Source: Candidatus Latescibacterota bacterium
Lineage (GTDB): Bacteria > Latescibacterota > UBA2968 > UBA8231
NCBI GenBank assembly: GCA_965248355.1
Contig: OZ252098.1
Coordinates: 3,264,001-3,328,000 of the forward strand
DNA: 64,000 bases
Direction: 5' to 3'
Shown here: positions 1 through 64,000 of the stretch, piece after piece
How positions within the stretch are numbered: position 1 is the stretch's first letter
Layout of the letters: each line of letters begins with the position of its first letter
Notes under the pieces: model-generated
The model's input: only the letters and a program-made list of their open reading frames with translations
Databases searched by the model: none
Told to the model about the DNA's origin: nothing
Program-made: the position numbers and the translations under genes

Positions 1-92
1 ATGCCGGGAGTCAGCTTTGTCCGCAAGCCGTACCGGCCACATCCCCAGGAGACTTGGAGCGAAGGTGGCCCCCTTATCAAAGCGTATGACAA

Positions 93-946
93 GAACCTAT
101 CTCAAAATTGAAATTGCTTAAGTAAAATCAGGATGGAGGCAAGTTGGACGAAGCCAAGAAAATTCTCCGGATACAATTCCCAGCGAGTGATCACTCGACG
201 CTGCCATTGAAGCCAAGCGAAGAATCTCTCCACCATCCAACGCCGCACATAGCGACGCAATCGGCGTCCGTCCTGAGTCTTTTTCTTGGTTCGGTTCTGG
301 CGATGGGGAGCGATCATCTCGACCCCTTCTTTCTTCAGCTCCTCATCTAACGGGTCGCTGTCGTAGGCTTTGTCTCCAATCAAGTTCTTGGGTTTGTCTT
401 CGATCAGGTAGAAGTCAAACGTCAACTGAACCAGCGTCACTTCATGATGGTTCGCTGCATGCGTGCTCACCGACAAGGGAAGCCCATGGCGGTCCACGAT
501 CCCCATGACTCGTACGCCCTTGCCTCGCTTGGTGTGGCCGATATCGGCACCTCCACCCTTGGCCGCCGAGAACATGCCATCAATGAAAGCTTCCGATTCG
601 TCCAAGTCCCCTTGCTCGTGAAGAGTCTGGGCCAGGTCCACGAGAACTTCGCGTAACACCCCTTGACGACACCGATTTTGAAAACGGCGATGCACGGTTT
701 TGTAGTTCGGATAGCACTGCGGCAACATATGCCATTGAGCCCCGGTATTGAGAATCCAAAGCACAGCTTCAAGAACGTCACGGGTGGCAATCGGTTTACG
801 ACCCGGATGGCTCCCGGGGCGATGCTCCTCAGGAAAGTGATGACGGATCCGTTCCCATTGCTGGTCGGTCAGAGTAACCATACAGTAATGGTACATCATC
901 AGCAATCAGAACTCAAGGTTATGTGTAGTGATTTTGAGATAGGTTC
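93..946 (-). mobile_element. IS5-family insertion sequence (854 bp)
   Basis: Perfect 16-bp terminal inverted repeats GAACCTATCTCAAAAT (93-108) and ATTTTGAGATAGGTTC (931-946). AA flanks both ends (91-92, 947-948). Encloses a transposase. Confidence 0.93.
102..881 (-). CDS. IS5-family DDE transposase
   Basis: N-terminal LTDQQW...VLWILNTGAQWHMLP...TVHRRF domain; DDE-type motifs FIDG, GDKAYDS and RWMVERFFAWL; single uninterrupted ORF. Confidence 0.93.
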   Translation of the reverse strand: MVTLTDQQWERIRHHFPEEHRPGSHPGRKPIATRDVLEAVLWILNTGAQWHMLPQCYPNYKTVHRRFQNRCRQGVLREVLVDLAQTLHEQGDLDESEAFIDGMFSAAKGGGADIGHTKRGKGVRVMGIVDRHGLPLSVSTHAANHHEVTLVQLTFDFYLIEDKPKNLIGDKAYDSDPLDEELKKEGVEMIAPHRQNRTKKKTQDGRRLRRYVRRWMVERFFAWLQWQRRVITRWELYPENFLGFVQLASILILLKQFQF

Positions 947-2131
947 AACTACTTCACTGGGGTGAGAGGCCAAGGAGTCAAAGTGGCCATCATCGACGAT
1001 GGCTTCAAGGGGGCGAACGAATTGGCGGGGGACATGCCGGCGAGCTGGCGGTACTCTGACTACACGGACGACGGGATCTACGCCGGCGACTCAGTCCACG
1101 GCACGGCCTGTGCCGAGATCGTCCATGATATGGCCCAACAAGCGGAACTCACGCTACTCAAGGTAGCGGACCTGGTTGACTTGGAGGAGGCGAAGGATCT
1201 TTGCATACGAGAAGGGATTCACATCATAAACCACTCCCTCGGCTGGTTTGGAACAGGCATAGGCGACGGACGGGGAGACGCATGCGACATTGTCAATGAC
1301 GCCGCCGACAATGGTATCCTCTGGGTGAATTCAGCAGGTAATGACGCTAAGAGCCACTACTACGGTTTCTGGTCCGATTTCGATTCGGACGGTTGGCAGA
1401 ATTTCAGCAACGAAGACGAGGTGCTGGCCTTTGACGCTGAAGAAGGAGATGAAATAGAGATCTACCTGACTTGGAATGACTGGCCGACTTCCCGTGAGAA
1501 TTACGACCTCTACCTTGATTTCGTGAACTCATCCGGCGATCTCGAACCCGTCGCCGAGAGTACGAATCGCCAAGATGTCTTCGGTGGCGCCCCTGTAGAA
1601 TCGATCACATACGAGGCAGAGAGATCCGGAGAGTACGGGATTTCTGTTCGCAGTGAGGATGCTCGGCCTAGAAGGCTAAAACTGTGGTCTCTCAATCACG
1701 ATTTCAAAGAGTATTCGGTTGCGGAGAACAGTATCGGGAGTCCTGCCGACGCCCGGGGGGCCTTGAGCGTCGGGGCGATCCATCCTTGGGACTGGGCGAC
1801 CGGACGGATTGCAGACTACAGCTCCCGAGGGCCCACCACCGACGGACGCGTCAAGCCCGACCTCGCCGCGCCTTCTGGAGTGTCGACCGTGTCCTATGGC
1901 GTGTCGACCGCATCCCATGGCACCGAAGGCTACTTCGGGACATCAGCCGCAGCACCCCACGTCGCCGGCGCCGCGGCCCTGATCAAGTCGGCCAATCCAT
2001 CCTATTCGCTCGACGATTTGTGGGATGCCCTCATCGCTGCGACGGTCGACATCGACGCCTTCGGAAAAGACAACAATACCGGTTACGGCAAGCTCGTGCT
2101 GCCGGTCATGGAGCGCCAGGAAGTCATACTG

Positions 2132-3655
2132 CCTCAGATCACTTCCCTGTCTCCCACCAGTGTCCGATACCACCAAGTCGTTACCATCAATGGAACAGGT
2201 TTCGGCTCAGACCGGGGCACCGGCAAGATGGTGTTCTACCCAGACACCGAGCCCAGCTCCTCCCAGTACCTCAGCTGGAGCGACACCCGGATCCAGGTAC
2301 GGGTACCGACCGGTGCGCGTACAGGCAACCTGCAGGTCATCACCGCGACGGGCAGCACCTCCGCCCGGCTGACGATCACCTCTCCATGGGTCTCAAGTGT
2401 CTCCCCTCGCAGCGGCAGGACCAACACTCTCGTCACCGTAACCGGCAGCAACTTCGGTGCTTCGCGCGGTAGCAACTCCGTGAGGATCGGTTCGAGGACG
2501 ATCTCCTCCTACTCCTCCTGGTCGAGCTCCACCATCAGGTTCCGCATTCCGGTCAATACGCGATCCGGCAATCTCAGCGTTCGAACCTCCGAAGGAACGA
2601 GCAACTTCGTCTCCCTCGAGGTTACGAGTCCCTACCTGAGTTGGACTTCTCCAACCCGTGTCAAACCCGGGGATCGTCTGACGCTCACAGGGCGCAACTT
2701 CAGGAGTACCCGAGGTCTCGGTTCGGTCGTGTTCACCCCCAGTGTCCGGCCTTCCTCCGGGGACTACGTGAGCTGGAGCGACAGCAGGATCGTCGTCGAG
2801 GTGCCCGACCGGGCGAAGAGCGGCGACGTGAAGGTCATCACCTCTCAGGGATCCTCCGGTACCAGGCGAATCGAGGTGCAAGAGATCGATGAGCCTCGGA
2901 TCACCTCTGTATCTCCCACCCGCGTCCGCTACAACCAGATCCTGACCATTCGCGGAACCGGTTTCGGCGCCAGCCGCGGCACGGGCAAGGTGGTCTTCTT
3001 CGGAGGCACCGAGCCCAGGTCCTACCAGTACGTCAGCTGGAGCGAGACCCGGATCCAGGTACGGGTCCCGACCGGTGCACGCACTGGAAACCTGCAGGTC
3101 GTCAGCACGAAAGGTCGGGCCACGATCCGGCTGACGGTCACCTCTCCCTGGGTCCGGAGCATCTCTCCCCGGAGCGGCAGGACCAATGCACTCATCACCG
3201 TGAGCGGGAGCAACTTCGGCGCCACCCGAGGAAGCAGCTGGATTCGAGCTGGTGCGACGGTGATCTCCTCCTACTCCTTCTGGTCGAACACCACCATCCG
3301 GTTCCGAATTCCCGTCAATACGCAATCCGGCAATCTCTACGTCAGCACCTCCGAAGGCAGGAGCAACAGCCTCTCCCTGGAGGTGACGAGCCCCTACCTG
3401 GGTTGGGTTTCACCGACCCGTGTGAGTCCCGGGGATCGCCTGACCTTGACGGGAGGCAATTTCGGCAGCACCCGGGGTCTCGGCTATATCCTGTTCACTC
3501 CCAATGTCCGACCTTCCTCCGGGGACTACGTGAGCTGGAGCGACAGCCGCATCGTCGTCGAGGTGCCCGCCCGGGCGAAGACCGGCGACCTGAAGGCCGT
3601 CACTGCCCGTGGGTCATCCGGCACCCGGCGCATCGAGGTGGAAGGCGAAGACCTG
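2132..3655 (+). repeat. Intragenic tandem duplication of a 762-bp unit (three IPT/TIG domains per unit)
   Basis: PQITSLSPTSVRY at 2132 and PRITSVSPTRVRY at 2894; shared DNA blocks such as ccttcctccggggactacgtgagctggagcgacagc. Confidence 0.9.
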
Positions 3656-4330
3656 GAGCCGCTCCCGAGCACAGGGATCTTCGGCTACAGTCCGCCGGAG
3701 CTGACGGAACACCCGAAGAGTGTCAAGTTCGGATTCGAGGGACTCGGCCATGACCTGCTGATGACTTGGTATCTCAAGAACGATGCGGAGGTGAAGATTC
3801 TGGTCAACGGTCAGGACTATGGATCGGTCCCAGTGCGTACGGAGTGGCAACGCTGGTACAGCACTCTGCTCCAAAGGCATCTCAATTCAGGTCAGAACGT
3901 GATCGAGTTCCGCAATCAGGCCAACCAGGATCGCACGAGCAACTATGCCCATTGGCAGTTGACGGAAGTGAAGCTGTGGAAGCCCTTCGATGCCAAGCTG
4001 GCTGCCGGCGCCCGGCTCCTGTCTCCCTCGTTGCTTCTTGCCGAGACCGGGCTGGGCCATCCCTTCCCCACGCCCTTCAACGCCGAGGTCAGCGTGCCTT
4101 CACCACCAATGCCCCCGGGCAGGTCCGCATCTCCGTCTACAACCTGGCTGGACAGCGTGTCCGCCTCTTGCGCGACGGCTGGACCGAGGCCGGGTCCCAC
4201 GAGGCGCACTGGGATGGCCGCACTGATTCAGGCACAGACGCCGGGTCAGGGATATATTGTGTATTGCTCAAGACTCGAACCCTCACCCAGTCGGCCCGGC
4301 TGGTGCTGATCCGATGAGGAGGACACCACC

Positions 4331-4753
4331 ATGGGCGCGACCTATGTCGACGTGACGATCCGCAATCCCGCGGATCCGCACCGCAGCTGGACCGGAAGGT
4401 TCCTGGTCGATACCGGCGCCTTCGACTCGCTCGTTCCGAGGGAGCACCTCGAAGGGATCGGACTCCAACCGAGGGGCCGCCGCGGTTACGTGCTCGCCGA
4501 CGGCAAACCCGCCACTTTGGACATCACCATCGCCGAGATCGAGTTCGAGGGGGAAGTGGTCGGTGGCACCATCGTGTACGGCGAAGAGGGGAGCGAACCG
4601 TTGCTCGGCGTTACCGCCCTGGGGTCAGGGGGATTCGAGGTCGATCCGCGCAACGAAGAGCTGAAGCGGCTGCCGGCCGTTCTGTTGAAAGCCATCCTGC
4701 GCTCCCGGCGTCCAACCCCCTTGATCCACCCAAATCCCAAGAGACTCCCATGA
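4331..4753 (+). CDS. Clan AA (retropepsin-like) aspartic protease
   Basis: FLVDTGA catalytic motif, PLLGVTAL motif; RBS GAGGAGG upstream. Confidence 0.85.
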   Translation: MGATYVDVTIRNPADPHRSWTGRFLVDTGAFDSLVPREHLEGIGLQPRGRRGYVLADGKPATLDITIAEIEFEGEVVGGTIVYGEEGSEPLLGVTALGSGGFEVDPRNEELKRLPAVLLKAILRSRRPTPLIHPNPKRLP

Positions 4754-5664
4754 ACCTCCGTTATCGACAGAACCGACCCCGACCCCTGTTCCCTTGCCTC
4801 CCCTTGGCGGCCATCCTCCTGGCGGCGGCTCCCGGCCGGCTGGACGCCGGCGCCTGGACCCAGCCCCAGTGCGGCTTCTACTCCAAGCTGGCCGGCCTCT
4901 CCTTCAGCTCCCGGGCGGTCCTGAACACCGACGGCGAGCGCCAGGACCGGGCGGTAGACCCCCGGGAGGAGTTGAGCGACCGGGGACTCTCCGCCTACCT
5001 GGAGTACGGCCTGCTGGACCGCCTGACCCTGGTGGCCTCCCTGCCGTACAAGCGGCTGGTCTTCAGGAATCCGAGGGAGGCGAGGTATTTCGAGGCCCTC
5101 GACAGCACCATCGTCCGCCAGCATCCCGACCAATCCCGCTCCGGTCTGGCCGACCTGGAGCTGCGCCTGCGCTGGCGACTGCTCCTCGATCCGGCCGTCG
5201 TCTCCCTGGCCGCGGGCGGCAAGTTCCCCCTGGGCTACGAGGTGCCCACGGAGATCCCGGAGAGCTACGTCCCCCTGGGCACGGGCGAGACCGACGCCGA
5301 GGTGCGCCTGCTGGTGGGCAAGTCCCTGTACCCGCTGCCGGCCTACGTGACCGGCACCCTCGGCTACCGCCGCCGCGGTGGCGATTTCGGCGACGAGCTT
5401 TTCCACGGCCTGGAGGCCGGCTACTCCTACAACCGCCTGCTGGTCAAGGGCGTGGTGGAGGGGATTCAGACCCTCGGAGACTGCGGCGCCATGGGCGAGG
5501 GCGGCGGGCTCATCGGCGACCAGAACAGCCTCAAGTTGTCGCCGGGGCTGATCTGGTCCTTCAACGACCGGCTGGAGATCAGCGCCGATCTGTTCCACAT
5601 CGCCTCAGGCTGCAACACGGCGGCGGGCACCACCTATGCCCTCGGTCTGGCCTTCAAGGGGTAG
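4750..5664 (+). CDS. Exported hypothetical protein, probable outer-membrane beta-barrel
   Basis: Signal peptide ending LDAGA-WTQP; amphipathic strands (YLEYGL, LADLELRLRW); C-terminal ALGLAFKG. Confidence 0.6.
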   Translation: MNLRYRQNRPRPLFPCLPLAAILLAAAPGRLDAGAWTQPQCGFYSKLAGLSFSSRAVLNTDGERQDRAVDPREELSDRGLSAYLEYGLLDRLTLVASLPYKRLVFRNPREARYFEALDSTIVRQHPDQSRSGLADLELRLRWRLLLDPAVVSLAAGGKFPLGYEVPTEIPESYVPLGTGETDAEVRLLVGKSLYPLPAYVTGTLGYRRRGGDFGDELFHGLEAGYSYNRLLVKGVVEGIQTLGDCGAMGEGGGLIGDQNSLKLSPGLIWSFNDRLEISADLFHIASGCNTAAGTTYALGLAFKG

Positions 5665-5723
5665 GGAGGCGCGCAGCGGAGCAGCCCGTATATTCTCCCT
5701 GCCACCATGGAAAGGAGGCCGGC

Positions 5724-6716
5724 ATGCCGCGCAGGAAATGGGAGATCCCCGAGCGTGAGGCCACCGACGAAGCCGTCTATCTCAACCGCCGCAGGTTCCT
5801 TCGGGGGGCCGGTCTGGGCACCATCGGCCTGATCTCGGGCTGCATCCCGGACAGGCTTCTCCAGCCCAAGGACCTCCTCGATCCGCAACCCTTCCTCGGC
5901 CCCGAGAACCGCGAGCCGATCCCGCCGGACCAGTGGTACCCGGCGCCGGTGAACCCGGATTTCTCCACCCTCGACCGCGCGCTCACCGGCGAGGACGTGG
6001 CCGGCACCTACAACAACTTCTACGAGTTCTCCACCGGCAAGGACGTCTGGCGCCACGTCGACGATTTCGAGCCCTCCCCGTGGACCGTGGAGATCGGCGG
6101 CCTGGTGCCCGAGCCCAAGACCTGGGACATCGACGACCTCGTGGGCCGGATGGACCTGGAGGAGCGGCTCTACCGCCACCGTTGCGTCGAGGCCTGGTCC
6201 ATGGCCATCCCCTGGACCGGCTTTCCCATGAAGGCCCTCATCGACCTGGTGCAGCCGCTGTCGTCGGCCCGTTTCGTGCGCATGGTCTCCTTCTTCAATC
6301 CGGAGGTCGCCCCGGGGCAATGGGACCGGCCCGACTTTCCCTGGCCCTACGTCGAGGGCCTGAGCATGGCCGAGGCCACCAATGAGCTGACCCTGCTGGT
6401 GACCGGCATCTACGGCCACGCGCTGCCCAAGCAGCACGGCCCCCCCCTGCGCCTGGTGACGCCCTGGAAGTACGGCTTCAAGGGCATCAAGTCGATTGTG
6501 CGGATCGAGTTCGTCAGCGAGCAGCCGGCCACGTTCTGGAACACCGAAGCGCCCCACGAATACGGCTTCCTCTCCAACGTCGAGCCCGAGGTTCCCCATC
6601 CCCGGTGGTCGCAGGCCAGCGAGCGCTTCATCTCCAGCAGCCTGACGAGTTTCAAACGGCTCGACACCCTGCTCTACAACGGCTATGGGGAGTACGTCGC
6701 CCACCTGTACGGGTGA
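5724..6716 (+). CDS. msrP: Protein-methionine-sulfoxide reductase catalytic subunit MsrP (YedY)
   Basis: Tat motif NRRRFL; YNNFYEF, RHRCVEAWSM, PWKYGFKGIKSI and HPRWSQASER; RBS AAGGAGG at 5712-5718. Confidence 0.93.
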   Translation: MPRRKWEIPEREATDEAVYLNRRRFLRGAGLGTIGLISGCIPDRLLQPKDLLDPQPFLGPENREPIPPDQWYPAPVNPDFSTLDRALTGEDVAGTYNNFYEFSTGKDVWRHVDDFEPSPWTVEIGGLVPEPKTWDIDDLVGRMDLEERLYRHRCVEAWSMAIPWTGFPMKALIDLVQPLSSARFVRMVSFFNPEVAPGQWDRPDFPWPYVEGLSMAEATNELTLLVTGIYGHALPKQHGPPLRLVTPWKYGFKGIKSIVRIEFVSEQPATFWNTEAPHEYGFLSNVEPEVPHPRWSQASERFISSSLTSFKRLDTLLYNGYGEYVAHLYG

Positions 6717-6733
6717 CTCTGAAGGAGGCCTTC

Positions 6734-7375
6734 ATGCGCCGACTCCTGTCCACCATCCCCTTCCTCTTCCTGGCCGCCGCGCCCCTTTTCGCCCAGGAAG
6801 AGCTCCACGGCACCTGGGAGGGCACCGTCGTCGTCGACCGCGTCGGCGAGATCACCAATCGCCTGACCTTCGAGGCGGACGGCTCCTTCGAGATCGACCA
6901 GGTCATTCAGGTGAAGGACGACTTCCTGGCCGATGTCGAAGTGCCGGAGGCCCCGGCCATGGAGACGATCTCCGCCTACGGCACCGGCACCTACGGAGTC
7001 GAGGGCAACAGCCTGATGGTGGAGATCGCCGAGCTCGACCTGAAGGTCGATGGCGAGGGTTTCATCGAGTTTTTCACCCGCGTCGCCCGCGGTCTGGCCC
7101 GTTACGCCGCGGACTCCCACGGCGTCTCCGAAGAGAGCTACCCCGAATTCGAGCAGGCCTTCGTCGATGAGTTCTTCGCCGTCCTCGACGAGGTCGAGCT
7201 CCTCGCCGTCTTCGGCGAGGAGGGTGGGACGAGCACCTACACCATCGACGGGAACGTCCTCACCCTGACGACGGAGGCCGATGCCGGGGTCTGGGAGTTC
7301 GAGCGCGTCGACGGTGCGCCCACCGCTGTCGCCCGCACCACCTGGGGCCGCCTGAAGTCGACCCGAAGCCCCTGA
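6734..7375 (+). CDS. Secreted acidic hypothetical protein with C-terminal TTWGRLK tail
   Basis: RBS AAGGAGG; signal peptide MRRLLSTIPFLFLAAAPLFA; ends PTAVARTTWGRLKSTRSP. Confidence 0.75.
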   Translation: MRRLLSTIPFLFLAAAPLFAQEELHGTWEGTVVVDRVGEITNRLTFEADGSFEIDQVIQVKDDFLADVEVPEAPAMETISAYGTGTYGVEGNSLMVEIAELDLKVDGEGFIEFFTRVARGLARYAADSHGVSEESYPEFEQAFVDEFFAVLDEVELLAVFGEEGGTSTYTIDGNVLTLTTEADAGVWEFERVDGAPTAVARTTWGRLKSTRSP

Positions 7376-7384
7376 GGCTCTCCA

Positions 7385-8407
7385 TCATCGCCGGCTGTCG
7401 TCGCCGGCCTCGGTGAGCAGGCGGACTACGGCCGCCAACCCCTTCCTGTTCTTCACCTGCGAGCGCTGCGCGGCCTGCACCGGCGTCTCCCCCTTGTCGT
7501 CGGTGGCATCCGCGTCGGCACCGCGGTCCAGCAGCAGGGCGACGACGCCATCGAAGCCCGCCCTGGCGGCACAGTGCAGGGCCGTCTGTCCCTTGTGGTT
7601 CCGCGCACCGACGTCGGCCCCGAGATCGAGCAGGGCGCGCACCCGGTGGACGTTGCCGCCCCGGTCCCCCCGCGACTGGAAGACCAGCGGCGGCCAGCCG
7701 CCCTCGGCATGGTTCACGTCGACCGGGGCGCCGTAACGGGCCAGCACCTCCATGATCCCGGCGTCGGTGAGGCCCGCGCGGGGGACCTGCGCCCGGGCCG
7801 GATCGGCGCCGGCCCGGAGCAGTGCCTCGAGGATGTCGGCCCGCTCCCGCCACACGGCAAAGCGGATCAACCAGTCGCTGTAGGGCCGCGGGTCGGCGCC
7901 CCTCGCCAGCAGCATGTCGACGATGGGGAGGTGCCCGGCGCTCACGGCGTAGTGAAGCACCGTGGCCCGCCGGCCGTCGTCGTGCTGAGCCCTCTCCGCC
8001 AGGGCCAGATCCGGCTCCCGGTCGAGGTGCTCCGAGACCGCCTCCCCGTCCCCGAGAAAGACCGCACTGTAGATATCGCTGGCCGCCCCCCGCTCCAGCA
8101 GGCGGTCGGCGACCGCGTGGTGGCCCTTGTGACGCGCGGCGCACCAGGCGGAGATCTCGACCAGCAGAGGTGTGAAATGACAACCGCAGGCGTCGATTTC
8201 GGCGCCCCGGTCCAGCAGGTAGTCGACCATGGCCAGCCGCCCCCGGTACGCGGCTTCCCACAGCATGGTGCGGCCGTGGGAGCCGGCGCGGCGGACCCAG
8301 GCCGGCTCCCGCGCCAGCACGGCCCGGACCGTCTCCAGGTCGCCGCGCCCGGCCGCCGCCACGGCGACCTTCATGAAGTCGCTGCCCTTTCCCGTCAGGA
8401 TTCTCAT
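7385..8407 (-). CDS. Ankyrin-repeat protein
   Basis: Repeats such as GRTMLWEAAYRG, TVLHYAVSAGHLPIVDMLLARGAD and GQTALHCAARAGFDGVVALLLDRGADA; purine-rich RBS before ATG 8407. Confidence 0.9.
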   Translation of the reverse strand: MRILTGKGSDFMKVAVAAAGRGDLETVRAVLAREPAWVRRAGSHGRTMLWEAAYRGRLAMVDYLLDRGAEIDACGCHFTPLLVEISAWCAARHKGHHAVADRLLERGAASDIYSAVFLGDGEAVSEHLDREPDLALAERAQHDDGRRATVLHYAVSAGHLPIVDMLLARGADPRPYSDWLIRFAVWRERADILEALLRAGADPARAQVPRAGLTDAGIMEVLARYGAPVDVNHAEGGWPPLVFQSRGDRGGNVHRVRALLDLGADVGARNHKGQTALHCAARAGFDGVVALLLDRGADADATDDKGETPVQAAQRSQVKNRKGLAAVVRLLTEAGDDSRR

Positions 8408-8546
8408 CCCCCCTCCCTCGGATGGACCGGGAACCGCCCCTGTCCGTCCGGCTTCGGCCTTTTGACATCGGGGGCGGAAGGGTGCCAATTTCGCCCCGCC
8501 AGGAATATGACCGCGTTTGCAGGCCAGAGCAGGGATTGGGTGCAAG

Positions 8547-9839
8547 GTGAACAAGACGGTTGACCAACTGCAACATGAGATCCAGCTCATGAAGGCCATC
8601 TTCGACAGCATCAGCGACGGTGTGATCGTCGCCGACGAGATGGGCAACCTCACCTTCAACGATAGTGCGGAACGGATTGTCGGAGGCAGGGTGGACACCG
8701 TGCTCGAACAATCGACCGAGGAGTACGGCATCTTCTATCCCGACAGGGTCACCCCCATTCCCACCGGGGAACTGCCGCTCGTGCGCGCCATGCACGGGGA
8801 GGCGACCGATGAGATGGAGATGTTCATTCGCACGGCCGCAAACCCGGAGGGCGTCTACATAAGCGCCAGCGGCAGGCCCATCACCTCGCCAGGCGATGGT
8901 CCCCACGGCGGGGTCATCGTCTTCCGCGATGTGACGGAGAGAGTGCGGGCGCAGGAAGCCCTGGCCCAGGCTTTCGCCCAGGGCCGCCTCGAGGTCATGG
9001 ACACGATCCTCCACAACATCGGCAATGCCATCAACAGCGTGGCCATCGGCATTGGCACCCTCAAAGAGCGCTTGCGGGACAACCCGCTGATCGAACGCCT
9101 GGCAGGCCTGTCAGGAGCCGTCGGGGAGCATTCGGAGGACTGGGAGGACTATGTCCGGAATGACCCTCAGGGACGGCAGATCCGCCCCTTTCTCCTGGCT
9201 CTTGCCGACGACTTCGCCAGGGAGAACCGGCAGCTGATCCGCACGGTCGAACGCGTCGACAGCCAGACGGACCACATCGTGGAAATCGTCCGCGCGCAAC
9301 GGGGTTTCGACAGCAAGGCCATGACCTGCAAGGACGTCAACCTGCGGCAGGCGATCTTCGAGGCCATGAGGATCATGCAGAACTCCTTCGCGAGAAGGGG
9401 CATCCGGACCCACGTGAACTGCGGCAACGCCCCCCGGGAGATTCGCATTCAGGAGACCCAGTTCAACCAGATGCTGGTCAATCTGCTGAAGAACGCCATG
9501 GAAGCGATCGATGAGCTGAAGCAGTCAGGAGGTCTGGAGGGACCGCCTCGCATCGAGATCAGGGCCCGTGTACGGAAGGGCTTCCTCGTCCTCGAGGTGG
9601 AGGACAACGGCATCGGCATCGACTCGAAGGACCTCACCGCCATCTTCAGGGCGGGCTATACGACGAAACGGGAAGGAAGCGGGATCGGTCTCCACTCGGC
9701 GGCCAATTTCGTCGCCACCACCGGGGGAAGAATACAACCCCTGAGCCGCGGACACGGCACAGGCGCCACCATGCGCGTCATGGTGCGGCTCGGTTCAGGC
9801 GGCGAGGATGGCGGCGGCGCCTCGGAAACCGCTTCCTGA
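8547..9839 (+). CDS. Cytoplasmic PAS-domain sensor histidine kinase
   Basis: PAS (IFDSISDGVIVAD...VFRDVTER), H-box ILHNIGNAINSV, N-box NLLKNAMEA, DNGIGI and GSGIGL; no transmembrane segment; start uncertain. Confidence 0.9.
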   Translation: MNKTVDQLQHEIQLMKAIFDSISDGVIVADEMGNLTFNDSAERIVGGRVDTVLEQSTEEYGIFYPDRVTPIPTGELPLVRAMHGEATDEMEMFIRTAANPEGVYISASGRPITSPGDGPHGGVIVFRDVTERVRAQEALAQAFAQGRLEVMDTILHNIGNAINSVAIGIGTLKERLRDNPLIERLAGLSGAVGEHSEDWEDYVRNDPQGRQIRPFLLALADDFARENRQLIRTVERVDSQTDHIVEIVRAQRGFDSKAMTCKDVNLRQAIFEAMRIMQNSFARRGIRTHVNCGNAPREIRIQETQFNQMLVNLLKNAMEAIDELKQSGGLEGPPRIEIRARVRKGFLVLEVEDNGIGIDSKDLTAIFRAGYTTKREGSGIGLHSAANFVATTGGRIQPLSRGHGTGATMRVMVRLGSGGEDGGGASETAS

Positions 9840-9877
9840 GGTCGTTCATCGGATTCATCGGGCGGGAAGGCGTATTC

Positions 9878-11797
9878 ATGGAACCGCACAACTCCAGGAA
9901 CTACCGCATTCTGGTCGTTGACGACCAGGAAGAGATCCACAACGACTTCGAAGAGATGCTGGCCCCCGCTGCCACCCGGAGGGCGACGGATGATCTGGCG
10001 TCAGTCTTCGTCCCGGAGACCGGCAGACCGCTACTGCCGAAGTTCGCGCTTTCCCATGCGGCCAGCGGAGGGGAAGCCTGCCACATGGTCAGGGCCGCCA
10101 GGGAATCGAACCGTCCCTATGCGCTGGCCTATGTCGACGTCAGGATGCCCCCGGGCACCGATGGCATCGAGACCGTGCGCCGGATCCGCCGGTTCGAGCA
10201 GGACATGGAAATCGTCATCATGACCGCGTACTCCGACAAGACGCTGCCGGAGATCGTCGACGGCATGGAGGTCCTTCACAAGCTGCTGTATATCCGGAAG
10301 CCTTTCTCGCGGGAGGAGATTCAGCAGATCACCCTGTCCCTTACCGGGAAGTGGAACATCGAACAGGAGTTGGCAGAGCACCGGCGGCAACTCGAGACCA
10401 GCAATCGGCAGCTTGAAGCCAGCAACCACAGACTCCAGGCGGTGCTCGACGCCACGGGAGATGCCATCGCCATGTTCGATGGCGGAGGACGCCTTCAGGT
10501 GGCGAACCAGGGGTATGAGAAGCTCCTCGGCGCCACCGAAAGGGAGCTGAAGGGAATGGCGGCGGCTGATCTCAGGGCCCGCACCATGGCGCGCCTGCGG
10601 CCGCCGGTACTGCCCGAATCGGAGGGTGGGCTCCTTCTCGGCAGCGCCGGCGAGCTGGAGGAGGAGGTCGCCGAATCCGGCGTCTCGAGACCCCGGCTGT
10701 TCTACCGCTCCACGGCGTCCCTGAAGGAGAGTGGACAGGGCTCAACGGGGCATGTCGTCACCTACCGCGACGTCTCCCGCGAGGTCGAGAGCGAGCAGAT
10801 GAAAGCCGAGGTCCTGCGCCTGCGCACCGAGCTGGACACGACCTACGGCTTTGAAGGCATGGTGGGAAAGAGCAAGAGGATGCAGCACCTCTACGGGTTG
10901 ATGCAACGAGCGGCCGGGAGCGACATCACGGTCTTGATCCAGGGCGAGAGTGGCACCGGCAAGGAGGTCGTGGCCAGGTTGATCCACTACAACGGCCCGA
11001 GAAAGGCCGGACCCTTCGTGGCCGTCAACTGCGCTGCCATTCCCGAGACCCTGATTGAAAGCGAGCTCTTCGGACATGAGCGCGGGGCCTTCACCAGCGC
11101 GTCGACGCGGCGCATGGGACAGTTCGAGCGCGCCCAGGGAGGAACCGTTCTGCTGGACGAGATCGGCGACATGCCCATCGCCCTGCAGGCCAAGCTGCTC
11201 CGTGTCCTGGAGGAGCGGGAAATCCAGCGGGTGGGCGGGACATCCACCCTCCCCGTTGACATCCGCGTCATTGCGGCGACCAACCGGAACCTGGAAAGTG
11301 CGGTAAAGGATGGCGGGTTCCGGGCCGATCTCTTCTATCGCCTGGCCGCCTTTCCCCTCCTCATCCCGCCTCTCAGGGAACACCGGGAGGACATCCCCCT
11401 GCTGGCGGCGCAATTCCTGAAGGACCATGCCGAAGGGGCCGGGGAAAGAATTCGCGGGATCTCCCCGGCCACGCTGCAGAGACTGCTTGAGTACGACTGG
11501 CCGGGCAACGTGCGAGAGCTGAGAAATGCCATTGATCGCGCCGTGTTGCTGGAGACCACCGACACGGTTCAAGTGAACAGCCTGCCACCCCGGCTCTCTT
11601 CAGCGATCCCTTCCTCTTCCGGCCCCGAAGTCCCGGTCCATCCCCCCCTCTCGATGCAGGAAGCGGAACGTCAGGCCATTGTCCGCGCCCTCGAAGCCTC
11701 CCGGAGCAACATCACCATGGCGGCCCAGGTACTGGACATCGATCGCACGACCCTGCACCGGAAGTTGAAGAAGTACAACCTGCTGCCCGAGAAGTGA
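9878..11797 (+). CDS. Sigma-54-dependent response regulator (REC-PAS-AAA+-Fis HTH)
   Basis: ILVVDD, DVRMPPG, GESGTGKE, GAFTSA, LLDEIGDM, WPGNVREL; C-terminal AAQVLDIDRTTLHRKLKKY. Confidence 0.95.
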   Translation: MEPHNSRNYRILVVDDQEEIHNDFEEMLAPAATRRATDDLASVFVPETGRPLLPKFALSHAASGGEACHMVRAARESNRPYALAYVDVRMPPGTDGIETVRRIRRFEQDMEIVIMTAYSDKTLPEIVDGMEVLHKLLYIRKPFSREEIQQITLSLTGKWNIEQELAEHRRQLETSNRQLEASNHRLQAVLDATGDAIAMFDGGGRLQVANQGYEKLLGATERELKGMAAADLRARTMARLRPPVLPESEGGLLLGSAGELEEEVAESGVSRPRLFYRSTASLKESGQGSTGHVVTYRDVSREVESEQMKAEVLRLRTELDTTYGFEGMVGKSKRMQHLYGLMQRAAGSDITVLIQGESGTGKEVVARLIHYNGPRKAGPFVAVNCAAIPETLIESELFGHERGAFTSASTRRMGQFERAQGGTVLLDEIGDMPIALQAKLLRVLEEREIQRVGGTSTLPVDIRVIAATNRNLESAVKDGGFRADLFYRLAAFPLLIPPLREHREDIPLLAAQFLKDHAEGAGERIRGISPATLQRLLEYDWPGNVRELRNAIDRAVLLETTDTVQVNSLPPRLSSAIPSSSGPEVPVHPPLSMQEAERQAIVRALEASRSNITMAAQVLDIDRTTLHRKLKKYNLLPEK

Positions 11798-11852
11798 ACC
11801 GCCCGCTCCGCGACCCGGCCGGACTGGAATCTCCGGCTCGATCCGGACCGGC

Positions 11853-11887
11853 TGTGGTAGAATACCACAACGTGGCAAATCACCACC
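11853..11887. promoter_or_regulatory. Two adjacent palindromic sites, putative enhancer (UAS) for a sigma-54 activator
   Basis: TGTGGTAGAATACCACA (11853-11869, 7-bp arms) followed by CGTGGCAAATCACCACC (11871-11887), ~200 bp upstream of a -24/-12 element. Confidence 0.65.
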
Positions 11888-12072
11888 TCGGCCGGCTTCT
11901 TCCGCGACAACAGTACCAAGCCACGTGATTACAAGGGGTTAGACCCCTTCCTCTGCTCCTCCGCGGCCTTCCCAGCCGTTGGATTCCGCCTCGATCCCAT
12001 CTCTCCCAGAGCTCCCGTTCTTATCACGTAACCTCCTGTTTATGCAGGGAGTTAAGGAACTCCTCCGGTGCC

Positions 12073-12087
12073 CGGCACGGTATGTGC
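12073..12087 (+). promoter_or_regulatory. Sigma-54 (-24/-12) promoter
   Basis: CGGCACGGTATGTGC has GG-N10-GC spacing and the GGCACG core; RBS GGAGGAG and ATG 12110 follow. Confidence 0.7.
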
Positions 12088-12109
12088 CACGATTACGGAG
12101 GAGGGCGAC

Positions 12110-14720
12110 ATGAGCAGGATTTCATACGCCGACCTGCAGGGACGGGTCGAGGAAAGTGCCGGGGAAGGGACCTCACAGCCTCGGGCGACAAGCGGATTCA
12201 GCCTCAGGGTCAGGAGATGGATTCGACAAGTACTGCGGCAAAGGCGCGTCCGTGCCGGCCGGCGCGGCAGGGTGCGCCGGACCGGTTCGGCGCCTATGGC
12301 GGCAGCCACTGTCCTTGCCGTCGCGGTGGCAGCCCCCGCTCGGGAATACAATCCGCCGATCACTACGCTGGTGAAGAATACCTACCAACCAACAGAAAGG
12401 GTCGTATTGCTGAATGCGTTCCAAGACGGACTGTACCAGGGATTCAGAACTGGCCCTAATCTCGGGGGATATGAATTGACGAGTATTTTGCTGTATGTGA
12501 GCGATACGCATGGAAGCCGGTACATGACGATAGATGCAGGCATCTACCTCTACAATGGATCCGGCTTCACCCGAGTCACTGACCTCATGAGTGGTGGGCA
12601 CCTGAGAACACCTACCTGGAGCCGGCCACGGACTACTACTTCCTGCTTGATTGCACGGCAGGTTGCGCGAACGACAACACCTCCCAATTTCGCACGACCT
12701 ACATCAGCGAAAACGACCCCGGTGCCGAGGAAGGCTGGGAGATCCACGATTATATCGGCTTTCGGAGCGCGGGCGATCCCGATTGGAAAAGGCACTCTCA
12801 AAGCATCGATATCGCCCTGATCTTCAACACACCCGTGTACGTGCAGGGCGAATCGTACATTGGCATTCAGGTCGGCGATGTCGCCGGTCCCAGCTCCCGC
12901 TTGGCAGCCTACCTGTCCGGCTCCTTCACGACTCGGTTGATCTACCGCTATCAGGTGCAAATTAACGATGCCGACGCCAACGGCATTAGCGTTGACGAGG
13001 GTGGGTCGGACACCGGATTCGTTGGGTGGGTGCCCACGCTCGTCGCCAGTTTCGGCTTGTTGCCCGCAGATCGCTATTACCCTGGCGTGGCCGACGACTC
13101 TAGCCACAAGGTGGACGGGTCGCTCCACTGCACCTTCCTGGAGGACGGGTCGCTCCACTGCATCGCCGGAACGGCGGCGGCGCTGTCGGTTGCAGACGCG
13201 CGGACAACGGAGGAGGCGGACGCCACGCTCGAATTTGTGGTGACGCTGAGCCGATCAGCCTCCGGGACGGTGACGGTGGACTACGCGACCGCGGATGGGA
13301 CCGCACAGGCGGGCCAGGACTACACGGCCGCGAACGGAACGCTCACCTTCGCCGCGGGCGAGACCCGGAAGACGGTTTCGGTAGCGGTGCTCGACGACGC
13401 CCACGACGAGGGCGAGGAGACCCTGACGCTGACCTTGAGGAACGCCTCGGGGGCGCGCATTGCGGACAATGTGGCGACGGGAACGATCGAGAACGACGAT
13501 CCCCTGCAGCGGGCCTGGCTGGCGCGCTTCGGCCGCACCGCGGCCCAGCGTGTGCTCGACGGGGTTCAGGCGCGCCTGGAGGCGCCGCACGAGTCGGGGA
13601 TGCAGGCGACCTTGGCGGGCCATGCCCTCGGCGGCCCGGGTGGGGAGGCAGCCCTCGCGTCCGGCGGCAGGGGTGAGGTGGCGGCGCGGGATCCCTTCGG
13701 GGCCCCTCCCGATCGTTTCCGCGGCGTGCCGGCCAACCCGCGGGCGCAGTCGCCGTCGCCGCGCGACCTGGTGACGGGAAGCGGCTTCACCCTGAGCGGA
13801 CGGACGGGCGGCGGCCTGGGCACTCTCTGGGGTCGCGGCGCGTATCCCCCGGCCGCGGCGAAGGCAGCATGGTCCCCTCGCTGACCGGCCTGTATCCCTA
13901 TGCCGGCTACAGTCTCAACGAGCGTCTGTCCCTATGGGGTACGGCGGGCTACGGCCTGGGCGACCTGGTGTCGGGAGGACCGGAGGGAGGGCCATCCCTC
14001 GCGATCGAGTCGGATGCCCTGTTCGTGCGCACGACCTCGGAGGCGGCGTCCGGTCCCTCAGGCCTCCTGGCGGCGGCCGTGGCGGACGTGAGCCGCCTGC
14101 GCCTGGGTCTGGAGGGTTCCATGGAACTGGCCCTCGCCGGCGGCGAGTCTCTGAGGCCGACCGTCGAGCTGGGTCTGCGCCATGACGGCGGCGACGCGGA
14201 GACCGGCCTTGGACTGGAGATCGGAGGCGGCTCGGGCTTCACCGACGCGGCGAGGGGCCTGACCGCCCAGGTGACGGTGCGGGGCCTGGTGGCTCACCAG
14301 GCCTCCGGCTTCCGCGACTGGGGCGCCTCGGGATGGCTGCGCTTCGATCCCAGGCCGTCGTCGGAGCTGGGTCCGTCCGCGTCGCTGACGCCGTCCTGGG
14401 GCGCCCCGTCCACGGGCGGTGTGGAGGCGCTCTTCCGGCGTGAGACCCTGTCCGGGCTTGCGCTGACCGACTCGGCCCCGCCGGTCGGGAGTCTCGCCGC
14501 GGAGGCCGCCTACGGGTTCGCGGTCTTCGGCGGCCGGTCTACGGGGACTCCCTACCTGGGGGTCGGTCGGTCCAAGGCCTTGCGCGAGGTGCGCGTGGGC
14601 TGCCGCCTGGACCTGCCCCAACGGGAGGGGCTGGAGCTGGGTCTCGAAGGGACGCGGCGCGTCAGTTCGTTCGACGAGGCCCCGGAGCACGGGGTCATGC
14701 TGCGCCTGGCGCTGCAATGA
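12110..14720 (+). pseudogene. Fragmented surface protein: N-terminal beta-sandwich domains, Calx-beta domain and autotransporter-like beta-barrel
   Basis: Three pieces (12110-~12590, ~12586-~13850, ~13850-14720). Calx-beta LSVADA...VTVDYATADGTAQAGQDY...GTIENDD; linker RAWLARFGRTAAQ; barrel strands ELGLRHDGGDAETGLGLEIGGG and TPYLGVG. Confidence 0.75.
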
Positions 14721-15696
14721 ACGGTTTCGAGGCCCCCTGCACGGTCCGAGCCATGTCCTCGGGCAGGGGGCTCTCGAAGCGCAACGCCTCCCCGGTGCGC
14801 GGGTGCGTGAACCCCAGCGAGGCGGCGTGCAGCGCCTGCCGGTCGATGCCCTCCAGGAGGCGCCGGGCCTCTTCCCGGTGCCGCGGGTCGATGCCGCGCA
14901 CCCGCGTGCGCCCTCCGTACACCGGATCTCCGAAGACCGGGTGTCCGAGGTGCTGCGCGTGGACGCGGATCTGGTGCGTGCGGCCGGTCTCGAGCCGCAA
15001 CTCCACCAGGCTGAGAAAGGCCAGCTCCCGCAGCCGCCGGAAGTGGGTCACGGCGCGCCGGCCGCCCTCGACGACGGCCATCCGCTTGCGGTCCCGGGGA
15101 TTTCGGTCCAGGGGCGCGTCCACCGCCCCCTCCCCGGGGGGCCTTCCCCAGACGAGGGCGGTGTAGCGACGCTCGACGCTGCGCTTCTCCAGCTGCGCCG
15201 CCAGGCCGCGGTGGGCAGTGTCGTTCTTGGCCACCATCAGCAGGCCGGTGGTTCCCCGGTCGAGGCGGTGGACGATGCCGGGCCGCAGCACGCCGTTGAT
15301 GCCGGACAGGTCCCCGCAGTGGTGGAGCAGGGCGTTGACCAGGGTGCCCGAGGGACTGCCCGGCGCCGGATGGACCGCCATGCCGGCCGGCTTGTCCACC
15401 ACGAGCAGATCGGCGTCCTCGTGCACCACGGTGAGCGGCAGATCCTCGGGCCGGGCCACCAGCTGCACCGGCTCCGGCACATGAACGGCGATCCGATCCC
15501 CGATGCGGAGGCGGTACCCGGGGCGTTTCCCGGTGTCGTTGACGAGTACGGCGCCCTCGGCGATCAGGCCCTGAACGCGGCTCCGGGACAGATCCTCCAG
15601 GACGCGCGGCACGAAGCGGTCCAGGCGCGCGCCCTCGTCCTCTTCCTCTACCAGAAGTCGGCGGACACCGCCCGGCGGGACGGGGGGCCCGGTCAC
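14695..15696 (-). CDS. rluD: RluA/RluD family 23S rRNA pseudouridine synthase
   Basis: S4 domain RLDRFV...SRSRVQGLI; VDKPAGM, RPGIVHRLDRGTTG, TGRTHQIRVH and QALHA. Confidence 0.92.
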   Translation of the reverse strand: MTGPPVPPGGVRRLLVEEEDEGARLDRFVPRVLEDLSRSRVQGLIAEGAVLVNDTGKRPGYRLRIGDRIAVHVPEPVQLVARPEDLPLTVVHEDADLLVVDKPAGMAVHPAPGSPSGTLVNALLHHCGDLSGINGVLRPGIVHRLDRGTTGLLMVAKNDTAHRGLAAQLEKRSVERRYTALVWGRPPGEGAVDAPLDRNPRDRKRMAVVEGGRRAVTHFRRLRELAFLSLVELRLETGRTHQIRVHAQHLGHPVFGDPVYGGRTRVRGIDPRHREEARRLLEGIDRQALHAASLGFTHPRTGEALRFESPLPEDMARTVQGASKPFIAAPGAA

Positions 15697-15700
15697 AAGG

Positions 15701-16234
15701 CTAGCCCTGGGCGACGGGCTCGTCGGCGGGTGCCGGATCGGCCGGCGCCGCCTCCGGGGCCGGTTTCTTCTGTCGGGAGTAGGCCAGGACCAGCAGCAGG
15801 ACCCCGACGGTGACGCAGGAGTCGGCCACGTTGAAGACCGGCCACCGCCAGATCTCGGAGAGGCCCACGTCGATGAAGTCGACCACCTCGCGCAGGCGCA
15901 CGCGGTCGACGATGTTGCCGAGCGCGCCGCCGAGGACCAGGGCCAGGGCGCCGCGCTGCAGGCGCGCCTGCGCGGGCAGGCCGCGGAACATCCAGACCAG
16001 CAGCGCCAGCGCGCCGACGGCGACCGCCGTGTGCACCAGGGGCCCCCCGAAGGTGAGGCCGAAGGCGGCGCCGCGGTTGTGGATCAGGGTGAGGCGGAGG
16101 ACGTCCCCGAAGACGGGGACCGGGGACTGCGGGGGCAGGGTATGAAGGGCGATCTGCTTCGACGCCTGGTCGAGGAGCAGGGCGGCGGGGACGATCCAGA
16201 GGACCGCGGAACCGCGCCCCCCGGCCGGATTCAC
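15701..16234 (-). CDS. lspA: Lipoprotein signal peptidase II
   Basis: DQASK, NRGAAFG, GGALGNIVDR, VVDFID and FNVADS. Confidence 0.95.
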   Translation of the reverse strand: MNPAGGRGSAVLWIVPAALLLDQASKQIALHTLPPQSPVPVFGDVLRLTLIHNRGAAFGLTFGGPLVHTAVAVGALALLVWMFRGLPAQARLQRGALALVLGGALGNIVDRVRLREVVDFIDVGLSEIWRWPVFNVADSCVTVGVLLLVLAYSRQKKPAPEAAPADPAPADEPVAQG

Positions 16235-16608
16235 TCCTTCCTCTTGTCGTCCCCGCTCTTGCACTCGATGCACTGGCTCGCCGTCGGGACCGCCTCGAGA
16301 CGGGCACGGCCGATCTCGCCCCCGCATACGCGGCAGACGCCGAAGGTCCCGTCCTCGATCCGCTGCAGGGCCTCATCGACGTAGTCGAGGTAGCTGCCCT
16401 CGCGCTGGGCGAAGAGCAGGTTCTTCTCCCGCTCCATGGCGTCCGTGCCGCGGTCGGCCATGTGCAGCGAATAGGCGGACCGCTCTTCCGACGACTCCTG
16501 GGCCACGTCCGAACGGGAGACGCGCTCGAACTCCTCCAGATCGGACCTGGCCTGTTCCTGCTTGGTCTGCAGCAGTTTCTTGAAGTGTGCCAGATCTTCC
16601 TGGTTCAT
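16231..16608 (-). CDS. DksA/TraR C4 zinc-finger protein
   Basis: HMADRGTD coiled-coil tip; CRVC...RLEAVP...CIEC. Confidence 0.9.
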   Translation of the reverse strand: MNQEDLAHFKKLLQTKQEQARSDLEEFERVSRSDVAQESSEERSAYSLHMADRGTDAMEREKNLLFAQREGSYLDYVDEALQRIEDGTFGVCRVCGGEIGRARLEAVPTASQCIECKSGDDKRKE

Positions 16609-16621
16609 CTCTCCCGCCTCC

Positions 16622-19600
16622 CTACCCGCCCCGCCCGAGGCGGGCGAGCGCGATCCTGCAGGGTTCGGTGTTGACTTCCCACTCCTTCGTCATCGACGCC
16701 TCCCCGCCGGCGGGCGGCTCGCCCACCGAGACCTGTCGCGCCAGGGTCTCGGCGGCCACGTAGCCGCGGAAGGCCCCCACCCACGACTCCAGGGTCTCGC
16801 TCCCCTCGACCCACAGCCGGATTCGGTCGGCCACGTCGAGGCCTGCCTCCTTGCGCATGTTCTGCACGCGGTTGACGACCTCCCGGGCGCCGCACTCGGC
16901 GACCAGCTCCTCCGTGAGGTGGACGTCCAGACCGACGGCGAGGTTCTCCTCCACGGCGACCACCACGTCCCGCCGCTCGCGGCGCTGCACCTCGACGTCG
17001 CCCACGCCGATGGCGCCGCCGCCGACCTCGAGGGTTCCCCCCTCCTGAAGCATCCGCACCTGGTCCGTGGTCAGGTCGCCGATGAAGGCGGCCGCCTCGC
17101 GCGTGCGCTTGCCGAAGCGCGGGCCCAGGGCCCGGAAGTTCGCCCTGTAGGAGACCTCGCTGATCTCCGACTCGTCCTCCACGAGGACCACCTCCTTGAC
17201 GTTGAGCTCGTCGGCGATCAGGTCGCTAACCGCCTCCAGCATGCCGCGGCCCGGCTCGTCGGGGGGCAGCAGCAGGAGGCGCTGCAGGGGTTGCCGGACC
17301 TTCAGGCCGTGGCGGCTGCGCAGCATGCGCCCCAGGGCGCAGGCGCGCATGGCCAGGGTCATCTGCGCCTCCAGCTCGGGGTCGCGCAGCGATTCGTCGG
17401 CGGCGGGCATGTCGCACAGGTGCACGCTCTCCGGTGCCCCCGGGTCCCGGGCGAGGTTCCGATAGATGGCCTCGGTCACGTACGGCAGCACCGGCGCCAG
17501 GCTCTTGGCGAAGGTGAGGAGCACCTGGTGCAGGGTGGCGTAGGCGGATTCGGTGTCGGTGCCCGACTCGGCCTTCCAGAACCGGCGGCGGCTGCGGCGG
17601 ATGTACCAGTTCGTCAGCTTGTCGACGAATCCGACCATGGCCGGCACCGTGCGGTAGAGCCGGTAGGCCTCCATCTCCTCGTTGATCTTGTGGACCAGGG
17701 TCTGCAGCTCCGACAGGATCCACCGGTCGAGGCGGTTCACGGGCCGCGCCCCCCCGGCGCCTGGAGACCAGCCATCGGTGTTGGCGTAAAGCACGAAGAA
17801 GTGATACGCGCTCCACAGGGGGATGATCACGTCGCGCAGGCTCTGGCGGATGCCCTCCTCGGTGAGCCGCATCTCCTCGGCCTTCATGGCCGGCGAGTTG
17901 AGCAGGTAGAGGCGCAGGGCGTCGGCGCCGTAGGTCTCGAGCATCTCGGCCGGATCGGGATAGTTCTTCAGCCGCTTGCTCAGCTTGCGCCCGTCCGCGG
18001 CCAGCAGCATGCCCCCGACGATGCAGTTGTGGAAGGCCGGCTTGTCGAACAGCGCCGCCCCCAGGATGGTCAGGGTGTAGAACCACCCCCGGGTCTGGTC
18101 GAGGTTCTCGGAGATGAAGTCGGCCGGGAAGGAGGCTTCGAAGTCCTGGCGCCGGCCGAAGGGGTAGTGGCTCTGGGCGTAGGGCATGGCCCCGGACTCG
18201 AACCAGCAGTCGAGGACCTCGGGCACGCGCCGCAGGGTGCCCCGCCCCGAGGGCGCCGGGATCTCGAGATCGTCGACGAAGTGCTTGTGCAGATCCTCCA
18301 CCTCGCGGCCGGCGAGCTCGCTCAGCTCCTGGCGGCTGCCGACGCACACCGCCTCGCCCGTCTCCTCGTTGCGCCAGATCGGCAGCGGCGTCCCCCAGTA
18401 GCGGTTACGGCTCACGGCCCAGTCCGGCGCCGACTCGACGCCCTTGCCGAAGCGGCCGTCGCGGATGTGCTCCGGGACCCACCGGATCCGCCGGTTGGCG
18501 GCCAGCATCCTCTCCTTCACCTCCCCCTCGATCTTCACGAACCAGGTGGAGACCGCGCGGTAGATGAGGGGGGAGTCACAGCGCCAGCAGAACGGGTACG
18601 AGTGCTCGATGGTGCCCTCGGAGAACAGTCGTCCCAAGGCACGCAATCGCCGGATGATGGGGGTGTCCGTGTCCTTGACGAAGACTCCCTCGAAGTCCGG
18701 GACCTCGCCGGTGAAGCAGCAGTCGGCATCGAGGGGGCAGACCACGGGCAGGCCCTCGGCCAGGCCGAGCTGGTAGTCGTCCTCGCCGAAGCCGGGGGCG
18801 ATGTGGACGATGCCGGTGCCGTCGCCGGTGGAGACGAAATCGGCGGCCACGACGCGGAAGGCGCCCTGGTCGGCGAGGCCGGCGAAGTCGTCGAAGAGGG
18901 GCTCGTAGCGCAGCCCGAGAAGGTCGTCCACGGCCACCGGCGTCACCTCGGCGACCTCGCCGGGGTGCCGGCCGAAGATGTCGTCCACGAGGGGGGCAGC
19001 CAGGATCAACCGCTCCCCGTCGGCGGTGGTGACGCGCACGTAGTCGATGTCGCGGCCCACGGCCAGGGCCATGTTGGAGGGCAGGGTCCACGGGGTAGTG
19101 GTCCAGGCGAGCAGGGACAGGCCCGGCTCTCCGGCCACGGGAAAGCGCACCGTGATCGATGGGTCCTGGGTGTCCTGGTAGCCCTGGTTGACCTCGAAGT
19201 TCGACAGCGGCGTCGCGCACCGGGGACAGTAGGCGAGGGACTTGTAGCCCTCGTAGACGAGGCCCTTGTCCCACAGCGCCTTGAACACCCACCACACCGA
19301 CTCCATGAACTCGGGGTCCATGGTCCGGTACTGATCGTCCCAGTCGACCCATCGTCCCAGCCGTTCGATCAGGCTCCGCCACTCGGCCGTGTAGCGCAGC
19401 ACCAGGTCACGGCAGGCCTCGTTGAACCGGGCCACGCCGTACTCGAGGATGTCCCGCCTCGACCCCAGACCGAGCTGCTGCTCGGCCTCGTTCTCGACGG
19501 GCAGGCCGTGGCAGTCCCAGCCCCAGCGGCGCTCGACCCGGTAGCCGCGCATCGTCCAGTACCGGGGCACCACGTCCTTGGTGATGGAGGCGAGCAGATG

Positions 19601-19804
19601 CCCGTAGTGGGGCAGGCCGGTGGCGAAGGGCGGACCGTCGAAGAACCGGAAGGGCCGGTCGGCGGGCCGGGCGAGGACGGACTTGCGGTACAGGTCGCCG
19701 GCGCGCCAGGACTCGAGGACGCGGCGCTCCTGGGCGGGGAAGTCGACCTGGCTCGGCACCTTGTCGAAGGCCGGCGCGGCGGGGCGTGGGGCGGCGGCGG
19801 TCAC
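16622..19804 (-). CDS. ileS: Isoleucine--tRNA ligase (type 2)
   Basis: DGPPFATGLPHYGH, WDCHGLP, WTTTPWTLPSN, GTGIVHIAP, DQTRGWFY and KLSKR; GTG start overlaps the yggT stop. Confidence 0.96.
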   Translation of the reverse strand: MTAAAPRPAAPAFDKVPSQVDFPAQERRVLESWRAGDLYRKSVLARPADRPFRFFDGPPFATGLPHYGHLLASITKDVVPRYWTMRGYRVERRWGWDCHGLPVENEAEQQLGLGSRRDILEYGVARFNEACRDLVLRYTAEWRSLIERLGRWVDWDDQYRTMDPEFMESVWWVFKALWDKGLVYEGYKSLAYCPRCATPLSNFEVNQGYQDTQDPSITVRFPVAGEPGLSLLAWTTTPWTLPSNMALAVGRDIDYVRVTTADGERLILAAPLVDDIFGRHPGEVAEVTPVAVDDLLGLRYEPLFDDFAGLADQGAFRVVAADFVSTGDGTGIVHIAPGFGEDDYQLGLAEGLPVVCPLDADCCFTGEVPDFEGVFVKDTDTPIIRRLRALGRLFSEGTIEHSYPFCWRCDSPLIYRAVSTWFVKIEGEVKERMLAANRRIRWVPEHIRDGRFGKGVESAPDWAVSRNRYWGTPLPIWRNEETGEAVCVGSRQELSELAGREVEDLHKHFVDDLEIPAPSGRGTLRRVPEVLDCWFESGAMPYAQSHYPFGRRQDFEASFPADFISENLDQTRGWFYTLTILGAALFDKPAFHNCIVGGMLLAADGRKLSKRLKNYPDPAEMLETYGADALRLYLLNSPAMKAEEMRLTEEGIRQSLRDVIIPLWSAYHFFVLYANTDGWSPGAGGARPVNRLDRWILSELQTLVHKINEEMEAYRLYRTVPAMVGFVDKLTNWYIRRSRRRFWKAESGTDTESAYATLHQVLLTFAKSLAPVLPYVTEAIYRNLARDPGAPESVHLCDMPAADESLRDPELEAQMTLAMRACALGRMLRSRHGLKVRQPLQRLLLLPPDEPGRGMLEAVSDLIADELNVKEVVLVEDESEISEVSYRANFRALGPRFGKRTREAAAFIGDLTTDQVRMLQEGGTLEVGGGAIGVGDVEVQRRERRDVVVAVEENLAVGLDVHLTEELVAECGAREVVNRVQNMRKEAGLDVADRIRLWVEGSETLESWVGAFRGYVAAETLARQVSVGEPPAGGEASMTKEWEVNTEPCRIALARLGRGG

Positions 19805-20106
19805 AGGCGCAGGTTCCTCAGGAACAGTTGCACGATCTGGATCAGAAGGATCAGGACCAGGGGGGTGAAGTCCAACCCGGAGGACCACAGGAACCGCGGT
19901 ATGTAGCGGCGCAGGCCCTCGAGGACCGGGTCGGTCAAGCCGCGCAGGATCAGCACGAGACGATTGTACGGGTCGGGGTTGACCCAGGAGATGATGACCC
20001 GGGCCAGGACGATGACCAGGTAGACCGTCAGCAGGCCGTCGATCAGGCCGATGACCCCGCCGAGAAAACCGGAGCCGTCGAAGAGGGACAGCTCGGACTC
20101 GCGCAC
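19801..20106 (-). CDS. yggT: YggT family membrane protein
   Basis: IISWVNPDPYN...LTDPVL...GLDFTP; start uncertain. Confidence 0.85.
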   Translation of the reverse strand: MRESELSLFDGSGFLGGVIGLIDGLLTVYLVIVLARVIISWVNPDPYNRLVLILRGLTDPVLEGLRRYIPRFLWSSGLDFTPLVLILLIQIVQLFLRNLRL

Positions 20107-20109
20107 GGC

Positions 20110-20823
20110 TCAGCTCTCCCGGACGGAGGCCGCCGTCGCGGACGGTCTGGGGCCGAAGACGGCGGTGCCGACGCGGATCATGGTGGAACCCTCCTCGATG
20201 GCCATCTCGTAGTCGCCGCTCATCCCCATGGACAGGGTGGTCATCTCCGCCGACGTGCCCTCGGCGAGGCGGCGGCCGAGGTCCCGCAACCGGCGGAAGC
20301 AGTCCCGCACCCGCGCCTCCTCTTCGGTATGGGCGGCGATCGTCATCAGGCCCCGGACCCGTATGCCCTCGAGGTCGGCCGCGGCCTCCGCCAGGGCGGG
20401 CAGGTCCTCCGGATCGGCGCCACCCTGGGTCCGGGCGCCCGCCGTGTTGACCTGGAGCAGCACCTCGACGGTGCGGCCGGCCCCGCGGGCCCGGCGCGAG
20501 AGCGCCTCGGCGAGCCGGAGGGTGTCCACGGACTGCACCACATCGAAGACCTCGACGGCGCCACCCGCCTTGTTGCGCTGCAGCCCCCCCACCAAGTGCC
20601 AGCGAGCGGGCGCCTCCAGGGCCTCCCGCTTGGGACCGGCCTCCTGAACGCGGTTCTCACCGATGTCCGTGACGCCCGCCTCCAAGGCCGCGGCCACCTC
20701 CCGAACGCTGCGGCCCTTCGTGACAACGACCACCTGCACCTGGTCCGGCCCCCGTCCCGCGCGCTCGGCGGCCTCGGCGACGCGCCGCCTGACGTCCTCC
20801 CAGTTGCGCGCGATGGGGTTCAT
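20110..20823 (-). CDS. yggS: PLP homeostasis protein YggS
   Basis: VVTK, GENRVQE, WHLVGGLQRNK, GLMT, LSMGMSGDY and IRVGTAVFG. Confidence 0.93.
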   Translation of the reverse strand: MNPIARNWEDVRRRVAEAAERAGRGPDQVQVVVVTKGRSVREVAAALEAGVTDIGENRVQEAGPKREALEAPARWHLVGGLQRNKAGGAVEVFDVVQSVDTLRLAEALSRRARGAGRTVEVLLQVNTAGARTQGGADPEDLPALAEAAADLEGIRVRGLMTIAAHTEEEARVRDCFRRLRDLGRRLAEGTSAEMTTLSMGMSGDYEMAIEEGSTMIRVGTAVFGPRPSATAASVRES

Positions 20824-20897
20824 GAACGGCTTGTGCACGAGATAGACCCCGGAAGGTACTGGGCGCGCGGAACAGGCACAAGAACGGGTCCCCGGAC

Positions 20898-22115
20898 CTA
20901 TTCCCCCCCGTCCCCTCGACGGATCAGGGGGCCGAGGACCGCCAGCAGGACGCCGCAGAGGAGCAGGTCCGCCAGCACGACCCGCCTGAGAAGGTCGGCG
21001 TGCTCCGGGGTCAGGACCCGCGCGAAGCCCTGACTTCCCCCCAGCACCAGGTCCCCGGCGATGAGCCCCCTGGGTAGCAGCAGCCATCCGGACCGGCGTG
21101 AGAACTCCCCGCTCGATGGCAGGGGATACCACAGGGCTGGTCCCATGGCGCGCGCCACCACGAGGACTCCGAACTGGGCGAGGACGATCTGGTACGGCCA
21201 GGAGGCCTGGGGCGGCAACAGCGGGAGGGCGTCTGTCGAGACCACGAGGAAGGCGGCGAAGAGCAGGATGGAGATCGGACGGACCGGCGCCAGCCGCCGC
21301 TCTAGATCTCCTCCGGGGCCCTCCCGCGCGCCCAGGAGAAGACCGGCCCCGAGCCCTGCGGGGAGAGACGGCAGGCCGGCGTGGAAGGCGTAACAGGCGC
21401 CGGTGAGGGTGAGCGCGCCAAGGGCGAGCAGGGCCCCGTCCCGCCGGTCCAGTATCCCCGTCCACCTCAGAGCCTCGGCCGCGGCCGCCCCGGCGGCGCC
21501 GGAGAGCAACAGGGAGCCGACCCACTCCCGGGCCTCGGCGGCGACCCAGCGCGATCCGGCCTCGAGCAGCAGGACCGCGGCGAGCAGGAGCAGGGCCACG
21601 GCGGAGCCGAGCAGGCCGATGACCTGGGCTTCCCGCCCGCGCCAGAAGTCGGCCGCCAGGGGCCCCCAGAAGGAAGCCATGGCGGCCAGCACGAGGGCCA
21701 CGGGCAAGGGGAGCCCGCCGGCGAGGCCGAGGACCGCCGCCAGGGCCGCAAAGGTGACAACGGTGGAGCCGGCCACGACCACGGGCAGCCGCCAGTTCCG
21801 GCGCTCCGCCGGCCAGCGGGCTCCCAGACCTGCGAGCAGCCCCGCCCACATGCCGGCGCCGGTGCCGGCGAGAGACAGCAGGGGCTCCCGGGAGGCGTCG
21901 ATCGCCGACAGGACCGAAGGGCCGAGGAGAAAGGCGGCGAGGATCCATCCCGTCAGCGCCGGCAGGCCGGCCCGGGCGAGAACCCCCTGGGCGGTGACCG
22001 CCAGCAGGAGCAGGGCCCCGAACCCCCACAGGGACTCATACCCGCTGTGCACCGCCGGCGGCGGGGCCAGCGCCGCAAGGGCCAGGAGGATGGCACAGAC
22101 TCCGAAGCTGCGCAT
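20898..22115 (-). CDS. Polytopic membrane protein, possibly cation:proton antiporter-like
   Basis: About 11-12 hydrophobic segments; FLLGPSVL and LLLPRG motifs; fills the gap between secDF and yggS. Confidence 0.55.
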   Translation of the reverse strand: MRSFGVCAILLALAALAPPPAVHSGYESLWGFGALLLLAVTAQGVLARAGLPALTGWILAAFLLGPSVLSAIDASREPLLSLAGTGAGMWAGLLAGLGARWPAERRNWRLPVVVAGSTVVTFAALAAVLGLAGGLPLPVALVLAAMASFWGPLAADFWRGREAQVIGLLGSAVALLLLAAVLLLEAGSRWVAAEAREWVGSLLLSGAAGAAAAEALRWTGILDRRDGALLALGALTLTGACYAFHAGLPSLPAGLGAGLLLGAREGPGGDLERRLAPVRPISILLFAAFLVVSTDALPLLPPQASWPYQIVLAQFGVLVVARAMGPALWYPLPSSGEFSRRSGWLLLPRGLIAGDLVLGGSQGFARVLTPEHADLLRRVVLADLLLCGVLLAVLGPLIRRGDGGE

Positions 22116-22146
22116 GGGCGGACCGGCCTGCCGAGGCGGTCGGCCT

Positions 22147-24765
22147 TCAGCCCTCCTTGTCGGCGCCCTCCGCGCGCAGGTGGCCGTAGTACAGGGTCGG
22201 GCTGGCGATGAACACGGACGAGTAGGTACCGACCAGGATGCCGATCAGCAGGGTGATGGTGAAGTCGCGGATGACCTCGCCTCCCCAGACCATCAGCACG
22301 AGGACGGCGATGAGGGTTGTCACCGAGGTCACCACCGTACGGCTCAGGCACTCGTTGATGCTGACGTCGATCAGCCCCGAGAAGCTCAACCGCCGGGAGC
22401 TGCGCAGGTTCTCGCGGATGCGGTCGAAGACCACGATCGTGTCGTTCAGGGAGTAACCGACGATGGCCAGGATGGCCGCGACCACGGCCAGGGTGATCTC
22501 CATATCGAGCAGGGAAAGGAGGCCGAGGGTGAGCAGCACGTCGTGGAACAGGGCCACCACGGCGGCGATGCCGTACAGGAACTGCTTGAAACGCCAGGCC
22601 ATGTACACGAGGATCAGGGCGAGGGAGAGGGCCACGGCGCGCAGGGCGGCGCCGGTGAGCTCTTCACCGATCCTCGGCCCCACCTTCTCCTGCCGCCGCA
22701 CCCATTCCCCGTCCTCCACGCTTCCCGCCAGGGCCGCCCGCAGCGTCGCTTTGATGGCGTCGGCCACATCGGTGCCCGTCTCGCTTTCGGCGACGCGGAT
22801 CAGGATGTCGTTGGCGCTTCCGAAGTTCTTGATCTCGCTCGAGCTCAGATCGAGGGTCCGGCCGTCGACGTCGACGCGGCTCAGCGGATCCCGCACCTGC
22901 TCGATCTCGACGGGCGGATCGAAGTGGAGCTCGAGCAGAGTGCCGCCGGCGAAGTCGATGCCCGGCTGCAATCCGTTGAAGGCGACGATGGAGGCGACGC
23001 CGAGGGCCAGGATCATGCCCGATCCCGCCATGGCCATCTTCCTCAGGGACAGGAAGGGGATGCCCGTCTTGGACAGGATGCCCACCGGGCCGATGCTGAG
23101 TCCGCCCGGGCCGGTCCTCGAGGTGACGAGGTCCAGGATCGAGCGGGTGACGATCAAGGCGGTGAACAGGCTCGATACGATGCCGATGCACAGGGTGAGG
23201 GCGAAGCCGCGGACCGGTCCCGTGCCGAACTCGTAGAGGACGATGCCCACCATGAACGTCGTCAGATTGGCGTCGACGATGGCGGAAAGGGCGTTGCCGT
23301 AGCCCGAGTCGATGGCGGCGCGCACCGTCTTGCCCGTGCGCAGTTCCTCTCGGATGCGCTCGAAGATCAGCACGTTGGCGTCGACCGCCATGCCGATGGT
23401 GAGGATGATGCCGGCGATGCCCGGAAGGGTCAGGGTGGCGTTGAAGCCCGCGAGCACGGCCATCACGAAGAGGATGTTGAGGGCCAGCGCCAGGTCGGCC
23501 ACGAGGCCGACGAAGCGGTAGGAGGCCAGCATGAAGAGGGCCACCACGGCCATGCTGATGAGGGCCGCCACCCGGCCCTGCTCGATCGAGTCGCGTCCGA
23601 GGGAGGGGCCCACGGTGCGGTCCTCGATGATCTCCACCTTGGCCGGCAGGGCGCCGGCGCGAAGAACGATGGCCAGGTCCTTGGCCTCCTCCTCGGAGGC
23701 CATACCGGTGATTTGGGACTGGCCGTTCATGATCTTGACCTGGATCGTGGGGGCCATGTAGACGGCCCCGTCGAGGACGATGGCCAGGCGCTCGCCCACG
23801 TGGGCGCCGGTGACTCGCCGGAACAGGCGCACGCCCTCGTCGGTAGTCTGCAGACTGACCACCGCCTGCCCGAGGTACTCCACGCTCTGGCTGATGGAGA
23901 CCTGGGCGTCGGCGATCAGGGCGCCCGTCATCTCGGGCTTGGCGCGCACCAGGTGGAGCAGGTAGTAGGGCGTGCCCTCCGGCCCCTCGGGACGGCTGCT
24001 GAAGAGGATCTCCACATCGCCGGGGATGACGTCCTGGGTCCGGGGGTCGGCGAGCAGGGCCCTCACCGCCGCCAGGTCCCGCTGCAGCACGCCGATCTGG
24101 CCGCCGACCTGAACCAGGCGGGAGAGCAGGCCGCCGCCCTTTTCCTCCTCCGCCTCCGGCTCGTCCTCGAACAGACCCCCCGCCGCCGTGCTGTCGGCCG
24201 CGAACAGGCTCGGGGCATCCTCCACGGGATCGGAGTCCGCCGCTTCGGCGCCGGACTCCTCCGGCTCCTCGTCACGGCTGCGCCCCACCGCCAGCACCGC
24301 GTCGATGCGCTCCAGCAGCCGCGTGCGGTCCTCGTCCGGCTCCACGAGCTGAAACTCGAGCAGCGCCGTCCGGCCGATCAGGTTCTTGGCCCGGTCCACG
24401 TCCTGCAGGCCCGGCAGCTCGACGATGATGCGGTTCTCCCCCTGGCGCTGGATCGTCGGCTCGGCCACGCCGAACTGGTCGACGCGGTTGCGGATCACCT
24501 CCTGGGCGCGGTCCACGGCGTCGCGAGCCTCCTCCTCCGACAGGCCCTCGCGGTCGACCTCCATCACGAGGTGGATCCCTCCCTGGAGGTCGAGCCCGAG
24601 GTTGATGGCCCGCTTCTGCAGATCGTAGAACGCCGATGGCCGGTCGTGCTCCATCCGCTGCCTCTCGCCCGGGTCCATGCTGTAGAACTGGACCGTCGGG
24701 TAGAGGTGGTAAGTGGCGGTGGCCAGCAGGGCCAGGATCAGCAGGGCTTTCCAGTTCTGTCTCAT
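22147..24765 (-). CDS. secDF: Fused protein translocase subunit SecDF
   Basis: LGLDLQGG, RVDQFGVAEP, GMAVDANVLIFERIREE, GIDFAGG and GYSLNDTIVVFDRIREN. Confidence 0.96.
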   Translation of the reverse strand: MRQNWKALLILALLATATYHLYPTVQFYSMDPGERQRMEHDRPSAFYDLQKRAINLGLDLQGGIHLVMEVDREGLSEEEARDAVDRAQEVIRNRVDQFGVAEPTIQRQGENRIIVELPGLQDVDRAKNLIGRTALLEFQLVEPDEDRTRLLERIDAVLAVGRSRDEEPEESGAEAADSDPVEDAPSLFAADSTAAGGLFEDEPEAEEEKGGGLLSRLVQVGGQIGVLQRDLAAVRALLADPRTQDVIPGDVEILFSSRPEGPEGTPYYLLHLVRAKPEMTGALIADAQVSISQSVEYLGQAVVSLQTTDEGVRLFRRVTGAHVGERLAIVLDGAVYMAPTIQVKIMNGQSQITGMASEEEAKDLAIVLRAGALPAKVEIIEDRTVGPSLGRDSIEQGRVAALISMAVVALFMLASYRFVGLVADLALALNILFVMAVLAGFNATLTLPGIAGIILTIGMAVDANVLIFERIREELRTGKTVRAAIDSGYGNALSAIVDANLTTFMVGIVLYEFGTGPVRGFALTLCIGIVSSLFTALIVTRSILDLVTSRTGPGGLSIGPVGILSKTGIPFLSLRKMAMAGSGMILALGVASIVAFNGLQPGIDFAGGTLLELHFDPPVEIEQVRDPLSRVDVDGRTLDLSSSEIKNFGSANDILIRVAESETGTDVADAIKATLRAALAGSVEDGEWVRRQEKVGPRIGEELTGAALRAVALSLALILVYMAWRFKQFLYGIAAVVALFHDVLLTLGLLSLLDMEITLAVVAAILAIVGYSLNDTIVVFDRIRENLRSSRRLSFSGLIDVSINECLSRTVVTSVTTLIAVLVLMVWGGEVIRDFTITLLIGILVGTYSSVFIASPTLYYGHLRAEGADKEG

Positions 24766-24808
24766 CGGCTTCGCTTGCGGTGACCCGAGGAGCGGGTCGG
24801 GTAAAGGT

Positions 24809-25831
24809 TCACGGCGACGCGGGACCGTGCGCCGAGGCGGACTGGATGCGGCCCCTCAATCCGGCCGAGTGGACGCGCCGCAGCCGGCCCCCGTCCTCGT
24901 AGTACACCATCACCTCCAGACTCTCGTCGTGGGCCGCCCACTCAAGGGCCGGGCCCGGTCCGGCGACGAAGGCCGCCGTGGCCAGGACATCGGCCTCCAG
25001 GGCGGTGGGGGCCCACACCGTGGCGCTGACCGCCCTCCCGGCCGGATACCCGGTGGCCGGATCGAGCAGGTGGTGGTACCGGCGGCCCTGGAACTCGAAG
25101 ACCTGCTCGTAGTCGCCGGAGGTGGCCAGCGCCGGCAGCCCCACGTCCTCCACGGCCACGGTATCCGCCGGGTCGCGGGGGTGCTGCACGCCGAACCGCC
25201 AGTCCCGTCCGTCGGGCTTGCGCCCCCAGAACCGGAGGTCGCCTCCGGCCTCGACGACGCCCGCCTCCACCCCGGCCGCCTGCAGCAGGGCCACGGTGCG
25301 GTCGACGACGTGGCCCTTGGCGGCCGCCCCCAGATCGAGCCGCATACCGGGCCGGTCGAAGATCAGCCGGCCCTCACGCAGACGCAGGTGCTCGAAACCG
25401 CAGGAGGCCAGCGCCGAATCGATCGCGGCCGGCGCCGGTGGGCGCCGAGCCTCCGGGAACCCCCACAGCGCCGTCAGCGCTCCCAGGACCGGGTCGAAGG
25501 CCCCGTCCGTGCGCCGGGCCAGCTCGAGAGCGGGCGACAGGACCTGCTCCAACTCCTCGGACAGCGTCGCCGGCTGCCCCGGGGCGGTTCCATGCAGCCG
25601 GGCTACCTCGCTCGACCCTCCGCAGTGCAGCGTCGAGTCCAGGCGGTCGATCAGGGCCCAGGCCCGCCCGAAGAGCGGCCACGCCTGGTCCTCGTCGACG
25701 AACAGGGCCACGCGCACCACCGTGCCCATGGCCACGTGATAGCCCTCGACGGGAATGGCGGGGCCGGCTCTCGGCAACAGCCAGAGGAGCGCGGCCAGCC
25801 CCGCGAGCCCCGTCAGGACCCTGGCCTTCAA
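24809..25831 (-). CDS. apbE: FAD:protein FMN transferase
   Basis: AMGT, GAFDP, LDLGAAAKG, GGDL, ATSGDYE, HHLLDPATG and ADVLATA. Confidence 0.92.
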   Translation of the reverse strand: MKARVLTGLAGLAALLWLLPRAGPAIPVEGYHVAMGTVVRVALFVDEDQAWPLFGRAWALIDRLDSTLHCGGSSEVARLHGTAPGQPATLSEELEQVLSPALELARRTDGAFDPVLGALTALWGFPEARRPPAPAAIDSALASCGFEHLRLREGRLIFDRPGMRLDLGAAAKGHVVDRTVALLQAAGVEAGVVEAGGDLRFWGRKPDGRDWRFGVQHPRDPADTVAVEDVGLPALATSGDYEQVFEFQGRRYHHLLDPATGYPAGRAVSATVWAPTALEADVLATAAFVAGPGPALEWAAHDESLEVMVYYEDGGRLRRVHSAGLRGRIQSASAHGPASP

Positions 25832-25838
25832 GGCCCGG

Positions 25839-26825
25839 TCAGCTGTCTCGCTCGACCACCAGGCGCACCGTCGTCTCCAGGATCGTGCGCTCCACGGAGG
25901 GCCCGAGCACCTCCAGGCACGCCTGGGCGCGGTCGGCGCACTCCCGCGCCGTGGCGCTGGCCGCGGCCACCCCCTGGCGCCGGTCGACGAAGTCGAACAC
26001 CCGGTTCCAGTCCTCCTCGTCGGGCTCCGGAGCGGACAGCACGCGGACGATCTCGGCGCGCTCCACCTCGGAAGCCGCCGCCAGGGACTTGATCAGGGGC
26101 AGGGTGATCTTGCGCTCCCGCAGATCCCGGCCCACCGGCTTGCCGAGGGTCGACTCGTCTCCGGTGAAGTCGAGGATGTCGTCGGCGATCTGGAAGGCCA
26201 GGCCCAGGGATTCGCCGTACCTCGTCAGGCCATCGACCATCTCCCGGGGCGCACCGGCCAGCAGCGGACCGATGCGGCAGGCGGCGGAGATCAGGGACGC
26301 CGTCTTGTCGCCCACCATGGCGAAATAGGAGGTTTCGCTCGTGTCGGCGTGCAGCCCGATCTGGAACTCGAAGATCTCGCCCTTGCTCAACCGCTCCGTA
26401 GCCCGGGAAACCGTCTCCAGCACCTTCAGGTCGCCCAGGCTGACCAGCAGGCACAGGGCCCGGGCCAGAAGGAAGTCGCCCATCAGGACGGCGACGTGGT
26501 CGTTCCACTTGCTGTTGACCGTCGCCTGGCCCCGCCGCGTTCCGGCTCCGTCCACCACATCGTCGTGAATCACCGTGGCGGCGTGGATCATCTCCAGGCC
26601 AACCCCGGCGTCGATGACGCGATCGTCCCAGCTCCCCGTGGCGCGGGTGCACAGCACGGTGAGAGCGGGGCGCAGGCGCTTGCCCTTGAGGGTGGCCATG
26701 TAACGGGCCACCTGGTGGACCATGTCGACGTCGGCCTGAAGCATCTCGTCCAGGCGCCGTTCGAAGTGATCGATCTCCTTCTGTATGGGCCCGAGCATCT
26801 GGCCCAGCGATCCGGAGGAGGTCAT
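25839..26825 (-). CDS. Polyprenyl diphosphate synthase (IspB-like)
   Basis: GKRLRP, HDDVVD...RRG, KTA, FQIADDILD and GKPVGRDLRE. Confidence 0.93.
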   Translation of the reverse strand: MTSSGSLGQMLGPIQKEIDHFERRLDEMLQADVDMVHQVARYMATLKGKRLRPALTVLCTRATGSWDDRVIDAGVGLEMIHAATVIHDDVVDGAGTRRGQATVNSKWNDHVAVLMGDFLLARALCLLVSLGDLKVLETVSRATERLSKGEIFEFQIGLHADTSETSYFAMVGDKTASLISAACRIGPLLAGAPREMVDGLTRYGESLGLAFQIADDILDFTGDESTLGKPVGRDLRERKITLPLIKSLAAASEVERAEIVRVLSAPEPDEEDWNRVFDFVDRRQGVAAASATARECADRAQACLEVLGPSVERTILETTVRLVVERDS

Positions 26826-26889
26826 CGGACGGGGCGTCGCGGTCACGCGGCGGCGGTTGTGAAGGGGAGTAACTTCGGGGAAAAGATGA

Positions 26890-26918
26890 ACACTAACGAA
26901 GCATGGATTCACTGTCAA
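26890..26918 (-). promoter_or_regulatory. Sigma-70-type promoter for the polyprenyl synthase-apbE-secDF run
   Basis: Minus strand TTGACA-17 nt-TAGTGT. Confidence 0.6.
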
Positions 26919-26935
26919 CGAGCCATCCGGGCCCT

Positions 26936-28096
26936 CTAGCGGCCGGCGTACATGCGCCCCGGGTTGAAGAGGCCGTGAGGATCGAGGGTGCTCTTGAGGG
27001 TTGCGTTCAGCCGGGCGACACCGGCGCTCAGGGGGGTGAAGGCGTGCGGGTTGGCATCCCCGGGTCCCGTGGCCAGGCGCGCCGCGGCACCCTCCACCCC
27101 CTGCGCGGCCTCGTGCACGGAAGCGGCGTCGGCGGCGGCCGGCAGGACCGCCCACAGCAGCCCGCCGCCCCAGTCGAGACCGCTGCGCCGCAGACCGAAG
27201 GGAGTCATGGCCGAGACCGCCGCAGCGGCCTTCGAGGGCGGCACCACGACCCGCCACAGGGCCTCGTCCGCAGCCGGCTGGTACGGCTCCGCCTCCCGCA
27301 GGGCGGCCCACTGCCGGGCCGAGTCCTCCGCGTCCAGCACCTCCGCGGGACCAGGCGCCTCCGGGACCAGCCGCTCGACCTGCTGCGCCACCCCCTTCTC
27401 CGAGCCCTCGATGCGGGCCAGGAGACGACCTTCGGCGTCGACGGAGAGGCCGCTGATCTGCTCGGCGCGGCGCGACCATTCGAGCAGGCCCGCGCCGGCG
27501 GCGGCGGGCGACAGCCCGCTCACCACCAGGGTGCGTTCCGTGGCCGGCCGCGGCCACAGCTTCAGGCACACCTCGGTGAGAGGGCCCAGGGTTCCGAAGG
27601 CGCCCACGGTGACCCGCCACAGATCGTATCCGGTCACGTTCTTCACGACCCGTCCACCCGCCCGGAGCCGCCGGCCGCGGCCGTCGACGAGCTCGACGCC
27701 GAGAACGAAGTCGCGCACCGAGCCGGCCTGGAACCGCCGAGGACCCGCCCAGCCGCAGCCCAGGGTCCCGCCGAGAGTGGCCGCCTCGCCCCAGTGCGGG
27801 GGCTCGAAGGCCAGCTGCTGGCCGCGCACGGCCAGCATCCCCTCCACCTCCCGCAGCCGGGTCCCCGGCCGGGCCACCAGGATCAGCTCCTCGGGCTCGT
27901 AGGTGACCACGCCGGTCAGCCGCGACAGGTCCACCCGCGTGGCCTCGGACGGGGCCCGTCCCAGACGGGCCTTCGTACCCCCGGCGCGCAGCTCGAGCCG
28001 CCTCCCTGAACCCGCCGCGTCGCGCACCAGTTCCTCCACCTCGGAGGCGTCGGACGGCCGCAGGACCTGTTGGGGAGAGGGGGCTGAGGCAGCCAC
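26936..28096 (-). CDS. glcE: Glycolate oxidase subunit GlcE-like FAD protein
   Basis: YEPEEL, LAFEPP, ATLGG, RDFVLG, GGRVVKNVTGYDL, DWGGGL and DPHGLFNPGR. Confidence 0.88.
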   Translation of the reverse strand: MAASAPSPQQVLRPSDASEVEELVRDAAGSGRRLELRAGGTKARLGRAPSEATRVDLSRLTGVVTYEPEELILVARPGTRLREVEGMLAVRGQQLAFEPPHWGEAATLGGTLGCGWAGPRRFQAGSVRDFVLGVELVDGRGRRLRAGGRVVKNVTGYDLWRVTVGAFGTLGPLTEVCLKLWPRPATERTLVVSGLSPAAAGAGLLEWSRRAEQISGLSVDAEGRLLARIEGSEKGVAQQVERLVPEAPGPAEVLDAEDSARQWAALREAEPYQPAADEALWRVVVPPSKAAAAVSAMTPFGLRRSGLDWGGGLLWAVLPAAADAASVHEAAQGVEGAAARLATGPGDANPHAFTPLSAGVARLNATLKSTLDPHGLFNPGRMYAGR

Positions 28097-28126
28097 GGGC
28101 GGAAGGAACCGGCGGGATCCGGGCCC

Positions 28127-29608
28127 TCAGAAGCGCTCGAGCTCGGCGAAGGGCAGGCGGCCCCCCTGCACGTGCATGCGGCCTTCGGCGCAGGTTCGCA
28201 GTCTCGGGTAGACCTTGCCCGGGTTGAGGACGGCCTCCGGGTCGAAGGCGCGCTTCAGCTCCTCCTGCAGGTCGAGCTCGTCGTCGGACAGCTGGCAGGG
28301 CATGAGATCCATCTTCTCCACCCCGATGCCGTGCTCGCCGGAGAGCACGCCGCCGACCTCGACGCACAGCTTCAGGATCTCCCCGCCGAGCTCCTCGGCC
28401 CGCTCGAGCTCACCGGCGCTGCTGTCGTAGAGCACCAGGGGGTGCAGGTTGCCGTCGCCGGCGTGGAAGACGTTGGCCACGCGCAGGCCGTAGACCTCGG
28501 ACAGGTGGGCGATCCGTTCCAGCACCTCGGGGAGCCGTCCCCGGGGGATGGTGCCGTCCATGCAGTAGTAGTCGGGGCTGATCCGGCCCATGGCGGGGAA
28601 GGCCGCCTTGCGGCCGGCCCACAGCCGCTGCCGCTCCTCGGGCGAGTCCGCCCGGCGCACCTCCGGGGAGCCGGCGTCGCGCACGAGCCGCTCCACGGCG
28701 GCGATCTGCTCGTCCACCTCGGCGGCGGGGCCGTCCACCTCCACCAGCAGCAGGGACTCCACACCGAGGGGGTAGCCGCAACCGAGGAAGTCCTCCACGG
28801 CCTCGATGGACAGGCGGTCCATGATCTCCATGCCCGCGGGGACGAGGCCGGACCCGATGATGGCGGCCACGGCGCCTCCGGCGGCGGCCACCGAGTCGAA
28901 GACGGCCATCAGCGCCCGCGCCGACTCCGGCTTCGGCAGGATGCGCAGAGTCGCCCGGGTGATCACGCACAGAAGCCCCTCCGAGCCCGTGAACAGGGCG
29001 AGCAGGTCGTACCCGGCCCGCTCCAGGGCCCCCGAGCCGATGTCGACGATCTCGCCGTCGGAGAGCACGACTTGCAGACCGAGGAGGTTGTTCGTCGTGG
29101 TGCCGTACTTCAGGCAGTGCACGCCGCCGGCGTTCTCGGCCACGTTGCCGCCGATGGTGCAGGCGATCTGGCTCGATGGATCGGGGGCGTAGTAGAAGCC
29201 GTGGGGTGCCACCGCGTGGGTGACCGAGAGATTGGGAACACCCGGCTCGACGGTGACGGTGCGGTTCTCGGCGTCCACGTGGAGGACGCGGTTCATCCTC
29301 GCCGTGCTGAGGACGATGCCGTCCCCCAGCGGCAGGGCGCCCCCGGAGAGCCCGGTGCCGGCGCCCCAGGGGACGACCGGGATGTCGAGCTCCGTGCAGG
29401 CGCGCAGCAGCTCGGAGACCTGCTCGGCCGATGTCGGCAGGGCCACGGCCAGGGGCGCCTGGCGGTAGGCGGACAGGCCGTCGCACTCGTAGGCCACCAG
29501 GTCCTCCGGCCGGTGGATGAGACCTCCCTCGTCGACGAGCCGCCGCAGGCGCCGCACGAGGTCGGAGCGCCTGGCCAGACGCTGCGGCTGCGGCTCGGCC
29601 AGGTTCAT
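28127..29608 (-). CDS. glcD: Glycolate oxidase subunit GlcD-like FAD-linked oxidase
   Basis: YECDGL, GAGTGLSGGA, PDPSSQIACTIGGN, HCLKYG, HAGDGNLHP and GEHGIG. Confidence 0.92.
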   Translation of the reverse strand: MNLAEPQPQRLARRSDLVRRLRRLVDEGGLIHRPEDLVAYECDGLSAYRQAPLAVALPTSAEQVSELLRACTELDIPVVPWGAGTGLSGGALPLGDGIVLSTARMNRVLHVDAENRTVTVEPGVPNLSVTHAVAPHGFYYAPDPSSQIACTIGGNVAENAGGVHCLKYGTTTNNLLGLQVVLSDGEIVDIGSGALERAGYDLLALFTGSEGLLCVITRATLRILPKPESARALMAVFDSVAAAGGAVAAIIGSGLVPAGMEIMDRLSIEAVEDFLGCGYPLGVESLLLVEVDGPAAEVDEQIAAVERLVRDAGSPEVRRADSPEERQRLWAGRKAAFPAMGRISPDYYCMDGTIPRGRLPEVLERIAHLSEVYGLRVANVFHAGDGNLHPLVLYDSSAGELERAEELGGEILKLCVEVGGVLSGEHGIGVEKMDLMPCQLSDDELDLQEELKRAFDPEAVLNPGKVYPRLRTCAEGRMHVQGGRLPFAELERF

Positions 29609-30639
29609 CCCGCCGGTCTTCCTTCCAGCTCGAGGCCCAGCTCTCCGGCGTAGGCGAAGAGAGCCGGCGTGCCTCCGGTATGCACGAAGACGACGGTCTG
29701 ATCCGGCGTCCACCAGCCGGCGCGCGCGTGGGCGACGAGGCCGGCCATGGCCTTGCCCGTGTAGCAGGGGTCGAGGACGAGCCCCTCGCTGCGGGCGACC
29801 AGCCGCAGGGCCTCCCGACTGCCCTCGGTGACCACCCCGTACGCCGGGCCGACGAAGTCGGAGTAGCTCTCGATGTCTTCGGGACCGACCTCGATGTCGA
29901 GATCGAGGATGCGGCAGTGCTCGGCGGCGAGCCGGGCCATGCCCCTCGCCGCCTCGCCGTCGTCCCGCGGGCTCGGGCTGATGCCGACGAAACGCAGAGA
30001 CAGTCCGAGGGCACGCGCCGCCACTACCATGCCGGTATGGGTGTGGGCGCCGGAGCAGACGTACACGGCGTGCGGCCGCACGCCGCGCTCCTGCAGCTGC
30101 GCCCACAGCTCGAGAAAGCCGTCGACGTAGGCGATACCCCGGTAGACCCCTCCGTCGGAGCTGGTGTTGAAGGGCTTGTGCCCCGCGGTGCGCAGGCGCG
30201 CCAGGGTCGCCTCCAGGGCGGCACCCTGCTCGGCCACCGGCGGCAGTTGCACCTCGGCGCCGAACAGGTGGGACAGGAGCAGGTTGCCCTGGGGCTGGGA
30301 GTGGGCGTCGGCGCGGCCCACCTGCACCGCCTTCATGCCCAGCCGGGCCGCGACGGCCGCCGTCTGGCGCGACTGGTTCGACTGCGCCGCGGCGGCGTGG
30401 ACGAGGACGTCGCATCCGGCCTCCACCGCCTGGGCGATGGAGTACTCGAACTCCCGGATCTTGTTGCCGCCGAACGCCAGGCCCGTAAGGTCCTCGCGCT
30501 TCATCCAGATGCGGGGCCCGCCGACCGCCTGCGACAGCCGCGGCAGATCGTCGAGGGGGGTGGGCAGGGCGGCCAGCCGCAGCCGCGGCAGCCGATCCAG
30601 CCGTTCGCGCAGTTGCTCAGGCGTGTAGGTCGTCGTCAT
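29605..30639 (-). CDS. D-cysteine desulfhydrase / ACC deaminase family PLP enzyme
   Basis: PTPL, KREDLTGLAFGGNKIR, QSNQ, LDPCYTGKA and FVHTGG. Confidence 0.88.
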   Translation of the reverse strand: MTTTYTPEQLRERLDRLPRLRLAALPTPLDDLPRLSQAVGGPRIWMKREDLTGLAFGGNKIREFEYSIAQAVEAGCDVLVHAAAAQSNQSRQTAAVAARLGMKAVQVGRADAHSQPQGNLLLSHLFGAEVQLPPVAEQGAALEATLARLRTAGHKPFNTSSDGGVYRGIAYVDGFLELWAQLQERGVRPHAVYVCSGAHTHTGMVVAARALGLSLRFVGISPSPRDDGEAARGMARLAAEHCRILDLDIEVGPEDIESYSDFVGPAYGVVTEGSREALRLVARSEGLVLDPCYTGKAMAGLVAHARAGWWTPDQTVVFVHTGGTPALFAYAGELGLELEGRPAG

Positions 30640-30710
30640 CTCGGTGGATCCTCCGGTGCTGTCGAATCTATTGCGCCTGCTGGGGAAGCCACAACCGCGC
30701 AGACACCCTC

Positions 30711-30739
30711 TTGCCATGCGTAACTACATGCTTTATCTT
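30711..30739 (+). promoter_or_regulatory. Sigma-70-type promoter for the ABC transporter operon
   Basis: TTGCCA-17 nt-TATCTT in an AT-rich intergenic patch. Confidence 0.55.
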
Positions 30740-30856
30740 AATGTTACGTCATGCCACGGGGCGCCCGCGGAGCCCGGAATTCACCGCCGGCGCCTGAGAA
30801 TCAGGCCACCCATGCCCCCCGCCCAGGCCCCGACCCGCCCCGGAAAGAGTTGATCG

Positions 30857-33136
30857 ATGGACCTCCTCGAGCCCATCTCGCCGGTCCTCGATCCCCACCT
30901 CCGCCGCGAGTTGCAGCCCGGCGAGCTGCTGCTGGCGCTGCTGGCGACCGACCTCGACCTCGACGGCCGCTACGGCGAGAACTGGCTCGCCCTGACCGAC
31001 GAGCGCATCCTGGTGCTGCAGGCCAACGGCGGCGCCCCCGAGGTGCGGAGCTGGCAGCTGGAGCAGGTGCGCCGCATCCAGACCCGCAGCCACGTGGGCA
31101 GCGGCTCCCTCCTTCTGGAGATGCCCGACGGCACCCACGAGCTGGTGCGCTTCTCCCAGGGCAACTACTTCAAGTTCTCCGCCGTGCCCCAGGCCGTCGA
31201 GGCGGCCAAGGCGGAGCCGGTGGAAGCCGACGACGGGCAGGCGCAGGAGGCGATCCCCCCCCGCCGGGTCGAGCACTGCGAGAGCTGCGGCCGGGCACTC
31301 AGACCGGGCTCGAAGGTCTGCCCCCACTGCATCCGCAAGCGGGAGACCTTCTGGCGCCTGTTCTCCTACGTAAGGCCATACAGGAACACGGCCATTCTCG
31401 GCTTCCTCCTGACCGTGTGCATGACCGGCGTGAGCCTGCTGCCGCCGCAACTGAACCGGATCCTCATCAACGATGTCATCACGCCGGTCCTCGTGGCCCG
31501 GGGGGAGTCGCCGCCCGAGGGGCCCCTGGTGCCCCCGGCGGAGAGCGTGACCCTGCTCGCCATGGTCGTTCTCGGCCTGCTGGGCGTCCACTTCGGGCGC
31601 ATGATCCTCAACGGGGCCCGCACCTGGACCCTCGGATGGCTGGGCCAGCGCGTCACCTACGACCTGCAGATCGAGATCTTCAACTACCTGCAAGCCCTGT
31701 CCCTGTCCTTCTACTCCCGCCACAGCACCGGCCGCATCATGACCCGCGTCACCCAGGACACGGAGCGCATGCGGGACTTCATCACCACCGGATTCCAGGA
31801 CCTGCTGGTGGCCCTGCTGACCCTCGTGGGAATCGGCATCGCCCTGGTCTGGATGAACTGGGAGCTGGCCCTGCTGGCCCTGTTGCCGACGCCGGTCATG
31901 CTCTTCGTCACTTCGATGTACCGCAAGCGGATCCACTGGGTCTTCCACTCCATCTGGCGGAGAGTCGCCGACCTGAACGGCCAGCTGGCCGACACCATTC
32001 CCGGGGTCAAGGTGGTGAAGGCCTTCGCCCAGGAGGAGCGCGAGATGCGCGCCTTCGGCCGGCGCAACACCGAGCTCCTCGCCGCGCGCATGGCCTCGGT
32101 GAAAATGCGGGCCTGGTTCCAGCCCGGCATCGCCTTCATCACCGCCACGGGCGCGGTGATCCTGTGGTGGTCCGGCGGCAACCGGGTGCTGGAGGGCACG
32201 CTGAAGATCGGCGACCTCCAGGCCTTCATCGCCTACATGATGATGTTCTACGGCCCGGTGCGGGAGCTGAGCCGGCTGTCCGACACGCTCGAGCGGGCGG
32301 CCACCTCGGCGGAGCGCGTCTTCGAGATCCTCGACACCGAGCCCGAGGTGTTGGAGGATCCCGGCGCCCGGGATCCGGGGGTGATCGAGGGGCGCGTCGA
32401 GTTCCGCGACGTCTCCTTCACCTACGACGGCGTGGGCCGCATCCTCGACCGGGTGAGCTTCACCGTCGAGCCGGGGGAGATGATCGGGCTCGTGGGCCAC
32501 TCGGGCGCCGGCAAGTCGACCCTCGTCAACCTGATCTCCCGGCTGTACGACGCCGCCGATGGCGAGATCCTCGTCGACGGGCAGCCCATCACGGGGCTGC
32601 GGCAGAAGCCGCTGCGCGCCCAGATCGGCGTGGTGCTGCAGGAGCCGGTGCTCTTCCAGGGGTCGATCGCCCGGAACATCGCCTACGGCCGGCCCGACGC
32701 CGGCCGGCCGGAGATCATCGCCGCCTCCCGGGCCGCCAACGCCCACCACTTCATCATGCGCTTCCCCGACGGCTACGACACCGAGGTGGGCGAGCGGGGA
32801 GGCCGCCTCTCGGGCGGCGAGCGCCAGCGCATCTCCATCGCCCGCGCCCTCATCGGCAACCCCCGCATCCTGATCCTCGACGAGGCCACGAGCTCGGTGG
32901 ACACCCAGACCGAATTCGAGATCCAGGAGGCTCTCGAACGGCTCATCGCCAACCGCACCACCTTCGCCATCGCCCACCGCCTGTCGACGCTGAAGAACGC
33001 CGACCGCCTCCTCGTCCTCGACAAGGGCCGCATCGTCGAGGAGGGCACCCACGCTCAGCTCCTCGCCCGCGAAGATGGCGTCTACCGCCGGCTCGTGGAC
33101 ATGCAGACCGAGCTGGCCAGGGTGAGGGCCCTGTGA
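30857..33136 (+). CDS. Fused ABC exporter (TMD+NBD) with N-terminal extension and CxxC..CxxC motif
   Basis: GHSGAGKST, LSGGERQR, ILDEATS and AHRLST; six TM segments; CESC...CPHC before the TMD. Confidence 0.93.
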   Translation: MDLLEPISPVLDPHLRRELQPGELLLALLATDLDLDGRYGENWLALTDERILVLQANGGAPEVRSWQLEQVRRIQTRSHVGSGSLLLEMPDGTHELVRFSQGNYFKFSAVPQAVEAAKAEPVEADDGQAQEAIPPRRVEHCESCGRALRPGSKVCPHCIRKRETFWRLFSYVRPYRNTAILGFLLTVCMTGVSLLPPQLNRILINDVITPVLVARGESPPEGPLVPPAESVTLLAMVVLGLLGVHFGRMILNGARTWTLGWLGQRVTYDLQIEIFNYLQALSLSFYSRHSTGRIMTRVTQDTERMRDFITTGFQDLLVALLTLVGIGIALVWMNWELALLALLPTPVMLFVTSMYRKRIHWVFHSIWRRVADLNGQLADTIPGVKVVKAFAQEEREMRAFGRRNTELLAARMASVKMRAWFQPGIAFITATGAVILWWSGGNRVLEGTLKIGDLQAFIAYMMMFYGPVRELSRLSDTLERAATSAERVFEILDTEPEVLEDPGARDPGVIEGRVEFRDVSFTYDGVGRILDRVSFTVEPGEMIGLVGHSGAGKSTLVNLISRLYDAADGEILVDGQPITGLRQKPLRAQIGVVLQEPVLFQGSIARNIAYGRPDAGRPEIIAASRAANAHHFIMRFPDGYDTEVGERGGRLSGGERQRISIARALIGNPRILILDEATSSVDTQTEFEIQEALERLIANRTTFAIAHRLSTLKNADRLLVLDKGRIVEEGTHAQLLAREDGVYRRLVDMQTELARVRAL

Positions 33137-33636
33137 GCGGTCCCCGCACGAATCCCCCCGTCGACCCGGCCCTCGACGCGTCGGCCCTGCGGATTCGCCG
33201 CAACGGCCGCGTCCTGCTGACGGTGGAGACGGGCGGGGAGCGGTTCGACGACGTCTCCGTGCGGCGGGCCTTTCCCCTGGAAGTGGCGGACGCCTTCATC
33301 GGCCTCTTCGACGCCGGCGGCGAGGAGATCGGCCTCCTCGAGTCTCTCGACGGCCTCGAGGAGGAGAGCCGCACCGCCCTGGAGGACCAGCTCGCCCTGA
33401 CCTACTTCCTGCCGGTCATCACCTCGATATCGAGGATCGGCGAGGAGTACGGCGTGGTCCGCGCCGACGTGGAGACGACGAGAGGACCCCGTCAGATCGA
33501 GGTCCGCGGCATCCGCTCCAATATCCGCGTCCTCTCCCGCAACCGGGCCCTCATCGAGGACACGGACGGCAACCGCTACGAGCTGCGCGACTTCCATCTC
33601 CTGCCGGCGATCACCCGCGAGGTCCTTGGTCTCTAG
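33133..33636 (+). CDS. DUF1854-like protein
   Basis: [28 protein letters not shown] and [13 protein letters not shown] overlap with the ABC gene. Confidence 0.75.
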
Positions 33637-34153
33637 CGCCTCCGCCCGACAGGTCCAGGCCGGCCTCGTACACGTCGTAGTGGCGGCGGGAGAACAGGGC
33701 GAAGAGGACGCGCTCCGGCCTATCGTTTCCCGACAGGTGCTCCCGCACCGTCTCCACCGCCACGGCGCCCGCCGCTTCCACCGGATAGCCGTAGACCCCG
33801 CAGCTGATGGCCGGAAAGGCGACGCTGGAGAGGGCGTGGGCCGCCGCCAGGGCCAGGCTGTTGCGGTAGCAGGCGGCCAGCAGTTCCGGGTCCCGGTCCG
33901 AGCCGCTGTAGACGGGCCCCACCGTGTGGATCACGCGGCGCGCCGGCAGCCGGTAGCCGCCGGTGATGCGGGCCTCGCCCGTGGGACACCCTCCGAGGGT
34001 TCGGCATTCGGCCAGCAGCTCCGGCCCCGCGGCCCGGTGGATGGCCCCGTCGACGCCGCCGCCGCCGAGGAGACTCTCGTTGGCGGCGTTGACGATGGCG
34101 TCCACGGCGAGGGTGGTGATGTCTCCCTGAAAGAGCTCGAGCCGGTTCCTCAT
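33611..34153 (-). CDS. ymdB: Macro-domain O-acetyl-ADP-ribose deacetylase (YmdB-like)
   Basis: [31 protein letters not shown] and [12 protein letters not shown]. Confidence 0.92.
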
Positions 34154-35166
34154 GCCACGCACAGGAAGTCCCTTTCCTCCTTCAGGCCCATGGCGGCCAG
34201 CTGGTCGCGGATCAGGGCCCGGGCGCCGCGGGAGGCCACCGCCGCCAGCAGGATCGGCCGCTGGTGCGACCGCCAGAACGGCATCAGCTCCCGGGACGAC
34301 AGGATCGGTACGCCGCGCAGGGTGGCGCCGATCCTGGCCGGCGCGATGTCGATGAAACACACCGGCTCGTGCCCCGCCCGGATCAGGTGCTTGGAGAGCC
34401 GCCGCCCCGTTCGACCCGCCCCCCAGACCATGAGCCCGTCCCGCCCTTGCAGCGGGCCCCGGGCGAGGTAGTGGGCCTTGGCGCGCAGGAAGTTCTCCAC
34501 CGAATAGCGGCCGTCGGTGCGCGTCGCCCGGCCGGGGTGCTCGCGCCAGCGCAGCAGCGGCGCCGCCACCTTGGCGAACCGCCGGTCGGCGGCGTGATAG
34601 CGCAGCCACAGGTCGTAGTCCTCGGCCCAGCCGCGCTCCTCGTAGGCGCCGAGAGCGAGCAGCTCCTCGCGGCGCAGCAGGGCCGACGGATGGGCGATGG
34701 GGCTCTCGATGAAGATCTCCCGGCAGATCTCCTCGTGGCGGACAAGGGAGTTCTGCCACTCCACGTAGCGGCGGAAGCCCTCTGCCACCTCCCCGTCCGA
34801 GAAGACCTCCACCTGGGTGCCGACGACGCTCACCCCGGCGTCCGCCTCGGCGACCTCCAGCTGCCGCTCCAGGCGGTCGGGCATGCACAGGTCGTCGGCG
34901 TCCATGCGCGCCACGTAGCGCCCACGGCACTCGGCCAGGCCCCGGTTGAGGGCCGCGAGCAGACCGGCGTGGTCGATGCGCACGACCCGCAGGCGCCGGC
35001 CGGCGCGCGACGCCAGCAAAGCCGCCGTGCCGTCCGTCGATCCGTCGTCGACCACCACCACCTCGTGATCCTTCTCCGTCTGGTCGGCCAGACTGTCGAG
35101 GGCGGACCCGAGGGTGGAGGCGCTGTTGTATGTGGGCAGGAGGAAGGAGACGAGGGGCGTCGACAT
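34150..35166 (-). CDS. GT2 glycosyltransferase with C-terminal Rossmann-like domain
   Basis: LPTYN, VDDGSTD, RMDADD and EDYDLW; C-terminal [11 protein letters not shown]...FIDI. Confidence 0.9.
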
Positions 35167-35233
35167 GGCCGTGGCCCTTGACAGTGGCGAATGGTAGCCG
35201 TGCTTACCACGGCACGCTACACCGGGGTCCTGG

Positions 35234-35995
35234 ATGATTCACCTCAAGTCCGCCGCCGAGATCGAGAGAATCCGGGCCAGCTGCCGTATCGCGGCCGAGG
35301 CCATGGCTCTGGTGCGCGACGCCATCGCCCCGGGGGTCTCCACGGCGCGCCTCGACCGCCTCGCCGACGACCACATCCGCCGCCGGGGCGGCGTGGCCAG
35401 CGCCAAGGGGTACCGGGGATACCCGCGCAGCATCTGCGTCTCCATCAACGAGGAGGTCGTCCACGGGATTCCGGGACGCCGCCGGCTGCAGGCCGGGGAC
35501 ATCCTCTCCGTCGACATCGCCGTCCGCAAGGACGGCTACCACGGCGACATGAACGTCACCTTCGGCGTGGGCGATGTCAGCCCCGCGGCCCTCGATCTGA
35601 TGGAAACCACACGCCGGGGGATGGAAGCCGGTCTGGCGGCCAGCGTCCCCGGCGCTCGTCTGGGAGACTTGGGACACCGGATCCAGCAGCACGTGGAGAG
35701 CCGGGGGTACTCCGTGGTCCGCGACTACTGCGGTCACGGCATCGGGCGCGCCTTCCACGAGGAGCCGCAGCTGCTCCACTTCGGCGAACCCAACCAGGGG
35801 CGCCGGCTCGAGCCGGGCACCGTCCTCACCGTGGAGCCCATGGTCAATGCCGGGGCGCCCGAGGTCCGCGTCCTCGACGACCAGTGGACGGCGGTCACCG
35901 CCGACGGATCCCTGTCCGGCCAGTTCGAGCACACCGTGGCGGTCACCGAAGAGGGCCCCGACGTGTTGTCCCGCTTCGACGACCTGTCCTTCTGA
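35234..35995 (+). CDS. map: Methionine aminopeptidase type I
   Basis: CVSINEEVVHGIP, DGYHGD, GHGIG, FHEEP, EPM and QFEHT. Confidence 0.96.
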   Translation: MIHLKSAAEIERIRASCRIAAEAMALVRDAIAPGVSTARLDRLADDHIRRRGGVASAKGYRGYPRSICVSINEEVVHGIPGRRRLQAGDILSVDIAVRKDGYHGDMNVTFGVGDVSPAALDLMETTRRGMEAGLAASVPGARLGDLGHRIQQHVESRGYSVVRDYCGHGIGRAFHEEPQLLHFGEPNQGRRLEPGTVLTVEPMVNAGAPEVRVLDDQWTAVTADGSLSGQFEHTVAVTEEGPDVLSRFDDLSF

Positions 35996-36074
35996 GGGGA
36001 CCGTCTCTCCGTTGCACAACTTCCACGGGGCCGTATTTTCCTTCGTCCCTCTCCCCTGAAAGAACCAAAGGACT

Positions 36075-36356
36075 GTGATGGCCAAGAAAACGACCAGCCG
36101 CGACGACGAGTCGACGGACTTCGGATTCGATCCCGGCTCGCAGCGCGAGCTGGAGGTGGAGGATATCTGCTGCGTCTCCGGCGACGAGGTGTCGGCGAGC
36201 TTCTGTCGTTTCCCCGACTACCGCCGCGGCACGATGATGGTGATGTCGAAGAGGATCGCCCTTGAGCAGCTGCGCAAGGGCATCACCCTGCAGACGTTCA
36301 AGAAGGTCCTCGTCAAGCGTCACGGCAGGAAAGAGCTCGAGGACTACAAGAGCTGA
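36075..36356 (+). CDS. Small hypothetical protein
   Basis: Fills the intergenic gap, GC3-biased codons, non-shadow composition; upstream TTGCAC-16-TATTTT. Confidence 0.65.
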   Translation: MMAKKTTSRDDESTDFGFDPGSQRELEVEDICCVSGDEVSASFCRFPDYRRGTMMVMSKRIALEQLRKGITLQTFKKVLVKRHGRKELEDYKS

Positions 36357-36393
36357 GCCCTGCGCCGCAGGGGGCGCCCGCCTCCCGCGGCCT

Positions 36394-36918
36394 TCAGGCG
36401 CCGTCGAGCAGCGCCTCCACATCGGCGGCGAGCACGTCATAGGGGTCGAAGCCGCCGCCGGGCACTCCCTGATACAGCCGCACCACACGGCCGCGCTGAT
36501 CGATCACCGCCGTCGTCGGCACGTACTGCATGAACGGCGACGAGCCGGTGTAGTCCCTGGCCACCTTCTGCCGGGCGTCCAGATAGATCGGGTAGTTGAT
36601 CTCGAAGCGGGAGACGAACTGGTCGATGAGGGGCCGCATCTGCTCGACCGATCCGCGGTCGATGGAGATGCCTACGACGGCCACCTCCTCGAAGTCCCGC
36701 CGCAGCCGCACGAGCGCGGGGATCTCGAAGCGGCACGGCCCGCACCAGGTGGCCCAGAAGTTGAGGATCACCACCCGGCCCTCGTAGTCCGCCAGGTCGA
36801 AGCCGCCCACCTCCCCCACGAATCCGGGCTCCCCCTCGGCCCCCTCCTCCCCGGAGCAGGCCCAGAGAGCCAGGGCCAGGGCCGCCAGGCCGCCCATGCG
36901 TGAGATCCAGATGGCCAT
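36394..36918 (-). CDS. TlpA-family thiol:disulfide oxidoreductase lipoprotein
   Basis: Lipobox LWAC; LNFWATWCGPCRFEIP; YVPTT. Confidence 0.9.
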   Translation of the reverse strand: MAIWISRMGGLAALALALWACSGEEGAEGEPGFVGEVGGFDLADYEGRVVILNFWATWCGPCRFEIPALVRLRRDFEEVAVVGISIDRGSVEQMRPLIDQFVSRFEINYPIYLDARQKVARDYTGSSPFMQYVPTTAVIDQRGRVVRLYQGVPGGGFDPYDVLAADVEALLDGA

Positions 36919-36971
36919 GGTCAGGGGACCAGGATGCCGGCCCCCGGGTGAGGCGCCAGGACTTCCTCCTC

Positions 36972-39900
36972 TCACGCGCGCAGACCGGCCTGGGGAGGTG
37001 GGGCCGTGAGCCGGGCCCGTTCCAGGCCGGCCAGGGTTCCCAGGGCTTGCAGCAGGTCGTCGGTCGGCTTCACGCGGATGCTGCGCGAGCGGATGACGGC
37101 ATCTCGCCCCTCCGGCTCGGAGGGGACGCCCCGCAGGTGGACGACCAGTTCGCAGGGTCCCTCGTGCTCGAGACAAAGGCGTCGGAGATCGGCCAGCAAC
37201 TCCTCCGTCACCGCCTCGTAGGGCAGGTCGACGCTCACCGAGCGCGCCAGACGCTCCCGGCTCTCCTCCATCGGTGCCGCGCGGTCGGCCTGCACGCTCA
37301 TGGTGCCGTTGCGGCGGCTCAGACGGCCCTCGACGAGGATCACGCCGTCCTGCACCACCAGGTCCCTGCACTTGGCGTAGGTGTCGGAGAAGAACACGAC
37401 TTCCCCCTTGCCCGACAGGTCCTCCAAGGTGACGAAGGCCATGGCATTCCCCCTGCGGTCACTGGAAGGGCTGACGCGGCTGATCAGGCCGCCCACGCGC
37501 ACCGCCTCCCCATCCTCCCGGCCGTCGATCTCCAACAGCGAGGTGGCGAAGTACGCCAGGTCCTTCTCGTAGCGGCTCAGGGGATGGCTGGAGACGTAGA
37601 ATCCGAGAAGCTCCTTCTCGTGGGACAGCCGCTCCGTCTCCGTCCACTCGGACACGTCGGGCAGCACCGGCTGGTGCTCCACCTCCAGCGCCGAGTCCCC
37701 GCCGAACAGGCTGAACTGGCCGCGGCGGCGCTCTTCCTGAATCGCCTGGGCGTTGCGCATGGCCCGGTCGAGGGCCTCCAGCAGCTGCGCCCGGTGGCCC
37801 CCGAGGCTGTCGCAGGCGCCGGCGGCGATCAGGCTCTCCACCACGCGCCGGTTGACGGTTCCGAGGTCGAGACGCTCGCAGAACTCGTAGAGGTCCTGCG
37901 AGGGACCGTGCTGGCCGCGGCCGTCGACGATGGACCCGGCGGCGGCGGCGCCCACGTTCTTGACCGCCGCCAGGCCGAAGCGGATGCCGCGGTCGGTGGG
38001 CACGAAGTTGACGGCGCTCTCGTTGACGTCGGGGGGCCGCACGGGGATCTCCATGCGCCGGCACTCGTCGAGGAGGATGGTGAGCCGGTCGGTGTTGTTG
38101 CGGTCCGTGGTCAGGCTCGCGGCCATGTACTCCTTCGGGTAGTGGGCCTTGAGGTAGGCATTCCTGTAGGCCACCTCCGAGTAGCTCGCGGCGTGGGACT
38201 TGTTGAAGCCGTACCCGGAGAACACCTCGATGTCGGACCAGATCTTCTCCGCCGTCTTCCGGTCGACGCCGTTCCTCACCGCCCCCTCGGCGAACTCCTT
38301 CCGGTACTTCTCCATCACCTCGGCCAGCTTGCGGCCCATGGCCTTGCGGATGCCGTCCGCCTGGCCCAGGGTGAAGCCCGACAGGTCCCGGCAGATGCGC
38401 TGCACCTGCTCCTGGTAGGTGATGATGCCGTACGTCTCCTCCAGGATCGGCTCGAGGATGGGGTGGTCGTACTCCACGGCCTCCGTGCCCTGGTGGCGGG
38501 CGATGTAGGCCGGGATCCGCTGCATCGGCCCCGGCCGGTAGAGCGCGTTCAGGGCGATCACGTCCTCGATCCGGTCCGGCTTGAGCTGGCGCAGGTACTC
38601 GCGCATGCCCGGGCTCTCGAACTGGAAGACCCCCACCGTCTCGCCGCGGCTGAAGAGCTCGAAGGTGGGGCCGTCGTCCCAGGGGATCCCATCCAGGTCG
38701 AAGTCGGCCTGCCGCCGGCGGATCTGGCCCACGGCCTCGTCCATCAACGAGAGCTCGCTCAGGCCCAGGATGTCCATCTTCAGCAGACCCACGTCCTTGC
38801 ACGTGTCACCGTCGAACTGGGTGGTGACGGTGCCGTCCTTCGGCGCCCGGTAGAGGGGCACGTAGTCGGTCAGACGGGAGGGAGCGATGATCACCGCGCA
38901 GGCGTGCACCGAGGCGTGGCGCGCCAGGCCCTCGAGCTTGCGGGAATACTCGATCAGCTGTCCCTGCTCGTCCTCGGCGTCGGCCATCTGCTTCAGTTCC
39001 GGCACCCGCCGGATGGCATCGTCGAGGGTGATCTTCAGCTCCCCGGGGATCAGCTTGGCGATGCGGTCCACCTCCCCGAAGGGCAGGCCCAGGACCCGCC
39101 CCACGTCGCGGACCACCGCCTTGGCGCCCATGGTGCCGAAGGTGATCACCTGGGAGACGTTCTCCTCGCCGTACTTCTCGACCACGTAGCGCACGACCTG
39201 GTCCCGGCCCGAGTCGGCGAAGTCGATGTCGATGTCGGGCGGCTCGATGCGCTCGGGGTTGAGGAAGCGCTCGAAGAGCAGGTCGTGGCGGATCGGGTCC
39301 GTGTCGGTGATCTCCAGGCAGTACGAGACCAGGCAGCCGGCCGCCGATCCCCGGCCCGGGCCGACGGTGATACCGCTCTTGCGGGCATGGTGCACGAAGT
39401 CCCAGACGATCAGGAAGTAGCTCGAGAAGCCCTCCTTGGTGATCACCTCCAGCTCGTAGTCGAGGCGCTCCTGCACCTTGGGGGCGACCTCCGGGTAGCG
39501 GCGCTCCAGCCCGGCCTGGGCGAGGTGGCGCAGGTACTCGCCGCTGGACGCGAAGCCGGAGGGAAGGGGAAAGCCCGGCATGAGGGACTTGCCGAAATCC
39601 AGGTCCAGTCGGCAGCTCTCGGCGATGGCGAGGGTGCTCTCGATCGCTCCGGGCAGATCCGCGAAGAGCTCCTGCATCTGGCCCGGGCTCTTCATGAAGA
39701 GGTCCGAGGGATAGCACATCCTCGGCGAGTCGGAGAGGATCTTGCCCGTCTGGATGCAGACCAGCGCGTCGTGGGCGGCGTGGTCCTCGGCGCGCAGGAA
39801 GTGGAAGTCGTTGGTGGCCACCAGGGGCACGCCGAGCTTGCGATGCAGCCGCAGGAGCCCGTCGTTGACCTTCTCCTCCGCGTCGATTCCGTGGCGCTGG

Positions 39901-40433
39901 ATCTCCAGGTAGTAGTCGTCCCCGAAGATTTCCATGTACTCCCGGACCGCGATCTCGGACCGGTCCACGCCCTCCTCCCGGATCAGGTGGGCCACCTCCC
40001 CCGACACGCAGGCGGACATGCAGACCAGCCCGGCGCTGTGCTGCCGCAACAGCTGCTTGTCCACGCGCGGATTGTAGTAGAAGCCCTCCGTGTACCCCTT
40101 GGAGACGAGCTGGATGAGGTTCTGCCAGCCCTTGGCGTCCTTGGCCAGCAGGATCAGGTGGTTGGAGCCGTGGGCCAGGCCGCGGGCGCCGCTGCGGTCG
40201 TGGCGGCTGCCGATGGCCACGTAGACCTCGCACCCGAGGATCGGCCGGATCCCGGCCTTGCGGCAGGCTTGGTAGTGGGAGACGGCGCCGAAGAGATTGC
40301 CGTGGTCGGTGACGGCCAGGGCGGGCATGCCGGCCTCGGCGGCGGCGGCCGCCATGCCGCTGATGGCACAGCCGCCGTCGAGCAGGCTGTACTCGCTGTG
40401 GCCGTGGAGGTGGACGAACTCGGCGCTGGCCAT
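36972..40433 (-). CDS. dnaE: DNA polymerase III alpha subunit
   Basis: PHP FVHLHGHSEYSLLDG, GPGRGSAAG, PPDIDIDF, LKMDILGL, YGFNKSH and OB-fold; no intein visible. Confidence 0.97.
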   Translation of the reverse strand: MASAEFVHLHGHSEYSLLDGGCAISGMAAAAAEAGMPALAVTDHGNLFGAVSHYQACRKAGIRPILGCEVYVAIGSRHDRSGARGLAHGSNHLILLAKDAKGWQNLIQLVSKGYTEGFYYNPRVDKQLLRQHSAGLVCMSACVSGEVAHLIREEGVDRSEIAVREYMEIFGDDYYLEIQRHGIDAEEKVNDGLLRLHRKLGVPLVATNDFHFLRAEDHAAHDALVCIQTGKILSDSPRMCYPSDLFMKSPGQMQELFADLPGAIESTLAIAESCRLDLDFGKSLMPGFPLPSGFASSGEYLRHLAQAGLERRYPEVAPKVQERLDYELEVITKEGFSSYFLIVWDFVHHARKSGITVGPGRGSAAGCLVSYCLEITDTDPIRHDLLFERFLNPERIEPPDIDIDFADSGRDQVVRYVVEKYGEENVSQVITFGTMGAKAVVRDVGRVLGLPFGEVDRIAKLIPGELKITLDDAIRRVPELKQMADAEDEQGQLIEYSRKLEGLARHASVHACAVIIAPSRLTDYVPLYRAPKDGTVTTQFDGDTCKDVGLLKMDILGLSELSLMDEAVGQIRRRQADFDLDGIPWDDGPTFELFSRGETVGVFQFESPGMREYLRQLKPDRIEDVIALNALYRPGPMQRIPAYIARHQGTEAVEYDHPILEPILEETYGIITYQEQVQRICRDLSGFTLGQADGIRKAMGRKLAEVMEKYRKEFAEGAVRNGVDRKTAEKIWSDIEVFSGYGFNKSHAASYSEVAYRNAYLKAHYPKEYMAASLTTDRNNTDRLTILLDECRRMEIPVRPPDVNESAVNFVPTDRGIRFGLAAVKNVGAAAAGSIVDGRGQHGPSQDLYEFCERLDLGTVNRRVVESLIAAGACDSLGGHRAQLLEALDRAMRNAQAIQEERRRGQFSLFGGDSALEVEHQPVLPDVSEWTETERLSHEKELLGFYVSSHPLSRYEKDLAYFATSLLEIDGREDGEAVRVGGLISRVSPSSDRRGNAMAFVTLEDLSGKGEVVFFSDTYAKCRDLVVQDGVILVEGRLSRRNGTMSVQADRAAPMEESRERLARSVSVDLPYEAVTEELLADLRRLCLEHEGPCELVVHLRGVPSEPEGRDAVIRSRSIRVKPTDDLLQALGTLAGLERARLTAPPPQAGLRA

Positions 40434-40581
40434 GAAGCCCCTGGGGCCGCCTTCGCGGCGGCCAACTGACGGATGAGGCTCCGCTCGGAGGGAGCCGCAG
40501 GCGGAGGCCGGAGTGGAGCCGCCGCCGGAGGGAACCGCGGCAGGCAACCTATCGGCGGGGCCGAAGGCCGTCAATCACGCG

Positions 40582-40610
40582 TTGCTCCAGTGGGAGGGGG
40601 CTTCTATTAT
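40582..40610 (+). promoter_or_regulatory. Sigma-70-type promoter
   Basis: TTGCTC-17 nt-TATTAT upstream of RBS GGAGGAGG and GTG 40641. Confidence 0.55.
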
Positions 40611-40640
40611 CGGCTCCCAAGCCGGAGGAGGACGACGACC

Positions 40641-41579
40641 GTGCGGATGCTGATCACCGGAGGCGCGGGATTCATCGGATCCCACCTGTGCGACCGATTC
40701 CTGGAGGAGGGCCACCAGGTGATCGTCATGGACAACCTCCTCACCGGGCGGGCGGCCAATCTTCTAGCCCACAGGAGCAATTCCCTCTTCGAGTTCATCC
40801 ACTACGACGTTACCGAGTACCTCCACGTCGAAGGCCCCCTCGACTTCATCCTTCACTTCGCCAGCCCCGCCAGTCCCGCCGACTTCGAACGCCTCGGCAT
40901 CCAGATCCTGAAGGTGGGCGCCCTGGGAACGCACAAGAGCCTGGGCCTGGCCCACGCCAAGGGTGCGAAGTTCCTGCTCGCCTCCACCTCCGAGGTCTAC
41001 GGCGATCCCCTCGTGCATCCCCAGGGCGAGGACTACCGGGGCAACGTCAATCCCGTGGGCATCCGCGGGGTCTACGACGAGGCCAAGCGCTTCGCCGAGT
41101 CGATGACCATGGCCTACAACAGGTCCCACGGGGTCGACACGCGCATCGCCCGCATCTTCAACACCTACGGCCCGCACATGCGGCGCGACGACGGGCGCGC
41201 CATTCCCAACTTCATCACCCAGGCCCTGGCCGGCGACGACGTCACCCTCTACGGGGACGGCCGCCAGACGCGCAGCATCGGCTACGTGACCGACCTCGTA
41301 GACGGCATTCGCCGGCTCATGGACTCCGACGTGACGACCCCCGTCAACCTCGGCAACCCCACGGAGCTCACCATGGAGAGCCTGGCGAGGAAGATCATCG
41401 ACCTTACCGGCAGCCGCAGCCGCCTGGTCCATCAGCCCCTTCCCGAGGACGACCCGAAGGTTCGCCTGCCCGACATCGACAAGGCCCGCAGACTGCTCGG
41501 ATGGGAGCCCCTCATCGGTCCGGACGAGGGTCTCGGGCGCACGGTGGAATGGTTTCGCCGGACTTCGAATGACCGCTGA
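40641..41579 (+). CDS. UDP-glucuronate decarboxylase family SDR
   Basis: [44 protein letters not shown] and DDPKVR. Confidence 0.92.
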
Positions 41580-42045
41580 TCCGGCCGCTCCGGGCCCCGA
41601 CGGCCACCTGCGGGTCCGCGTGATCGTCGGTTCCGGCCACGGTCCGCCCCGGTACGCGACCCCGCACAGCGCCGGCATGGACCTGCGCGCCCATCTGCCC
41701 CCCGGGGGGATCGTCCTCGCGCCCGGCCAGCGCGTCCTCGTGCCGACGGGTCTGCGGCTGCAGATCCCGCCCGGGTACGAGGGCCAGGTGCGGCCCCGCA
41801 GCGGCCTGGCCCTGAAGCGGGGGCTGACCGTCCTCAACGCGCCGGGCACGATCGACGCGGACTACCGCGGCGACGTGGGGGTGATCCTCGTCAACCTGTC
41901 CGGGGAGCCGCAGCGGATCGAGCCGGGAGAGCGGGTCGCCCAGTTGGTGATCGCGCCGGTGACGCGCGTCCGCTGGGAAGAGGTGGACGAGCTGGACGAG
42001 TCGGAGCGGGGCGGCGGCGGGTTCGGGTCGACGGGGCAGGGCTGA
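41569..42045 (+). CDS. dut: dUTP diphosphatase
   Basis: [26 protein letters not shown] and [10 protein letters not shown]. Confidence 0.96.
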
Positions 42046-42077
42046 GAGGCGGACGGGACTCCGGACCTGACGGACCG

Positions 42078-42905
42078 CTAGCCGTAGAACTTCCGCACCA
42101 GCTCCGCCTCCTTGGCGCCCACGGTGGCGGGATCCAGCGCCCCGGGCCCGAAGACGACGGGAAAGGCCATCCCCGTGTCGAGGGTGCGGGTGTCGGCTTC
42201 CATGTAGGTGACGCTGAAAGCCCTCCGCGGCCGGTCCGTGGGATTCGTCCCCGACCGGTGCAGCAGCAGGTTGTGCAGGAGGATCGCCTCCCCCGCCTCG
42301 GCTTCGAGGAGCTCCACCGACCCGGGCGCGGCGTAGCGGGCCTCCTCGTCGGGCGACAGGAAGTGCCGCTCGTTGATGACCCCCCGGCCATGGCTTCCGG
42401 GGACGATCTCCATGGCGCCGTTGGCCGCAGTGGCCTCGTCGAGCGCCGTCCACACGGTGATGATGGGATTCCGGTCGATCCCCCAGCCCGCCCCCACGTC
42501 CTGGTGCCAGGGCAGGGTCTGTTCCCACCGCGCCGGCTTGTTCATGAACATGGACCGGAAGACGGAGACCGCCTCGCCGATGTAGCGCCGGCAGATCCGG
42601 TGAAACAGGGGCCGCTGAATGTAGGCCAGGAACAGCGGATCCTGCTCGAGGTCGTCGATGCGCCGGTACGACAGGGCCGCCACCTCGTTCCCCATGGTCC
42701 GGCGCAGCCGTCCCGTCTCCGATTCGTGCAGCTGCATCCGCATGTTCGGATAGCGCACCCGCCCGAGCATGAGGTCGTCGATCCGCCGCTGCAGACCGGC
42801 CAGATCTGCCGGCGGCGCCACCTTCCCCAGCCGCAGGTATCCCTCGGCCACGAAGCGTTCGTGGGGAAGGTGCGGGAGCGGGCGCCGGACGGCGCGGCGG
42901 GTCAT
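42078..42905 (-). CDS. PhyH-family Fe(II)/2-oxoglutarate dioxygenase
   Basis: MNKP, WHQD, VWTALD, PGSH, LLHRSG and RRA. Confidence 0.9.
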   Translation of the reverse strand: MTRRAVRRPLPHLPHERFVAEGYLRLGKVAPPADLAGLQRRIDDLMLGRVRYPNMRMQLHESETGRLRRTMGNEVAALSYRRIDDLEQDPLFLAYIQRPLFHRICRRYIGEAVSVFRSMFMNKPARWEQTLPWHQDVGAGWGIDRNPIITVWTALDEATAANGAMEIVPGSHGRGVINERHFLSPDEEARYAAPGSVELLEAEAGEAILLHNLLLHRSGTNPTDRPRRAFSVTYMEADTRTLDTGMAFPVVFGPGALDPATVGAKEAELVRKFYG

Positions 42906-43189
42906 CGGGGCCGGTCGGATCCCCCGCTGATGGCCGGCAGGAAGTGGACCTCGCTCGAGGCGCCCACCCGTCTCCGCATGCCCTCGGCCGACACCTCTCC
43001 ATCCACCGAGACGGCGAGGCCGGGGCGGATCCGGTCCTTCTCCGCGTCGACGATGCGCTGCCGGAAGCCCGGGTACTGCGCCTCGAGGGCTTCGATCACC
43101 TGGCGGACCGTCTCGCCCGCCACCTCCACCTGCTGCCGGCCGTCGGTGAGCTTGTCGCGCCAAGGCGCCGGCACCCATACGGTCGGCAC
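42902..43189 (-). CDS. MoaD/ThiS family ubiquitin-like protein
   Basis: Beta-grasp pattern, VHFLPAISGG followed by the extension SDRPR. Confidence 0.85.
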   Translation of the reverse strand: MPTVWVPAPWRDKLTDGRQQVEVAGETVRQVIEALEAQYPGFRQRIVDAEKDRIRPGLAVSVDGEVSAEGMRRRVGASSEVHFLPAISGGSDRPR

Positions 43190-43199
43190 GGATTGCCCC

Positions 43200-45515
43200 T
43201 CAGCCGCCCGCCGCCATCGAGGCGGCGGCGGACTGGGCCAGAGCCGCCGTGATCCGGTCCGGGCGCATGGGCAGCTCGTTCAGGCCCACGCCGGTGGCGC
43301 TCTTGATCGCCGCGGCCAGGGCCGCCGGCGGCGGGGCGATGGAGGCCTCGCCGACGCCGCGTACCCCGTAGGGATGCCCGGGGTTGGGCACTTCGACGAT
43401 GATCGTCTCGATCATCGGCAGGTCGAGGGTTGTGGGAATGCGGTAGTCCAGGAAGGTGGAGTTGGCCATCCGGCCGTCCTCCGAGTAGAAGTACTCCTCG
43501 TTGAGGCCCCAGCCGATCCCCTGCACGCTTCCGCCCTGCATCTGCCCTTCCACGTAGCTGGGATGGATGGCCTTGCCGGCGTCCTGGATCACCGTGAACC
43601 GCAGCACCGTCGCCTTGCCGGTCTCCGGGTCGATCTCGATGTCGGCGATGTTGGCCGCGAAGGATCCGCCCACGCCGGACTCCGGGTCCACCGACCCCTG
43701 GCCGACGACGGGGCCACCCGTGTCGTCGATCTTTCCGGCCAGCTCCCGGAAGCGCATGGACCGGCTGCCGTCGGTGGTGCGGAAGGTCCCGTCGGTGAAC
43801 TCCACCTGCCCGGGATCGACCTCCCAGGCCTTGGCGGCGCGCTCGATCATCTGCTCCTTCACGTCCTGGGCGGCCTCGTAGGCGGCCCAGCCGGTGGCGT
43901 AGGTGACGCGGCTGCCGCCGGTGACGTCGGTATAGCCGATGGCGCTGGTGTCGCCCACGCTCGGGTTCACGTCCTCCGCCGCGAGGCCGAGGACCTCGGC
44001 GAACTGCATGGCCACCGAGGTGCGCGTGCCCCCGATGTCCGTGGAGCCCTCGACGAGCTGCACCGTGCCGTCGTTGTTGACGCTGGCCGTGACCGCCGAC
44101 TTCAGGCCCACGTTGAACCAGTACCCGAGAGCCATGCCGCGGCCCCGGTTCGGTCCTTCGAGGGCGGAGCGGTAGTGCTCGGAGTCGCGCAGGACCTCCA
44201 GGCATTCCCTGGCGCCGATGCGGGGGTAGACGAGGCCGTCGGAGCGGCGCGTGCCCTCGACGGCGACGTTGTCCAGGCGGAAGTCGACGGGGTCCTTGCC
44301 CAGCTTCTGGGCGAGCTCGTCCATGGCTTTCTCCACGGCGAAGGCCACGTGGGTGGAGCCAGGGGCGCGGTAGGCGAAGGAGCGCGGCTTGTTGACGACC
44401 ACGTCGAAGCTGTCCACCACGGCGTTGGGGAAGTCGTAGCAGGAGAACACGCACATGGCCGCGGCAAAGACCGGGGAACCCGGATAGGCGCCGGCCTCGA
44501 AGGCGATCCACGCCTCTCCGGCGGTGAGCTTTCCCGAGGCGTCGGCGCCGATCTTCACACGCACGCAGGAACCCGGCGTCGGGCCCGTGCCCTCGAAGCA
44601 GTCGGCACGGGTCATGATGATCTTCACCGGCTGACCGCTCTGCCGCGACAGCAGGGCGGCGACGGGCTCGAGGTAGCAGGGGATCTTGCCGCCGAATCCG
44701 CCGCCGATCTCCTGGGGAACGACGCGGACCTTGCCCACGGGCAGGTCGAGGATCGCGGCGATCTGCTTCTGGGCGGTGAAGGCGCCCTGCGTGCTGGTCC
44801 ACACCGTCAGTTGTCCGTCGGGGCTCCACGTGGCGGTGCCGTTGTGAGGCTCGATGTAGCCCTGGTGCACGGTCGATGTGTGCACCTCGGCCTCGGCGGT
44901 GACGGCGGCGGCGGCGAACCCCTGACCCACGTCCCCGAGCTCGTGGCGCAGGTGGGAAGCGACGTTGCTGCGCCGGCCCGTGTCCTCGCCGAACTCCTGG
45001 GTCGTCATGTGCTCGTGCAGCTTTGGCGCGTCCTCGCCCATGGCGTCGAGCACGCCCACCGCCGCCGGCAGCACCTCGTAGTCGACCTCGATCAGGGCCA
45101 GGGCCTCTTCGGCGGCGTGCAGGGTGGTGGCCGCCACTCCGGCCACCGCGTGCCCCCTGTAGAGCGCCTTGTCCGTGGCCAGCACGTTGTCGCGCATGTG
45201 CTTGATGCGCGCCGGACCCTCCCCGAGGTCGATCATCTCATCGGCCGAGGCCGGCGCCGGCAGGTCGGCGCCGGTGACGACGGCGCGCACGCCGGCCACC
45301 TGGGCGGCCTTGCTCGTGTCGATGGAGCGGATGCGCGCGTGGGCGTGGGGCGAGCGCAGCACCTGGCCGTGGAGCAGCCCCGGCAGGCGCACGTCCCCGC
45401 CGTAGACGGCCCGGCCCGTGACCTTGTCGGTGCCGTCGTGGCGGATCGGCCGAGTGCCGATCACGTTGTACTGCCGGTCGCCGAAGTCGCGGATCTTGCC
45501 GTTGCCGTCAGCCAT
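43200..45515 (-). CDS. Xanthine dehydrogenase family molybdopterin-binding subunit
   Basis: KVTGRAVY, RSPHAHA, IGGGFGGK, AYRAPG, EGQMQGG and RGVGE. Confidence 0.93.
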   Translation of the reverse strand: MADGNGKIRDFGDRQYNVIGTRPIRHDGTDKVTGRAVYGGDVRLPGLLHGQVLRSPHAHARIRSIDTSKAAQVAGVRAVVTGADLPAPASADEMIDLGEGPARIKHMRDNVLATDKALYRGHAVAGVAATTLHAAEEALALIEVDYEVLPAAVGVLDAMGEDAPKLHEHMTTQEFGEDTGRRSNVASHLRHELGDVGQGFAAAAVTAEAEVHTSTVHQGYIEPHNGTATWSPDGQLTVWTSTQGAFTAQKQIAAILDLPVGKVRVVPQEIGGGFGGKIPCYLEPVAALLSRQSGQPVKIIMTRADCFEGTGPTPGSCVRVKIGADASGKLTAGEAWIAFEAGAYPGSPVFAAAMCVFSCYDFPNAVVDSFDVVVNKPRSFAYRAPGSTHVAFAVEKAMDELAQKLGKDPVDFRLDNVAVEGTRRSDGLVYPRIGARECLEVLRDSEHYRSALEGPNRGRGMALGYWFNVGLKSAVTASVNNDGTVQLVEGSTDIGGTRTSVAMQFAEVLGLAAEDVNPSVGDTSAIGYTDVTGGSRVTYATGWAAYEAAQDVKEQMIERAAKAWEVDPGQVEFTDGTFRTTDGSRSMRFRELAGKIDDTGGPVVGQGSVDPESGVGGSFAANIADIEIDPETGKATVLRFTVIQDAGKAIHPSYVEGQMQGGSVQGIGWGLNEEYFYSEDGRMANSTFLDYRIPTTLDLPMIETIIVEVPNPGHPYGVRGVGEASIAPPPAALAAAIKSATGVGLNELPMRPDRITAALAQSAAASMAAGG

Positions 45516-45602
45516 GGATCATCCCCCCGGTTGCCAGGTAGGCAGCAAGCGGCGCCGGATCCCCCGCGGGATCCAGCGCCGGTGATTCGTTGCGCGGAGC
45601 GG

Positions 45603-46073
45603 TCAACTGTTCTCACCCGCCGCGTCGAGAACGGCGCGGACGATCTTGTCGTAACCGGTGCAGCGGCACAGGTTGCCCGCCAGCCAGTGCCGCACATCGT
45701 GCTCGCTCGGGTTCGGCCTGGCGTCGAGCAGGGCCTTGCTCGCCACCAGGAATCCCGGCGTGCAGATGCCGCACTGGAGGCTGGCGTGCTCCAGGAACTT
45801 CTGCTGCAGCGGATGCAGTCCGTCGGCGCTGGCCAGGCCCTCGACGGTGAGGACCTCGGAGCCCTCCACCTCGACCGCCAGGACCAGGCAGGAGTCGACG
45901 AGCACGCCGTCGACGATGACGCTGCAGGCGCCGCAGTTGCCGTCGTTGCACCCTTCCTTGGTGCCGGTGAAGCCGAGGTCCTCGCGCAGAACCTCCAGCA
46001 GGCTCTGGCGGGCCTCGCAGAGGAACTCCTCGGATTCGCCGTTGATCGTGCAGGAGACGTGGATCTTGCTCAT
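45603..46073 (-). CDS. Xanthine dehydrogenase family 2x[2Fe-2S] subunit
   Basis: GCNDGNCGAC, QCGICTPG and NLCRCTGY. Confidence 0.95.
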   Translation of the reverse strand: MSKIHVSCTINGESEEFLCEARQSLLEVLREDLGFTGTKEGCNDGNCGACSVIVDGVLVDSCLVLAVEVEGSEVLTVEGLASADGLHPLQQKFLEHASLQCGICTPGFLVASKALLDARPNPSEHDVRHWLAGNLCRCTGYDKIVRAVLDAAGENS

Positions 46074-46103
46074 GTCGTGTGCGGTCCTCTCGGTCGGGTC
46101 GGG

Positions 46104-47027
46104 TTACAGCGCGTAGAGGGGATGGCCGTTTTCCTGCACGGCGTTCGGGACGAACTGACCACGGGCGCGCTTGACCGCGCCGATCAGGGCGCGCCGGGTC
46201 AGGACGCCCACCAGGTGGGTGCGGTACTCCGCCGGACCCCGCATGTCGGAGATCGGACGGGCCACGGCCCGGGCCTCCTCGGCGGCGGCGGCGATCGACT
46301 CCTCGTTCACGGGCTGTCCTTCGAGTCTGGCGCTTGCGGCGGCGGCGTTGAGCGGGGTCGGAGCCACCGCGCCCAGGCCGATGCGCACCTTCCTGAAGGT
46401 CTGCCCCCGTCCCCGGCCGCCCAGCTCGACATAGGCACCGGCGCCGACGACGGCGATGTCCATCTCGTTGCGGGGGATGAAGCGGAGGTAGTGGGCGCCG
46501 GAGCTCTTCCGGTTGTGGGGAATCTGGATCGCCACCAGCAACTCCCCGGGCTGCAGAACGCTCTGGCCCGGCGCCGTGCAGAAGTCCTTCACGAACACCT
46601 TTCGGCGGCCGTCGGGCCCGGCGATCTCCGCCCGGGCGCCGTAGGCGATCAGCACGGGGATCGTGTCGGCGCTCGGCGAGGCGTTGCACAGGTTGCCCCC
46701 GAAGCTGGCCCGCCCCTGGATCTGGATGCCGCCGATGATGGCCGCCGCATCGACGATCCCCGGGTAGCGCTCGGCGATCTCCGGGTCCTCGTAGATGCGG
46801 TGGCAGGGCACGGCGGCGCCGATCCTGAGGCCTGACCGGGGGCTGATGCGCAGCTCGTTGAGCTCGGGCAAGTTCTTGACATCGACCACGCGCTCGGGCT
46901 GGAGGCGGCGGATCCGCATCTGCACGATGAGGTCGGTTCCTCCCGCGAGGGCCCGGGCGTTGTCGTGGGAGAGAAGTTTGACCGCTTCCCGGAGAGTCGC
47001 GGGGACGGTGTATTCAAAGTCCTTCAA
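46104..47027 (-). CDS. Xanthine dehydrogenase family FAD-binding subunit
   Basis: LAGGTDL, GGNLCNASPSAD and PISDMRGPAEYR; TTG start after GAGGGAG. Confidence 0.92.
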   Translation of the reverse strand: MKDFEYTVPATLREAVKLLSHDNARALAGGTDLIVQMRIRRLQPERVVDVKNLPELNELRISPRSGLRIGAAVPCHRIYEDPEIAERYPGIVDAAAIIGGIQIQGRASFGGNLCNASPSADTIPVLIAYGARAEIAGPDGRRKVFVKDFCTAPGQSVLQPGELLVAIQIPHNRKSSGAHYLRFIPRNEMDIAVVGAGAYVELGGRGRGQTFRKVRIGLGAVAPTPLNAAAASARLEGQPVNEESIAAAAEEARAVARPISDMRGPAEYRTHLVGVLTRRALIGAVKRARGQFVPNAVQENGHPLYAL

Positions 47028-47086
47028 CGGTTGGCTCCCTCGTGTCCTGGGCGGTTCGCCCCAATTAATGTTTGGGCAGAGGCGCA

Positions 47087-47114
47087 AAGATACCCGGCCG
47101 GTGGGAGCTGTCAA
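47087..47114 (-). promoter_or_regulatory. Sigma-70-type promoter for the molybdoenzyme operon
   Basis: Minus strand TTGACA-16 nt-TATCTT. Confidence 0.55.
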
Positions 47115-47150
47115 CAAGCCCCGGGGGCCGCCGGGCGGATGGTTCGGAGC

Positions 47151-50100
47151 TCAGCTCGCGGCCGGGCCCGGGGCCGGTTCGAGGGCCTGGCGGGGGGATT
47201 CCCGCAAGCCGGCCCAGCGCTCGAGAAGCATCTCCAGAAGCTTCATGCCCGCGGGCACCCCGACGAGGATGATGCCCGTGGCGAAGAGGATGCCGAAGGC
47301 CAGGCTGACCGCCATGGGGATCAGGAACTGGGCCTGCAGGCTCTTCTCGAGAATCATGGGCAGCAGGGCGAAGAAGGTCGTGGCCGAGGTCAGGAAGATC
47401 GGCCGGAAGCGCAGGCGTCCGGCCTCGACGAGGGCCTCGTCCCGCGGCCGACCGGCCTCGCGCAGCTGGTTGTAGAAGGAGAGCAGGATCAGGGAGTCGT
47501 TGACGACCACTCCGGAGAGGGCCACGATGCCGAAGAGGCTCAGCATGGCCAGGTCGAGCCCCATCAGCACGTGGCCCCACACCGCCCCGACTATGCCGAA
47601 GGGGATGGCCCCCATGACGACCAGGGGCTGGCTGTACGACCGGAAGGGAATGGCCAGCAGGGCGTAGATGGCGACCAGGGCCACCAGGAAGCCCCGCCCG
47701 AGACTGGCGAAGGACTCGGCCTGTTCCCGCTGCTCTCCTTCATAGCTGTAGCGCAACCCCGGGTACTCCCGCATCAGCAGGGGCAGGAAACGCTCGCGCA
47801 GGTCGCGGTTGATCTCGTCCGCATTGGCCATCTCGGCGTCGACGTCGGCGGTGACGGTCACGACCCGCCGGCCGCCGCTGCGCTGGATGGCGGCGTACCC
47901 GTAGTCGAGGCGCACGTCGGCCACGTAGGGCAAGGGGACCTCGGCCCCCGACGGCGTTCTCACGCGCATGCCCTCGATATCGCCCAGGGTGCGCCGCTCG
48001 GCCTCCGGATACCGGACCACCACGCGGGCGTCGTCGCGCCCTCGCTGCAGGCGCAGCGCCTCGGCGCCGTGGTACCCGTGGCGCACCTGGGTCGCCAGGT
48101 CGGCCATGGTCAGGCCGAGGACCCGGCCCCTGGGCTTGAGATCCAGGCGCATCTCGAGCTTGCCCTCGTGGAAACTGTCGTGGATCTCGCCGGTGCCCGG
48201 GTATCCGGCGATCTCCTCCTTCAGGCGCTCCACCGCCGCCAGGAGCAGGTCGAAGTCGGCGGCGGACATCTGGATTTCGATGGCGTTGCCCACCGAGAAC
48301 AGGCTCGCCTGGTAGGCCACCGACTCGGGCCCCGGCAAGGGTCCCATGGCGGCCCTGACCCGGGCGGCGATCTCGGCGCTGGAGTGCCGGCGCTCCTCCG
48401 AGGGCAGCAGCTCGATGGTGATCTCGGCCAGGTGGGCCTGGCCTCCCACACCGCTGGCGGCGCCGAAGGAGGAGCGCCGCATCATGGGTTGATCCCCGAC
48501 GATGCTGAAGACGTTGCGCAGGATCGACGGGCCTTCCCTGTCCTCCTGGTCGATTTCGTCACGGACGCGCACGGCCCCTTCCTCGATCCGCCGTACCACC
48601 TCCCGCGTCTGCCCGGCGGTCGCTCCCTGGGGCATCTCGACGGCGATCGTGACCCAGTCCGAATCGATCTCCGGCATGAAGACGAACTTGATGTGGCCGC
48701 CCATGATGAACCCCGTGGTGCCCAGCATGAGGGCCAGGCCCACGGCGATGGCGACGAGGGGATCGCGCACCGCCCGCCGCACCAATGGGGTGTAGCAGCG
48801 TCCGATCACCCACCCCAGCCCAGCGTTGACGCGCTCCGACGTGCGCCGCTGGAGCCGCAGGGGCCAGGCGAGGGCCCAGCCGAGGAGACGGCCCGGCAGC
48901 CCCGGGCGGGAGGAGAGGTGGGCGGGAAGGATGTAGAGAGCCTCCACCAGGGAGAGGAGGAGCACGGAGATGACGATGGCCGGGATGACCATCATGAACT
49001 TCCCCATGTTCCCCTCCACGAAGGCCAGGGGCAGGAAGGCGGCCACCGAGGTCAGGATGGTGAACACCACCGGCTTGCCTACCTCCAGGGTGCCGTCCAC
49101 GGCGGCCTGCAGCAGGCCCTTCCCGCGTTCCCGGTGGGAGAAGATGTTCTCGCCCACGACGACGGCGTCGTCCACGACGATGCCGAGGGCGACGATGAAG
49201 GCGAAGAGGGAGAGCATGTTGATCGAGACGTCGAGAGGCTCGATCAGCAGGAAGCTCCCGAGGAAGGAGATGGGAATGCCCATCATCACCCAGAAGGCCA
49301 GGCGAAGATCGAGAAACAGGCTCAGACAGACGAAGACCAGCACCAGGCCCAACTGGGCGTTGCGCAGCAGCAGATCCAGCCGGCTGCGCAGCAGCCGCGC
49401 GTCGTCGCGGACGTAGCTGATGTCGATGCCGGCCGGCAGACCGCCCTGCCGGCCTTCGACATAGGCCTTGACGTAGCTGGAGATCTCCAGGGAGCTCTCG
49501 TCGCCGGTGCGATAGACGCCGACCACGGCCGCGGGCCGGCCCTGGAAGCGGCAGATCAGGTCGCTGTCCTCGAAGCCGTCCACCACGCGCCCGATCTGTC
49601 CCACGGTCAGCGCCGTCCCGTCGGGCCGCGTCCGGACGACCACGTCGCCGTAGTCGCGGCCGTCGTACAACAGGCCCTTCGTGCGCACCAGCACCTCGCC
49701 CTGCTCCCCCTTCACGCTGCCGCCGGGCAAGTCGAGGCTCGTGCGGCGTACGGCGTCGGCGATGCCGCCCAGAGTGAGCCCGTGGCGTTGCAGGGCCGCC
49801 TCGGAGACCTCGATGGCGATTTCGTCTGTGCGCACCCCCAGCAACTCGACCTGCGACACCCGGCCGGAGGCGCGCAGGTCGTCGCGCACGCCCTCGGCGG
49901 CGACCTTCAGGGCCCGCTCCGCAACGTCGCCGTAGAGGACGACGTCGATGACCCGGTTGCGCCGCACCAAGTCCTTGATGACCGGTTTCTCGGTCTCCAC
50001 CGGAAAGGTGTCGATGCGATCGATCGTGCTGCGGACCTCGTCGATGACCCTCTCCATGTCCGCGCCCAGCTCGAGCTCCACGGTGACGACGGCCATGCCC

Positions 50101-50360
50101 TCGGCGGCGGTGGAGTTGATCCGGCGGATCCCTTCCAGACCGGTGATGCGCTCCTCGAGGCGCCGGACGACGCCTGTCTCCACGTCCGCGGGGCTGGCGC
50201 CCGGATAGGGGACCTGGATCCGGATCTGGTCGAGGTCGATCTCGGGAAAGGTCTCCTTCTTCATGCGCAGCATGCCCAGCGCCCCGGTGAGCAGGACGAA
50301 GACCATGAGCAGATTCGCGGCCACGTGGTTGCGAGCCATCCAGGCGATGGAGCGGTTCAC
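47151..50360 (-). CDS. RND efflux permease (AcrB family)
   Basis: HVAANLLM, YPGASP, GIVVDDAVVVGENI and RFRPIFLTSATT; GTG start overlaps the MFP stop. Confidence 0.94.
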   Translation of the reverse strand: MNRSIAWMARNHVAANLLMVFVLLTGALGMLRMKKETFPEIDLDQIRIQVPYPGASPADVETGVVRRLEERITGLEGIRRINSTAAEGMAVVTVELELGADMERVIDEVRSTIDRIDTFPVETEKPVIKDLVRRNRVIDVVLYGDVAERALKVAAEGVRDDLRASGRVSQVELLGVRTDEIAIEVSEAALQRHGLTLGGIADAVRRTSLDLPGGSVKGEQGEVLVRTKGLLYDGRDYGDVVVRTRPDGTALTVGQIGRVVDGFEDSDLICRFQGRPAAVVGVYRTGDESSLEISSYVKAYVEGRQGGLPAGIDISYVRDDARLLRSRLDLLLRNAQLGLVLVFVCLSLFLDLRLAFWVMMGIPISFLGSFLLIEPLDVSINMLSLFAFIVALGIVVDDAVVVGENIFSHRERGKGLLQAAVDGTLEVGKPVVFTILTSVAAFLPLAFVEGNMGKFMMVIPAIVISVLLLSLVEALYILPAHLSSRPGLPGRLLGWALAWPLRLQRRTSERVNAGLGWVIGRCYTPLVRRAVRDPLVAIAVGLALMLGTTGFIMGGHIKFVFMPEIDSDWVTIAVEMPQGATAGQTREVVRRIEEGAVRVRDEIDQEDREGPSILRNVFSIVGDQPMMRRSSFGAASGVGGQAHLAEITIELLPSEERRHSSAEIAARVRAAMGPLPGPESVAYQASLFSVGNAIEIQMSAADFDLLLAAVERLKEEIAGYPGTGEIHDSFHEGKLEMRLDLKPRGRVLGLTMADLATQVRHGYHGAEALRLQRGRDDARVVVRYPEAERRTLGDIEGMRVRTPSGAEVPLPYVADVRLDYGYAAIQRSGGRRVVTVTADVDAEMANADEINRDLRERFLPLLMREYPGLRYSYEGEQREQAESFASLGRGFLVALVAIYALLAIPFRSYSQPLVVMGAIPFGIVGAVWGHVLMGLDLAMLSLFGIVALSGVVVNDSLILLSFYNQLREAGRPRDEALVEAGRLRFRPIFLTSATTFFALLPMILEKSLQAQFLIPMAVSLAFGILFATGIILVGVPAGMKLLEMLLERWAGLRESPRQALEPAPGPAAS

Positions 50361-51577
50361 GGCGTCTCCACGCGATCGATCCGCCGCACCGCCATGCCGT
50401 CCGTGACCCCCTTCAACTGCGAGGTGATCACCCGGGCGCCGGACTCGGCGTCGAAGCGCACCAGGGCCTCCTCCCGGCCGACGCGCACCACCTCCACGGG
50501 CTGCAGCCGCAGGCGGCCGTCCACGGCGAGCCACACCACGCCGCCGGCGTGCAGGGCCCGGCGCGGAATGGTGCGCACGTCCTGCAGGGGGCGTCCCTGG
50601 ATCTCCACGTCGACGAACAGACCCGCCATCAGAGGCGCCGTGGCGCCGCTCCACGCGCCGTACGGGTCGTCGACCTCGACGACGAGGTTGACCATGCGGC
50701 TGCGGGGGTCGATCTGCCCCTCGCTGCGAACCACGCGGCCCTTCCAGGTGTGGTCGCTCCCGGCGTAGCGCGCCCTCAGCAGGGCCTGTCCGGGCCCGGT
50801 CGCCCCCCGGGGGAGCTCCGGGGGGGGCGCATCGGCCGCCAGGGCCTGGTGCGGCGACGACGGTGCCGGCGCCGGGATGTCGATCCACGCCAGTTCCTCG
50901 TCGGGAACGGGCACCGGGACCTCCGCCCGCTCGGTGCCGTAGAGCCGCGCCACCGCCCGTCCCGGCGACACGTACTGACCCAGGTCCAGCTCCGTGGAAC
51001 GGACGCGCCCGGCAAAAGGAGCCTGCAGTCGAGTCCGCTCCAGGTGGAGGCGCGCCTCCCGCAGGCGGGCCTGGGCCGCCTTCAACGCCGCCTCTGCCAA
51101 CCTCATCTGCGGGATATGCAGAGCCAGGGAGGACGGCTCCGGGCCGCCGGCTTCGAGCCGCTCCCACTCCTCGCCGGCCACCTCGGCCTCCCCCCGGGCG
51201 ATCTCGAGCTGGTAGCGGGCCCGGGCCACCTCGGCCTCGGTCTGGTCCACGGCGAGCTCGAAGTCCTCCGGGTCGATCCGGGCCAGCACCTGCCCGGCGG
51301 CGAAGAAACCGCCCGCCTCCATCTGGTCCGAGATCCACACGATGCGGCCCCCCACCTGGGGCACCAGGTCGATCTCGCGGTCGGGGCGGACCGTCCCCTG
51401 GGCCCGCACGAGGACGCGGACCGGACCCGGCGCGGCCTGGACGGTCTCCACCAGGGGATCCTGGACGACCGGCGCCATCCGCGGCGGCTGCGGGCGCAGG
51501 CTCGTGAGCAGCAGGAAGGCGGCCACGCCCGCGGCGAGGATCGCCACCGGCAGGAGGAATCGCATGGACCTACTCAT
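50357..51577 (-). CDS. RND periplasmic adaptor (membrane fusion protein)
   Basis: N-terminal anchor; PQVGGRI, APFAGRV, IDPRSR and GLFVDVEI. Confidence 0.92.
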   Translation of the reverse strand: MSRSMRFLLPVAILAAGVAAFLLLTSLRPQPPRMAPVVQDPLVETVQAAPGPVRVLVRAQGTVRPDREIDLVPQVGGRIVWISDQMEAGGFFAAGQVLARIDPEDFELAVDQTEAEVARARYQLEIARGEAEVAGEEWERLEAGGPEPSSLALHIPQMRLAEAALKAAQARLREARLHLERTRLQAPFAGRVRSTELDLGQYVSPGRAVARLYGTERAEVPVPVPDEELAWIDIPAPAPSSPHQALAADAPPPELPRGATGPGQALLRARYAGSDHTWKGRVVRSEGQIDPRSRMVNLVVEVDDPYGAWSGATAPLMAGLFVDVEIQGRPLQDVRTIPRRALHAGGVVWLAVDGRLRLQPVEVVRVGREEALVRFDAESGARVITSQLKGVTDGMAVRRIDRVETP

Positions 51578-53114
51578 GGGTCTGGGACCGGCTCACCGGA
51601 TTTGTGAAGCCGCCGCCGAGAGCGACATGCAGATCGACGCGGGCGTCGACGCGCTGGCGACGGGTCGTGAGCAGCTGACTGCGCGCTTCGTACGACCGCC
51701 GCTGGGCGTCGAGAAGGGTGATGAGACCGACGAGTCCCCGGCGGTAGCGGTCGGCGGCCAGGGATTCGGCCGCCGAAGCCTGACGAGCCGTCTCGACAAG
51801 GGCCGCCTCCCGGTCGGCCAGGGCAGCCTCGGCCGCCAGGGCGCTCTCCACCTCGGCGAAGGCGCTCAGCACGAGGCCGGCATAGGCGGCTACCAGGGCC
51901 TCCCGGTCGGCCTCGGCGGCTTCCACCTGGGCCCGCAGGCGCCCCCCCTGGAACAGGGGCATCGTGAGATTGGCCACCAGGCTCCAGACGGAGAAGTCGC
52001 CATCGAGCAGGTCGGCCAGTTCCTCGCTCGAGCGGCCGCCGCCGCCGGTCAGCCGGATGCCGGGCAGCAGCGCCCGGCGCGCGGAGGAGAGGCGCTGACC
52101 GGCCGCCGTCAGCCGGCGCTCGGCAGCGGCCAGGTCCGGCCGCCGGCGGATCAGCTCGGCCGGCAGGCCCGCCGGCACGCGGCCGGTCACCGAGGGGGGC
52201 GCCTCGGCGACGGCGAGCTCGGCCGCCGGGTAGCGCCCGAGGAGCACCTCGAGCTGGCGGGTGGCGCCGTCGAGCTGCAGACGGCGCAGGGCGAGGTTGG
52301 CGCGGGCCCCGGCGGCCTCCGAGCGCGCCAGCCGCAGGTCGAGGGAGGTCCGCAGGCCCCGGGTGTACCTGCCTTCGATGCTCTCGCTCACCTCCTGGCG
52401 GTTGCCGGCCGTGGCCTCGGCCAGGTGAGCCTGGAGCCCCGCCTCGGCGGCCGCCGCGTAGGCTCGCACGATCAGGGATTCGAGGGACAGGCGGGCCCCG
52501 GACAGGTCGAACCGCGTGGCCTGGGCCTCGGCCAGCGCCGCCGCCTGGTCGGCTCGCAGCCGTCCCCACAGATCGGCCTCCCAACTGGCGGTGAAGGCGG
52601 CGTCGAAGGTGTTGGTGGTCACCGCGGGCAGCTCGACCGCCCCGCCGAAGTCGGGGAAACCGAGGAAGTTGCGGCGCGAGCGTCTGCTCTCGCCATCGGC
52701 GCTCGCCCGGGGCCAGCGTCCGGCTCCCGACATGCGCGCCTGGGCCACGGCGCGCTCCACCCGGGCCGCGGACGCCGCCAGGTCGTGGTTGTGCGCCAGA
52801 CCTTCGGCGATCAGGGCGCCGAGGTAGGGGTCGTCGAGATCGCTCCACCATGGCTCGAGCAGGGAATCGGCGCCTGCAGCCGTGGATGCGCCCGCGGTCC
52901 AGGCCGGGGGCGCGGCTGCCACGGGCATTCCCGGATCGAAGGGCGGCGCCGAGGCGCAGGCAGCGGTGAGCGCCATGGAAGCGGCGGCAAGGGTTCGGCC
53001 CCAGGCCGCCGTTGGTCCCCCCGAGCGGCCACGGGATCGGCGCAGCGGGGGCCGGTAGTTCGGGCTGAGGCCGTCGGCTCCGGCGGCGGAGTCGGCCGCC
53101 AGGCCAGATCCCAT
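51570..53114 (-). CDS. Outer-membrane efflux lipoprotein (NodT/TolC family)
   Basis: LTAAC lipobox, WWSDLDDP, SWEADLWGR, RRPDLAAAE and LHVALGGG; start uncertain. Confidence 0.92.
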   Translation of the reverse strand: MGSGLAADSAAGADGLSPNYRPPLRRSRGRSGGPTAAWGRTLAAASMALTAACASAPPFDPGMPVAAAPPAWTAGASTAAGADSLLEPWWSDLDDPYLGALIAEGLAHNHDLAASAARVERAVAQARMSGAGRWPRASADGESRRSRRNFLGFPDFGGAVELPAVTTNTFDAAFTASWEADLWGRLRADQAAALAEAQATRFDLSGARLSLESLIVRAYAAAAEAGLQAHLAEATAGNRQEVSESIEGRYTRGLRTSLDLRLARSEAAGARANLALRRLQLDGATRQLEVLLGRYPAAELAVAEAPPSVTGRVPAGLPAELIRRRPDLAAAERRLTAAGQRLSSARRALLPGIRLTGGGGRSSEELADLLDGDFSVWSLVANLTMPLFQGGRLRAQVEAAEADREALVAAYAGLVLSAFAEVESALAAEAALADREAALVETARQASAAESLAADRYRRGLVGLITLLDAQRRSYEARSQLLTTRRQRVDARVDLHVALGGGFTNPVSRSQTHE

Positions 53115-53122
53115 GAGGGTGA

Positions 53123-54136
53123 TCACCTCAGCCGCTTTCCGTACTGGCGGAGATAGTAGGCCCTGTAGTCCTCCCGGTTCCGGATCTCCCGCCACCACGA
53201 ATCGTGATCGACGTACCACCGCACGGTGCGGTCCATGGCTTCCTCGACGTCGATGGCCGGTGCCCAGCCGAGCCGCCGGATCTTGCTCGAGTCAAGGGCG
53301 TATCGCAGGTCGTGGCCGGCGCGGTCCTCGACGAACTGCAGCAGGCTCTCCGGCTTGCCCAACCGCTGGAGGATGGCCCGGGCCACCTGGATGCCGGTGG
53401 CCTCGTTCTCGCCGCCCACGTTGTAGACCTGGCCCGGCTCGCCGTGATGCAGCACCAGATCGATGGCCGCGCAGTGATCTTCCACATAGAGATGGTCGCG
53501 CACCTGCAGCCCGTTGCCGTAGACCGGCAGGGACAGGTCGTCCATGGCGTTGGTGATGAAGAGAGGCACCCGTTTCTCGGGATACTGGTAGGGCCCGATG
53601 GTGTTCGACGCCCGGGTGATCAGGGCTGGCACGCCGTGACTGACGTGAAAGGCGCGCACCAGCAGATCGGCGCTGGCCTTGGTCGCCGAGTACGGGTTCC
53701 GCGGCTGCAGGGGCCGGCCTTCGTCCCAGGCCCCCTCCTCGATGCTGCCGTAGACCTCGTCGGTGCTCACCTGGTGGTAGCGCTCGACCCCGTGCCGGCG
53801 GGCGGCCTCGAGGAGCACGTAGGTGCCCTGGACGTTGGTGTGCAGGAAATCGGCGCCGCCCAGGATGCTCCGGTCCACGTGGCTCTCGGCGGCGAGGTTG
53901 ACGACCCAGTCGGCCTGCGCCACCAGCGGATCCACCACACCGGCGTCGCAGATGTCGCCGTGGACGAACCGGTAGCGCTCGTCCGCCTGGAGCCCGTCCA
54001 GATTGGCCGGATTCCCCGCGTAGGTCAGCTTGTCGAGATTGACGACCCGGTAGTCGGGATGCTCGCGCAACACCCGGCGCACGAAGTTGGCGCCGATGAA
54101 GCCGCAGCCGCCCGTGACCAGCAGAGACCGGGCCAT
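53123..54136 (-). CDS. rfbB: dTDP-glucose 4,6-dehydratase
   Basis: VTGGCGFIG, DKLTYAGN, AAESHVDRSI, STDEVYG, YSATKAS and DRAGHDLRY. Confidence 0.95.
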   Translation of the reverse strand: MARSLLVTGGCGFIGANFVRRVLREHPDYRVVNLDKLTYAGNPANLDGLQADERYRFVHGDICDAGVVDPLVAQADWVVNLAAESHVDRSILGGADFLHTNVQGTYVLLEAARRHGVERYHQVSTDEVYGSIEEGAWDEGRPLQPRNPYSATKASADLLVRAFHVSHGVPALITRASNTIGPYQYPEKRVPLFITNAMDDLSLPVYGNGLQVRDHLYVEDHCAAIDLVLHHGEPGQVYNVGGENEATGIQVARAILQRLGKPESLLQFVEDRAGHDLRYALDSSKIRRLGWAPAIDVEEAMDRTVRWYVDHDSWWREIRNREDYRAYYLRQYGKRLR

Positions 54137-55509
54137 CAGCCGGCCGGAGCCAGACGGCCGGGAAGGATCCAGTCGCCGGCGGCGGGGGCCGTCTCTCCGG
54201 GGCTGCGCCGCGGACGGCCGACGCTGACGTAGTCGAAGCCGAGGTCGGCCATCTCCTGGGGGTCGTACAGGTTGCGGCAGTCCAGAAGCCTCGGTGCGCC
54301 GAGACTCGCCCGGATGCGCGGCAGATCGATGTTGCGGAACTCGTTCCACTCCGTCATCAGCACCAGCGCATCGGCGGCGGCGGCGGCGGCATAGGGATCG
54401 TCGAAGCATCCGAGATCCGGGAGCAGGGCCCTGGCGTGGTCCATGGCGGCCGGATCGTAGGCCTGCACGGAGGCGCCCTCCCGCAGCAGGGCCTCGGCCA
54501 TCTCGATGGCGGGCGCCTCGCGGATGTCGTCCGTGTCGGGCTTGAAGGACAGCCCCAGCAGGCAGACGGTGCGGCCCTCGAACCCGCCCAGCAGGTCGCG
54601 CAGCTTGTCGATCATCCGCCGGCGCTGAGTCGAGTTGCTCCGGTCGATGGCCTGCAGCACGGGCGCCTCCACGCCCTTCTCGCGGGCCGTCGCGGCCAGG
54701 CCCTGAACGTCCTTCGGGAAGCAGCTGCCTCCGTAGCCGGCGCCGGCGCCGAGGTTGCGAGGTCCGATGCGCTCGTCGAGGCCCATGCCGCGAGCCACGG
54801 CGGTCACGTCGGCATCGGTGGCCTCACAGAGGCTGGCCATCTCGTTGATGAAGGAGATCTTGGCCGCCAGCAGCGCGTTCGAGGCGTACTTGATCATCTC
54901 CGCGCTCTGCACGTCGGTGAGGACCATCGGCACGTCGCGCTGGTAGAGGGGCCGGTAGAGGTCGATGACGGCCTCCATGGCGCGGCGGCTGGAGGCGCCG
55001 ATGACGACCCGGTCGGGATGCAGGAAGTCGTCGATGGCCGACCCCTCCCGCAGGAACTCGGGGTTCGAGACGACGTCCACATCGGCATCGCTCCGCTCGG
55101 CGGCGACGATGGACTCCACCTCGCCGCCGGTGCCCACGGGGACCGTGGACTTGTTGACGACGATCTTGTAGTCCTCCGCGTAGCGCCCGATGGAGCGCGC
55201 TGCCTGATGGACGTACGACATGTCCACGTCGCCGGACGGCAGGGAGGGGGTGCCGACGCAGATGAAGACGATCTCCGAGGACTTGACGGCGAAGGCGACG
55301 TCGGCGGAGAACGACAGCCGGCCGCGTTCCCGGTTGCGACCCACGAGCTCTTCGAGTCCCGGCTCGTAGATCGGCAGATGGCCCGAGCGCAGCCGATCGA
55401 TGCGGTCCTCGTCGATGTCGACACAGAGAACCGCGTTGCCGAAGTCGGCCAGGCAGGCGCTGGTGACCAGACCCACGTAGCCGCTGCCCATGGTGCAGAT
55501 ACGTCTCAC
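54136..55509 (-). CDS. ugd: UDP-glucose 6-dehydrogenase
   Basis: GSGYVGL, KSTVPVGT, NPEFLREG, GYGGSCFPKD and FKPDTDDIRE. Confidence 0.95.
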   Translation of the reverse strand: MRRICTMGSGYVGLVTSACLADFGNAVLCVDIDEDRIDRLRSGHLPIYEPGLEELVGRNRERGRLSFSADVAFAVKSSEIVFICVGTPSLPSGDVDMSYVHQAARSIGRYAEDYKIVVNKSTVPVGTGGEVESIVAAERSDADVDVVSNPEFLREGSAIDDFLHPDRVVIGASSRRAMEAVIDLYRPLYQRDVPMVLTDVQSAEMIKYASNALLAAKISFINEMASLCEATDADVTAVARGMGLDERIGPRNLGAGAGYGGSCFPKDVQGLAATAREKGVEAPVLQAIDRSNSTQRRRMIDKLRDLLGGFEGRTVCLLGLSFKPDTDDIREAPAIEMAEALLREGASVQAYDPAAMDHARALLPDLGCFDDPYAAAAAADALVLMTEWNEFRNIDLPRIRASLGAPRLLDCRNLYDPQEMADLGFDYVSVGRPRRSPGETAPAAGDWILPGRLAPAG

Positions 55510-55570
55510 GAGAAGTCCCTTCCCGGGAGGTCAGGACCCTTGGGAAGCAAGAATCCGGCGCTCGCGGGTG

Positions 55571-56332
55571 TCAACCGAGAAAGCGGATCCAGTTGCGCTC
55601 CAGGCGGTCGCCGAGATCCTCGATGTCGACGCCCTTGAGCCGGACGAGTTCCTCCGCCACCGCCCGCACGCCGCGCGGGTGGCCGGCCACGCCCCCCACC
55701 GGCACCGGGGCGTCGGTCTCGAGCAGCAGCAGGTCGTCGTCGATCTCGCAGGCCACCGCGGCGGCCCCCGGGTCCGAGACCACGGCGGGGCCCACCGAGA
55801 CGAACAGCCCTTCTTCGTTGCAGATGCGAACGAGCTTCTTCGACTGAGTGAACCAGTGCAGCTGGGCGTTCAGGCCCGTCTCTCGATGGAAAGCGGCGGC
55901 GGCTTCCATCACCTGCCGCGGGCAGCGGCGGGAGTGCAGATTGACGGGCTTGCGGTGACGTGCGGCCAGCTCGAAGTGGCGCTCCAGGGCCCGGGCCTGC
56001 TCGGCCTGCTGATCGGGGGTGGCCGCCCACTTGTGGTCCAGTCCCGTCTCGCCCACGACGACGGCCTCCGCCAGACGGGCGGCGAGCAGCTCCAGGTCGG
56101 GCTCGACCCCCGCCAGACCTCGCCGGGTCACGGTCACGGGGTGCACGCCCAGACCCGGGAGAACGCGCCCGGGGAAGCGGGCGGCCAGAGCCAGCACGGT
56201 GGCCATCGAGCCGGCGTCCTCGGAGACGGCGACGAGTCGCCCGACGCCGGCGGAGGCCGCCGCCTCGAGCACGGGCTCTGGAGGGCCGAGCTGGTCGAGG
56301 TGGCAGTGGCTGTCGGTCAGCGCCGGGGCCAC
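55571..56332 (-). CDS. tatD: TatD family hydrolase
   Basis: DSHCHL, GVHP, GETGLD, LHSR, HWF and ETDAP. Confidence 0.9.
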   Translation of the reverse strand: MAPALTDSHCHLDQLGPPEPVLEAAASAGVGRLVAVSEDAGSMATVLALAARFPGRVLPGLGVHPVTVTRRGLAGVEPDLELLAARLAEAVVVGETGLDHKWAATPDQQAEQARALERHFELAARHRKPVNLHSRRCPRQVMEAAAAFHRETGLNAQLHWFTQSKKLVRICNEEGLFVSVGPAVVSDPGAAAVACEIDDDLLLLETDAPVPVGGVAGHPRGVRAVAEELVRLKGVDIEDLGDRLERNWIRFLG

Positions 56333-56337
56333 GGATG

Positions 56338-57312
56338 CTAGACCGTCAGCCCCGTGGTCTCGTCCACGTCCAGCATCAGGTTCAGGCATTGGACGGCGTT
56401 GCCGGAGGCCCCCTTGCCGAGGTTGTCCTCCCTCCCCACCAGCACGAGGCCGACCTCCGGACGGCCGAAGACGAACAGGTCGAGCCGGTTGGTGAGATTG
56501 GCGCCGCCGAGATCGAGGAAGCGGCCGTCCCGCAGATGGTCCCGCGCCTCGGCGGGATCGACGGCCCGAACGAAGGGTTCGCCGGCGTAGCGGGCCGACC
56601 ACAGGTCGAAGACCTGCTCCGCCGTCGTGCCCGGCCGGCGCCAGGCCGCGGCGGGAATGGGCGTGCTGGTGAGCATGCCGCAATAGCTGTGGTCCACGGA
56701 GGGCACGAACAGGGGGGGCTGCCGGCTCAGGCTGAAGCGCTGCATCTCGGCCAGGTGCTTGTGGTCGCCGTCGAGGCCGTACAGGGCGAGGGGAAGGCCG
56801 GCCTCGCCGCCGACGCCGGTGTGGGCCCGGTACTCCTCGATCATCCGCCGGCCGCCGCCGGAGTAGCCGGAGACGGCGTTGACGGTCAGCGGCGTGCCGG
56901 CGTCGAGCAGACCCGCCTCGATCAGGGGGCGCACGGCCAGGATGAACCCCACGGGGTAGCATCCGCAGTTGGCCACCCGGGGCGCAGTGCGGATCGCCTC
57001 GCGCTGCTCCGGTGACAGCTCGGGAAGGCCGTAGACCCAGCCGGGATCCACTCGCCGGGCGGTGCTGGTATCGATGACGCGGGTCCCGGCCTCGGGAGCC
57101 AGCAGCTCCAGCGCCTCCGCGGCGGCGGCGTCCGGCAGGCAGAGGATCGCCAGGTCAGCCTCGTTCAGAAGCCGGCGCCTCGCCTCCAGGTCCTTGCGCT
57201 CCGCGTCGGGGATCCGGCGCACGTCGAGATCGGCGCGTCCGGCCAGCAGGTTCCGGATCCGCAGTCCGGTCGTACCTTCCTGGCCGTCGATGTAGATGGT
57301 GGAGCGGCTCAC
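56338..57312 (-). CDS. argC: N-acetyl-gamma-glutamyl-phosphate reductase (type 2)
   Basis: IDGQEGTTGL, ANCGCYP, VSGYSGGG and DNLGKGASGNAVQ. Confidence 0.94.
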   Translation of the reverse strand: MSRSTIYIDGQEGTTGLRIRNLLAGRADLDVRRIPDAERKDLEARRRLLNEADLAILCLPDAAAAEALELLAPEAGTRVIDTSTARRVDPGWVYGLPELSPEQREAIRTAPRVANCGCYPVGFILAVRPLIEAGLLDAGTPLTVNAVSGYSGGGRRMIEEYRAHTGVGGEAGLPLALYGLDGDHKHLAEMQRFSLSRQPPLFVPSVDHSYCGMLTSTPIPAAAWRRPGTTAEQVFDLWSARYAGEPFVRAVDPAEARDHLRDGRFLDLGGANLTNRLDLFVFGRPEVGLVLVGREDNLGKGASGNAVQCLNLMLDVDETTGLTV

Positions 57313-57324
57313 GGGCAGGCTCTG

Positions 57325-57342
57325 AACGAATAAATATTCGAA
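57325..57342. promoter_or_regulatory. Putative ARG box (ArgR operator)
   Basis: AACGAATAAATATTCGAA with dyad CGAAT-N4-ATTCG, 13 bp upstream of the argC start. Confidence 0.6.
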
Positions 57343-57364
57343 AAAACCTGATAAATTCTAATCC

Positions 57365-58354
57365 GTGGACCCCTGTGAGTCAACCGCCGCAACCGCGGGA
57401 TGGAGCCGCCGCCGCAACGGCGGATGGGTGTACGAGGACGTCGTGGACGCGGAGGCGTCCGGGTGGCGGGCGGTCGATTTCTACGCCCGGCGCTATCCGC
57501 ACTCCTCCGAGGCGCAGTGGCGCCGGCGGCTGCGGGAGGGAAGGATTCGCGGCGCCCACGGCCCCGTGGACGCCGACGAACGGCTGCGGCCGGGGCAGCG
57601 GCTGGAATACCACCGGCCGCCGTGGACGGAGCCGCCGGCGCCCCGCCGCTTCGCCGTGGTCTGGGACGACGGCGACCTGCTGGCCGTGGCCAAGCCGCGG
57701 GGATTGCAGGTCCTGCCGGCGGCGGAGTTCCTCGAGAACACCCTGCTCCACGTGGTCCGCGAGCGGCTCGGCGGGAGCCCGGCCCCCGCCCACCGGCTGG
57801 GCCGCGGCACCTCGGGGATCGTGCTCTTCGCGCGCTCGCCCGCAGCCCGGCGGGGGCTGGCGTCCGCCTTCGAGAACCGCCGCGTCAAGAAGCTCTACCG
57901 CGCCCTGGCCCAGGGGATCGGCATGGAGGACCGTTTCACCGTGGAAGCACCCATCGGACCCGTCCCCTATGGGAGTCCGGTCCAGGTCTTCGCCGCCCGC
58001 CCGGACGGACGGCCGGCGCTCTCCCACGTCCGGGTGGTGGAACGGCGTCCCTCCGACGGCGTCACTCTTGTGGAAGTGGAGATCCCCACGGGCCGGCCCC
58101 ACCAGATCCGCATCCATCTGGCGGCGGCCGGGTTCCCGCTGGTGGGGGAGCCGCTGTACGCCGCCGGCGGCAGCCCCCGGAAAACGCAGGGCGGGCAGGA
58201 GCCGCCTCGCCCCGGAGATACGGGCTACGCCCTGCACGCCGTGCAGGTCACCTGCAGCCATCCGACAAACCATGCGAGGATCAGTCTGTACGATCGGCCG
58301 CCCGCGGACCTGCTGGGCGCCGACGAGCGGCTCCGCCGGCCGCCGGGAGGGTGA
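57365..58354 (+). CDS. RluA-family pseudouridine synthase homolog with HRLG instead of HRLD
   Basis: KPRGL, HRLGRGTSG, TGRPHQIRIHLA, PLVGEPLY and LHA. Confidence 0.88.
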   Translation: MDPCESTAATAGWSRRRNGGWVYEDVVDAEASGWRAVDFYARRYPHSSEAQWRRRLREGRIRGAHGPVDADERLRPGQRLEYHRPPWTEPPAPRRFAVVWDDGDLLAVAKPRGLQVLPAAEFLENTLLHVVRERLGGSPAPAHRLGRGTSGIVLFARSPAARRGLASAFENRRVKKLYRALAQGIGMEDRFTVEAPIGPVPYGSPVQVFAARPDGRPALSHVRVVERRPSDGVTLVEVEIPTGRPHQIRIHLAAAGFPLVGEPLYAAGGSPRKTQGGQEPPRPGDTGYALHAVQVTCSHPTNHARISLYDRPPADLLGADERLRRPPGG

Positions 58355-58373
58355 CCGGCCGCGCCGGGACCCC

Positions 58374-59252
58374 CTACCCCCAGCTCTCCCGCTTGATCCG
58401 CCGCTCCTCGATCCCCGCCTCGGCCAGCAGGGCCATCATGTGCTCGACGAACTTCGGCTCCGGCTCCTCGCCGCGGCCCCGGGCCTCCTTGCGCTCCCAG
58501 GGCAGCACCCCGGGACCGCAGCAGTAGACCATGGAGTCGGCCGGATCGAGGTAGCGCTCGATCAGACCGCGGTCGATCCGGCCCCGCCGTCCCTGGGGCT
58601 CCACGCCGGCCGGGTCCTCCCGGGTTATGCAGTGGAGGACCTCGAAGTGGTCGGGATGCCGGGCCGCGAGGCGGGCGAAGTCGTCGTAGTAGATGATGTC
58701 GCCCTTGGTCTTGCTGCTGTAGAGCAGGACGTGGCGCAGGCCGTCGCCGGCGTGGAGGGAATGCTTGATGAGGGCGAAGTTGGGGACGATCCCGGAGCCG
58801 GCGCAGATATGGAGGATCCGCTTTGGGCCCTCCTCCGCTCCGGCCAGGGTGTACGGCCCGGTGAACCCGCGAATCACCAGCTTCGTTCCCGCGGGACAGT
58901 GCCGGGTCAGCGGCGGGGACAGGACGGGAGGGTACTTCGACTCCCCCGCCCAGTAGGTCTCCTCCTTGATCGTGATCAGGAGGTGCTCCTCGTGGGGAGC
59001 CGATCCCATGGAGTAGGCCCGCGGCTTCTCCCGGGCGCTCTTGATCTCCTCCAGGTAGGCGATGGTCTGCTGAAGGAACCCGAACTGGTGGGGGTCGATG
59101 GTGATGAATTGTCCGGCCTCGTAGTCGCGCGGCTCCTCGCCGATGTCGAGAAACAGGCTCGCCGTGTCGTGGGTCTCCTGCCGGACCTCGGCGACCACGG
59201 CCTCCACTTCCCGCACCTTGCGGCGCGGCCTGCGTGGCGCCGGGCCGGTCAA
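58374..59252 (-). CDS. FNR-like FAD/NAD(P)-binding oxidoreductase
   Basis: YEAGQF, RAYS, AGSGIVP, YCCGP and C-terminal RESWG. Confidence 0.85.
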   Translation of the reverse strand: MTGPAPRRPRRKVREVEAVVAEVRQETHDTASLFLDIGEEPRDYEAGQFITIDPHQFGFLQQTIAYLEEIKSAREKPRAYSMGSAPHEEHLLITIKEETYWAGESKYPPVLSPPLTRHCPAGTKLVIRGFTGPYTLAGAEEGPKRILHICAGSGIVPNFALIKHSLHAGDGLRHVLLYSSKTKGDIIYYDDFARLAARHPDHFEVLHCITREDPAGVEPQGRRGRIDRGLIERYLDPADSMVYCCGPGVLPWERKEARGRGEEPEPKFVEHMMALLAEAGIEERRIKRESWG

Positions 59253-59521
59253 TCCAGCCCCTTCTCCCGCAGGTGGGCCTTCATCCGCTCGATGACGCCG
59301 TCGTCGTCGTCGCACTCCGCTACCAGCCGGGTGAACTCCTCGGCCGACATCCGCACCTGCTCGAGAAAGCGCTGGTCCGCCGGACAGGGGTAGATGTAGG
59401 CGCCGATACGGCCCTGGTCGGTGGCCCGCGCCTTGTCCGTGATCCGCGCCAGCCAGGGGATGTCGCCCATGATCAGGCCTCGGGCCCGGGGCTTGAAGTC
59501 GAAGGAATCGCTATCGCTCAC
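59249..59521 (-). CDS. DUF5069-like small protein
   Basis: PWLARITDKARA...IGAYIYPCPADQRFL. Confidence 0.7.
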   Translation of the reverse strand: MSDSDSFDFKPRARGLIMGDIPWLARITDKARATDQGRIGAYIYPCPADQRFLEQVRMSAEEFTRLVAECDDDDGVIERMKAHLREKGLD

Positions 59522-60536
59522 GGGATTGATCCTGGAGGAGGAGGTGATGTTGGCGCCGGAGCTGACGGCGCAACTCGGCGGTCAGAGGATCCGCGCTGAG
59601 GGGCACGGTCAGCTTGCGCGCCAGGGGAGGGGGAAGGACGGCGCCGTCCCGGCGCCCCGCCAGGAGAAGGTGGAAGATCAGGTGGTGCCCGTCGAGGGAG
59701 AACCGCGAGCCCTCGTCGAGGCCGCAGCCTTCGAGGCTGCCGGGGTCGAGCAGGCTCGTCTCCGGCGGCCCTTCGGCGTCGGCGATCGAAGTATACTGAA
59801 CGGCTCTTCGAGGGGTCCAGTCCCAGCCGATCTTGGACAGTTCGATGAAAGTCAGGCGGCCGCCGCCGCCATCGACGACGACATTGCCGGGCTGGTAGTC
59901 GGTGGTCCCGAGCCTCGGGGGAAGCCGCGCCAGGCGCCCGTGCAGCCGCCGCAGGAGCCCCTCGAGCGCCCGGGAACCGCCGCGGATCCCGAACAAGGCC
60001 CGCAGAACGGTGACGGCTTCCTCTCCCGCCTGCTCCCAGGCGCGCCCCAGGTCCCTGCGAGAAGCCCCGGGGGCCACGCGGCCTTCCCACTCGGGGCCCG
60101 CCAGGGCGCTCTCGATACACCCGATCCCTGACCAGATCTTCGCCAGCCACCGGCGGCGGGTGGCCGGATCCGTCTCCAGGGGCAGGGCCTCTGCGAGAGT
60201 GCGCGGACCGGCGTTCTCGAGGAGGACGATCTGGGATCCGGGATCGGCCCCGAAAGCGACGGGCACCGGGCAACCGCGCCGGCGGAGGTGGCGCAGGACC
60301 TCTACCTCCAGGCGGACCAGGTCGTAGGGCTCGCCGCGCGTCAGCAGTCCGTGGAGCTGCTGCTTGGCCACGACCCACCCCCCGTCCGACAGCTCCAGGC
60401 GCCAGACGTCGACGGCAATCCGGTGGATGGCGGCGACCGCGGGGAACCCGGGAACGAGCCCGGGAACGACCTCCCGCAGCCGGTCGTGGACCGCGGCCGT
60501 CCACTGCGCGTCCGAGGGCGGCGCGCAGCCGGCCAC
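59511..60536 (-). CDS. APH/choline-kinase-like phosphotransferase-fold protein
   Basis: VVAKQ, EVEVL, PVPVA, LLENAG, TTDYQPGNVVV and FIELS. Confidence 0.6.
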   Translation of the reverse strand: MAGCAPPSDAQWTAAVHDRLREVVPGLVPGFPAVAAIHRIAVDVWRLELSDGGWVVAKQQLHGLLTRGEPYDLVRLEVEVLRHLRRRGCPVPVAFGADPGSQIVLLENAGPRTLAEALPLETDPATRRRWLAKIWSGIGCIESALAGPEWEGRVAPGASRRDLGRAWEQAGEEAVTVLRALFGIRGGSRALEGLLRRLHGRLARLPPRLGTTDYQPGNVVVDGGGGRLTFIELSKIGWDWTPRRAVQYTSIADAEGPPETSLLDPGSLEGCGLDEGSRFSLDGHHLIFHLLLAGRRDGAVLPPPLARKLTVPLSADPLTAELRRQLRRQHHLLLQDQSRER

Positions 60537-60904
60537 TAATCGAAGAGGATGACCTGAGCGACCACCTTGCCGGCCTGACAGTTGTGGCCGGGATGGTCGT
60601 TCATGGCGAGGAACAGGGTACCGCCGCAGCCGGCCAGGGTGTCGCAGCGGCTGCCGACGGCAAAGGCCGGGCCGTCGCCGATGCGGGCGATGAGGGCGCC
60701 CACGTTGGCCCCGGGAAGCAGGTAGCCCTCGCCAGCGGCCTGGTTGTAAACCCCGTCGGCTCCGCACCAGACGATCTGATCGCGCATGTCGGGGGACCAG
60801 GTCTCCTCGACGTCGAAGACGATGCGCTGCCCCTCGCGGATGGAGATGAGGGTGTCCTGCCAGGTGGGACTGGGACGCACGGTCCGCAGAATGGTCAATG
60901 CCAT
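60536..60904 (-). CDS. Small beta-sandwich protein, possibly LecA/PA-IL-like
   Basis: WQDT, GALIARIG, FAVG and LFLAMND; upstream TTGCTC-17-TAGCCT (60941-60913). Confidence 0.55.
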   Translation of the reverse strand: MALTILRTVRPSPTWQDTLISIREGQRIVFDVEETWSPDMRDQIVWCGADGVYNQAAGEGYLLPGANVGALIARIGDGPAFAVGSRCDTLAGCGGTLFLAMNDHPGHNCQAGKVVAQVILFD

Positions 60905-60941
60905 GACGGGCTAGGCTAACCGATTCCGGTCACCGGAGCAA

Positions 60942-62021
60942 TCAATCGAGCTCGGGTCCCAGCCGCAGGGAATGGGTCTTCATCAGACAGAACACCGGCT
61001 GCCCCGGGGCGAGGCCCAGCTCCTCCACGGCCTCGGGAGTGACCTTGGCCGCGATGCGGTGGCCCACGTCGATGTAGACCAACCGCGTGGCGCCGACCTC
61101 GGCGATCTCCGTGACCTTCCCGGCCAGGGCGTTGCGCACGCTCAGCCCTTCGGGCGCCATCCTCGTGAGGATGACATCGTCGGCCCGCAGTCCGACGAAC
61201 AACCGCGTGCCCACGGGCCGGTCGCAGTAGGGGATGCGCAGATCCTGGCCGGCGCAGCGCGCCCGGCAGACCCCGGTGGCTTGATCGCTGGCCGCGATCT
61301 CCACGGGCAGAACGTTCTCGAACCCGAACTCGTCGACCAGGGGCAGCACCTGCGGGTCGGAGGCGATCCGGAAGAAGTCGCCGTGGGCGATGGCGCGGCC
61401 CTGGTCCAGGACGATCACCTGGTTCGTCAACTCCAGGATCTCCGCCACGGAGTGGCTGACGTAGAGAACCGGGATGCCGAGGTCGGAGCGCACGTGGCGC
61501 AGGTAGGGGATGATGCGGCTCTTGAGCCCCTGGTCGAGGGAGGCCAGGGGCTCGTCCATCAGCAGCAGCCGGGGGGAGGCCAGCAGGGCCCGCCCCAAGG
61601 CCACGCGCTGCCGCTCCCCGCCGGACAGATTCCGCGGCCGGCGCTCGAGCAGCGGGCCGATCTCGAGCAACTCGGCGATCCGCCCCGGCTCGAAGCGCCG
61701 CTCCGCCGCCGGCAGCAGGTCGTAGCCGAAGCGCAGGTTGTCGCCCACGCTCAGGTGCGGGAACAGCAGGTCCTGCTGGAAGACGTAGCCCAGCCGTCTC
61801 GCTTCGGGCGGCAGGTCGATGCCTTCCGCGGCGTCGTAGAGGACCTCGCCGTCCAGCTCGACGCGGCCCTCCTCCGGCCGCAGCAGGCCGGCGACCATGT
61901 CGAGGAGCGAGGTCTTGCCGCTCCCGGAGCGGCCGAAGACCGCGGTCACGGCCGCGGAGCAGCCGAGGTCGACGTCGAACTCGAAGGCGCCCAGGCGGCG
62001 GCGAAGGCGCAGGGTCAGCAC
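60942..62021 (-). CDS. modC: Molybdate ABC transporter ATP-binding protein
   Basis: GRSGSGKTS, LFPHLSV, LSGGERQRVALGRAL and C-terminal TOBE SVRN. Confidence 0.94.
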   Translation of the reverse strand: MLTLRLRRRLGAFEFDVDLGCSAAVTAVFGRSGSGKTSLLDMVAGLLRPEEGRVELDGEVLYDAAEGIDLPPEARRLGYVFQQDLLFPHLSVGDNLRFGYDLLPAAERRFEPGRIAELLEIGPLLERRPRNLSGGERQRVALGRALLASPRLLLMDEPLASLDQGLKSRIIPYLRHVRSDLGIPVLYVSHSVAEILELTNQVIVLDQGRAIAHGDFFRIASDPQVLPLVDEFGFENVLPVEIAASDQATGVCRARCAGQDLRIPYCDRPVGTRLFVGLRADDVILTRMAPEGLSVRNALAGKVTEIAEVGATRLVYIDVGHRIAAKVTPEAVEELGLAPGQPVFCLMKTHSLRLGPELD

Positions 62022-62025
62022 GGCA

Positions 62026-62700
62026 TCACCCGCGCTTCCTCCGGCGCGCCGCCCACTCGCTGGCCAGCAGCGCCGCCAGCGACACGGCCACGGAGACCCC
62101 CACCAGGCGGAGGGCGGCCTCCTCGCCCCCGGGCTGGTTGAGGCTGGTGTAGATGGCCAGCGGGATCGTGCGCGTCTGACCGGGGATGTTGGCCACGAAG
62201 GTGATGGTGGCCCCGAACTCGCCGAGACTGCGGGCGAAGGCGAGCAGAGCGCCCACCCAGAGCCCGGAGGCGGCGAGGGGCAGGGTGACGGTGAAGAAGG
62301 CCCGCACCGGCCCCGCACCGAGGGTGCGCGCCACACCCTCCAGGCGCGGGTCCACGTCCTCGATGGCGAGGCGAACGGCTCGCAGGGACAGGGGAAAGGC
62401 GACCACCGCCGAGGCCAGGGCGGCCCCCTTCCAGTCGAAGACAAGGGACAGTCCGAGGCCGTCCAGCAGCGGCCCGAGGAGCCCCCGCCTGCCGAACAAC
62501 CGCAGCAGCAGGTACCCCGTGACCACGGGCGGCAGCACCAGGGGCAGGTGGCACAGACCGTCCAGGAGGAACTTGCCCGGGAAGTCGCGCCGGGCCAGCA
62601 GCCATCCCAGGGCGACGGCCGGCGGCAGGCTCGCCAGGACGCAGGCCACGGCGACGCGCAGGGACAGGCCCAGCACCTCCCACTCCTGGGGTGTGAGCAA
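62026..62700 (-). CDS. modB: Molybdate ABC transporter permease
   Basis: LPLVLPPVVTGY, FARSLGEFGATI and TIPLAIY. Confidence 0.95.
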   Translation of the reverse strand: MLTPQEWEVLGLSLRVAVACVLASLPPAVALGWLLARRDFPGKFLLDGLCHLPLVLPPVVTGYLLLRLFGRRGLLGPLLDGLGLSLVFDWKGAALASAVVAFPLSLRAVRLAIEDVDPRLEGVARTLGAGPVRAFFTVTLPLAASGLWVGALLAFARSLGEFGATITFVANIPGQTRTIPLAIYTSLNQPGGEEAALRLVGVSVAVSLAALLASEWAARRRKRG

Positions 62701-62703
62701 GGG

Positions 62704-63519
62704 CTACTCCACTGGCGGCGGAGGGTCCACCGGGGCGGCGAGCACGGTGAAGCCGTGACGGCGGAAGACCTCCGCCGCCTCTCTCGACCGCAGCCGATTC
62801 ACGAGGTGCCGCACGGCCGGGGAGTCGCGGCCGGCGACCACGGCCGCGGGATAGCGGATCGGCGCGTGCAGACTGTCCGCCAGCTCGGCCGCGACCCGCA
62901 CCCGCCGGCTGACGGCCGCGTCGGTGGCGTAGACGACGCCGGCCTCACACTCGCCCCGCTCGACGTAGAGGAGGGCGGCGCGCACGTCGGGGGCCGGCGC
63001 GAGACGGTGCTCCAGGGCCGGCCACCAGCCGAGCGCCCGCAGCGCCTGGCGGGCGTAGATCCCGGCCGGGACGTGGGCGGGATCGCCCATGGCCAGGCGC
63101 CCGCTCAAGGCCCCGGCCAGATCGAATCCGGGCGCCGGCTGAACCTCGAGGCCGCTCCCCGCCGGCGTGACGACCACCAGGCGGTTGGCGAGCAGGTCGA
63201 AGCGTGTCGCGGCGTCGATGCGCCCCCTTTCCTGCAGGTAGTCCATCCACTGCGGACTGGCGGACAGGTAGAGATCGACGGGGGCGCCGGCGTCGATCTG
63301 CCGCGCCAGGGCCGAGGAGCCGGCGAAGGAAAGCCGCAGCTGCGGGAAGCGGTGGCGCGGGAGGATCTCGGTGAGGACGCTGGTCAGGCTCGCGGCGGCG
63401 AAGAGGCCGAGGGACGTACCGCCCGGAGAGGACTCCTCCGCCCGCGGTCCGGCGGCGGTCAGGTGGAGAGTGGCGGCGACGAGGCAGAGGGCCGGCGGCG
63501 ACCGGCGCGGAACGGTCAC
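62704..63519 (-). CDS. modA: Molybdate-binding periplasmic protein
   Basis: FAAASLT, SSALARQI, VPAGIYA, DVRAAL, VYATDA and IRYP. Confidence 0.94.
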   Translation of the reverse strand: MTVPRRSPPALCLVAATLHLTAAGPRAEESSPGGTSLGLFAAASLTSVLTEILPRHRFPQLRLSFAGSSALARQIDAGAPVDLYLSASPQWMDYLQERGRIDAATRFDLLANRLVVVTPAGSGLEVQPAPGFDLAGALSGRLAMGDPAHVPAGIYARQALRALGWWPALEHRLAPAPDVRAALLYVERGECEAGVVYATDAAVSRRVRVAAELADSLHAPIRYPAAVVAGRDSPAVRHLVNRLRSREAAEVFRRHGFTVLAAPVDPPPPVE

Positions 63520-63622
63520 GGGTTCTCCGGGCGAGGGGATTCCACGGGCCCGGCAGAGATTGCGGCCCTCGACCGGAAGCGTCAATGGCCGGGGCCACCC
63601 GCCCGCCCTACCTTCCCGCCGC

Positions 63623-64000
63623 ATGGCACCCGGACCACTCGACTCCCTCGACCTCCTCACGCGGATGCTGCAGATCCCCTGCCCTTCCGGCCGCGAGGAG
63701 CGCATGGCGGCCTTCCTGGCAGGGGAGCTGACCGCCCTCGGCGGCGAGCCCCGCCAGGACGGCCAGGGCAATCTCTGGGTCGAAGTCGCCGGCCGCGAGC
63801 CCGGCCCCGGCGTGGCCATCGCCAGTCACACCGACGAGATCGCCATGGTCGTCACCGGGGTGGAGGCCGATGGCACGCTCCGCGTCCAACGCTCCGGCGG
63901 TCTCTACCCGTTCAAGCTCGGCGAGGGGCCGGTGGTCCTGGTTGGCGATGGCCGGGACGTGCCCGCCCACCTGAGCTTCGGCTCCGGCCACACCAGCGAC
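63623..64000 (+). CDS. M42/M20 family metallopeptidase, 5' part (runs off the window; not in the ORF track)
   Basis: Own translation from ATG 63623: MAPGPLDSLDLLTRMLQIPCPSGREE...DGQGNL...SHTDEIAMVV...GTLRVQRSGG. Confidence 0.85.
   Translation, partial: MAPGPLDSLDLLTRMLQIPCPSGREERMAAFLAGELTALGGEPRQDGQGNLWVEVAGREPGPGVAIASHTDEIAMVVTGVEADGTLRVQRSGGLYPFKLGEGPVVLVGDGRDVPAHLSFGSGHTSD

Follow-up and report, generated by a model that had tools for sequence, protein, structure and literature searches.

The window analysed here, a stretch of 64,000 nucleotides, contains a glycosyltransferase gene (P0001) that overlaps a macro-domain gene and lies divergent from map. The features of this locus are given with positions counted from the first letter of the window.

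34150..35166, minus strand: glycosyltransferase gene P0001, stop codon included (ORF list and translation, homologues, AlphaFold2 model)
34150..34153, minus strand: ATGA overlap between the glycosyltransferase stop and the macro-domain start (sequence)
33611..34153, minus strand: downstream Macro-domain gene, O-acetyl-ADP-ribose deacetylase type, 180 aa (PF01661, NF001664)
35234..35995, plus strand: map, divergent methionine aminopeptidase (Peptidase_M24; PF00557, E 6.1e-52)

The open reading frame runs as the earlier note had described it, from an ATG at 35164-35166 to a TGA at 34150-34152 on the minus strand, and encodes 338 aa. The six P0001 strings quoted in that note were all found in the translation, in the order claimed. 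The map gene is indeed divergent, with 67 bp between the two genes. The downstream gene matched the Macro family (PF01661, E 1.5e-46) and scored above the NCBIfam cut-off for NF001664 (232.1 bits vs a cut-off of 200). In a Pfam scan of the window, the neighbours of the P0001 gene were map, Macro, DUF1854 and an ABC transporter. The window ORFs and the related loci agreed with the claim that the gene is not part of a polysaccharide cluster.

P0001 had been read as a GT2 core followed by an unusual C-terminal domain, and the Pfam and NCBIfam searches and the AlphaFold2 model bore this out. PF00535 spans aa 7-170 (E 8.9e-34), and the C-terminal 100 aa reached no Pfam or NCBIfam cut-off. The model had a mean pLDDT of 97.8 and a pTM of 0.94, and the C-terminal 100 aa also folded confidently. 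No transmembrane segment and no export partner were found for P0001, which is a cytoplasmic two-domain GT2 protein. The protein features, all encoded on the minus strand, are as follows.

34447..35166, minus strand: GT-A (GT2) catalytic domain, aa 1-240
34891..34902, minus strand: DxD-type motif D89-A-D91-D92 (in MDADD), putative metal/nucleotide-sugar site
34618..34623, minus strand: E182-D183 (in AEDYDLW), region that may supply the catalytic base (inverting GT2 type)
34153..34446, minus strand: basic mini-Rossmann (CoA-binding-type) domain, aa 241-338
34405..34422, minus strand: Gly-rich loop G249-A-G251-R-T-G254 (Rossmann GxGxxG; sequence)
34348..34350, minus strand: D273, end of the second strand of the C-domain (model strand E268-272)

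Across 108 diverse family members, D89, D91 and D92 were unchanged. P0001 has a GT2 (GT-A) catalytic domain with a DxD motif, as expected of the QTGAL/B3GNTL1 family. Judged from established GT-A enzymology, the three aspartates would take part in metal and nucleotide-sugar binding. In the same 108 members D183 was invariant and E182 was present in 99%; the two residues form a candidate base region. In a lid specific to the family (aa 130-160), W137 was invariant, and Y134, N139, E154, P156, H159 and P160 were near-invariant.

The C-terminal part (aa 241-338) showed both the fold and the glycine-rich loop of a CoA-binding-type Rossmann domain (PF02629/PglD_N-like), and weak PF02629 matches were obtained for 42 of 47 family members. 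G249 and G251 were kept in at least 90% of the 108 members, and columns W53, G54, G56 and G59 of the C-terminal alignment (n = 47) were invariant. Position 273, which was acidic in 100% of the 108 members, corresponds to the classical ribose-binding position of Rossmann folds, and D273 may have such a role in P0001. The two domains differed markedly in charge, with a median pI of 10.3 for the C-terminal part vs 5.7 for the GT domain (108 members). The pI of the C-terminal part was above 8 in 98% of these members, and 15 basic positions were kept in at least 80% of them.

P0001 belongs to a very large stand-alone bacterial family, for which 2,548 representatives of clusters were counted at E≤1e-30, distributed over many phyla. 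Every one of the best 120 matches in a set of 5.8 billion proteins was a close bacterial relative, and full-length homologues had 57-98% identity among the matches listed. The best 150 matches among 1.84 billion representatives all scored at least 230 bits and were unnamed. Relatives carry the automatic JGI name 'glycosyltransferase involved in cell wall biosynthesis'. The family gene is single-copy and stand-alone, and its surroundings differ strongly between phyla. Eight of 50,697 phage records matched P0001, in every case over less than 80% of the query and without the C-domain.

GT2 enzymes invert the configuration of the transferred sugar, so a β product from a UDP-α-sugar would fit, and animal QTGAL is about 340-360 aa long. 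QTGAL is the same protein as B3GNTL1 and galactosylates queuosine (Q) in tRNA-Tyr (PMC11755703, available part), and its product bears a β-galactose (PMC12518689, available part). A resemblance of P0001 to this enzyme had been proposed from the sequence. We compared P0001 with the clusters of a protein atlas by a language-model look-alike score, leaving out the bacterial-type Pfam sets. The nearest cluster after this exclusion was 100% eukaryotic (score 0.98, 196 of 256 features shared), and its automatic name, 'putative UDP-GlcNAc:betaGal beta-1,3-N-acetylglucosaminyltransferase-l...', is of the B3GNTL1 type, in line with the proposed resemblance. We also scored the six strings that the earlier note gave for human B3GNTL1 by summed BLOSUM62, a weak check that tests these strings and not the human sequence itself. 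They reached 144 against P0001 with the matches in order. The corresponding values were a mean of 76.4 for 2,000 shuffles of P0001 (sd 8.5, maximum 109, in order in 0.25%) and a mean of 99.3 for 57 generic long GT2 proteins (maximum 133, in order in 0). When the family members were ranked by likeness to these strings, the clade of P0001 itself was already at the top, and the family consensus carries the motifs that the earlier note gave for the human enzyme.

Searches of proteins longer than 441 aa, with a 251-aa fragment and with a fragment alignment, gave nothing but fusions, generic GT2 proteins and long forms from high-GC bacteria, and no eukaryotic B3GNTL1 name occurred among the cluster names of 19 proteins. 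Two eukaryotic matches, P0327 (Pylaiella) and P0329 (EukProt), were set aside as relatives of the GT2 part only, without the C-domain; P0329 aligned over residues 4-217 and P0327 in three pieces over 1-216. Foldseek and VIA-align comparisons with solved structures gave no QTGAL entry and no chain that extended across both domains. Bacterial QTGAL homologues and bacterial glycosyl-Q go unmentioned in the available parts of PMC11755703, PMC12313893, PMC12518689 and 10.64898/2026.06.28.735034. The literature searched, which did not extend to Zhao et al. (Cell 2023), where the discovery was published, contained no report of bacterial glycosylated queuosine in its available parts. The look-alike score and the motifs given in the earlier note hint that P0001 and QTGAL may be homologous beyond the GT2 core.

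We tentatively regard P0001 as a plausible QTGAL-family homologue that may glycosylate queuosine in tRNA, and we infer for it homology over both domains as well as the donor sugar and the acceptor. P0001 would be a soluble cytoplasmic inverting GT-A (GT2) enzyme of the two-domain type found in eukaryotic QTGAL/B3GNTL1. Its acidic N-terminal domain would hold a UDP-sugar and a divalent metal via D89/D91/D92, and the sugar would be transferred with E182/D183 as the base region. A polyanionic acceptor that contains a nucleotide would be held by the lid (aa 130-160) and the basic C-terminal Rossmann domain (GxGxxG, D273). This acceptor would most likely be RNA, namely a GUN-anticodon tRNA with queuosine-34, whose cyclopentenediol would receive the sugar to give hexosyl-queuosine. 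Bacteria, too, may put a sugar on queuosine.

Both tgt and queA are encoded in the genome of P0001. The co-occurrence with tgt suggested as a check in the earlier note was observed in 101 of 104 family-bearing genomes (86 of 89 in the phylum sampled and 15 of 15 in Verrucomicrobiota), and the three family-bearing genomes without tgt were 86-89% complete. However, tgt is near-universal, occurring in 164 of the 168 genomes of the sampled phylum, so its co-occurrence with the family carries almost no weight, and the presence of the family in organisms with queuosine tRNA, as expected of a QTGAL family, is a weak test for the same reason. The glycosyltransferase is absent from 79 of these 168 genomes, about half of the tgt-bearing ones, so the co-occurrence does not discriminate either. 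Among bacteria at large, many Actinomycetota and Mycoplasmatota lack tgt. Neither tgt nor queA was located within about 6-7 kb of the family gene in any of 80 related and 13 Verrucomicrobiota loci. No other recognised tRNA-modification gene adjoined it in these loci; only RsmI-like genes lay convergent to it, in four loci.

P0001 could instead be a cytoplasmic GT2 enzyme whose acceptor is not a nucleic acid but, for example, a small metabolite, a lipid head group, the precursor of a compatible solute or an intermediate of the cell envelope. Its C-domain would then serve nucleotide sensing, oligomerisation or membrane association, and any likeness to QTGAL would reflect no more than common GT2 descent. 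We consider this possible, if rather doubtful. A PDB sequence search with P0001 returned GT2 cores only, and the solved structures that neighbour the catalytic domain (K4CP, SpsA, TarS/TarP, RmlT and WrtF) all belong to polysaccharide, teichoic-acid or glycolipid enzymes. The fold of the C-domain recurs in 3nkl (the N-terminal fragment of a WbpM-like UDP-D-quinovosamine 4-dehydrogenase), the N-domain of PglD/PglB/VioB and the accessory domain of WbaP, among which 3nkl, VioB, PglB and WbaP are enzymes of sugar-nucleotide pathways. It is also found in the NAD(H)-sensing C-domain of Rex, and the domain could therefore bind a small nucleotide, not RNA. Anionic lipids or polymers could equally suit a basic domain, and the automatic JGI name of the relatives points to cell wall biosynthesis.

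The polysaccharide equivalogs of NCBIfam, however, all scored far under their cut-offs. The best of them was EpsE, with 103.4 bits vs a cut-off of 450, and all 25 families listed (EpsE, EpsD, TuaG, WcaA/WcaE, PgaC, PglI and others) matched the N-terminal core only. The earlier note had named clustering of the orthologues in LPS/EPS loci as evidence against its reading; a Pfam scan of the flanking genes in 60 related and 12 Verrucomicrobiota loci placed them outside such loci. The scan identified a sugar epimerase as 1 of 106 flanking ORFs in the former (L043) and an RmlD-like protein as 1 of 24 in the latter (L130), and these two epimerase/reductase neighbours favour an acceptor other than nucleic acid. 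No flippase, polymerase or initiating transferase was present around the family genes in the 60 + 12 loci scanned, which argues against such an acceptor, as do the lack of a transmembrane segment or export partner in P0001 and its B3GNTL1-type look-alike in the atlas. A single-copy stand-alone gene with varied neighbourhoods across phyla would also be unusual for envelope glycan genes.

A few family members are fused to other domains, namely a TudS 2-thiouracil desulfurase (P0200 and P0361), a CYTH domain (P0263) and a SAM methyltransferase (P0213). The TudS fusion represents one lineage, with 59% identity between P0200 and P0361. The substrates of TudS-type enzymes are 4-thio-UMP and tRNA s4U (PMC10611767 and PMC11417400, available parts). 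Together with the basic C-domain, these rare fusions are a hint that the acceptor may be a nucleotide or RNA. This acceptor could be one other than queuosine, either another modified base or ribose in tRNA or rRNA or a free nucleotide or nucleoside, which we consider unlikely. The basic C-domain with its intact ribose/phosphate-binding Rossmann fingerprint is consistent with this, as are the fusions to TudS (thiouracil, 4-thio-UMP or tRNA s4U), CYTH (triphosphate chemistry) and the SAM methyltransferase, the RsmI-like rRNA methyltransferase genes convergent to the family gene in four loci, and the many tgt-bearing genomes of the phylum that lack the enzyme. However, every fusion is rare, the fusion partners never recur as neighbours of family genes in 93 loci, and queuosine is the target of the only characterised enzyme with the name and the look-alike score in question. 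Outside the closest lineage, the recurrent neighbours, MscS (15 loci), a FlK-like thioesterase (17), NuoA (4) and the RsmI-like gene (4), were discarded as lineage synteny with no obvious link.

The coupling of P0001 to the macro-domain gene held as far as the 4-base ATGA overlap is concerned but not as a family trait, and the synteny of Macro, map, DUF1854 and the ABC transporter, limited to the closest lineage, was rejected as a functional clue; map is syntenic in 18 of 80 related loci. The Macro gene abuts the glycosyltransferase gene in L001-L003 and L007 and is separated from it in L008 and L010-L013. The overlap with an O-acetyl-ADP-ribose deacetylase-type gene could suggest that the two proteins act together on ADP-ribose-type molecules, for instance that P0001 glycosylates or processes ADP-ribose, its O-acetyl form or a substrate bearing ADP-ribose and binds the ADP part in its Rossmann domain. 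The C-domain also resembles CoA-binding domains and the NAD(H)-binding domain of Rex, and an ADP moiety is held by both. We regard this reading as very improbable, because Macro adjoins in only 9 of the 80 related loci, all from close relatives, its slot in sister lineages is empty or occupied by an unrelated ORF of ~270 aa, and the gene occurs in none of the 13 Verrucomicrobiota loci.

The modifications galQ and manQ are treated as animal tRNA modifications, with enzymes that were named recently and a purpose called unknown, in the available part of PMC12518689. Should the QTGAL architecture be common to a large family of bacterial enzymes, an undescribed bacterial RNA glycosylation may exist, the evolutionary origin of QTGAL would be traceable, and soluble bacterial orthologues (pLDDT of 97.8 here) would be convenient for studying the structure and mechanism of tRNA-base recognition by a GT-A enzyme. 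Our reading of P0001 as a queuosine glycosyltransferase extends to a broader and rather speculative proposal, that many non-model bacteria (Latescibacterota, Gemmatimonadota, Anaerolineae, Verrucomicrobiota and others) hexosylate tRNA queuosine and that eukaryotic QTGAL descends from this bacterial family. If this bacterial origin is true, glycosyl-queuosine would come from bacteria and not be the animal speciality that it has been taken for. Even with an acceptor other than RNA, the family would stand as a very large group of cytoplasmic glycosyltransferases that is uncharacterised and has a distinctive accessory domain of nucleotide-binding type.

Comparison with known systems showed that QTGAL/B3GNTL1 (CAZy GT2) and P0001 are alike in their GT2 catalytic domain, in being cytoplasmic and soluble and in their length; the host of P0001 also makes the queuosine base (tgt, queA). 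P0001 differs in being bacterial, not eukaryotic, and bacteria synthesise Q de novo. The classical GT2 enzymes, E. coli K4 chondroitin polymerase (2z86), B. subtilis SpsA (1h7l), S. aureus TarS/TarP, L. monocytogenes RmlT and WrtF, share the DxD motif and 20-27% core identity with P0001. However, they have polysaccharide or teichoic-acid acceptors and lack a C-terminal CoA-binding-type domain, and none of their structures aligned past about residue 240 of P0001 in the same arrangement. Unlike classical bacterial GT2 enzymes, P0001 is encoded without an envelope-glycan context. Furthermore, compared to 3nkl, Rex, PglD/PglB/VioB and WbaP, the CoA-binding-type domain of P0001 stands apart as a strongly basic, C-terminal fusion to a GT-A domain.

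P0001, the 338-aa glycosyltransferase of the window, is best read as a cytoplasmic inverting GT2 enzyme carrying an accessory basic nucleotide-binding domain, the architectural type of QTGAL (B3GNTL1), the animal queuosine-tRNA galactosyltransferase. The gene and its immediate neighbors are as follows.

30857-33636, + strand: ABC transporter and DUF1854 gene pair, convergent with the P0001-Macro side
33611-34153, - strand: Macro-domain gene (PF01661, E 1.5e-46; NCBIfam NF001664, 232 bits)
34150-35166, - strand: P0001 gene, a clean ORF of 338 aa (ATG 35164-35166, TGA 34150-34152)
35234-35995, + strand: map (Peptidase_M24), divergent, upstream of the P0001 gene with a 67 bp gap

NF001664 describes the O-acetyl-ADP-ribose deacetylase and has a curated cut-off of 200 bits. 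The earlier note had described coupling to a macro-domain gene and divergence from map, and both were borne out: the stop codon of the P0001 gene overlaps the Macro gene ATG in the ATGA at 34150-34153, and the ORF list and the Peptidase_M24 match place map 67 bp away. All six P0001 strings quoted there were also found in the translated ORF, in the claimed order. The ABC transporter is a 759-aa protein of the fused permease-ATPase type, and its gene overlaps the DUF1854 gene by 4 bases (33133-33136). The convergent 3' ends of the Macro (-) and DUF1854 (+) genes overlap by ~26 bases (33611-33636), leaving no space for an intervening terminator.

The sole Pfam domain detected in P0001 was PF00535 (GT2; aa 7-170, E 8.9e-34), within the GT-A catalytic domain (aa 1-240). 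Residues 245-338, in the CoA-binding-type mini-Rossmann C-domain (aa 241-338), gave sub-threshold matches to TrkA_N (E 1.7e-3) and to the N-terminal part of NeuD/PglB/VioB (E 2e-4). Across 47 family C-termini, weak matches to PF02629 (CoA_binding) were seen in 42 (best E 2.9e-8), TrkA_N matches in 23 and PglD_N matches in 8. The AlphaFold2 model, built from an alignment of 108 diverse relatives, was very confident, with a mean pLDDT of 97.8 and a pTM of 0.94. The Foldseek matches obtained with the C-domain alone were Rex C-domains, VioB/PglB N-domains and WbaP, whose E values were marginal (1e-3 to 1e-2), and neither Foldseek nor structure alignment found a solved chain spanning GT-A and C-domain in the P0001 arrangement.

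Conservation was counted over 108 family members with 37-51% identity to P0001. P11, R87, D89, D91, D92, W137 and D183 were invariant, and the near-invariant positions included E182, Y134, N139, E154, P156, H159, P160, W207, R213, G249 and G251. DxD and ED motifs are requirements of an active metal-dependent GT-A enzyme, and MDADD and AEDYDLW in P0001 would fill these roles. The C-domain keeps the Rossmann fingerprint G249xG251xxG254, with D273 closing the second strand at a position acidic in 100% of members. The median pI was 5.7 for residues 1-210 versus 10.3 for residues 211-338; the latter part had a pI >8 in 98% of members, and 15 basic positions were kept in at least 80% of them. This charge split is compatible with a polyanionic or nucleotide-containing acceptor, without proving one.

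An acceptor other than a nucleic acid is possible too, at a probability only slightly below that of queuosine. A sugar epimerase was one neighbor among the 106 flanking ORFs scanned with Pfam in 60 related loci, and no polysaccharide export or polymerase gene was found among these ORFs, in keeping with the earlier note's placement of the gene outside a polysaccharide cluster in the window. All NCBIfam polysaccharide equivalogs were far under their cut-offs for P0001 (best EpsE, 103 bits versus 450). More frequent in these loci were a same-strand FlK-like hotdog thioesterase gene (PF22636) after the glycosyltransferase (17 loci, mostly Anaerolineales: L021, L028, L031, L034, L035, L041, L048-L050, L058, L060-L062, L064, L068, L071 and L078) and a divergent upstream MscS channel gene (15 loci), a neighborhood that is probably lineage synteny. 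A convergent RsmI-like methylase, NuoA and GNAT acetyltransferases each recurred 4 times.

It is unlikely that P0001 modifies an RNA or nucleotide other than queuosine, a reading on which rare fusion proteins bear. Some long forms join the complete two-domain module to further domains: TudS (2-thiouracil desulfurase, PF04463) in P0200 and P0361, CYTH in P0263 and a class-I SAM methyltransferase in P0213. P0200 and P0361 are 59% identical, so the TudS fusion represents one lineage. Reported substrates of TudS-type enzymes are 4-thio-UMP and, for RudS, s4U in tRNA (PMC10611767, PMC11417400). None of the three fusion partners occurs as a gene neighbor in the 93 loci compared, and the fusions are a weak hint towards nucleotide or RNA chemistry.

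A macro-linked ADP-ribose role is very improbable for P0001. Of the 80 most closely related loci, 9 have a Macro gene following the glycosyltransferase, 18 have map adjoining it and 15 contain DUF1854, all of them in the closest lineage, with the ABC transporter-DUF1854 pair conserved downstream; in sister lineages the Macro slot was empty or held an unrelated ~270-aa ORF without a Pfam match. Twelve Verrucomicrobiota loci had different neighbors (GH116, circularly permuted ATP-grasp, Ser/Thr kinases and one RmlD-like gene). In tblastn searches with Tgt and QueA of this genome as queries, neither gene lay within ~6-7 kb of the glycosyltransferase gene in any locus (0/80, and 0/13 in Verrucomicrobiota). 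Because neighbors differ between lineages and tgt and queA are not nearby, the glycosyltransferase gene is a stand-alone, housekeeping-style gene whose context is barely informative.

The family to which P0001 belongs is very large and unnamed, and P0001 is not unusual within it. Of 8,000 candidates scored, 4,774 proteins reached E<=1e-3; the best 120 of these were 57-100% identical to P0001, and 119/120 covered 97-100% of the query. An exhaustive search of 1.84 billion representatives gave 2,548 cluster representatives at E<=1e-30, the best 150 of which were mostly full-length proteins of 325-365 aa. By database and atlas labels, the family occurs in Latescibacterota, Gemmatimonadota, Chloroflexota (Anaerolineales), Verrucomicrobiota, Acidobacteriota, KSB1/Deferribacteres-labelled MAGs, Pseudomonadota, Myxococcota and Bacteroidota. 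The C-domain profile matched 89/168 genomes of the window's own phylum (84 strongly), in single copy except for one with a second, weak match, and 15/151 sampled Verrucomicrobiota genomes carried the family. The gene was absent from two genera, g24 (0/15, G045-G059) and g16 (0/5, G150-G154), whose genomes are 84-100% complete and all contain tgt. In G122 and G138 it is a fragment with in-frame TGA only and may be broken. Rank 3 of the protein atlas comparison held 50 Uroviricota (phage) GT2 proteins of ~418 aa (look-alike score 0.93), and tblastn found no phage protein covering the C-domain in 50,697 phage records.

Queuosine in tRNA is a possible, still tentative, acceptor of P0001. The genome (5.50 Mb, one contig) encodes tgt and queA, both distant from the P0001 gene. 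In the phylum, tgt was found in 164/168 genomes; the four exceptions, three of which carry the glycosyltransferase, have a completeness of 67-89%. In Verrucomicrobiota, tgt was present in each of the 15 genomes with the family. The co-occurrence that the earlier note proposed to check was seen in 101/104 carriers overall. The refuting case named there, orthologs in genomes lacking tgt, was thus not borne out, but this says very little, since nearly all of these genomes have tgt; about half of the tgt-bearing genomes are without the glycosyltransferase. The open frame around the genome's tgt (G000:C1:3553368-3554459, L081) is 679 aa long. In nine genus relatives it measures 575-768 aa in five and 387-425 aa in three, and is split into two matches in the ninth. 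Most other genomes of the phylum have ~380-450 aa, although frames of 762-790 aa occur in three further genera of the taxonomic family. The long frame may reflect an extension or fusion at the N-terminus, or simply an open high-GC frame.

QTGAL, formerly B3GNTL1, galactosylates Q of tRNA-Tyr (PMC11755703, PMC12313893), and its product sugar is described as β-galactose at the homoallylic hydroxyl (PMC12518689). Neither bacterial relatives of QTGAL nor glycosyl-Q in bacteria were mentioned in the literature searched; the QTGAL discovery paper lay outside this search and may mention them. Sequence and structure searches found no PDB entry for QTGAL. Animal B3GNTL1 was not among the best 120 and best 150 matches, where closer bacterial relatives stood throughout, nor among the longer-protein matches or the cluster names looked up. 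The strings that the earlier note gives for human B3GNTL1, as distinct from the authentic sequence, fell in order on P0001 and scored far above shuffles and above generic GT2 proteins, and the family consensus was closer to these strings than P0001 was; this comparison bears on the strings as given and is no test against the human protein. In the protein atlas comparison, from which clusters with bacterial-type Pfam sets were excluded, the second cluster was a Bacillota group with GT2 and PglD_N/CoA_binding, consistent with the domain assignment of P0001. The top cluster (511 aa, score 0.98, 196/256 features shared) was 100% eukaryotic, with diatoms commonest, and is automatically named 'putative UDP-GlcNAc:betaGal beta-1,3-N-acetylglucosaminyltransferase-l...'; it is the sole link to B3GNTL1/QTGAL derived from database comparison. 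P0001 is probably a true two-domain homologue of QTGAL.
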